NCBI GenBank assembly: GCA_015485945.1
Contig: WFSM01000063.1
Span: forward strand, 1 to 35,700
Origin: Candidatus Bipolaricaulota bacterium
GTDB lineage: Bacteria > Bipolaricaulota > Bipolaricaulia > UBA7950 > UBA9294
Direction of reading: 5' to 3'
DNA length: 35,700 nt
In this document: piece after piece, positions 1 to 35,700 of the stretch
Position numbering within the stretch: the first letter of the stretch is position 1
How the letters are laid out: each line of letters begins with the position of its first letter
Notes under the pieces: generated by a model
The model's input: the letters and a program-made list of their open reading frames with translations, nothing else
Told to the model about the DNA's origin: nothing
Databases searched by the model: none
Program-made: the position numbers and the translations under genes

Positions 1-938
1 GGCCCCATGCCGAGGTGTTCGCGCTGGAAGAAGCAGAAAAAAACGCGCGCGGGGCGACGATCTACGTCACCCTGGAACCGTGCTCTCACTACGGCAAGAC
101 CCCGCCGTGTGCCGATCGGATCATCGAGGCGGGAATATCCCGCGCCGTCGTCGCCTGTCGCGATCCCAATCCGCTCGTAAACGGCCGTGGCATCGAGAGA
201 ATGCGCGCTGCCGGGATCGAGGTGATCGAGGGCGTGCTCGCGGACGAAGCGCGAAAGGCAAACGAGATCTTCATCAAGTTCATCCAGACCAAGATCCCGT
301 TCGTGCTGCTGAAGCTCGCGCTGAGCCTCGATGGGAAGATCGCGACGCGGTCCGGTGATTCCAAGTGGATCACCGGCGAAGAGGCGCGGACCGCGGTCCA
401 TCGCTTGCGACGCCGGTTCGCCGCCGTTCTCGTTGGAGCAACCACCGCGATTAACGATGACCCGCTCCTCACCGTGCGTCACGTCGAGGGACCAAACCCG
501 GTTCGGATCATCCTCGACGGCCGCGGGCGTGTTCCCGACGATGCGCGTATGTTTAACGAAGACGGCCGCACAATTGTTGTCACCACGACGATGCCGGTGG
601 AGAAGGAGACGAAGCTTCAATCTCGTGGGGTTGAAGTGTGGCGCCTTCCCAATGACAAAGACCAAGTTGATCTGCAGGAACTCCTCGTCCGGCTGGGTCA
701 GGAGAATATCGACTCACTCCTGATTGAAGGCGGCGGCGAGACGGCAGCTGCGTTCCTTACCGCCGGTTTTGTCGACAAAGTCGCGTTGTTCATCGCTCCG
801 CTCATCATCGGCGGCCGCGATTCCGTTCCTGCAGTCGGCGGTGCCGGAGCAGCTCGCATTGCCGATGCCATCAGGCTCAGAGATACGGAGGTTATGAAGA
901 TTGGTGAAGATTTTCTTGTGATCGGCTATCTCGTCTGA
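1..938 (+). CDS. ribD: Bifunctional riboflavin biosynthesis deaminase/reductase RibD (5' truncated by window edge)
   Basis: In-frame codons 3-14 read PHAE (deaminase HAE motif); EPCSHYGKTPPC Zn motif; reductase SLDGKIA, SKWIT and IEGGG motifs. Confidence 0.96.
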   Translation, partial: PHAEVFALEEAEKNARGATIYVTLEPCSHYGKTPPCADRIIEAGISRAVVACRDPNPLVNGRGIERMRAAGIEVIEGVLADEARKANEIFIKFIQTKIPFVLLKLALSLDGKIATRSGDSKWITGEEARTAVHRLRRRFAAVLVGATTAINDDPLLTVRHVEGPNPVRIILDGRGRVPDDARMFNEDGRTIVVTTTMPVEKETKLQSRGVEVWRLPNDKDQVDLQELLVRLGQENIDSLLIEGGGETAAAFLTAGFVDKVALFIAPLIIGGRDSVPAVGGAGAARIADAIRLRDTEVMKIGEDFLVIGYLV

Positions 939-1043
939 CAAGCGTGCGGGAGTGAATTGTCGGCTGTGTCTGGTATGCCGGGTGTGGTGATGGCATAATG
1001 GTGTCACAATATACGGCGGGAACCGGAGGTCGGTGGGAGCAGG

Positions 1044-2336
1044 ATGATCGAACGATATAGCCTGTCGCCAATGCGGGAATTATGGACACTGGAGGCCCAG
1101 TATGCGCGCTGGCTTGAGGTGGAGCTGGCTGCGCTTGCCGCGATGGAGCCCCTTGGCGAGGTTCCCACCGGGACGTACGCTGCGGTGCAAAGTAAACTCC
1201 ATGTTGATTCCGCTCGGATCGCCCAAATCGAAGTAGAAATTCACCACGATCTGCTCGCGTTCATCCGGTCGCTGGAAGAACAGGCGGGGGCGCCGGGACG
1301 GTTCATCCACCAGGGCCTCACTTCATCCGATATCAAGGACACAGCCCTCTCCTTGCAGATGCGTGATGGACTCGACATCCTTCTCCGGGAAGCGGATGGG
1401 CTGAGGAAACTGCTGCTTACAAAGGCGGTGGAGTATCAGGACTTGGTGATCGTCGGACGGACGCACGGAATGCATGCCGAGCCGACGACGCTGGGGCTGA
1501 AGTTCGGCAACTGGGCGGCGGAGATCGCGCGCGATATTGCGCGTCTGAAGCAGGCGAAAGCGACGATCAGCGTGGGGAAACTCTCCGGCCCGGTCGGGAC
1601 TTACTCCCAGATTTCACCAGCGGTGGAGAAACTCGCATTGGAGAAACTTGGACTGCGGCCGGCTCTGATCGCCACCCAAGTTCTTCAACGCGACCGCCAC
1701 GCCGAGGTCCTGGCTGCAATCGCGATTACTGGAGCGACACTGGAGAAAATCGCCCTCGAGATCCGCCATCTGTCCCGCACCGAGATCGGTGAAGTGGAGG
1801 AGCCACAGCCGGAGGGATCGTCGTCGATGCCGCACAAGCGCAATCCGATCACCGCGGAGCGGATCTGCGGCTTAGCGCGCATCCTGCGGAGCAACTTGCA
1901 GGCAGGGTTGGAGAACATCGCCCTGTGGCACGAGCGTGACATGTCGCATTCGTCGGTGGAGCGAGTAGTGATCCCTGATTCGTTTCTCCTTCTTCACTAC
2001 ATGCTTGTAAAGATTAGCGCGATTGTATCCGGACTCGTGATCCACGCCGACCGGATTGCGGAGAATCTTGGTCTTACCCACGGAGCGATTTATTCGCAGG
2101 CAGCGCTGATCGAGCTTGTGAAGCACGGGATGCCGCGGAGTGAGGCACACGCAGCGGTAAAGCAGGCGGCGGAACGGGCGATTGCGGACGGAGGCGACTT
2201 TTTCGTCGCGCTGCAGGAAAATCCGGCCATCGCTTCGTACCTGGAACGGGCCGCGCTTGACATCGACACCCTGTTATCCCATGTGCGCGCGATGAGCGCA
2301 GAGATCATCGCCAGGCTGATGAAGGAGTGGGGATAG
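1044..2336 (+). CDS. purB: Adenylosuccinate lyase
   Basis: MIERY N-terminus, HQGLTSSD, GRTHGMHAEPTT, fumarase-superfamily signature SSSMPHKRNP, HERDMSHSSVER. Confidence 0.96.
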   Translation: MIERYSLSPMRELWTLEAQYARWLEVELAALAAMEPLGEVPTGTYAAVQSKLHVDSARIAQIEVEIHHDLLAFIRSLEEQAGAPGRFIHQGLTSSDIKDTALSLQMRDGLDILLREADGLRKLLLTKAVEYQDLVIVGRTHGMHAEPTTLGLKFGNWAAEIARDIARLKQAKATISVGKLSGPVGTYSQISPAVEKLALEKLGLRPALIATQVLQRDRHAEVLAAIAITGATLEKIALEIRHLSRTEIGEVEEPQPEGSSSMPHKRNPITAERICGLARILRSNLQAGLENIALWHERDMSHSSVERVVIPDSFLLLHYMLVKISAIVSGLVIHADRIAENLGLTHGAIYSQAALIELVKHGMPRSEAHAAVKQAAERAIADGGDFFVALQENPAIASYLERAALDIDTLLSHVRAMSAEIIARLMKEWG

Positions 2337-2337
2337 A

Positions 2338-2979
2338 ATGGGATTGATCGGGCTTATCGTGATCGCCTATCTGCTCGGGGCAATCCCGACCGCACTCATC
2401 GCGGGCAAGCTCCTCAAGGGGATCGACATTCGCACCGTGGGAAGCGGGAACGTGGGGGCGACGAACACGTGGCGCGCCCTTGGGTGGAAGGCGGGAGTGG
2501 GAGTGCTGGCGATCGATCTCGGGAAGGGGCTAATTGCGGCGGCGCTCGTCCCGCAAATCCCATTGGGGCCGCTCCCAGTTGATATGCAGGACGTCGCGAT
2601 TCTGTGTGGACTGGCGGCGGTGCTCGGGCATGTCTTTCCTGTCTACATCGGGTTTCGTGGCGGCAAAGGCGTGGCTACCACCACCGGGATGCTCATTGCC
2701 GTTGCGCCGCTTCCGCTCGGAATCGCAGCCGGGATATTCGGCCTGACATTTGTCCTTACCGGACGGGTATCAATCGGCTCGCTGCTGGGAGCAACGAGTG
2801 TCCCAATTGCGGTGTGGCTCCTCGGCCGCTACGGGATCGCCACGTACCCGGTCCTTCTCCTCGGGCTCACTTCGGCGTTGGCGGCGTTTATCGTGTTTAA
2901 TCACCGCGCAAACATTGTTCGGTTGGTGCGGGGCAAAGAACATCCGATCATTCGCCCGTTGTTTGGGCGGCGACGGTAA
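2338..2979 (+). CDS. plsY: Glycerol-3-phosphate acyltransferase PlsY
   Basis: YLLGAIP, DIRTVGSGNVGATN, GHVFPVY..FRGGKGVAT, HRANIVRL motifs; multiple hydrophobic helices. Confidence 0.96.
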   Translation: MGLIGLIVIAYLLGAIPTALIAGKLLKGIDIRTVGSGNVGATNTWRALGWKAGVGVLAIDLGKGLIAAALVPQIPLGPLPVDMQDVAILCGLAAVLGHVFPVYIGFRGGKGVATTTGMLIAVAPLPLGIAAGIFGLTFVLTGRVSIGSLLGATSVPIAVWLLGRYGIATYPVLLLGLTSALAAFIVFNHRANIVRLVRGKEHPIIRPLFGRRR

Positions 2980-3004
2980 CGTATATTTCAGTTGTAATCG
3001 GGAT

Positions 3005-3033
3005 TTGACCGAGAGCACATCCGGTGCTACAAT
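3005..3033 (+). promoter_or_regulatory. Sigma70-type promoter for ftsH-dxr
   Basis: TTGACC (3005-3010), 17-nt spacer, extended -10 TGcTACAAT (3025-3033), 17 nt before the ftsH ATG. Confidence 0.7.
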
Positions 3034-3050
3034 TCCAATGAGGTAATATT

Positions 3051-4883
3051 ATGGAAAAAGATCCGCTTAGAGAACTACGCAATCGTAATTTACGCAATAT
3101 TGCGGTGATCACGGTAATCGTGATCCTGGGACTGATACTGCTTCAGTCCTGGTTCGGAGGGAATAAGCCGCAGAATGAGGTCGATTATACGACGTTCCTC
3201 ACGTTCGTGAAGAGTAGTCAGATCGCCTCGATCGTGATCAAGGACAACCGCGGCACGGCAAAGACCGTCGACGGTGGAACCGTTGTGGTTGAGTTACCGA
3301 GCAACCCGATCCTGTACGAGCCGTTGCTCGTTGACCACAACGTGAAAATTCAGTTCAAACCGCCGTCGCAGAATGGCCTGTTGTGGTCGATCCTCATCTC
3401 ACTGCTGCCGATTATTCTGTTGATCGGGGTATGGATGTACATCATGCGCCGCACGCAGAGCGGTGGAGCGCTCAGCTTCGGGCAGTCAAAGGCGAAGCTG
3501 GTTCAGCCGTACGCCACCCAGGTGACGTTTGCCGATGTTGCCGGCATCGATGAGGTGAAGGAAGAGGTTGAGGAAGTCGTCGAGTACTTAAAAGACCCAA
3601 AGCGGTTCGCTCGCCTGGGGGCGGAGATTCCGAAGGGAATCCTCCTCGTCGGCGCGCCGGGCACGGGGAAGACGTTGCTCGCCAAAGCGATCGCCGGTGA
3701 GGCTCATGTCCCGTTCTTCTCGATCAGCGGCTCGGACTTCGTGGAGATGTTCGTCGGGGTGGGAGCGGCACGGGTGCGCGACATGTTTGCCAAGGCAAAG
3801 GCATCGGCGCCGTGCATCATCTTTATCGACGAGATCGATGCCGTTGGCCGTAAGCGTGGCGCTGGGCTCGGCGGCGGCCACGACGAGCGCGAGCAGACGT
3901 TGAACCAGCTTCTCGCTGAGATGGACGGATTCCAACCGAACAAGGGGATCATCATCCTCGCCGCCACTAACCGCCCCGACGTGCTCGATCCGGCGCTGTT
4001 GCGGCCGGGACGATTCGACCGGCGGATCACCACCCCGCGTCCTGACTTGAAAGGACGAGCGGAGATCCTCAAACTTCACCTCCGCAACAAGAAGATCGGT
4101 GAGGACGTCGATCCCACGATTCTTGCCCGGCGCACCCCGGGGTTCGTGGGAGCTGACCTGAAGAATTTGTGCAACGAAGCGGCTCTGCTTGCCGCTCGCA
4201 ATGATAAGGCACAGGTCGATATGTCCGACTTCGAGGAGGCGATCGACCGCGTGATTGCCGGGGTAAAGCGCAAGGGGATTGTGCTCACCAAGGAGGTACG
4301 GGAGCACATTGCCTATCACGAGTCCGGCCACGCATTGCTGGGGCGGCTCCTGCCCAAGGCCGATCCCGTGCACCGGATATCGATCATCCCCCGCGGTGAC
4401 GGTTCTCTCGGGTTCACGCTCCAGCTCCCGCTGGAGGACAAGTACGTCGTGTCCGAGGAGGAGCTTGAAGACAAGCTCATCACCCTGTTCGGCGGGCGGG
4501 CGGCGGAGGAGATCGTGTTCCACGAGCTCACCACCGGCGCGTACGACGACCTGAAGAAGGCGACCCAACTCGCCAAGCGAATGGTCGTCGAGTACGGGAT
4601 GAGCGATAAGCTGGGACCGATCAGCCTGGCACGCGAGCACGTGAACGTGTTCCTCGGCGAGGAGATCGTAAAGAGCGACGAGCACTCGGAGGAGCTTTCC
4701 GCCCTCGTCGATTCCGAGATCCGCGGGCTTATCACCCGCACCTACGGCCGGGCGAAGCAACTGCTCGCTGAGCACCGCTCCGTCCTCGACCGATTAGCGC
4801 ACGCCCTGCTGGATAAGGAGGTCCTCGCCGGCACGGAGCTCGACGACCTGTTCTCGTCCTTGGTCCCGTCGCCGGCTGCGTAA
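3051..4883 (+). CDS. ftsH: ATP-dependent zinc metalloprotease FtsH
   Basis: Two N-terminal TM helices, Walker A GAPGTGKT, Walker [37 protein letters not shown] zinc motif. Confidence 0.98.
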
Positions 4884-6034
4884 TGCGCCGCGTTATCATT
4901 CTCGGGTCGACCGGCTCGATCGGCACACAGACGATTGACGTAATCACCCGCCTTAACCGCATTGGATACGACTTTGAAATTGTCGGGCTCGGAGCTGGCC
5001 ACAACATCGAGCGACTCAGTCAGCAGGTTGCCGCCGTCCGTCCGCGTGTGGTGTGTGTCGCCGAGGAATCCGGCCGTGACGAGCTTGCACGCCGGTTTCC
5101 CGACCTCGAGATCGTGGTCGGAGAGGACGGGCTGCTTGTGCTTGTCCGCACGGACGACGTCGATATCGTGGTGAACGCCCTCGTCGGTGCAATTGGGCTT
5201 CCTCCCACTCTGGTGGCGCTCGAACAGGGACGCACTGTTGCCCTTGCCAACAAGGAGAGCCTTGTGGTGGGGGGAGAACTGGTCAAAACCGTGCTCGCCG
5301 ACCATGGTGGGACGATTGTCCCGATTGACTCCGAACACAGCGCGCTCCTGCAAGCACTGTCCGCCGGGAAACGGGAGGAGGTGCGCCGGCTGGTCATCAC
5401 CGCATCGGGCGGCCCATTCCTCCGCACCCCGCTCGTGGAGCTCGATCGGGTGCGCCCCGAAGACGCGCTTCATCATCCCAACTGGAACATGGGGACGCGG
5501 ATCACGATCGACTCGGCAACGATGGTGAACAAGGCGTTCGAAGTGATCGAGGCCCATTACCTGTTTGGGATTCCGTACGATCACATCGAGCCGGTCATTC
5601 ACCCGGCGTCGGTGGTACACTCGTTGGTTGAGTACCGCGATGGATCGGTGATCGCCCAGCTCGCTCCTCCGGACATGCGGATCCCGATTCAGTATGCACT
5701 TGTCTATCCCCACCGGCCGGATACCGAATTGCCGCGACTCGATCTCACCGCGGTGGGACCGCTCACGTTTGCACCGCTCGATCACGCGCGCTATCCCGCG
5801 TTTGACGCCGTCCTGTTCGCAGCGGAACGTGGCGGTACTGCTCCGGCAGTGGCCAACGCTGCTGATGAGGTGTTGGTAACGCGGTTCCTCGCAGGCGAGA
5901 TCCCGTTCACTGCGATCGCTCGTGGGATCGCCGCCGCACTTGCAGGGTGGACGGATGACGCTCCGCTCACACTCGCTGCCGTCCGCGCCGCCGATCGCTG
6001 GGCACGCACGGTTGCCCGCAAATACACGCCTTGA
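4883..6034 (+). CDS. dxr: 1-deoxy-D-xylulose-5-phosphate reductoisomerase
   Basis: LGSTGSIG, LANKESLV, PIDSEHSA, TASGGPF, HPNWNMG, DSATMVNK motifs; TAATG overlap with the ftsH stop. Confidence 0.97.
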   Translation: MRRVIILGSTGSIGTQTIDVITRLNRIGYDFEIVGLGAGHNIERLSQQVAAVRPRVVCVAEESGRDELARRFPDLEIVVGEDGLLVLVRTDDVDIVVNALVGAIGLPPTLVALEQGRTVALANKESLVVGGELVKTVLADHGGTIVPIDSEHSALLQALSAGKREEVRRLVITASGGPFLRTPLVELDRVRPEDALHHPNWNMGTRITIDSATMVNKAFEVIEAHYLFGIPYDHIEPVIHPASVVHSLVEYRDGSVIAQLAPPDMRIPIQYALVYPHRPDTELPRLDLTAVGPLTFAPLDHARYPAFDAVLFAAERGGTAPAVANAADEVLVTRFLAGEIPFTAIARGIAAALAGWTDDAPLTLAAVRAADRWARTVARKYTP

Positions 6035-6163
6035 TCTGGGCACGGCGCCCGGGGAGCCAATTGACGGCAGCCCGGGCGGGATGTTAGTCTACATAACGAA
6101 CACACGGCGGCGGTACGGGCGGGCTCGTGTCGCCTGGACTAACAACTGGTTACAAGGAGAGGC

Positions 6164-6985
6164 ATGGATACACACAGGATTATGCAACTCGCGCTCGAAC
6201 TGGCCGGGCTGGATGAGATCCCTGCGGACAGCGCGATCTACCAGCCGGGGGAGGACATCGAACGGGTCATCATTGGGATTGACATCGATACCACCGAGCT
6301 TATCCTCGCCGAGGAGGAGGGGTACGACCTTGCGATCTCGCACCATCCGATGGGGGGCGAGGCGTTCATCAACTTTCATCGCGTGTTGGCACGCCATATC
6401 GACCTGCTGGTAACCGCAGGTGTACCACGTGATGCGGCGAAACAGGCGGTCCTCCCGATGATGGAAGAACAACGGATCGCACACGCAATGCGCAATTACG
6501 ACCGCGCCCCGTCGATCGCTCGGCTGATCGACATGCCATACATGAACATCCACACCCCACTCGATGAGATCGGACGACGGCGGATGGCGGACGCGTGCGC
6601 CGCGCTCGCGCCCACGAACACAGTGGCTGACCTGATCGAACACTTTCGCGCCGTGTTCGGGGAATTCCGCCATGCACTGACGACCATCGAACCGGTGGTG
6701 GGAGCGCCGGAGAACCAACTCGGCCGCATCGCCGTTGCCCACGGCGCCGGCACGAACGGCGGCTATCCGGTGGCAAAAGTGTACTTCACCCACGGAATCG
6801 ACACGGTGATTTACATCCACTGTGCCCCGCGGGACATCGTGCGGCTGCGCCAGGAGTTTCCTGACAAGAACCTTGTTGTCACTGGACACATCGCCAGCGA
6901 CTCGGTGGGAATCAATCCGTTCATCGCTGCGCTTGAGGAGCGAGGAATGGAGGTAACTGCGATCAGCGGGATCGTAGCGCCGTAG
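6164..6985 (+). CDS. NIF3-like (Nif3/YbgI-related) dinuclear metal-centre protein
   Basis: GIDID, SHHP, HTPLD, GHIASDSVG metal-ligand motifs; AAGGAGAGG RBS. Confidence 0.7.
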   Translation: MDTHRIMQLALELAGLDEIPADSAIYQPGEDIERVIIGIDIDTTELILAEEEGYDLAISHHPMGGEAFINFHRVLARHIDLLVTAGVPRDAAKQAVLPMMEEQRIAHAMRNYDRAPSIARLIDMPYMNIHTPLDEIGRRRMADACAALAPTNTVADLIEHFRAVFGEFRHALTTIEPVVGAPENQLGRIAVAHGAGTNGGYPVAKVYFTHGIDTVIYIHCAPRDIVRLRQEFPDKNLVVTGHIASDSVGINPFIAALEERGMEVTAISGIVAP

Positions 6986-6991
6986 GACAGT

Positions 6992-8662
6992 TCACTCAGC
7001 GGTGCGCGGGTCGAACCGATGGCGCTCGATCGCGTACTGTGCCGATATTCGACCGGCACGGTAATCACGTACGATTTCCGAGTGAGGACGCGCGGTTGGA
7101 TCACCGTACCCGCCTCCACCCGGGGTACGAATACTGATGATCTCTCCCGGTGCAAGAATGAATGACCCCTTGCCCGCCACGCGGCGCTCGCCGCTGGCAG
7201 TGATGATGTAATCCACACCCGATGCCCCGGGGGTGCCGCCGTTGATCCCGTACGGTTGCGTGGCGCGGCGATCGGCAAGCAGCGAGACGCGCGCCTGATG
7301 CCCGATCACACGGATGTCGCGTCTGATACCCAACCCACCCCGGTATCGTCCTGCCCCACCGCTGTCGCCGCGTAGCTCGTAACGTTCCACCCGCAATGGG
7401 TACGCGATCTCCAGTGCCTCGATTGGTGTGTTGAGCGTGTTTGTCATGTGGCACTGAATCCCGTCGACGCCGTCCTTGTCCGGCCGCGCGCCAAACCCAC
7501 CCCCGATCGTTTCGTACACTGTGTACGCCCGTCCGGTGCGGGGATCGATCCCTCCGATGGTGACGTTGTTCATCGTCCCCTGGCACGCGGCGATCGTGCG
7601 GTCGGGTGCGGCACTGGCAAGCGCACCGAGAAGGACATCGACGATCCGCTGCGCCGTTTCCAGGTTACCCCCCACCACCGCCGCCGGCGGGCGGGCGTTA
7701 ACCACCGTACCAGGAGGGGCAGTTATCGCGATCGGCCGGTAACACCCAGCGTTGGGAGGAATATCAGGGGCGATGACGGCGCGGATTGCATAGTACACTG
7801 CTGACGCGGTGACTGCGTACACCGCGTTGATCGGGCCGTCCACCTGAGGATCGCTCCCGGAGAAATCGATCGTCATCATATCACCGACAATGTGGATACT
7901 GACTGCAATACGGACCGGACGATCGCTGACGCCGTCGTTATCCAATTGATCCGCGTATCGGTATATCCCATCGGGCATGACAGCGATCGCTGCCCGCATC
8001 TGACGCTCTGATCGGTCCATGATCGCATCGATCGCGGCAATGAGCACCTCCGCGTCATAGCGCGCGAGCAATTCCAGAAATCGCCGCCGCCCCGTCTCAT
8101 TGGCCGCCCGTTGCGCGCGCAGGTCGCCGCGGCGCTCGTCCGGGGTGCGCACGTTGGCGGTGATAACGCTCATCAGATCGGAATCGAGTTTTCCGCCCCG
8201 CCACAGCTTGATCGGGGGTAGGCGCAGCCCTTCCTGGTAAATCTCGGTGGCGTCCCCGGCCACGCTTCCCGGGCGCATCCCGCCCACGTCCGCGTGGTGA
8301 GCGCGGTTGACGGCAAACGCGACCACCGCGCCGTTGTGGAAGATCGGGGTAAGAAACGTGATGTCGGGGAGGTGAGCACCGCCGGCAAACGGGTCGTTCA
8401 CCACGACTGTGTCTCCGGGTGCGAACTCATGAAACCGGGAGAGGACGGCGCGGACGGAGAACGGCATCGCCCCCAGATGCACCGGGATCGATTCCGCTTG
8501 GGCGATCAACTGACCGGCGCGATCGAATAGGGCAGACGAGCAATCGCGGCGCTCCTTGATGTTGGGGCTGTATCCGGTGCGGATCAAATTGTGGTTCATC
8601 GCCTCGGCGATGCCGGCGAGCGCGTTTTCGATGATCGTCAGGGTCACCGGATCGATGGTCAT
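6992..8662 (-). CDS. Hydantoinase B / 5-oxoprolinase family subunit
   Basis: Start MTIDPVTL at 8662 (ATGA overlap with the upstream gene); SPNIKERRDCS, NDPFAGGAHLPD, HHADVGG, TPGGGGYGDP. Confidence 0.92.
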   Translation of the reverse strand: MTIDPVTLTIIENALAGIAEAMNHNLIRTGYSPNIKERRDCSSALFDRAGQLIAQAESIPVHLGAMPFSVRAVLSRFHEFAPGDTVVVNDPFAGGAHLPDITFLTPIFHNGAVVAFAVNRAHHADVGGMRPGSVAGDATEIYQEGLRLPPIKLWRGGKLDSDLMSVITANVRTPDERRGDLRAQRAANETGRRRFLELLARYDAEVLIAAIDAIMDRSERQMRAAIAVMPDGIYRYADQLDNDGVSDRPVRIAVSIHIVGDMMTIDFSGSDPQVDGPINAVYAVTASAVYYAIRAVIAPDIPPNAGCYRPIAITAPPGTVVNARPPAAVVGGNLETAQRIVDVLLGALASAAPDRTIAACQGTMNNVTIGGIDPRTGRAYTVYETIGGGFGARPDKDGVDGIQCHMTNTLNTPIEALEIAYPLRVERYELRGDSGGAGRYRGGLGIRRDIRVIGHQARVSLLADRRATQPYGINGGTPGASGVDYIITASGERRVAGKGSFILAPGEIISIRTPGGGGYGDPTARPHSEIVRDYRAGRISAQYAIERHRFDPRTAE

Positions 8663-10716
8663 TGTGGCAACTCCGCTCCGACCGCGATGATCACGTTCTG
8701 CAATTGATCTACTTGTGCCGTCATCTGCGGCGGCACGAGGATCGTGGTATCGCGCCCGGCGATCACCGCTGGCCCGGTGAGGGCGAGGCCTGGAGCGAGC
8801 TCCGCGCGTGCGAACACGGGCGTGTCCGTCCATCCTGTGGTCGGAAAGTACACAGGACGGATTTCCGGGTGCGCGGGGTGCGCCGCCGCTGGTTTGCGAT
8901 CGTGACCGCGGTCGATTGCAGCTACCGCGCCGACGGCGTGCACACGCAGATTGACGAGTTCCACTGGTTCATCAGGGGCGGAATGTCCGTACAGGTCACG
9001 ATGGCGGGTGTGGAACCGGGCGACAGCGTGGGCGAGCTGGTCCACATCCAACGGCTGCTCCGGAATTTCCACATTGACCTCGTACGATTGGCCGATGTAG
9101 CGCAGATCGAGCGAGCGCTCGCACCGAATCCGCGCCGCCGCCACCCCGTCGCGCACTAGCGCGTCGCGGCCCATCCGCACGAGGTCAGCGAACACAGCGT
9201 TGATTTCATCCGGGTCACAGGCGGCAACCGGCCGCACCACCGAGCGTACGTAGTCGTGTGCAAGATCCGTGCACAACAGGCCGAGAGCGGACAACACCCC
9301 AGCGGCATGGGGCACGATCACACGAGGGATGGAAAGCGCCGCCGCCAGCGCGGGGCCGTGCAACGGCCCGGCGCCCCCGAACGCCAGCAACGAGAAATCA
9401 CGCGGATCACGTCCCCGTTCGACTGTGATTACCCGAACCGCTCGCTCCATGTTTGCCGTGGCAATGGCAATGATTCCGGCGGCTGCCTGTTCCAGTCCTA
9501 ATCCAAGCGGCCGCGCGATCTTATCTGTAATCACCCGCTGTGCTGCGTCGCGGTCAAGCGTGGGCAGCTCCCCGAGCGATTGCCGGGGATCGAGCCGGCC
9601 AAGCACAAGCTGAGCGTCGGTTGCGGTGGGTTCACCGCCGCCGCGGCCATAACAGGCCGGACCGGGATCGGCGCCGGCGCTGCGCGGGCCCACGTGCAGT
9701 CCACCGCCGGAGTCGACCCACGCGATCGATCCCCCACCCGCGCCGATCGTGTGCACTGCTACCATTGGCACTTTGATCGGGTACCCGGCGATGACGCCGT
9801 CCGTGGTCCGCGCTGCTTTTCCGTCCGTCACCAGTGCCACATCAGTGCTCGTCCCCCCCATATCGAACGTGATCAGGTCGTTGTAGCCCGCTCGGTTACC
9901 GACGAATCGCGCCCCCTGCACGCCAGCAGCCGGCCCGGACAGCACGATGCGTACCGGTTGCCGTTCGGCGCCGCGGCTGCTCGTGATTCCCGCGTTTGAC
10001 TGCATAATCTGCCACTTGCGGCGGAACCCCAGCTGCACCCCTTCCGCCTCCAATTGTTCGAGGTAATCGCCGATCACCGGACGCAGCGCTGCATTGATCA
10101 CGGTGGTCGACGTCCGTTCGTACTCGCGAAACTCAGGAAGGACATCGGATGACAGCGTGACCGGTATGTCCGATGCAGCACCGATGATCTCCAACACGCG
10201 GCGTTCGTGGGCGGGATTGACGTACGCAAACAAAAAACAGACAGCGACCGATTTTACTCCGTGCGTCGCCAGCCCGGCCGCGATCCGCTTCACCGCAGGT
10301 TCATCCAATGGAACGATTTCCGCGCCCTGATAATCAAGCCGTTCGGGTACCTCGAACCGAAGCTCGCGCGGCACAAGCGGACGTGGGCGTTCCATCTCAA
10401 GATCATACAGCGATGGCCGATTCTGACGGCCGATTTCGAGAACATCGCGAAACCCAGCGGTGGTGATGAGGGCAGTGGGCGCCAATTTCCCCTCTAACAA
10501 TGCATTGGTAGCAACCGTGGAGCCGTGCACGATCCGTTCCAGTGCAGCGATGCGGATTCCAAACTCCGCCTCGGCCGCGTGCAGTCCACGTGCAACTCCG
10601 TCCGCCAATCGCCCCGGAGTTGACGCCACCTTGAGAAACCGTACCGTGCCGCGGCGGGGATCGAGGGCGACGATGTCGGTGAACGTACCGCCAATGTCGA
10701 TCCCCAGCAGCATCAT
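8659..10716 (-). CDS. Hydantoinase A / 5-oxoprolinase family ATP-binding subunit
   Basis: GIDIGGTFTD, HGSTVATNALLE, REYERTSTT, SGPAAG, DMGGTSTD, IGAGGGSIA; AGGAGG RBS 5 nt before ATG 10716. Confidence 0.93.
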   Translation of the reverse strand: MMLLGIDIGGTFTDIVALDPRRGTVRFLKVASTPGRLADGVARGLHAAEAEFGIRIAALERIVHGSTVATNALLEGKLAPTALITTAGFRDVLEIGRQNRPSLYDLEMERPRPLVPRELRFEVPERLDYQGAEIVPLDEPAVKRIAAGLATHGVKSVAVCFLFAYVNPAHERRVLEIIGAASDIPVTLSSDVLPEFREYERTSTTVINAALRPVIGDYLEQLEAEGVQLGFRRKWQIMQSNAGITSSRGAERQPVRIVLSGPAAGVQGARFVGNRAGYNDLITFDMGGTSTDVALVTDGKAARTTDGVIAGYPIKVPMVAVHTIGAGGGSIAWVDSGGGLHVGPRSAGADPGPACYGRGGGEPTATDAQLVLGRLDPRQSLGELPTLDRDAAQRVITDKIARPLGLGLEQAAAGIIAIATANMERAVRVITVERGRDPRDFSLLAFGGAGPLHGPALAAALSIPRVIVPHAAGVLSALGLLCTDLAHDYVRSVVRPVAACDPDEINAVFADLVRMGRDALVRDGVAAARIRCERSLDLRYIGQSYEVNVEIPEQPLDVDQLAHAVARFHTRHRDLYGHSAPDEPVELVNLRVHAVGAVAAIDRGHDRKPAAAHPAHPEIRPVYFPTTGWTDTPVFARAELAPGLALTGPAVIAGRDTTILVPPQMTAQVDQLQNVIIAVGAELPQ

Positions 10717-10734
10717 CCGCACCTCCTGCGGCGC

Positions 10735-11235
10735 TTACACCCTCTTGAACGTGAGATTGTCGTAGTCTTTCACCACACCGGGAAACCGCAGGACGCGGTT
10801 GTGCATGACGACGTACACCCCGGGGGAGACGAGTCGAGCAGCGAACAGTGCTTCGGTAACGTTCTGCACGGCGTCGCTATCGCGGAATTCGTACGGTCGC
10901 ATCGCCCCGGTGAGGATCACGGGAATCGTGAGGTCAGGGAGTTCGCGGTAGAGGAGCTCACCCGTGTTGGCCATGGTATCCGTCCCGTGCAGGATCACGA
11001 TTGCATCTGAGTGTGGGATCATCCGGCGTGTCTCTTCCAGAATGCGGCGACGGTCGTCCTCGGTCATCTCCAACGAGTCTTTAAACACGATCTGTTTATA
11101 AGTGACATCGAGATCGGGCAGCCGCAGCGTGGACAGCATGGTGGGGAGAATAGTGTGATAGTTGCGCAGCGAGCCGTCACGCTCGTTGTACGTCTTTTCG
11201 ATCGTTCCCCCGGTGGTGAGAATTGTCAGTCGCAT
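10735..11235 (-). CDS. Short single-domain asparaginase/glutaminase family protein
   Basis: TTGGTI and HGTDT catalytic Thr motifs, KDSL, LTGAMRP; start MRLTIL at 11235; no C-terminal domain. Confidence 0.85.
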   Translation of the reverse strand: MRLTILTTGGTIEKTYNERDGSLRNYHTILPTMLSTLRLPDLDVTYKQIVFKDSLEMTEDDRRRILEETRRMIPHSDAIVILHGTDTMANTGELLYRELPDLTIPVILTGAMRPYEFRDSDAVQNVTEALFAARLVSPGVYVVMHNRVLRFPGVVKDYDNLTFKRV

Positions 11236-11270
11236 CGTCGCGATGATTATCCACGGTGCGATCCGGTTGA

Positions 11271-11801
11271 TCAACGGAAGATTGCGATTCCGATTAATCC
11301 GGCCGCGATGATTACGATAACGGGATGTACTTTCTGCCCTCCGAACAGTACGGCGAAGAATGCGGCAGCGGCGATTATGGCGGTGATTACCCCATCGATC
11401 GAAATCGAACCAAAGGTATACACCGAATAGATGATGAGCGCGAGGATACCGGGATGAAGCGCCATTTTCGCGCGGTTAAGCGTATCCTGCGATCGGAGGT
11501 GGGAGACAGCGAGCGCGTATCCGATCAACAGCATGATCCCGGGCGAGATGACGGCGAGCGAGGCGACGAGCGCGCCACCGATCCCGCTGATTTTGTAGCC
11601 GGTCAACGTGGCGGAGTTAATTGCGATCGGGCCTGGCGTCATCTGCGCGATGGTGATCACATCACGCATCTGGGCGGCGGTCAGCCATGCGTGCTGAGTT
11701 ACGATTTCGTACTGGATGAGGGCAATAGTGGCAATCCCGCCGCCGTAGGCGCTGATTCCAATCAGAAAAAAGCTCGCGTAGAGTTGCAGTAAAATTCCCA
11801 T
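11271..11801 (-). CDS. Short-chain chromate transporter (CHR family), second subunit
   Basis: IGISAYGGG and AQMTPGPIAINSAT CHR motifs. Confidence 0.9.
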   Translation of the reverse strand: MGILLQLYASFFLIGISAYGGGIATIALIQYEIVTQHAWLTAAQMRDVITIAQMTPGPIAINSATLTGYKISGIGGALVASLAVISPGIMLLIGYALAVSHLRSQDTLNRAKMALHPGILALIIYSVYTFGSISIDGVITAIIAAAAFFAVLFGGQKVHPVIVIIAAGLIGIAIFR

Positions 11802-11830
11802 TTAAACCAGCCCCATTGTTCGATCCGGCG

Positions 11831-12400
11831 TCACGGCTTCCCCTTGCGAAAGATGAACATTCCCACTGCACCAGAGATAAATATCGCTACGATGGGGTGA
11901 ATCCGAAACGTAAATAGGATGACGAGGATTCCCGCTGTCAGTCCGATCGTGCGCAGGTTAAGCGCGCTCCCGCGGCCGAACACATACGCTGCATATGCGA
12001 TTTCGCCGGTGATCGCTGCTCCTGCTCCTTTGAAAAACGCCCGCACGATGTCCATGGTGGTAAACCGAAACAGGAATGCAGCGATGAGCAGAATGACGAT
12101 AATTGATGGTGTGACGACCCCGGCCACCGCAGCAAGCACACCTGGAACCCCGCGCATGCGCAACCCTTGCAGGAATGCGGAGTTCACCGCGATCGAGCCG
12201 GGAAACACCGTGGACACGGACACGATATCGGTGAGGGCCGCATCGTCGATCCAATTCCGCTTGGCATGAAGCTCGTAGTTTAACACAGGCAGCATCGCGA
12301 ACCCGCCGCCGAACGTGAGCAGCCCGATCCTGAAGAATACCCAAAAGATTCCCCATAGGGTGACTTCGCGTTCGGCACGGTGGCTGTCTCTATCCGGCAT
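11831..12400 (-). CDS. Short-chain chromate transporter (CHR family), first subunit
   Basis: FFRIGLLTFGGG, STVFPGSIAVN; GGAGG RBS before ATG 12400. Confidence 0.9.
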   Translation of the reverse strand: MPDRDSHRAEREVTLWGIFWVFFRIGLLTFGGGFAMLPVLNYELHAKRNWIDDAALTDIVSVSTVFPGSIAVNSAFLQGLRMRGVPGVLAAVAGVVTPSIIVILLIAAFLFRFTTMDIVRAFFKGAGAAITGEIAYAAYVFGRGSALNLRTIGLTAGILVILFTFRIHPIVAIFISGAVGMFIFRKGKP

Positions 12401-12496
12401 GTGGCCCTCCTCCCCGGTGTTAAAAGCGGCGCCCCCGCGGGCACAACCACCAGATAATAGAAAACACCCGCCGTCGCAACAACACACGTGCCCGGT

Positions 12497-13276
12497 TCAT
12501 ACCGCTTTGAGGATCATGTTGACGATGGCGTACACGAGGACGATCCCGAATAACTGGCGCAGCCGGCGTTTGGGGATCCGCGCCCCAAAGCGCGGACCGA
12601 GCTGAGCCCCGATGATCAACCCAATGATGAGCGGAAGGGCGAGCTCGGGGCGCAGGTCGCCCTGGACCCAGTGCTGGTAGGAGCCGATCACCGCCGATGG
12701 GATCATGACGAACAGGCTCGTTGCCACCGCGGTGACGATGTCGAGGCCGAGAAACACGGCCAATGACGGGACCATAACTGTGCCGCCGCCGATTCCGAAC
12801 ATCCCCGACGCCACCCCGGCGATAAGCCCGATGACTACCGCAGTGAGATAGAGACGTGCCCCCTGCACTTTCCCGTGCAGGGAGAGTGGAATCTCCTTAG
12901 GCGGTTTGCCCTGGAGCATCATCCCCGCTGGGTAGAGAAGAAGGCCGGCAAATCCGATCTCCAGCCAGCGCGCGTTAATAAATGCGCTGATCCACGCTCC
13001 GGTCCATGCTCCCAGGATCGCCATCGGCATGATAAGAAGCCCGATGCGGACGTTGATCACTCGGCGTCCCCAGTACGCGATCGTTCCGGATAAGCTGGTA
13101 AATACCACTCCAGCGATACTCGTTCCGGTCGCTTGGTGCATCGTGGGCACAAACCCGCCGAGCAGCAGCAGCGGAACCATGAAGATCCCCCCGCCAACGC
13201 CGAGCAGGCTGGCGAACCCGCCGATCACGATCGCGCTCACAAACAGGCTGACAAACGTAACGATTTCCAGATGCAC
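12497..13276 (-). CDS. Sulfite exporter TauE/SafE (TSUP) family membrane protein
   Basis: Internal duplication with LLGVGGGIFMVP and MFGIGGGTVMVP, A(T/V)(G/A)TS motifs; GTG start at 13276 after AGAAAGGA. Confidence 0.88.
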   Translation of the reverse strand: MHLEIVTFVSLFVSAIVIGGFASLLGVGGGIFMVPLLLLGGFVPTMHQATGTSIAGVVFTSLSGTIAYWGRRVINVRIGLLIMPMAILGAWTGAWISAFINARWLEIGFAGLLLYPAGMMLQGKPPKEIPLSLHGKVQGARLYLTAVVIGLIAGVASGMFGIGGGTVMVPSLAVFLGLDIVTAVATSLFVMIPSAVIGSYQHWVQGDLRPELALPLIIGLIIGAQLGPRFGARIPKRRLRQLFGIVLVYAIVNMILKAV

Positions 13277-13391
13277 GCCGGTCCTTTCTTGCAATCGATA
13301 ATGCGCTTCACTATACGCGATCTGGGCGCTGAAGTCACCTGTGGACGAACGACGTGTTACCGGGTAGAGTTGCACGGAAAGGAGGGAAATG

Positions 13392-13988
13392 ATGAACACC
13401 CATGTACCGACGCGCGAGGAGGCGTTTGCTCTCCTCACTGAGTACAACCAGTCAAAAAGCCTGATTAACCACGCGCTTGCTGTGGAGGGAGTGATGCGCT
13501 ATATGGCGCGCAACCGCGGCGAGGACGAGGAAAAGTGGGGAATTATCGGGCTGGTGCACGATCTCGACTATGAACGCTATCCTGAGCAACACTGTCGGAA
13601 GACGAAGGAAATCCTGGAGGCCCACGGCTGGCCCGAGGATTACATCCGCGCGGTCATGTCGCACGGCTGGGGGCTGGTCACCGATGTCAAGCCAGAGCAC
13701 GAGATGGAAAAGGTGCTGTACACGATCGATGAGCTAACCGGGCTCGTCACCGCGGTTGCGTTGGTGCGGCCGTCGAAGAGCGTCCTCGACATGAAGCCGA
13801 AATCGGTCACCAAGAAATGGAAGGACAAGAGCTTCGCTGCCGGTGTGAACCGGGATGTGATCCAGCAGGGTGCGGACATGCTTGGGATGGAGCTCACCGA
13901 ACTGTTCGCTGATGTGATCGCGGGAATGCGCGAAGTTGCAGACAAGATTGGGCTCGCTGGCGAATCTGAATCTGGAGGTGCGGAATGA
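13392..13988 (+). CDS. HD/HDIG superfamily predicted hydrolase
   Basis: PTREEA..LL, H(ALAVE), GLVHDLDYE, SH, DELTGL, KKWKDKSFAAGVNR; GGAGG RBS (alternative ATG at 13389). Confidence 0.85.
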   Translation: MNTHVPTREEAFALLTEYNQSKSLINHALAVEGVMRYMARNRGEDEEKWGIIGLVHDLDYERYPEQHCRKTKEILEAHGWPEDYIRAVMSHGWGLVTDVKPEHEMEKVLYTIDELTGLVTAVALVRPSKSVLDMKPKSVTKKWKDKSFAAGVNRDVIQQGADMLGMELTELFADVIAGMREVADKIGLAGESESGGAE

Positions 13989-15742
13989 CGGACTACACTC
14001 TTGGGCAATGGTCGCTTACCGATCTCATCCCGTCCCCGGATGGACCGGAAATTACGGAGTACATGAACAAACTGACCGCGGCGGCGGACGCCCTTGTCGC
14101 GAAAAAGCCGCTGTTGGTAGCGGAAATTGCTGCTGACGAGTTCAACAGCATTCTAACGCTGGTCGATGAGATTGCGGGGCTGTCACGGCGGCTGGGAGCG
14201 TACACCGAGCTGTGGTTTGCCGCGGACACCAGCAATCAGCACGCACTCGCGCTGAAGGGGCGCGTCGAACAGCTCCTTACCGACGTGCGCAACAAAACGC
14301 TGCTGTTCGCGCTGTGGTGGAAACAATTGGATGCAGATGCCGCCGCCCGGTTGCTCGCGGAAAGCGGCGACCTGCGCTATTACCTGGAATCGCTGCGGCG
14401 GTTTACCCCGTATACCCTGACCGAGCCCGAGGAACGGGTGATCAACATCAAGGACGTCAACGGTGTGGACGCCCTGCGGACGATGTATGAGATGATAACG
14501 AGCTCGTTCTCGTTCCAGCTGGAAGTGGACGGCGAGGTGAAAACGCTCACGCGGTCGCAGCTTTCCGCCTACGCACGCGACCCCAACCCCGACCGCCGTG
14601 CCGCTGCATATCGTGAGCTGTACCGGGTATACGGCGACAACGGCACCCTGCTCGGGCAGATTTACCAACACATCGTACGTGACTGGTCCGAGGAAAACGT
14701 GTCTTTGCGCGGTTTTCCCGCGCCGATTACCCCGCGCAACCTGCGTAACGACATTCCAGACGCGGTTGTCGACACCCTCCTCGGCGTGTGCCAGGATAAC
14801 GTCGGCCTGTTCCAGGACTATTTTCGCATGAAGGCGAAGTGGCTGGGAATGGATACGCTCCGCCGTTACGACATCTACGCACCGGTGAGCACCACCCGCA
14901 AGGAGTACCCGTTCGCCCGCGCGATCGAGATGGTGTCCGCCAGTCTGAACCGATTCTCCCCGACTCTCGCCGCTCATGCGGAGCGGGTTATCGCCGAGCG
15001 CCACCTCGATTCCGAACCGCGGCCGGGGAAATACGGGGGCGCGTTTTGTTACGGTGTTTTGCCCGGCATCACACCGTGGGTACTTGTGAACTATAATGGC
15101 CACTACAACGACGTTTCCACCCTTGCCCACGAGCTCGGGCACGCAGTCCACGCCCTCATGGCGGCGGATCACTCCCCACTCACATTCCATTCCGCCCTTC
15201 CGCTTGCCGAGACCGCGTCCGTGTTCTCCGAGATCCTCCTGCTTGACAACGTGCTAACCACCGAGCCTGACCCCGCGGTACGGCGCGACATTCTCGCCGG
15301 ATTTATCGACAGCACCTACGCTACCGTGACCCGACAGGCGTATTTCGTCCTGTTCGAGCGCGAAGCACACGCGCTGATCAAGGACGGAACTACTACCGAC
15401 GCACTCGCCGCCCGCTACCTCGCCAATCTGCACGATCAGTTCGGCACCGCAGTCGACATTGGCGAAGAATTCCGTTGGGAGTGGGTATCAATTCCGCACA
15501 TCTACTCAACGCCGTTTTACTGTTATGCGTACAGCTTCGGCCAGCTCCTCGTGCTCGCGCTGTACACGCGGTACAAGGAAGAAGGGCGCAGCTTCGTTCC
15601 CAAGTACCTGCGCATCCTCGCGCACGGTGGTTCAAAGTCACCGCAGGCAATTCTGGCTGAGGCCGGTATCGACATGGCGGATCCCGCGTTTTGGCAGGGT
15701 GGATTCGATGTTGTCCGCGAGATGATCGCAGAGCTGCGTTAG
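13985..15742 (+). CDS. pepF: M3 family oligoendopeptidase F
   Basis: W.L.DL N-terminus, GKYGGAFC, TLAHELGHAVH zinc motif, LAETASVFSE, PHIY.TPFYCYAY. Confidence 0.92.
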   Translation: MTDYTLGQWSLTDLIPSPDGPEITEYMNKLTAAADALVAKKPLLVAEIAADEFNSILTLVDEIAGLSRRLGAYTELWFAADTSNQHALALKGRVEQLLTDVRNKTLLFALWWKQLDADAAARLLAESGDLRYYLESLRRFTPYTLTEPEERVINIKDVNGVDALRTMYEMITSSFSFQLEVDGEVKTLTRSQLSAYARDPNPDRRAAAYRELYRVYGDNGTLLGQIYQHIVRDWSEENVSLRGFPAPITPRNLRNDIPDAVVDTLLGVCQDNVGLFQDYFRMKAKWLGMDTLRRYDIYAPVSTTRKEYPFARAIEMVSASLNRFSPTLAAHAERVIAERHLDSEPRPGKYGGAFCYGVLPGITPWVLVNYNGHYNDVSTLAHELGHAVHALMAADHSPLTFHSALPLAETASVFSEILLLDNVLTTEPDPAVRRDILAGFIDSTYATVTRQAYFVLFEREAHALIKDGTTTDALAARYLANLHDQFGTAVDIGEEFRWEWVSIPHIYSTPFYCYAYSFGQLLVLALYTRYKEEGRSFVPKYLRILAHGGSKSPQAILAEAGIDMADPAFWQGGFDVVREMIAELR

Positions 15743-15790
15743 GTCGATAATAGCTGATCCAACCCCGGGTGGTTCCGCGCTTCCATCCGC

Positions 15791-15818
15791 TTGACAACCG
15801 GGTGGTTGCGGCTATACT
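15791..15818 (+). promoter_or_regulatory. Sigma70-type promoter for the MFS gene
   Basis: TTGACA (15791-15796), 16-nt spacer, TATACT (15813-15818). Confidence 0.6.
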
Positions 15819-15879
15819 TCGCCAACCCCTGCCGGCGGAGTCCGGCGAGGGTAATTTGCTGTTACGGAGTTTAACGCAG

Positions 15880-17271
15880 ATGGTGAAGGCATTTCGGAAC
15901 TGGAAGCACGCCGCTGAACCGTGGTACGCCGCCACCGGGCTCGCCAGCGTGGTGATGGGAACGTCGTCAGTCCTCGTCCCGCTGATGATCGCCTCGGTTC
16001 TCGGCCGGTCGGTAGGCGCGGTCGGGATTCTGTCGAGCGTGGTCAGCCTGGTGGGAGTAATCGGCAGCCTAGTGTGGGGGCGGTTGTCCGACGCCGCCGC
16101 CCGCCGCAAGGCGTTCATCATCTTGAGTTACACGATGCTCGGGGTGAGTTTTCTCGGTACGGCGTTTGCAAGCACGTTTGCGTCCGTGCTCGCCTGGAAC
16201 ATGGTTCTCAACTTCTTCTGGATGGCGAACGCGTCGATCACGGTATTGATCGTAATTGAAAACCGCGATAAATCAATCTGGGAGGTACGAATCGGACACC
16301 TCAACCAGATAATCGCTCTCGGTTGGCTGGCCGGACTTATCCTCGGGAGCGTGAGCTTGGGGATCGCCACTCCGCACATCGGGCGAGAAATGGCGATTCG
16401 ATATTTGTTCCTCCTGCTGAGCATCAGCGGCATCGGCGCCGCCATTCTCGCCGCGTGGTTTATCCCGCGCACGACGCCGAAGTTCACCCGGCGGCGGTTC
16501 CGGGGGATGATCGTCGCACTGGGAAATTTCTTGATTGAGACGGGACGGTTCCGCCCGACCCATCTCTATCACCGCCTCAACCCGCGCCGCCTGCCCGCGC
16601 TGTTGTGGGGCACCGCCGGGCTACGGCACGAAACCAAGTTGTTTTTGTGGGGAACGTTGCTCGCATTCACCGGATTTGGGTTTTTCTTTGTCCCGCTTCC
16701 GGTGTTGCTCGCACAGCGATTCGGGTTTCCCACGGCGACAGTATTTTCCTATTTTGTGGCACTCAACGCCGCGATCGTGATCACATACCCGTTTGTGTCC
16801 CATCGCATCAAACGTGCGGGTAACGGAACGATCCAAGTGGGGGCACTCATTGTCCGGCTGGTACTGTTCGGATTAATGGGGGTTTACCTTACTGTGACCA
16901 CGGGGGTTCCGCCCACCGCGTTTCTCATCGCTTACTTCTTGATGCTCGGGTCGAGTTGGTCGTTCTTCCAGCTTTCTGGGGTGGCGCTTGCGTCACGGCT
17001 TGCTAAACCGGAGAACCGTGGCCAGGCGCTCGGGCTGTATAACGCAGTTGCGGGATTGGGAACGATCATTGCCGGCGTGGGCAGCGGAACCCTTGCCGAC
17101 GACTTCGGTTACGGCCCGGCATTCATCGCCGCCGGCGTGCTGGTCGGCGGAGCGATCCTGGTTCTACATTGCCTTCCGCTTCCCGAGCCGACCTCGACTG
17201 AAACGGTACCGGTGTCCGCCACAGCAAACACTGATCGGAGGGCGGCACGGCCGGCATCATCACGGGGGTAG
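15880..17271 (+). CDS. MFS transporter
   Basis: About 12 hydrophobic helices; motif A WGRLSDAAARRK; ENRGQALGLYN; GGAG RBS before ATG 15880. Confidence 0.85.
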   Translation: MVKAFRNWKHAAEPWYAATGLASVVMGTSSVLVPLMIASVLGRSVGAVGILSSVVSLVGVIGSLVWGRLSDAAARRKAFIILSYTMLGVSFLGTAFASTFASVLAWNMVLNFFWMANASITVLIVIENRDKSIWEVRIGHLNQIIALGWLAGLILGSVSLGIATPHIGREMAIRYLFLLLSISGIGAAILAAWFIPRTTPKFTRRRFRGMIVALGNFLIETGRFRPTHLYHRLNPRRLPALLWGTAGLRHETKLFLWGTLLAFTGFGFFFVPLPVLLAQRFGFPTATVFSYFVALNAAIVITYPFVSHRIKRAGNGTIQVGALIVRLVLFGLMGVYLTVTTGVPPTAFLIAYFLMLGSSWSFFQLSGVALASRLAKPENRGQALGLYNAVAGLGTIIAGVGSGTLADDFGYGPAFIAAGVLVGGAILVLHCLPLPEPTSTETVPVSATANTDRRAARPASSRG

Positions 17272-17290
17272 CGGCGCGATGATGTTTCGG

Positions 17291-17521
17291 TTACTGTGCG
17301 GGTGTCTTCAAGATCATGCGCGTCCGCGGCGTGTCCTCATCAGCCACCGCGATCTTTACTCCGCCCAGTGCTAGTGAGTAGAGCGGATTCATCGCGACTA
17401 TCTGTGCGTCGAGGAGGACGGCCTGAATACCAGCGGCCTCCAATCGGGACTTTGCCAGATCGGCGTCCACTAGCCGATTGAACTCCGCGATCACGACCAT
17501 CGTCGCCTTCTTTGATCGCAT
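17291..17521 (-). CDS. DUF2007-like (putative prokaryotic signal-transducing) small protein
   Basis: ADLAKSRLEAAGI...GGVKIAVADED pattern; lies immediately downstream of the ABC permease. Confidence 0.7.
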   Translation of the reverse strand: MRSKKATMVVIAEFNRLVDADLAKSRLEAAGIQAVLLDAQIVAMNPLYSLALGGVKIAVADEDTPRTRMILKTPAQ

Positions 17522-17525
17522 TAGT

Positions 17526-18308
17526 TTACTCGCTTGTGGCGCGTTGGAACACAATCTGGCTTATCAGCATGAACACGAGCGTAAGTCCCACGATCACCCC
17601 GGTGCCAGGAAGGATTTTCCCCCACTCCCAGCCGTGAATGGTGAGCTCACGGATGGGGCCAACGGCGTAGGTGACCGGGTTGAACTTAGCGATTGTGGCC
17701 AGCCATCCCGGCATCATGGTGATCGGGAACAGCGCGTTGCTCGCGAACATGAGCGGCAGGGTGAACAGGTTGACGATTGCCATCAGGGTTTCAATGGTGC
17801 GGATCGACGCGGCGAGCGATAGCGAGATTCCGCTCAGGATTCCGCTGAACAGGCTGGCGATAACGATGATAAGCAGAACCCCGCCGATCCCGGTTTGGAA
17901 CCGCACCCCGAACAGCAGGGCGATAACGACGATCGCCACCACTTGAATCGCCCCCTGCACCATCACCGCGAGCGCTTTGCCGAATGGAATCGCCCCTCGA
18001 TTGATCGGAGCGGCCATCAGTTTTTCCAGATACCCAATGCGCCGGTCCCACACGATCGACATTCCGCCGAATACCCCACCGAACAGGACGGTCATCAGGA
18101 TCACCCCCGGCGTCATAAACGTGAGGTAGTTGCTCGTCCCGAACATCTGCGCGCCGAACGGATTGTTTGTTACGCGGTTCATCGTGTTGCCCATGAACGC
18201 GAGCCAAATCACCGGTTGAATCAGAGTGAACACCAATCGTACTTTAGTGCGGAAAAACTTGATCAGCTCCCGCTTTGCTACATACCATGTATCGAACAAC
18301 AGCGTCAT
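17526..18308 (-). CDS. ABC-2 type exporter permease (DrrB-like)
   Basis: Six TM helices, Y..F..PG, DRRIGYLEKLMAAP, NPVTYAV. Confidence 0.92.
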   Translation of the reverse strand: MTLLFDTWYVAKRELIKFFRTKVRLVFTLIQPVIWLAFMGNTMNRVTNNPFGAQMFGTSNYLTFMTPGVILMTVLFGGVFGGMSIVWDRRIGYLEKLMAAPINRGAIPFGKALAVMVQGAIQVVAIVVIALLFGVRFQTGIGGVLLIIVIASLFSGILSGISLSLAASIRTIETLMAIVNLFTLPLMFASNALFPITMMPGWLATIAKFNPVTYAVGPIRELTIHGWEWGKILPGTGVIVGLTLVFMLISQIVFQRATSE

Positions 18309-19327
18309 TTTCCCCTCCGTGCTCGTCCTCGCATGAATCGCGCCTTCATGTGCGCTTCGTGGTTCTCGGTATCGTCTCGCATTGCGTGCCCGGTGAAGTG
18401 CAGGTATACGTCGTCGAGGGACGGTTTTTTTAGGCTGACCGCGTCAATCGTGACCCCGAGTTGTTCGCACAGCATGAACAACTGGGGAATAGTTTCCTCA
18501 CCCGCTTGCTCTACAATGACCCGATAAGTACCGTCCGCGGTCGGCTTTACCTGCCGGACGTGGGAAACCGCGCCGATGCGGGACTGCAGCGCCGACTCAT
18601 TGCCGTCAATGCCGGAGAACCGTACGTAGATGACATCGCCGCCGATGCCTGCCTTCAGCGCATCCGGCGTATCGAGCGCCGCGATCTCGCCGTTGTCGAT
18701 GATCGCCACGCGATCGCACAGCACATCCGCCTCTTCCATGTAGTGGGTGGTGACGAAGATCGTCATCTCGTGCTCGGTGCGCAGCTGTTCGACGTAGTCC
18801 CAGATCACTTGCCGCGTCTGCACATCAAGGCCGAGAGTCGGTTCGTCGAGAAACAGGATCTGGGGGCGGTGAATAAGGGCGCACGCAATGTCGAGCCGTT
18901 TTAACATCCCGCCGGAGTAAGTCGCGGTGAGATGCTTGCGGCGATCGTACAGGTTGAACATCTCAAGCACTTCGGTTGCACGGACACGGATTTCCCGGCC
19001 GGAAAGGTGATAAAATCGCCCCTGAAGCGTGATATTCTCCCATCCGGTGAGGCGGTCATCGATTGCCGTCTCCTGAGCGGCGTACCCGGTTGCCCGTTTG
19101 ATCTCCGCGGGATGACGCCGGATGTCGACTCCGTTGATCCGGAGGTCGCCGGCGGTCGGGTCGAGAAGGCCAATCAGAATTTTGATCGTTGTCGACTTTC
19201 CCGCGCCATTTGGGCCAAGCAGACCGAATATTTCGCCTCTCCCCACGTGAAACGACACCCCGTCCACCGCCCGCACTCCGTTCTTGTAAACCTTTACGAG
19301 ATCGTTAACTTCAATCGCGGTTTGCAT
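18305..19327 (-). CDS. ABC exporter ATP-binding protein (DrrA-like)
   Basis: GPNGAGKST, YSGGM, LFLDEPTLGLD, TTHYMEEAD, C-terminal PSLDDVY. Confidence 0.95.
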   Translation of the reverse strand: MQTAIEVNDLVKVYKNGVRAVDGVSFHVGRGEIFGLLGPNGAGKSTTIKILIGLLDPTAGDLRINGVDIRRHPAEIKRATGYAAQETAIDDRLTGWENITLQGRFYHLSGREIRVRATEVLEMFNLYDRRKHLTATYSGGMLKRLDIACALIHRPQILFLDEPTLGLDVQTRQVIWDYVEQLRTEHEMTIFVTTHYMEEADVLCDRVAIIDNGEIAALDTPDALKAGIGGDVIYVRFSGIDGNESALQSRIGAVSHVRQVKPTADGTYRVIVEQAGEETIPQLFMLCEQLGVTIDAVSLKKPSLDDVYLHFTGHAMRDDTENHEAHMKARFMRGRARRGK

Positions 19328-19835
19328 ATCTTTTCAACTCCTTGATCGCTCGCATCAATATCCCGTCAATCTGGGTCAGCTCCGCGGGCGAGAGGTCGTG
19401 GACCGGGATCTCGGTGATAGTCCGCCACAGCTCATGCAGGTTGCCACGCACCGCCGGGGGAACGCGGCGGCGAATCCGCTCCAGATGCGCAGTCAACTCG
19501 ACCTCCATTTCCTTTCCAAACAGTTCGCCGAGGACACGAATTGATCGCCGCACGCCCTCCATCGCCTCCTCCTTTGCCGCATGGGCGCGAGCGAGCCCAT
19601 CCCGCCCTTTCGCGGTGAGCGAGTAGACTTTCTTGTCCTTTTCAACGCGATGTTCAATCCATCCCGCCTCTTCCAGCGCCGCGAGGAGCGGATAAATCGA
19701 ACCGGGTGATGGCCGCCAAAACCCGGTGTTCTCCTCAATCCGCTTCATCAGGGAATATCCGGATATGCCGGTGGGGGCTTCGCCAATTAGCTTTAACAGG
19801 TACAGCCGTAGGAATCCCCGGTTCATTGTGCGCAT
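19311..19835 (-). CDS. PadR family transcriptional regulator
   Basis: GYSLMKRIEE..GFWRPSPGSIYPLLAALEEAG..KKVYSLTAKG winged helix; AAGGTGG RBS before ATG 19835. Confidence 0.92.
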   Translation of the reverse strand: MRTMNRGFLRLYLLKLIGEAPTGISGYSLMKRIEENTGFWRPSPGSIYPLLAALEEAGWIEHRVEKDKKVYSLTAKGRDGLARAHAAKEEAMEGVRRSIRVLGELFGKEMEVELTAHLERIRRRVPPAVRGNLHELWRTITEIPVHDLSPAELTQIDGILMRAIKELKRYANRD

Positions 19836-19852
19836 ACGCCACCTTCTTCGTG

Positions 19853-19866
19853 TCCGATATATCGGA
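19853..19866. promoter_or_regulatory. Perfect palindrome, probable PadR operator
   Basis: TCCGATATATCGGA lies 17 nt upstream of the padR start, beside TATAAT (19872-19877), in the divergent padR/peptidase spacer. Confidence 0.6.
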
Positions 19867-19955
19867 TGCGATATAATAGCCCGCTTGGCGCCAGTTGCAA
19901 GTCGGACTGGGAGAATCGGGATGGCGGCGATAACATCACCGGGAAAGGAGGAAGG

Positions 19956-21902
19956 ATGGATAAGGTTAACGCGGAAGATCTGCTCGCGTATCGGTTCCTG
20001 TCCGGGGTGCGGATCTCCCCTGATGGAAAATGGGCGGGATTTATCGTGAAGCGGGCACGGAAGAAGGAAAATGACTACGAAAGTGACATCTACGTCGTGA
20101 GCCTGGCAACCGGCACTGTCCGGCGACTGACCACCTCCGGCAAGGACGGGCCGTTCGCGTGGAGCGCCGATTCGCGGTCGATCGTGTTCGTATCGCGCCG
20201 TGGTGGGGAAAAGGAGAAAGAAAAGAAGGAAAGCCCGCTGTACCGCATCGCGATCGACGGTGGCGAGGCTGAACTGATCGGGACAATCCCCCACAAGGCC
20301 GAATCGCTCGAACTCCTGGACGACGGCCGCCTGCTTTACTCGGCGCGCGTGCCGCTGTTCGAAAAAAAAGAGGACGACAACGACTACGAGGTGCTGGACG
20401 AAATCCCGTTTTGGTCAAATGGAGTCGGGTTCACCAACAAGCGCCGTCGCCACCTGTTCGCGTTTGATCTCGCCTCCGGGAATGACGAGGAACTCGTAAC
20501 GGGGACGATCAACGTGACGGGGTTTGACATCCGCGGAACGGAGATCGCCTACACTGGCAAGGAGTTTGCGGATAAGGCGCCGCTCACCGACCAACTGTGG
20601 CTTCTCGATGTCGCCACTGGCGCGCGCACGTGTCTGTCCAAGGACGAGCTTTCTCTGTCCGCCCCGCGGTTCCTCGGAGATGGTCGAATCGTCGTCCTTG
20701 GGACCGATATGCGGACGTACGGGCTGAACGAGAATCGGGAAGTGCTCGTGGTCGACATCGCAACGGGAAAATTCTCGTCTCTCACCCCGGGGTGGGACCG
20801 TTCGACCGGAAACTCGGTCAACTCTGACGTCCGCCACGGCGGCGGGCCAATGATGCGCGCCGATGGAGAGTCCGTCTACGTGGTCGTGACCGAGGACGAC
20901 TCCTCCTATCTTGACTGTGTCATCTCTGGCGGGGAAACCACCCGCGCAGTTACGGCGCCGGGCTCGGTTGACGCGTTCGACGTCCGTGACGGCAGGCTCG
21001 TTTACGTCGCACTCCGGCCCGGCAAGCTGCAGGAGCTGTACACAATTGTCGATGGTGCCGAGCAGCGGCTGACCGCGCTTAACGCGGATGCGCTTGCCGG
21101 CAAAGCGGTGGCCGCGCCGGAGCGGTTTGCAGTTACCACCGCGGATGGGACCGAACTTGCCGCGTGGATCGTCCGTCCGCCTGACTGTGACCAAAGCCGA
21201 AAATATCCAACTGTCCTCGCCATCCACGGCGGGCCAAAGACGACCTACGGTGAGGTGTTCATCCACGAAATGCAGCTCCTCGCCGGTGCGGGCTACATCA
21301 TCGTGTTCGGCAACCCGCGCGGTTCGTCCGGACGGGGAAATGCGTTCGCCGACATCCGCGGCAAATACGGAACGATCGACTACGATGACTTGATGGCAAT
21401 CCTGGATGCGGCGATCGCGCGGTTCCCGGAAATCGACGCCGACCGTCTCGGGGTGATGGGCGGCTCGTACGGCGGGTTCATGACCAACTGGATCATCGGG
21501 CACACCGACCGGTTCAAGGCGGCGTGCTCACAACGATCAATCGCCAATTGGATCTCCAAGTTCTGCACCACCGATATCGGCTATTTCTTCAACTACGACC
21601 AGATCGGCGCTACCCCGTGGCAGGACGACGGCAACAAGCTGTGGCGGCACTCCCCGTTGCGCTACGCCGACCGGGCGAAAACCCCGACGCTGTTCATCCA
21701 CTCCCAAGAGGACTACCGCTGCTGGATCGCTGAGGGGATCCAGATGTTCACCGCGCTACGCTACCACGGGACCGAGACGCGATTGGTCATGTTCCGCGGC
21801 GAGAACCACGATCTGTCGCGCACCGGCAAGCCGCAACACCGCCTGCGCCGCCTGGAAGAGATCGTAAGTTGGTTCAATAACCACCTGAAGGGAGACGTAT
21901 GA
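19956..21902 (+). CDS. S9 family (acylaminoacyl/prolyl oligo-) peptidase
   Basis: N-terminal beta-propeller repeats (SPDG), IHGGP, NPRGS, nucleophile GGSYGG, HSQED, GENH; AAGGAGG RBS. Confidence 0.93.
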   Translation: MDKVNAEDLLAYRFLSGVRISPDGKWAGFIVKRARKKENDYESDIYVVSLATGTVRRLTTSGKDGPFAWSADSRSIVFVSRRGGEKEKEKKESPLYRIAIDGGEAELIGTIPHKAESLELLDDGRLLYSARVPLFEKKEDDNDYEVLDEIPFWSNGVGFTNKRRRHLFAFDLASGNDEELVTGTINVTGFDIRGTEIAYTGKEFADKAPLTDQLWLLDVATGARTCLSKDELSLSAPRFLGDGRIVVLGTDMRTYGLNENREVLVVDIATGKFSSLTPGWDRSTGNSVNSDVRHGGGPMMRADGESVYVVVTEDDSSYLDCVISGGETTRAVTAPGSVDAFDVRDGRLVYVALRPGKLQELYTIVDGAEQRLTALNADALAGKAVAAPERFAVTTADGTELAAWIVRPPDCDQSRKYPTVLAIHGGPKTTYGEVFIHEMQLLAGAGYIIVFGNPRGSSGRGNAFADIRGKYGTIDYDDLMAILDAAIARFPEIDADRLGVMGGSYGGFMTNWIIGHTDRFKAACSQRSIANWISKFCTTDIGYFFNYDQIGATPWQDDGNKLWRHSPLRYADRAKTPTLFIHSQEDYRCWIAEGIQMFTALRYHGTETRLVMFRGENHDLSRTGKPQHRLRRLEEIVSWFNNHLKGDV

Positions 21903-22330
21903 TTGCGATACGTGAACTTCAAGTTGAGGATTACGACGCGTTAATCGCGCTGTGGAACGCAGCTGGGCTGTCACATCGCCCGCACGGACGCGACCATCGG
22001 GATCACATCGCCCGCGAGATCGCTGGTCCGTGTTCGATCTTTCTTGTTGCTACCGATAACGGGCGGATTGTCGGATCGGTTTTGGGGACACACGATGGCC
22101 GCAAGGGTTGGATAAATCGGCTCGCCGTCCATCCCGACTATCAGCGCCGTGGGATCGCGGCCCTACTTGTGGGCGAGGTGGAACAGCGGTTGGCAGCGAT
22201 GGGGATCGACATTGTCGCCGCGCTGATCGAGGATTGGAATACAGTTTCGTGCGCCGTGTTCGATAAAATCGGCTACTATCGCCACGACGACATTCACTAC
22301 TATTCCAAGCGCAAGACCGCGGAGGTGTGA
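21899..22330 (+). CDS. GNAT N-acetyltransferase (YpeA-like)
   Basis: HDGRKGWINRLAVHPDYQRRGIA acetyl-CoA motif. Confidence 0.9.
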   Translation: MIAIRELQVEDYDALIALWNAAGLSHRPHGRDHRDHIAREIAGPCSIFLVATDNGRIVGSVLGTHDGRKGWINRLAVHPDYQRRGIAALLVGEVEQRLAAMGIDIVAALIEDWNTVSCAVFDKIGYYRHDDIHYYSKRKTAEV

Positions 22331-22773
22331 TGGAAGAACAAGTCTGTTACCGCCCAATCGGGATCGTCCATTCCCCGTACAAGGAGCCGCACGGGGTTCC
22401 GTTTCAACCAAGCTTTGGCCGCGGGGTGGAGGGGACGGTCGAGGTATTTCCCGAATACGCTGACGGCCTTGCTAACCTCGACGGGTTCAGCCACATCACG
22501 CTGATCTGTCACTTTCATCGTTCCGTTGGGTACCGGCTGCGGGTTACTACCCCACATCGGACCGGATTACGCGGCGTGTTCGCCACCCGTGCTCCGCACC
22601 GCCCTAACCCGATCGGGGTGTCCACCGTGCGGCTGCTTGGGGTAGATGGAAATATCGTACATATCGCTGATCTCGACATCATCGACGGCACACCGCTTCT
22701 TGACATCAAACCATACGTTCCAGTGTTTATCGAGCCTGATAAGTTAAATAACGGATGGTTGGAGGGAGAATGA
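22330..22773 (+). CDS. tsaA: tRNA m6t6A37 methyltransferase TrmO/TsaA-like protein
   Basis: PIG.VHSPY, GFSHI, GVFATRAPHRPNPIG, LDIIDGTPLLDIKPY. Confidence 0.88.
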   Translation: MEEQVCYRPIGIVHSPYKEPHGVPFQPSFGRGVEGTVEVFPEYADGLANLDGFSHITLICHFHRSVGYRLRVTTPHRTGLRGVFATRAPHRPNPIGVSTVRLLGVDGNIVHIADLDIIDGTPLLDIKPYVPVFIEPDKLNNGWLEGE

Positions 22774-23294
22774 TGAAACTGATTACATGGAACGACCATA
22801 TCGACTTGCTGGAGAACGCATTATCTGGAAACGGGGTATTTCTCGTTGCTCGTGACGAGGCGGGAAAGGCGAATCCGATGACGATCGGCTGGGGTGCAGC
22901 CGGACGGATCTGGAGCATTCCGACGTTCACTGTACTCGTGCGCCGTTCGCGTTACACCTACGACTGTTTGTGGCAGGAAGAGAGCTTTACCGTTAACGTG
23001 CCGCGCGGCGATGACCTCGCTGCCGCGCTCGATTTCTGCGGTCACCACTCGGGCAGAGACATCGACAAAGCAGCAGCATGCGGAATCACGTTCGCGCCGG
23101 GGACACAGGTATCCACCCCGATCATCGCCGGATGCGCCCTGTACTACGAGTGCCGGATCGTTATGCGCAAACAACTGGAAGAGAGTGCCTTCTCCGCTCC
23201 GCGTATTGTTGATAAGTACTATCATGACGACGATCACCACATGATCGTGATCGGCGAGATTGTCGCTGCCTATGTCGATCCAACGCGTGTGTAG
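22770..23294 (+). CDS. Flavin reductase-like (flavoredoxin) FMN-binding protein
   Basis: NPMTIGWG, VRRSRYT, FTVNVP, FCGHHSGRDIDK, YECR, H..VIGEI. Confidence 0.88.
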   Translation: MMKLITWNDHIDLLENALSGNGVFLVARDEAGKANPMTIGWGAAGRIWSIPTFTVLVRRSRYTYDCLWQEESFTVNVPRGDDLAAALDFCGHHSGRDIDKAAACGITFAPGTQVSTPIIAGCALYYECRIVMRKQLEESAFSAPRIVDKYYHDDDHHMIVIGEIVAAYVDPTRV

Positions 23295-23354
23295 TTGACT
23301 TTCGCCTCGGGCTCCCATTTAATGGAGAATACTAAATATGGAAAGGGGAGTACG

Positions 23355-23834
23355 ATGGGACGCTACACAATCCGGACGATGACGCAGTCCGACGCTGAGG
23401 CAGTGGCACGACTGGCGCGATTGTTCGAACCGATTTCAACCACCGTTTTTCGTGGGATCACCGCCGCGGATGTGTGCAGTTGGGTGCGGGACCGGTTGAA
23501 CCGTCCTGGCTGGGACGGATTTGTGGCCGTTGCCGAGGATGGGGAAGTGATCGGATTCACGCTGTGTAAAGACCTAGGAAAGGAGGAATCGGAGTTCATT
23601 TTTCCTGAAGCGCGTGAAACGATCCAACTCCTTTACCTCGCTGTCGATGAGGCGTTTCGCGGGCAAGGAATTGCGAGCGCTCTCATCCAGGCGTGCGAGG
23701 ACATGGCGAGAGAATCAGGGCGTACGGGGATCCTTCTTGATGTCACCGAGTCCAATCCAGCGATTAGCCTTTATCGTCGCCTTGGGTTCGAGCGTCTGGG
23801 CGCGCAGGTGTTCATGCGCAAGAAGTTGGAGTGA
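23355..23834 (+). CDS. GNAT N-acetyltransferase
   Basis: LAVDEAFRGQGIASAL, N.AISLYRRLGF; AAGGGGAG RBS. Confidence 0.9.
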   Translation: MGRYTIRTMTQSDAEAVARLARLFEPISTTVFRGITAADVCSWVRDRLNRPGWDGFVAVAEDGEVIGFTLCKDLGKEESEFIFPEARETIQLLYLAVDEAFRGQGIASALIQACEDMARESGRTGILLDVTESNPAISLYRRLGFERLGAQVFMRKKLE

Positions 23835-23854
23835 GTAGGCGGTAGCTCACGCAG

Positions 23855-24409
23855 CTATCGTGATCTTCGTGGCATTTCAACCGCCAGAAAGACGATCACT
23901 CCAATAGCAAGTATGATGTCGCCGACGCTGAACGCGGTGGCGAATGGAACTACTGCTGGAACGGCGAACCGATCGCCGAGGAAATTCAGCCGTGTGCCGG
24001 CGCTCATGAGAATGGTGTTGCTGTGGTGCAGAGTTTGCTCCAACGCCGCGACTGTCTTTTCCATGCCCGCATAGCGGAGCGCTGCGACCGACGCCGGCAT
24101 GTATCCCCCGTTTGCCGCGATGACAACGATGTTCGAAATAAGGCCAATTCCCATCGTGAACAACCCAACCAATCGGTAGTTGACCACAATAAACGCGAGG
24201 AGAAACGCGTACGACAGCAGATGCAGAACCTGGGTTCCAATCCGTACAATCGGCGCACCAGTTCCCAACGGGAATATCAGTACCTGAATTACCAACGCGG
24301 CAAGGATCAACCACAACCCGCTGAACTTCAGCCGGGCCAGGTTTCTCAGGGAACCGTGGCGGAGAAAACCGACAATAACCCCGATCACTAACGCCCACAG
24401 GAGGAACAT
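23855..24409 (-). CDS. DUF5317-family membrane protein
   Basis: GSLRNLARL, GLISNIVVIAANGGYMP, TRLNFLGD and FSVGDIIL motifs recognised as DUF5317; about 5 TM helices; starts 1 nt after the HD-GYP stop. Confidence 0.8.
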   Translation of the reverse strand: MFLLWALVIGVIVGFLRHGSLRNLARLKFSGLWLILAALVIQVLIFPLGTGAPIVRIGTQVLHLLSYAFLLAFIVVNYRLVGLFTMGIGLISNIVVIAANGGYMPASVAALRYAGMEKTVAALEQTLHHSNTILMSAGTRLNFLGDRFAVPAVVPFATAFSVGDIILAIGVIVFLAVEMPRRSR

Positions 24410-24410
24410 G

Positions 24411-25658
24411 CTAAATCACCGTGAGGAAGACCGTGACAATGTTGGGGTCAAGGTCCTTTCCGCTCATGTCCTGCATGATCTTAAGTGCCTCTTGTTTGGA
24501 ATAGGCGTTGCGATACGGACGGTCAGTGGTCAACGCATTGTAAACGTCGGCCACAGCGACAATCCGTGCCCCCAATGGAATCTGTTCACCGTTTAACCCA
24601 TCGGGATACCCGCTTCCGTCCCAGTGTTCGTGGTGGTGGCGGATGATGCCAATGCTTTTATCGTAGATCTCAAGCCCAGCGAGCAGGTCCGCGCTGATAA
24701 CCGGATGCCGTTTAATTGTCTCCCACTCGGCCGGGGTTAACTTGCCTGGTTTGAGGAGAACACGATCGGGGATGGCGATCTTCCCGATGTCGTGGACGCG
24801 TGCCGCCGCCACGATCGCCTCCACTTCATCTTCGGGCAACTTAAGCGCGCGCGCTATTCGCTCCGAGATAGCGGCCACCTCTTCCGAGTGCTTCCCGGTG
24901 TACGGATTGCGTTCCGTCAGGCTTTGGGCGACCTTTTCGAACGTTTCCTGCGCCTGGTGGCGCAACTGCATATAGCCGCGAAGCGATACGTGGACCAGGG
25001 CTAATGGAACGATGACAAGGAAAATGTACCACGGTTGAATCTGGAACAGGATGGCGAGCAGAAGCGACAGCACTCCCAGCGACAGAAGCTGGATATAGAG
25101 ATGGCGCAGGTTAAACCGAAGATGATATAAAAAGCTTATCTTCTCGGTGAGGTGGATGATCTCGGACACGAGTGACGTATTCACCAGGATGTAGGTTAGA
25201 AACGCGGCCACTGGCGGACCAAACTCCGCAAGCGTGGTATACGGTGGCGGATGCCCGCCGGCAGCTTTAAACACCGCGGCGCTGGCTGCAACGGTAATTA
25301 TGGTTTGGCTGACATTAAACATCACGTGGTAAAAGAACGATGAAATGTTACTATGAGGAGCCTTCCATCGCAGGATGATCTCGGCGGTAAGAGTCCCTAG
25401 CAAGACGGCCGGAATTACAAGCGTAGACCCGCCGAGGAAGATTGCCGCCAGGTAGATGGCAATGGACGCGGATGTATACCGCTGGTAAGTGATCTCGATC
25501 TCGTAGATCTCTGAAAAAAAAGCGATCACTCCGAGGAACGCTAGAGTTAAGAGAAAATAGCGGGTTAGTTCTACTTGCGGGAGGTAGAATGCGGTACACA
25601 AAACGGCGAGAGCGAACACGACCCATAAGTATATTTTCGCGCCTATTTTTAGCGACAT
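24411..25658 (-). CDS. Membrane-sensor HD-GYP c-di-GMP phosphodiesterase
   Basis: About 230-aa multi-TM N-terminus (MASE9-like); YTGKHS, HDIGK, HHEHWDGSGYPDGL, ARIVAVADVYNALTTDRPYR. Confidence 0.9.
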   Translation of the reverse strand: MSLKIGAKIYLWVVFALAVLCTAFYLPQVELTRYFLLTLAFLGVIAFFSEIYEIEITYQRYTSASIAIYLAAIFLGGSTLVIPAVLLGTLTAEIILRWKAPHSNISSFFYHVMFNVSQTIITVAASAAVFKAAGGHPPPYTTLAEFGPPVAAFLTYILVNTSLVSEIIHLTEKISFLYHLRFNLRHLYIQLLSLGVLSLLLAILFQIQPWYIFLVIVPLALVHVSLRGYMQLRHQAQETFEKVAQSLTERNPYTGKHSEEVAAISERIARALKLPEDEVEAIVAAARVHDIGKIAIPDRVLLKPGKLTPAEWETIKRHPVISADLLAGLEIYDKSIGIIRHHHEHWDGSGYPDGLNGEQIPLGARIVAVADVYNALTTDRPYRNAYSKQEALKIMQDMSGKDLDPNIVTVFLTVI

Positions 25659-25679
25659 TTAGTAACATTCTACAAAATT

Positions 25680-25706
25680 AAAAAGGGGGAGACAACCTCC
25701 TCCCCC
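25680..25706 (-). terminator. Intrinsic terminator between the peptide gene and the HD-GYP gene
   Basis: Minus strand reads GGGGGAG-gaggttgt-CTCCCCC-TTTTT. Confidence 0.7.
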
Positions 25707-25747
25707 ACAACTAAACCCTACTTAAATACCCTGCAGAAAAGTTACAT

Positions 25748-25873
25748 TTAATATCCCCACTTATCAGTAGCACCGCTTAAGATCAGAAGAGCTGCCAGCG
25801 ATAACAGGATGAACAACCCCTTTGGCCCCACAAGCTTACTGATCAACTTCGTCGGATAGTTTCCCCACTTCAT
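25748..25873 (-). CDS. 41-aa small hydrophobic peptide (putative signalling-peptide precursor) MKWGNYPTKLISKLVGPKGLFILLSLAALLILSGATDKWGY
   Basis: AAAGGGGG RBS 7 nt before ATG 25873; basic n-region, hydrophobic core, SGA, short polar/aromatic tail; own promoter and terminator. Confidence 0.7.
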   Translation of the reverse strand: MKWGNYPTKLISKLVGPKGLFILLSLAALLILSGATDKWGY

Positions 25874-25997
25874 TGATGTACCCCCTTTGTTGTAGTTTGG
25901 CCCTGCGTGAATCGTGGAACAGACTGCCACTCTCTCTAATAAGTAGGTTATCACCCCCTGACCAACCTGTATTTGTTACTTTTGTTACTTTTTATAT

Positions 25998-26027
25998 CTT
26001 ATACATCAACGAGAGGTGATAAGTCAA
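25998..26027 (-). promoter_or_regulatory. Sigma70-type promoter for the peptide cassette
   Basis: Minus strand TTGACT (26027-26022), 18-nt spacer, TATAAG (26003-25998), in an AT-rich spacer. Confidence 0.5.
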
Positions 26028-26071
26028 GTCCCCGCATGCTCCGCGCACGGTGATGCCGCGTGAGACACGGG

Positions 26072-26100
26072 TTGACAACGGAAGTGAATGCCGGTAAAGT
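26072..26100 (+). promoter_or_regulatory. Sigma70-type promoter for trpB2, giving a leader of about 180 nt
   Basis: TTGACA (26072-26077), 17-nt spacer, TAAAGT (26095-26100). Confidence 0.6.
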
Positions 26101-26285
26101 AATCGCGTTATGATCGAGGTGAGAGTCAGCGGACGAAGGAGGTGCGTTTGGGGTCTGTAGCCCCGTTTCGCTCGTTGATATCTCGTTTTTAGAATTCCCT
26201 CCGTTTAAACCGTGGTGGCGTCGCTAGAACCTTTCTGGTCGTCAGTTTGAAACATCCTTAAAAACCCAAGAAAGGAGACGTCATT

Positions 26286-27587
26286 ATGGAAAGAATCTTT
26301 AACTTAAATCAACACCAGTTGCCGACTCGTTGGTATAACGTACTTGCCGATCTCGATCGACCGCTTGATCCGCCGCTCGATCCTCGCACCCAGGAACCGC
26401 TCTCTCCGGAGGCACTCACCGCGCTGTTTGCCAAAACATGTGTGGAACAGGAGGTATCTACTGATCGGTTTATTGATATTCCTCCCGCGGTGCAGGACAT
26501 CTACCAACTGTGGCGGCCGACGCCGGTCTATCGAGCGGTGAACCTGGAGCGAGCGCTCGACACGCCCGCACACATCTACTACAAGTACGAGGGCGCGAGC
26601 CCTACCGGCTCGCACAAGACGAACACCGCGGTTGCCCAGGCGTACTACAACAAAATCGAGGGCACGAAGCGCCTTACCACCGAAACCGGGGCCGGCCAAT
26701 GGGGGAGCGCGCTGTCGTTTGCGTGTCAAGCCCTCGGTATCGACCTGACCGTGTTTATGGTCAAGGTGTCATACGAGCAAAAGCCGTATCGCAAGGCGAT
26801 GATCGAATTGTACGGAGCGGAGATCACGCCGTCGCCGTCGCAACGGACGCACGCCGGCCGCGCTGTGCTCGCCGAAGATCCTGATTCACCGGGATCGCTG
26901 GGGATCGCGATCTCTGAGGCGATCGAGGAGGCGATGGCCACCGGGGCGAAGTATTCGCTGGGAAGCGTGCTTAACCACGTACTCCTCCATCAAACGGTCA
27001 TCGGCCAGGAGGCACTGGCGCAGATGGATCTCGCCGGGGAGTACCCGGACGCCGTCGTCGGATGCGTGGGCGGCGGGTCGAACTTCGGTGGACTGATGCT
27101 TCCCATCCTGTACGATTCCCGCAATCGCGGGCGGCAGGTGGAATTCATCGCCGCCGAGCCGACTGCATGCCCGACGATGACCAAGGGCGAGGTGCGCTAC
27201 GATTTTGGGGATGAGGCTGAACTCACCCCGTTGTTACGCATGCACACCTTGGGGCACAAGTTTGTTCCCCCTCCGATTCACGCTGGCGGTCTGCGCTATC
27301 ACGGGATGGCACCGATTATCACCCGGTTGGTGGAGGACGGGGTGGTGCAGCCGGTCGCGTTCGACCAGTTAGAGGTGTTCAATGATGCGGTTATGTTTGC
27401 CCGTGCCGAAGGGATTATCCCCGCTCCGGAGACGGCGCACGCCGTGCATGCGGCCGTCGAACTGGCACGCGACTGTGCCCGCCGCGACGAAAAGAAAGTG
27501 ATTCTCATCGGCTTTTCCGGCCATGGGCACTTCGATATGTCCGCATACACTGCCTATCTTAGCGGGCAATTAGTCAGCACGCGTTGA
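26286..27587 (+). CDS. trpB: Tryptophan synthase beta chain type 2 (TrpB2, stand-alone PLP enzyme)
   Basis: WYN N-terminal extension, WRPTP, GSHK (PLP lysine), [30 protein letters not shown]; no adjacent trpA. Confidence 0.93.
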
Positions 27588-27600
27588 CTCCCTCCTTGTT

Positions 27601-27635
27601 GTCGGCCGGGTGGGGGAAAATCCCGCCCGGCCGAT
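27601..27635. terminator. GC-rich hairpin after trpB2 (between convergent genes)
   Basis: GTCGGCCGGGTGGG-GGAAAAT-CCCGCCCGGCCGAT; weak U-tail. Confidence 0.6.
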
Positions 27636-27648
27636 GCTTGCTGTTCAT

Positions 27649-27965
27649 AAAATCTCTCCGCTGGATACACCACAGCTTGTCGCGGGGAGGAAAGCGGAGA
27701 TTTGCCACCGACGAATCGGTTTGTTGTTTGTTCGGATTGCATGAAACCTACGCCAGAGAGCGTCGGGGACCCCAGTGGAGTAGGACTCCACGGGGCAGGC
27801 AAGACCCGACGTTACGGGAAACAGCAGCTTGTGTAGCGGCGCACCTTGTGTGCGACGTTGGTTTCCTGTGTCCGTGTGGCGACAGGGCGATACTTCAAAC
27901 TTCAACATAAGGATCAACTTCGGTTAGACCTCTAATGCCCCGCAGCTTGCTGCGGGGTTGTTTAC
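27649..27965 (-). mobile_element. Non-autonomous IS200/IS605-type element with HEARO/omegaRNA-like body, copy 1 (317 bp)
   Basis: Preceded by TTCAT (27644-27648) and ends in TTTAC; related terminal hairpins at 27668-27687 and CCCCGCAGCTTGCTGCGGGG (27938-27957); homologous end-to-end to 29906-30222; no target duplication. Confidence 0.75.
27770..27799 (-). repeat. REP-like hairpin nested in element copy 1
   Basis: Minus strand CCTG-CCCCGTGGAGT-cct-ACTCCACTGGGG; absent at the homologous position in copy 2. Confidence 0.55.
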
Positions 27966-28022
27966 TAGCTGGGCGCGATATAGCGGCGACTGGGAAAAAC
28001 CGATCCGGCCGAGTGCGGATGC

Positions 28023-28499
28023 TCAGGTGTACTTATCGGCGACTGACGATGCTGCGTACGCCTGCGGCTTGATGCGGACGGCGAATCCGCTTCCGATGAT
28101 CATCCCGACGACCTCATCGATCATTGCTTTGCTACGACCGTTTTCCCCGATATCAACGTGAATTTCCAGGTTAAACGGAAGTAGGGACTCCGCCGACAGC
28201 CGTGCCAGCAGCCGCTGCGCGAGATCGAACGATAACAGCGCTTCGCGCCAGATTTTTTGCCGGAGGGATGGTATTTTCGGCTCTCGCCGCCGCGTCCAGA
28301 AGTAACGTCCGCCCTTGCCAAGTTTATGGATGACGACGGCGCTCACCAGGTCGATCGTATCAGTTCCAGTGGAAGAATCAGTACCGACAAGGATCTCGTA
28401 ATGAGCTTTGGGATCGGATTCCATTTCGGAAATTATCGTGTGTATGACCGCGTCGAAGTCAAGCACACCTAAGTGAGGGTTGTAGAATTCTCCGTCCAT
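28023..28499 (-). CDS. RNase H-like YkuK (DUF458) family protein
   Basis: VGTDS, SAVVIH..GKGGRYF, LRQKI..E...S, EIHVDIG.NG.S, IKP.AYAASSVADKYT. Confidence 0.88.
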   Translation of the reverse strand: MDGEFYNPHLGVLDFDAVIHTIISEMESDPKAHYEILVGTDSSTGTDTIDLVSAVVIHKLGKGGRYFWTRRREPKIPSLRQKIWREALLSFDLAQRLLARLSAESLLPFNLEIHVDIGENGRSKAMIDEVVGMIIGSGFAVRIKPQAYAASSVADKYT

Positions 28500-28531
28500 T
28501 TTCGTGATGATAGCGCCGGGGAAAATATACT

Positions 28532-29905
28532 TCAAGTGAGAGGAATCGTTACAGTGAACCGCGCGCCGCCGGTGGGGACGTTCTCCGCCCGGATATCACC
28601 GCCGTGCGCCTCGACCCACTGCTTGGCGATTGCTAATCCCAGTCCCGATCCGCCGCTTGTCCGCGTCCGTGCCCGATCGCCGCGGTAAAACCGCTCGAAC
28701 AGATGCGGCAAGTCATCAGGCGCAATCCCCGGCCCGGTGTCCGTCACGGTGAGTTCAATCTTGTCCTCGATCCGGCGCAGTACGATCTCGATCCGCCCGT
28801 CCGCAGGCGTGTACCGCACGGCGTTGCTCACTAGGTTCACAATCACCTGGCGGATGCGCATCGCATCGACGGATACCAGCGGTATTTCTCCTTCTTGCGT
28901 CATGTTAATGTTGGGGCCAGTGTCGAGTGCACCGGCGACCGTATCCGCCACTTGGTGGGTGAGAGCGACAATGTCGGTCGGAGTCCGGTTAAGTGGGAGC
29001 TCGCCGGCGTCGGCAAGCGACAGCTCGCGTAGGTCGTCGATCAATCGCCCGAGGTGGAGCGTCTCCTCGTAGATCGGGGCGATCGTCTCCGGCGTCGGCT
29101 CGTAAATTCCGTCCAGTATTGCCTCTAAGTTGCCCTGGATGATCGACACCGGGGTGCGAAGTTCATGGGCGATGTCCGCGGTCATCGTTTGGCGGACGCG
29201 TTCCGAACGGCGGAGATTGTCCATCATGCGGTTAAACGACTCACCGAGTTGGCCGAACTCATCGCGCGCCCGCAGAACTACGCGCTGAGTCAGATCTCCG
29301 TGTGCGATTCGTTCCGTCGCCCGCGATAGCATGCGCAATGGTGACAAAACCTGGGACAGAAGAATCATGGACAGGAATAACGCGACGCCCGTGGCAATCC
29401 CACCTCCAAGCAGCGCGGATTGCTTCGCTGAGTTGAGGAATTTCTCCTCGGCGGGATCGAGCGTTGCCGACTTCGTATCGAGGAGAAGTGTCCCCACCCG
29501 GGTATTCCCGATCTTGATTGGGATACCGGCCTTAATCTGTTTTGAAGTGAGGCTCTTTCCGACTTCGTCGGCGGTGGTGGACACAACGACTTTTCCGGTC
29601 TCGTCGGCGAGGGAAAACCCGCCGATCATCGACGTCCGCCGCGCGATTACATGGCCGTTGATCACCACGGTGTACTGCGTGGACAGCAGCCGCTCAATCC
29701 CAACCCAACTTCCGTTGAGCATTCGGTATTCGGCGAGCAGCCCGCACACCTGGTGCGCAATCTGCTGCTTGTTTTGGGTGCGGAACTGGTCAAACCGCGT
29801 TGTAATTGAGTGAGCGGTGAGAAAGTACACAAGTGCAACCGCGATCATGATCACAATCACGAATGACAATCCGAGCTTGAGCGCGAACGGAAACCGCCGT
29901 TTCAT
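28532..29905 (-). CDS. HAMP-domain sensor histidine kinase (BaeS-like)
   Basis: Start MKRRF at 29905; two TM helices, HAMP, ADIAHELRTP, NLVSNAVRYT, DTGPGI, FERFYRGD, GSGLGLAI. Confidence 0.95.
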   Translation of the reverse strand: MKRRFPFALKLGLSFVIVIMIAVALVYFLTAHSITTRFDQFRTQNKQQIAHQVCGLLAEYRMLNGSWVGIERLLSTQYTVVINGHVIARRTSMIGGFSLADETGKVVVSTTADEVGKSLTSKQIKAGIPIKIGNTRVGTLLLDTKSATLDPAEEKFLNSAKQSALLGGGIATGVALFLSMILLSQVLSPLRMLSRATERIAHGDLTQRVVLRARDEFGQLGESFNRMMDNLRRSERVRQTMTADIAHELRTPVSIIQGNLEAILDGIYEPTPETIAPIYEETLHLGRLIDDLRELSLADAGELPLNRTPTDIVALTHQVADTVAGALDTGPNINMTQEGEIPLVSVDAMRIRQVIVNLVSNAVRYTPADGRIEIVLRRIEDKIELTVTDTGPGIAPDDLPHLFERFYRGDRARTRTSGGSGLGLAIAKQWVEAHGGDIRAENVPTGGARFTVTIPLT

Positions 29906-30222
29906 AAAAGCCCTCCACTGGATACCCCACAGCTTGCTGGGGGGAAGGAAACGGGAATTTGCCGTCCGCGAATGGGTTCGTTGTCTGTCGGATTGCATAA
30001 CCTCGGCGACGGAGAACGTCGGGCGCAAGACCCGCTGCTACGAGAAACCTGGCTTTCCATAGTGGCTACCCCATGAAACAAGGTTTCACGGGGCAGGCCT
30101 TGTGTACGCCGTTGTTCTCCTATGTCCGTGTAGCTACAAAGCGACACAGCAACCTTCAACATGAGGATCAACCCCGCTTTAGACCTCTAATGTCCCCACA
30201 GCTTGCTGCGGGGTTCTTTTAC
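29906..30222 (-). mobile_element. Non-autonomous IS200/IS605-type element with HEARO/omegaRNA-like body, copy 2 (317 bp)
   Basis: Preceded by TTCAT (29901-29905) and ends in TTTAC; terminal hairpins at 29925-29944 and 30194-30213; deleting it restores an ATGA gene overlap. Confidence 0.78.
30069..30097 (-). repeat. REP-like hairpin nested in element copy 2
   Basis: Minus strand CCTG-CCCCGTGAAAC-ctt-GTTTCATGGGG; absent at the homologous position in copy 1. Confidence 0.55.
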
Positions 30223-30905
30223 TTCTCATCCCGGGTAAACCGATACCCCACTCCGTGCACGGTCAGTATGTAGCGCGGGTTTTTCGGGTCCTCATCTAAC
30301 TTTCTCCGGATGTTCTTGACGTGGGTGTCAATCGTGCGTGCGAATGAGTCGTACGTGTACCCTTGCACCTCACGCAGCAACTGCAGCCGGGTGAACACCT
30401 GGCCAGGATGGCGGGCGAGGAATACGAGCAAATCAAACTCGGTTGGGGTGAGCTCGACCGACTTACCGGCCAGCGTCACTTCCCGTGCCTTGAGATCGAT
30501 TGCAAGGTCTCCGACCTCGATTCGCTCCGGCTCAGCGCTCTTGCCCTCACTGCGCCGCAGGACAGCCCGCACCCGCGCTACGAGCTCGCGGGGGGAGAAC
30601 GGCTTTACCACGTAATCGTCCGCCCCGAGTTCGAGTCCAACAATGCGGTCAGTCTCCGCCGCTTTGGCAGTGAGCATGATGATCGGAACATTCGACCGGG
30701 TGCGGATACGTTTCGTCACATCTATCCCGCTCATCTTGGGAAGCATCAAATCAAGCACGATTAAATCAGGCCCCTTGTCCGCAAATTCTTGCAGCGCTTC
30801 CTCGCCATCATATGCAGCATAGGTCTTGAACCCTTCCCGTTCCAGATACGCCCGCACCGTGCGCACAATCATCTCTTCATCGTCAACTACCAAGACTCGT
30901 TTCAT
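30219..30905 (-). CDS. OmpR/PhoB family response regulator
   Basis: VVDDE, LDLMLP, MLTAK, GADDYVVKPF, LTPTEFDLL, TVHGVGYRF. Confidence 0.96.
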   Translation of the reverse strand: MKRVLVVDDEEMIVRTVRAYLEREGFKTYAAYDGEEALQEFADKGPDLIVLDLMLPKMSGIDVTKRIRTRSNVPIIMLTAKAAETDRIVGLELGADDYVVKPFSPRELVARVRAVLRRSEGKSAEPERIEVGDLAIDLKAREVTLAGKSVELTPTEFDLLVFLARHPGQVFTRLQLLREVQGYTYDSFARTIDTHVKNIRRKLDEDPKNPRYILTVHGVGYRFTRDEK

Positions 30906-31016
30906 ATCGATTTATTATACCATAGCCGGGTAAGAACCAGGGGCCCCGCGTCCGTCGGTCGGCTCCCTATGTGCTTGGGGCGCCCTGGATATCTCAAATG
31001 TAGTGTAATTGCGCCC

Positions 31017-31055
31017 TGTGAATCACCCGTGACAGAAATGTGAAGATCCTGTGGT
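31017..31055. promoter_or_regulatory. 11-bp-periodic direct repeats, probable OmpR/PhoB-type binding array
   Basis: TGTGAA at 31017, CGTGAC at 31028, TGTGAA at 31039, TGTGGT at 31050. Confidence 0.5.
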
Positions 31056-31114
31056 GACCGCATTGCTTTTCCCTCGCGTCGCCACTACCATAGTTCTCCG
31101 ATCGGAGGGGAAAT

Positions 31115-32188
31115 ATGCGCACAGTCCTTATCGTTTCCACGGAGAACGGCTCGGGCAAGAGCCTGCTCACGCTTGGATTCGGGTTGTCACTTCGGGAGCA
31201 GAAGACTCCGTTTGCGTACATGAAGCCGATCAGCTCGAATGTGCGTTACGCCACTGGCGAACCGCTTGACCGCGACGCCGGAACGATTCGGGAGATCCTC
31301 GGACTAACTGACGACTTGAAAGACATCGCTCCGGTGGCGCTTGAGGGCCCGTTTCTGCAGGAGGCGATTGAATCGGGCGATCGCGGGTTCCGCCGCCGTA
31401 TCATCGAGGCGTTCACCCGCATCACTGCTGATCGCCAAGTGGCACTGATCGAAGGGCGCCGTTACCTCGGACTGGGAATCGGAGCTGGATTAAGCGATCT
31501 CGACCTGTCCGAAGCACTTGCTGCCGACGTTCTCCTCCTCACGAGTTACGACGGCGAGGAAGCGATCGACCGGGTCTTGTGCGCGCTTCGCATGTTGGAA
31601 GGCGGACCAAACATCATTGGGGTCGTGCTTACTGAGGTGGCGATGGAAACGCAATTTGAGCAGGTCCGCGACGTGTTTGTCCCGTTTCTCGCCGACCGTG
31701 GCGCCGAGGTGCTGGGAATCATCCCGTACGAACGGCGGTTGCGATGGGTGAGCGTGGAAGATATCGCCGACCGACTCGGCGGCAAGGTACTCACCGCTGT
31801 GCCGCTCAACCTCCCGGTAGAGAACTTCCTGATTGGGGCGATGTCCCCACGCACGGCGCTGCGCAGCTTTCGCCGTACTCCCGATCTTGGCGTGATCACC
31901 GGTGGTGATCGCGTTGACCTCCAGGAAGCCGCGCTCACCGTCCCCAGCTTGCACTGCTTGATCCTCACGGGAAACATCCGCCCACCGCGGCGGATCATCG
32001 ATCTGGCCAACGCCCGCGGGGTACCGGTTATTGTTGTCGGTCAACACACTCTTGCTGCGGCCCAGTTGTGCCAGGAACTGCCCGGCCGTGCCCGTTTGCG
32101 CCCGGGCGAGCGCCTCGATGAGGCAATCGAGCTTGTACGAAAAAACGTCGATCTGGAGTTGATCCTGGAAAAGGCAACCGACCGCTAG
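31115..32188 (+). CDS. Phosphotransacetylase N-terminal-like (BioD-like P-loop + DRTGG) protein
   Basis: STENGSGKS P-loop, YMKPI, LIEG, IGAM, ITGGDRVD, LILTG; no Pta catalytic domain. Confidence 0.85.
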   Translation: MRTVLIVSTENGSGKSLLTLGFGLSLREQKTPFAYMKPISSNVRYATGEPLDRDAGTIREILGLTDDLKDIAPVALEGPFLQEAIESGDRGFRRRIIEAFTRITADRQVALIEGRRYLGLGIGAGLSDLDLSEALAADVLLLTSYDGEEAIDRVLCALRMLEGGPNIIGVVLTEVAMETQFEQVRDVFVPFLADRGAEVLGIIPYERRLRWVSVEDIADRLGGKVLTAVPLNLPVENFLIGAMSPRTALRSFRRTPDLGVITGGDRVDLQEAALTVPSLHCLILTGNIRPPRRIIDLANARGVPVIVVGQHTLAAAQLCQELPGRARLRPGERLDEAIELVRKNVDLELILEKATDR

Positions 32189-32601
32189 TCCGGTTCTATT
32201 ACGGCCTCCCACGTTACCTGTGTCACCTTGTTGATGGTGTTGGTAATCGGGCAATAGCGTTCCATTGACAGTTTAATTGCCTTTTCCGCGTTGGCGCGGG
32301 GAACGTCGCCCTTGAACCGATACACAATGTGCAGCCGAGTTATCACCTTCGGATACTCAGGTGCCCGTTCGTCCTCAATCTCAATTCGAAATGAAGTCGG
32401 CACCGTATGCATCTTACGCAGGATTGAGATCACATCCATGCCTGTGCATCCGCCGAGCGCGCACAACATCGTCTCCACTGGCCGCAGAGCGGTATCCTCG
32501 CCGCCCACGTTGGGGTCGGAGTCCATCAGCAGCGCGTGTCCGCTCTCTCCTTGGCCGACAAACTGCATTCCATCTACAAATTTAACGATCGTATTCCCCA
32601 T
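32185..32601 (-). CDS. OsmC/YhfA family protein
   Basis: SGH...MD..P..GG....RP.E....LGGCTGMDV..IL.K, S.ERYCPI. Confidence 0.9.
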   Translation of the reverse strand: MGNTIVKFVDGMQFVGQGESGHALLMDSDPNVGGEDTALRPVETMLCALGGCTGMDVISILRKMHTVPTSFRIEIEDERAPEYPKVITRLHIVYRFKGDVPRANAEKAIKLSMERYCPITNTINKVTQVTWEAVIEPD

Positions 32602-32613
32602 TGCTCCTCCAAA

Positions 32614-32661
32614 TATTTAACTATTTAAATACTTGACTTCCACCATCACGCTGGATATCAT
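32614..32661 (+). promoter_or_regulatory. ArsR-type operator palindrome plus sigma70 promoter
   Basis: TATTTAA-CTAT-TTAAATA (32614-32631) next to TTGACT (32633-32638), 17-nt spacer, TATCAT (32656-32661). Confidence 0.65.
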
Positions 32662-32692
32662 TCTAGGCCAATGCGGCCAAAGGAGCAACTAA

Positions 32693-32971
32693 ATGGGGAA
32701 AGACGAAACGAGAAAATACTGGGTAGAAGTGTTCTCCGCGTTGGCGAGCGAACCGCGCTTGCAGATTGTGCAGATGATCACCGGGCGCAAGGTTGATTGC
32801 CAGGAGATCCTGGAGGAGTTACCATTGAGTCAACCGGCGATATCCTATCATCTCGGCAGGCTCGAACGGGCCGGGGTGCTCGTCAAAGAGCGGAAAGGTA
32901 CGCATAACTGCTACCATTTAAACCAGAGCCTATTAGCTTTAATCAATCTGTTGGAGGAGGATCTAGGATGA
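32693..32971 (+). CDS. ArsR/SmtB family transcriptional regulator
   Basis: FSALASEPRLQI, LSQPAISYHLGRLERAGVL..ERKG; two Cys residues; AAGGAG RBS. Confidence 0.9.
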   Translation: MGKDETRKYWVEVFSALASEPRLQIVQMITGRKVDCQEILEELPLSQPAISYHLGRLERAGVLVKERKGTHNCYHLNQSLLALINLLEEDLG

Positions 32972-33207
32972 GCCATGAGGTTATAGTTTACACCACACCG
33001 ACTTGCCCATGGTGTCAGGCGACGAAGGAGTACCTGCGGGCACGTGAGATCGACTTTGAAGAGGTTGACGTTTCGGCCGATCCCGCCGCGGCGCAGGAGA
33101 TGATCGAGAAAAGCGGGCAGATGGGAACCCCGGTTGTGGACATCGACGGTGAGGTTATCGTTGGGTTCAACAAGCCGGAGATCGATCGGCTGCTAGACTT
33201 AAACTAG
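32968..33207 (+). CDS. Glutaredoxin-like protein (NrdH/YruB type)
   Basis: VYTTPTCPWC, KSGQMGTPV, IVGF. Confidence 0.92.
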   Translation: MSHEVIVYTTPTCPWCQATKEYLRAREIDFEEVDVSADPAAAQEMIEKSGQMGTPVVDIDGEVIVGFNKPEIDRLLDLN

Positions 33208-33216
33208 GAGGAAACA

Positions 33217-33858
33217 ATGGCACTTATTGGAAAAGAGGATCAAGAGTATCTGCGGAACGAATTTTTGCGGTTGGAGCGCCCGGTTAAGCTTGTGCTGTTC
33301 ACGAGTGCGTCGTGCGCGTCGTGCGCGGACACCAAAACTCTACTTGATGAAACAGCCACTCTGTCGGACAAGATTTCCGTGATCAGCTATGACATCGATA
33401 ATGACGCGGACAAGGCTCAGGAGTACGGCGTCAACGGGCGTGCTCCCACAATTGCGGTCGTCGGTGATGAGGACTCCCACATTCGGTTCTACGGGATCCC
33501 GGCCGGCTACGAGTTCGGGACGCTGATCGAGGACATCATCGATGTCGGTCGCGGGGAAACCGGACTGACGGATGCCACCAAGGCTGCGCTTGCGGAACTG
33601 TCCGAGCCGGTTCACATCCAGGTATTCGTTACCCCAAGTTGCCCGTACTGCCCGCGGGCGGCACGGACCGCGCACATGATGGCGCTTGAGTCCGACAAAG
33701 TGAACTCCGACGTCATCCTGGCAGGCGAGTTCCCCGAGCTGTCCAACCAGTACAACGTGATGGCCGTCCCCAAGGTGGTCATCAACGAGGACACCAGTTT
33801 TGAGGGGGCAATTCCAGAAGAAGACTTCCTGTCGTTCGTCAAGCAGGCCGTCGTCTAA
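33217..33858 (+). CDS. Protein disulfide oxidoreductase (PDO / AhpF N-terminal-like, two thioredoxin folds)
   Basis: CASC and CPYC motifs, GIPAGYEF, VMAVP, FEGA.PE. Confidence 0.9.
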   Translation: MALIGKEDQEYLRNEFLRLERPVKLVLFTSASCASCADTKTLLDETATLSDKISVISYDIDNDADKAQEYGVNGRAPTIAVVGDEDSHIRFYGIPAGYEFGTLIEDIIDVGRGETGLTDATKAALAELSEPVHIQVFVTPSCPYCPRAARTAHMMALESDKVNSDVILAGEFPELSNQYNVMAVPKVVINEDTSFEGAIPEEDFLSFVKQAVV

Positions 33859-33885
33859 CCGGTACCGGTTGCGAAGATTTAGCTC

Positions 33886-33922
33886 ACAGCGCCTCGGGGT
33901 ATCCCGGGGCGCTGTTCTTGTT
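33886..33922 (+). terminator. Intrinsic terminator after the redox operon
   Basis: ACAGCGCCTCGGG-GTAT-CCCGGGGCGCTGT followed by TCTTGTT. Confidence 0.65.
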
Positions 33923-33952
33923 CCGCGGCGAACAGGAAGATAAGGTAAAACC

Positions 33953-34654
33953 ATGGGAAAGATCATCCTTATAATCGATGATGAGCGGGAGCTCGTCGGT
34001 TCAATTGCCGACTACCTGCGACAGGCAGGGTATCGCCCGATCGGAGTATACGACGGCGCATCGGCACTCGACCGGGTTGCGGAGGATCGGCCCGATTTAG
34101 TAATCCTCGATCTCGGGCTGCCGGATATCGACGGGCTCGATGTCGCACGCGCCATCCGCGACCGAGGTGATATTCCGATTATCATGCTTACCGCGCGAGC
34201 GCAGGAAATTGATCGCATCGTCGGTCTCGAGATCGGGGCTGACGATTACATTGCCAAGCCGTTCTCCCCACGCGAGCTTGTGTTGCGCGTCCAGGCGGTG
34301 CTACGACGGTTGGCCGGTCCGGGGCCGGAGGCACCAGTGCGAATCAGCGATCTTGTGATCGACCTTACTGGGCGTGAAGTGACACGCGCCGGCAAGCCGG
34401 TTGAACTTACCCCAACTGAATTTGACCTCCTCGCGTTTCTCGTCCGCCGTCCCAACCGTGTGTTCACGCGCATGCAGCTGTTGCGCGAAGTGCAGGGATA
34501 CACTACCCCCGCTCTGATGCGCAACGTCGATAACCACATTATGAATCTGCGTCGCAAGATCGAGCCCGATCCGGCCACCCCGCAACTCATCAAGACGGTG
34601 TACGGGGTCGGGTACAAACTCGTTGTTCCGAAAGGAGGCGCCGACGCGGATTAG
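33953..34654 (+). CDS. OmpR/PhoB family response regulator (paralog of 30219-30905)
   Basis: IIDDE, LDLGLP, MLTAR, GADDYIAKPF, LTPTEFDLL, TVYGVGYK. Confidence 0.96.
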   Translation: MGKIILIIDDERELVGSIADYLRQAGYRPIGVYDGASALDRVAEDRPDLVILDLGLPDIDGLDVARAIRDRGDIPIIMLTARAQEIDRIVGLEIGADDYIAKPFSPRELVLRVQAVLRRLAGPGPEAPVRISDLVIDLTGREVTRAGKPVELTPTEFDLLAFLVRRPNRVFTRMQLLREVQGYTTPALMRNVDNHIMNLRRKIEPDPATPQLIKTVYGVGYKLVVPKGGADAD

Positions 34655-35700
34655 GGAAATATCACTTCGCTCTAAACTGTTTTTGGGGCTTGCCGTCGCC
34701 GTTTTCGCCTCGTTGGGAGCGGTGTACTGGCTGGCAACCAACCTCCTCATCAGCGATGCGATGGGATACATCGCAGCGGAACACGCAACACAGGCAATGG
34801 GGATTAAATCCAGTCTAGCTGACTATTACGCGACGAACGGAAGCTGGAGCGGGGTGGGGAATGTGTTTTCCAGTCACGGGCCATCCCGCGGTGGGATGAG
34901 AGGATCGGGCGGGATGTTCCTCCTCACTGACTCCGCTGGGAACGTAATTTACGCAACTTCCTCCAGTGCACGCCCGGCGAAGATATCGCCCCGTCTGCGT
35001 GCCAGGGGAATTCCGATTATCGTTGCCGGGAAGACAGTGGGAATCCTGTTCACGGGTCCTCTCCTCGGCCAATTTACTGATGTTGAAGCCCGCCTTCTCG
35101 CCTCCATCCAGCGCACTGTCGCTTACGCCGCAGCGATAAGCGTGGGGATCGCATTGTTAATTGGAATCGTGTTGGTCCGGATCATCACCGCTCCGTTCGT
35201 CCGGCTAACTGCTGCCACGCGGGCGATCGCGGCCGGCGACCTAGCCAAATCGGTCGCAGTTCACGGAGACGACGAGATCGGGCGGCTTGGGGCCGTGTTG
35301 GACGAGCTGCGCATGGGGCTCGCGCGGTCTGAGGGAGTACGCCGCCGGATGCTTGCCGACGTTGCCCACGAGCTCCGTAACCCACTTGCCATCGTGCGGG
35401 CCAAGATCGAGGCGATGCTTGACGGGGTTCAGCCCGCTGATGAGGAAAACCTAGTAAAAGTGAACGAACAGTTGGAGCATCTCGCGGGATTGATCGACGA
35501 CCTTCAAGATATCGCCCTTGCCGAAGCACACGAACTTCCGTTGCATCGTAAACCGGTCGACCTGGAGGCATTTCTACGTGGCGTGGCCGCTGACGCCCGT
35601 GTTCTCCTGTCCGGCACGGGAAAGGAGTTCCAACTGGATATTCCGCCCGTGCTGCCGGCGGTGACGGCCGATCCACAGCGATTACATCAAATTGTGTGGA
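34644..35700 (+). CDS. HAMP-domain sensor histidine kinase (BaeS-like), 3' truncated by window edge; start codon uncertain
   Basis: Not in the ORF track. Manual translation gives (T)RIREISLRSKLFLGLAVAVF...LADYYATNGSWSGV...DEIGRLG...ADVAHELRNPL; RBS-positioned codon is ACG (34644), first canonical in-frame start is TTG 34683. Confidence 0.88.

Follow-up and report, generated by a model that had tools for sequence, protein, structure and literature searches.

A three-gene cassette in an AT-rich segment

The DNA analyzed here, referred to as the window, is a stretch of 35,700 nucleotides from a Candidatus Bipolaricaulota bacterium (GenBank assembly GCA_015485945.1, contig WFSM01000063.1). It contains three neighboring genes, which encode a mini-protein, a membrane protein ending in an HD-GYP domain and a DUF5317 membrane protein (Table 1). 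An earlier note on this DNA had placed three co-oriented genes here, within a region richer in AT than its flanks and with the DUF5317 gene starting 1 nt past the HD-GYP stop codon. All three genes do lie on the minus strand at the positions of Table 1, the GC fraction drops to 0.43-0.47 across positions 25400-25999 against 0.55-0.65 in the flanks, and a single base (24410) separates the HD-GYP stop codon from the DUF5317 ATG.

Table 1 Features of the mini-protein, HD-GYP and DUF5317 locus in the window
Feature	Positions	Strand	Remarks
DUF5317 gene	23855..24409	-	184 aa + stop; PF17248 match, E 1.4e-33
HD-GYP gene	24411-25658	-	415 aa
HD-GYP catalytic domain, residues 245-407	24438..24926	-	Pfam HD_5, E 1.7e-44
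HD-GYP membrane sensor domain, residues 1 to ~235	24954..25658	-	divergent MASE9; predicted ECF S-component-like fold
Promoter-like TTGTCT, 17 nt, TAGAAT	25667..25695	-	ahead of HD-GYP gene; 9/12 matches
Intrinsic-terminator-like hairpin with T-run	25685..25706	-	8 bp, 6 GC; between mini-protein and HD-GYP genes
Mini-protein gene	25748..25873	-	41 aa + stop, MKWGNYPTKLISKLVGPKGLFILLSLAALLILSGATDKWGY; from ORF list and conservation
Mini-protein Shine-Dalgarno AAAGGGGG	25881..25888	-	7 nt ahead of ATG
Possible mini-protein promoter, TTGACT (26027-26022), 18 nt, TATAAG (26003-25998)	25998..26027	-	read by eye, weak

The small ORF is listed among the open reading frames in a longer, GTG-started form; its ATG is at 25873-25871. 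The earlier note had credited it with a good ribosome-binding site, a promoter and a terminator of its own. The ribosome-binding site (AAAGGGGG) and the terminator hairpin with its T-run are in place, and a T-run was found in the corresponding spacer of 35 of 55 related loci. The promoter is a weak by-eye reading, absent from the output of a consensus scan because the last base of its -10 hexamer is G. Since the -10-like element of the HD-GYP gene ends 8 nt ahead of its ATG, and this gene has no Shine-Dalgarno sequence in the window, its mRNA may be leaderless. As a general trait this was rejected, as a -10-like hexamer ends 5-11 nt from the start codon in just 22 of 55 related HD-GYP loci and a Shine-Dalgarno sequence takes its place in 25. 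An Rfam scan of positions 23500-26400 returned no riboswitch, including no c-di-GMP riboswitch, and its sole match was a chance miRNA (E 0.98).

The small ORF is a conserved gene under purifying selection

The proposal of the earlier note depended on a conserved small ORF in homologous loci, and the ORF is clearly conserved: a profile built from 18 peptides identified relatives in 130 of 184 Bipolaricaulota genomes, and 59 of the 71 high-quality genomes encode one. Within the phylum the homologues always stand just ahead of the HD-GYP gene, and tandem arrays of 2-7 copies, each copy with a separate Shine-Dalgarno sequence, are frequent. As many as seven identical copies stand in tandem at one locus (L222). 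Across 80 loci, 69 mini-protein ORF matches were found, 68 of them genuine, with 67 ATG starts and one GTG start; a Shine-Dalgarno core lies at most 20 nt from the start in 68 of the 69. The pooled pN/pS ratio was 0.227 (58 pairs). The small ORF is thus a real, conserved and syntenic gene under purifying selection.

Among 64 unique mini-proteins, 59 start with MKW and 63 end in KW; in another comparison M1, K2, W3 and K38 were invariant. The C-terminal motif is [G/A/S/C][A/E/Q]xxKW, whose second position is occupied by A, E or Q in all 64 peptides; the tail differs among lineages and the K-W core is retained. The proteins are built from a basic N-terminal side, a single hydrophobic helix and a short KW tail, and both motifs and membrane topology are conserved over hundreds of clusters. 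Mean net charge is +3.9 on the N-terminal side and +0.8 on the C-terminal side, the former exceeding the latter in 61 of 64 peptides, and this excess predicts a cytoplasmic N-terminus and an external tail. The basic N-terminal side, hydrophobic helix and short tail agree with the signal-peptide-like architecture described in the earlier note, but the invariant MKW shows the N-terminus to be more than a throw-away signal peptide.

None of seven mini-proteins scored above any cut-off in Pfam or NCBIfam, and an ESM Atlas search returned only unnamed clusters (0.88-0.89). The family corresponds to no Pfam family, and the source annotation reads 'hypothetical protein' wherever the protein is named at all, bar one case, a JGI record (P0085) with a phosphoribosyltransferase-like name. 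The mini-proteins represent a new conserved family of 25-53 aa that annotation has largely missed.

The HD-GYP protein has a membrane domain with a predicted S-component fold

The earlier note had read the HD and GYP motifs as intact behind a membrane domain. This is correct: neither H289-D290 nor G350-Y351-P352 varies among 18 homologues, and H257, H318, H343, E344 and D371 are likewise invariant. By its sequence the window protein belongs to the HD-GYP family of c-di-GMP phosphodiesterases, and hydrolysis of c-di-GMP is predicted for it.

The residues ahead of the catalytic domain form helical membrane segments. Against MASE9 (PF20972) the window protein reaches 19.5 bits where the cut-off is 24.3, and MASE9 matches 8 of 18 homologues at E<=0.01 (best E 7.3e-10). 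An AF2 model of the sensor domain (pLDDT 88.2) was compared with known structures. Every one of its best 15 VIA matches was an ECF S-component (Z 15.1 to 8.4, 151-186 residues, 8-15% identity), the first being 4m5c_A (Z 15.1, rmsd 3.3, 186 aligned residues); next came MreD (9dvb_D, Z 8.2), the CbrT S-component (6fnp_E, Z 7.0) and others at Z 6.8 or below; the best Foldseek match was TmRibU (E 0.014). In the predicted model, the sensor domain shows the S-component fold, a likeness that points to re-use, for sensing, of the fold with which ECF transporters capture vitamins. EcfT or EcfA genes were not found in the cassette, and the fusion of an S-component-like domain with HD-GYP speaks for a sensor rather than a transporter.

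DUF5317 and its possible relation to signal peptidase II

The third protein matches PF17248 over 150 of 151 model positions (116.5 bits, cut-off 25), within a family of 5117 representative clusters at E<=0.001. Thermus thermophilus and Thermotoga maritima are among its apparent cultivable carriers. Within the literature searched, no paper names DUF5317 or PF17248, and the cassette provides a first functional context for the domain. The AF2 model (pLDDT 89.7) comprises five predicted transmembrane helices and a loop domain of ~60 residues that would face outward. All of the 102 diverse homologues compared keep two aspartates, D146 and D164, and the positive-inside rule, applied to sequence and model, would place the pair on the outer membrane face.

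These aspartates align weakly with the motifs of the two catalytic Asp in LspA from the same phylum (hhalign P 0.0032, control 0.38, probability 10%; P 0.04 in another comparison), the paired motifs being GN...D and F-[S/N]-x-[G/A]-D-x(5)-G. Structural comparison with LspA gave Z 5.3 (6ryp_A, rmsd 3.3, 91 aligned residues) and Z 5.1 (5dir_A, rmsd 3.2, 92 aligned residues), both within the chance range for helical proteins; among the structural matches listed, LspA structures have the highest sequence identity and designed helical bundles score higher in Z. Pfam Peptidase_A8 (PF01252) did not match DUF5317 at E<=0.01, a Foldseek search of the pdb with the model gave nothing at E<=0.001, a search of PDB sequences gave nothing below E 1, and the invariant D-R motif of LspA has no counterpart in the DUF5317 alignment. 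Furthermore, a genuine LspA is encoded separately in 26 of 26 genomes searched. Taken at this strength, DUF5317 weakly resembles signal peptidase II.

Fusions point in another direction. DUF5317 occurs joined to PAS-GAF-GGDEF (L158), an arrangement which looks like that of a sensor domain rather than of a protease, and an MFS part was found in 12 of the 25 homologues of long or unusual length that were scanned. DUF5317 could thus serve as a second receptor or transducer, instead of or besides a processing enzyme. The idea of DUF5317 as the peptide processor accordingly keeps a weak LspA likeness in its favor, but the GGDEF and MFS fusions leave room for a receptor or transducer. The N-terminal extensions of three homologues (P0211, P0220, P0198) were considered as peptide fusions, and a check of their sequences rejected this.

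Linkage of the three genes and variants in other lineages

The HD-GYP gene lies directly upstream of the DUF5317 gene in 75 of 80 genome loci, and all 56 loci whose sequence extends ~170 nt or more upstream of the HD-GYP start have at least one mini-protein gene, as counted by eye from the locus table. All three genes occur in 124 of the 184 phylum genomes; mini-protein and sensor are found together in 125, the mini-protein without the sensor in 5 and the sensor without the mini-protein in 14. The mini-protein gene is always a neighbor of the sensor gene, also in genomes that encode DUF5317 elsewhere. DUF5317 is present without the other two in genomes G025 and G027 and unlinked from them in G026 and G012, which indicates a role independent of adjacency.

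Shorter look-alike ORFs (25-36 aa) were found in soil metagenomes ahead of TM-HD-GYP and DUF5317-MFS genes. These loci were retrieved via DUF5317-MFS fusions, and the 33 with at least 2400 nt of upstream sequence were used: 26 have a TM-HD-GYP gene, 26 a peptide-like ORF and 23 both. The mini-protein HMM gave 42 real matches against none in reversed-sequence decoys, and 41 of the 42 are on the same strand as DUF5317. Outside the phylum the N-terminal MKW motif is not retained, and the tail motif is. The view of the three genes as a conserved functional cassette thus gains from synteny that recurs both in the phylum and in the metagenome loci.

Several variants change the output. An HD-GYP-GGDEF protein is paired with DUF5317-MFS at locus L169, and at L218 and L233 the mini-ORF is followed by DUF5317 and then by a soluble GAF-GGDEF protein; these two loci and L239 combine mini-ORF, DUF5317 and a soluble GGDEF protein without the S-component-like sensor. 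At a metagenome locus (L230), the mini-ORF precedes a MASE9-like membrane domain fused to a histidine kinase (HisKA, HATPase).

A candidate input for c-di-GMP turnover

As the trio is common to many bacteria, it is probably an undescribed signaling unit with the mini-protein as its input. The input signal of most c-di-GMP enzymes is unknown, and the cassette supplies a gene-encoded candidate ligand. The reading that we favor, tentatively and at a little under even confidence, is that of one membrane signaling module, in which the mini-protein serves as ligand or substrate of the sensor and of DUF5317 and so sets c-di-GMP turnover. The mini-protein would be produced abundantly from its own transcription unit and would insert as a single-pass protein with its N-terminus inside and its [small][A/E/Q]xxKW tail outside, there to act as the cognate ligand or substrate for both membrane proteins encoded downstream. 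DUF5317 would bind its outer end beside the two invariant aspartates and would probably cleave it there in the fashion of signal peptidase II, while the S-component-like (MASE9-type) sensor domain would control the HD-GYP phosphodiesterase, with c-di-GMP hydrolysis set by how much mini-protein is present or by whether it has been cleaved. Synthesis of c-di-GMP would come under the same control in lineages with a GGDEF cyclase fused or adjacent to DUF5317. What we infer here is binding and cleavage, along with the way in which regulation runs and the choice between action within and between cells. The tandem arrays of up to seven identical copies, together with the terminator, fit a product needed in excess. 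Against the module stands the invariant cytoplasmic MKW, for which a simple cut-and-release model has no explanation.

That same MKW is better accommodated if the mini-protein is a stable accessory subunit, uncut and permanently bound to the sensor, with DUF5317 as an accessory or separate transducer; both of its ends are invariant, a pattern less expected of a disposable precursor. MgrB is a small membrane partner of PhoQ, and S-components of the NikM/CbiM type likewise have such partners, CbiN being that of CbiM. ECF S-components bind vitamins and metals, so a sensor with their fold may itself detect a small molecule as its true ligand, for instance a vitamin, a metal or an amino acid. The adjacency of mini-protein and sensor genes where DUF5317 is elsewhere, and the weakness of the peptidase evidence for DUF5317, also agree with an accessory subunit. 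However, arrays of up to seven copies, an own terminator and a strong Shine-Dalgarno sequence imply an excess over the sensor that would be unusual for a 1:1 subunit, L218, L233 and L239 have no S-component-like sensor for it to join, and outside the phylum it is the N-terminal motif that is lost and the tail motif that is kept. We regard a stable subunit as somewhat unlikely.

Excess production would also suit a quorum pheromone, whose tail of 4-10 residues would be freed into the medium by DUF5317 or signal peptidase I; neighboring cells would sense it with the S-component-like pocket of their HD-GYP protein. This agr-like or Phr-like scheme comes nearest to the quorum idea of the earlier note. 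Such a role would be in keeping with the signal-peptide build and tiny tail (proteins as short as 25-31 aa in other lineages), the amplified genes, a tail that varies by lineage around a constant K-W core, the histidine-kinase variant at L230 and the DUF5317-MFS fusions (12 of 25 scanned), which recall peptidase-exporter fusions. The idea that the tail has a universal signal-peptidase-I site was nevertheless rejected, as the residue preferences of that enzyme are poorly matched by the frequent E or Q at position -3 from the K and by the P that follows the small pair in one lineage. Moreover, the N-terminus is conserved, the window cassette has no exporter or importer, and these are small-genome organisms in which social signaling is unproven, so that a pheromone appears quite unlikely. 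Finally, the ORF could be a regulatory leader whose translation alone matters, controlling terminator read-through into the HD-GYP operon while the peptide itself is functionless. Its shortness, its constant upstream position and the terminator ahead of the HD-GYP gene would suit a leader, but selection acts on its amino acids (pN/pS 0.227), motifs and topology persist over hundreds of clusters, tandem copies each have a Shine-Dalgarno sequence, and in other lineages the ORF directly precedes DUF5317 or a kinase. In the window, its stop codon lies 41 nt ahead of the hairpin and the HD-GYP gene has a promoter-like site of its own. A mere leader is highly improbable.

A wider form of the signaling module, which we consider unlikely, would be an undescribed gene-encoded signaling class running from a mini-ORF that amounts to a signal peptide plus a K-W tail, through a new family of LspA-like intramembrane aspartyl peptidases (DUF5317), to S-fold (MASE9) receptors and on to c-di-GMP phosphodiesterases, cyclases or histidine kinases. 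Under this joint reading, and with the same reserve, DUF5317 with GGDEF would constitute a push-pull switch on one peptide, and the class would be widespread in Bipolaricaulota and soil lineages. If the LspA-like reading is true, DUF5317 would be a second signal-peptidase-II-type enzyme, one acting on non-lipidated peptides.

Comparison with known signaling and processing systems

The staphylococcal agr system consists of the AgrD precursor, the membrane peptidase AgrB and the membrane histidine kinase AgrC. The cassette resembles it in encoding together a small precursor-like ORF, a polytopic possible processor and a polytopic receptor, and the L230 variant shares the histidine-kinase output. 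However, searches of Pfam and NCBIfam gave no homology to AgrB, AgrD or AgrC for any cassette protein, the window mini-protein has no cysteine from which a thiolactone could form, its signal-peptide-like build with a short tail differs from an amphipathic leader, core and charged tail, and the window receptor ends in a c-di-GMP enzyme instead of a kinase. The earlier suggestion of an agr-analogous system thus survives in wiring, most closely at L230, but not in components.

In its small size, its several membrane helices and its two invariant aspartates, which would lie near the outer face, DUF5317 recalls LspA, and its candidate substrate is signal-peptide-like with small residues at the helix end. 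It differs in having five helices instead of four and another order of motifs, and the mini-protein lacks the lipobox cysteine at +1. For the HD-GYP membrane domain, the likeness to ECF S-components (RibU, ThiT, BioY, FolT, NikM/CbiM) lies in the predicted fold, whereas the cassette joins it to a cytoplasmic phosphodiesterase and sequence identity is at the low level given above.

MASE9-HD-GYP proteins, including Thermotoga maritima TM1467, were described by Galperin and Chou (10.1101/2021.11.05.467447), who propose intramembrane ligand binding. In the parts of that account considered here, TM1467-type proteins share the order of a polytopic membrane domain followed by HD-GYP, although the window protein stays under the MASE9 cut-off; the same parts name no ligand, S-component likeness, small ORF or DUF5317 partner (10.1101/2021.11.05.467447).

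With MgrB-PhoQ and SafA-PhoQ, the cassette shares a single-pass protein of fewer than 50 aa encoded near a membrane sensor on which it presumably acts. MgrB and SafA, in contrast, act on kinases, are unrelated in sequence to the mini-protein, and are not known to have tandem copies or a second conserved membrane protein as partner. In the DSF-RpfC-RpfG system of Xanthomonas, a fatty-acid signal leads a kinase to phosphorylate a soluble REC-HD-GYP protein. There, an extracellular signal leads to c-di-GMP hydrolysis by HD-GYP, the output predicted here, whereas the cassette attaches HD-GYP to the membrane sensor itself and has a gene product as its candidate signal.

The cassette in the window

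The earlier note had described a cassette of three genes in a low-GC region, encoding a 41-residue mini-protein, a membrane HD-GYP protein and a DUF5317 (PF17248) membrane protein. That description was correct, since ORF, Pfam and composition analyses found the genes, their places, signals, domains and composition as stated. GC content drops to 0.43-0.47 around the small ORF. In the HD-GYP protein, Pfam HD_5 was matched at residues 245-407 (1.7e-44) and MASE9, below threshold, at residues 35-223, and the DUF5317 protein scored 116.5 bits against its family. Because a -10-like TAGAAT lies so close to the HD-GYP start and no Shine-Dalgarno (SD) site precedes it, the mRNA may be leaderless in the window's lineage; among 55 related loci, 22 show the same -10-like pattern and 25 an SD instead.

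The neighbouring genes encode TrmO, a flavin reductase, a GNAT acetyltransferase and a PLP enzyme of the PALP family, TrpB-like in our own reading. The 330-nt intergenic region between the mini-protein and PLP-enzyme genes gave no Rfam match. A direct repeat, placed between a possible -10 and the SD of the mini-protein gene, could be a regulator binding site.

Features of the cassette and its surroundings in the window
Feature	Position	Strand	Remark
Mini-protein gene, 41 aa	ATG at 25873, stop 25750-25748	minus	ORF listing
AAAGGGGG	7 nt 5' of mini-protein ATG	minus	sequence reading
GC-rich hairpin, 8 bp, with T-run	25706-25685	minus	3' of mini-protein gene
HD-GYP gene, 415 aa	24411-25658	minus	no Shine-Dalgarno site
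Promoter-like TTGTCT-17-TAGAAT	within 25656-25695	minus	end 8 nt before HD-GYP ATG
DUF5317 gene, 184 aa	23855-24409	minus	start one base after HD-GYP stop
Tandem direct repeat AAGTAACAA(A) x2	25972-25990	minus	presumed 5' leader of mini-protein gene
PLP-enzyme gene, 433 aa	26286-27587	plus	divergent from mini-protein gene
Two-component system	28532-30905	minus	HAMP-HisKA-HATPase kinase and OmpR-type regulator
RNaseH-like gene	28023-28535		beside the two-component system
PadR regulator and ABC-2 transporter	17526-20294

The mini-protein family

By its sequence record, the small ORF is a gene. Used alone as query, the 41-residue sequence gave matches at E<=10 in 25 of 41 related genomes, nearly all of them 1.3-2.9 kb upstream of a DUF5317 gene and on its strand. 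All 19 small ORFs with an identifiable start, two of which contain masked residues, begin with MKW and follow a purine-rich, SD-like stretch (GGAG/GAGG core in 18; GGGGG in one, the L038 copy with a GTG start), and two further matches have no identifiable start of that kind. M1, K2, W3 and K38 are invariant in an 18-sequence alignment. On 80 contigs of the phylum Bipolaricaulota we found 69 small-ORF matches, 68 of them genuine and 64 unique, with 67 ATG starts and one GTG start, an SD core in 68 of 69 and a pooled pN/pS of 0.227 over 58 pairs. A profile search placed the family in 130 of 184 phylum genomes (59 of the 71 high-quality ones), with up to six tandem matches per genome. In a large protein collection, 249 clusters matched the profile at E<=0.01; none of the 120 matches listed carries a Pfam domain, and among them the named clusters are all 'hypothetical protein' except P0085 (phosphoribosyltransferase-like according to JGI), with NCBI names of several pointing to Candidatus Bipolaricaulota. 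The genomes are MAGs, and some tandem peptide arrays contain masked or unassembled stretches; runs of N interrupt the arrays of several relatives (L037, L038, L039, L158), so that copy numbers there are lower bounds.

Mean net charge in the 64 unique mini-proteins is +3.9 on the N-side versus +0.8 on the C-side, the N-side being higher in 61. A K-W tail is present in 63. Relative to the tail K, position -4 is occupied by G, A, S or C throughout and position -3 by A, E or Q. This charge bias and tail pattern describe a predicted single-pass protein whose N-terminus stays inside and whose tail, 3-10 residues long from the K onward, lies outside.

Linkage of the three genes within the phylum

By tblastn, HD-GYP adjoins DUF5317 in 18 of 20 relatives' loci and all three genes occur together in 15. 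In the wider locus table the HD-GYP gene lies directly upstream of DUF5317 in 75 of 80 loci, and wherever the HD-GYP gene is preceded by at least about 170 nt of sequence, as in 56 loci, one or more peptide genes are present, the upstream region of the other 20 HD-GYP loci being cut by a contig end. Across the 184 genomes, the sensor domain (the N-terminal membrane part of the HD-GYP protein) occurs in 139, DUF5317 in 157 and all three parts in 124, while peptide and sensor occur together in 125, peptide without sensor in 5 and sensor without peptide in 14; these counts are descriptive and carry no statistical test, as the genomes are related and many incomplete. G025 and G027 possess DUF5317 with neither peptide nor sensor. 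At three loci (L026 of G037, L115, L234) the whole TM-HD-GYP gene is tandemly duplicated between the peptide gene and DUF5317.

Predicted structures of the membrane proteins

The sensor domain, of about 235 residues and divergent MASE9 type (Pfam MASE9 is reached by 8 of 18 homologues), gave an AF2 model with pLDDT 88.2. In an all-against-representatives structural search with this predicted model, the top 15 rows were ECF-transporter S-components, with Z from 15.1 (rmsd 3.3 Å, 186 aligned) down to 8.4, compared with about 8 or less for unrelated proteins, and Foldseek was consistent with S-components (best E 0.014, probability 1.00). For MASE9, ligand binding has been proposed to take place within the membrane (10.1101/2021.11.05.467447); the available text of that paper does not contain the terms 'ECF' and 'S-component'.

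The DUF5317 model (pLDDT 89.7) comprises five helices together with a roughly 60-residue loop domain, which by the positive-inside rule probably faces outward, as does the beginning of the last helix. N77, G89, N93, N100, P105, D146, S161, G163 and D164 are invariant in 102 diverse homologues. Foldseek with this model gave no match. A wide structural search returned 6ryp_A (Z 5.3) and 5dir_A (Z 5.1), both verified as signal peptidase II (LspA) and, at 17-18%, highest in the list in sequence identity, with a Z of about 5 being within chance range. In a comparison of profiles, one of them built from 18 genuine LspA proteins of Bipolaricaulota, the G-N, D146 and F-S-x-G-D164 of DUF5317 aligned with the LspA motifs G-N, V-x-D-F and F-N-x-A-D (P 0.04 with 20 sequences, 0.0032 with 102; 0.38 for a control alignment of the sensor). 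The Pfam A8 model did not match DUF5317, and its alignment holds no counterpart of the LspA D-R motif. An LspA-like DUF5317 is a coherent but weak proposition. The signal peptidase II gene of genome G000 is divided over two contig ends (C97 and C8) because the assembly is fragmented (193 contigs, 84.5% complete).

DUF5317 loci beyond the phylum

The DUF5317 profile matched 5117 representative clusters at E<=0.001. A Pfam scan of 25 long or odd-length homologues identified MFS fusions in 12, GGDEF in two (one also with MFS), TPR in two, SPOR in one and DUF5317 as sole domain in nine. With the DUF5317-MFS fusions as query we gathered metagenome loci, counting the 33 with at least 2400 nt upstream: TM-HD-GYP is present in 26, an ORF resembling the peptide (E<1 against the Bipolaricaulota profile) in 26, and both in 23. 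The peptide profile gave 42 matches in real six-frame translations, 41 of them sharing the strand of DUF5317, and none in reversed ones. These peptides of 25-36 residues have a basic start, a hydrophobic helix and A-[S/A]-G-A-G followed by x-[K/R]-[F/W]-G; the MKW start is not conserved in them.

Architectures recorded include a peptide, TM-HD_5-GGDEF (762 aa) and, one base downstream, DUF5317-MFS (770 aa) in L169; peptide copies, MASE9-HD-GYP and DUF5317-PAS-GAF-GGDEF in L158, with DUF5317 frames as long in four further loci; a peptide, DUF5317 alone and a soluble GAF-GAF-GGDEF protein in L218 and L233; DUF5317, a 217-residue ORF, a peptide and a sensor-type membrane domain fused to HisKA-HATPase in L230; a peptide, TM-HD-GYP and DUF5317 carrying both a SPOR domain and an additional TM helix in L211 and L214; and DUF5317, a minimal 26-residue peptide and HD-GYP in L150. 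In these architectures the mini-ORF, the sensor-type membrane domain and DUF5317 thus recur as the constant parts, and the outputs vary.

L210 and L213 (minus strand, around L210:4027-6009) hold a 31-residue mini-ORF with a weak profile match (E 0.3-1), followed by the gene of a protein that matches the sensor profile in its N-terminal membrane domain (E 5e-9) and carries 4Fe-4S and CCG domains in place of HD-GYP; a DUF5317-MFS gene lies divergent. Directly after the DUF5317 gene of L237, which also has a weak mini-ORF match upstream, lies a gene (L237:1311-1775) matching Pfam 'Frankia_peptide' (48.8 bits, cut-off 48), a family of ribosomally synthesised peptides.

Proposed mode of action

That the adjacency is conserved over several gene orders and output domains argues for a mini-protein acting together with both membrane proteins, a reading we hold tentatively, at a little short of even chances. 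Tandem peptide genes reach up to seven identical copies in L222, and this amplification, the gene's own terminator and its strong SD would fit a mini-protein that is made in excess and consumed. DUF5317 would bind, and probably cut, the mini-protein at the outer membrane face, which is favoured because the predictions place the tail and its preceding small residues there, together with the invariant D146 and D164; cleavage itself is possible though doubtful. The S-component-like pocket of the sensor would read either the tail or the helix left behind. In loci with a GGDEF cyclase fused or adjacent to DUF5317, the two proteins may act as opposing arms on one signal.

In the main rival reading, which we consider unlikely, the mini-protein would be a permanent accessory subunit and the sensor itself would detect a small molecule. 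In G026, G012 and the second copy of G039, the peptide gene adjoins HD-GYP and DUF5317 lies elsewhere in the genome. For MASE9, ligand binding has been proposed to take place within the membrane (10.1101/2021.11.05.467447); the available text of that paper does not contain the terms 'ECF' and 'S-component'.

The earlier note had proposed an agr-analogous peptide system with c-di-GMP turnover as output. In its logic the cassette is similar to agr, Phr and MgrB-type systems, and no part of those systems is homologous to a cassette part. The literature searched did not mention 'DUF5317' or 'PF17248', and, as far as titles and the openings of abstracts show, papers on HD-GYP and peptide pheromones, on Bipolaricaulota and c-di-GMP, and on small membrane proteins and c-di-GMP enzymes described no such cassette. 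A true cell-to-cell signal appears improbable.
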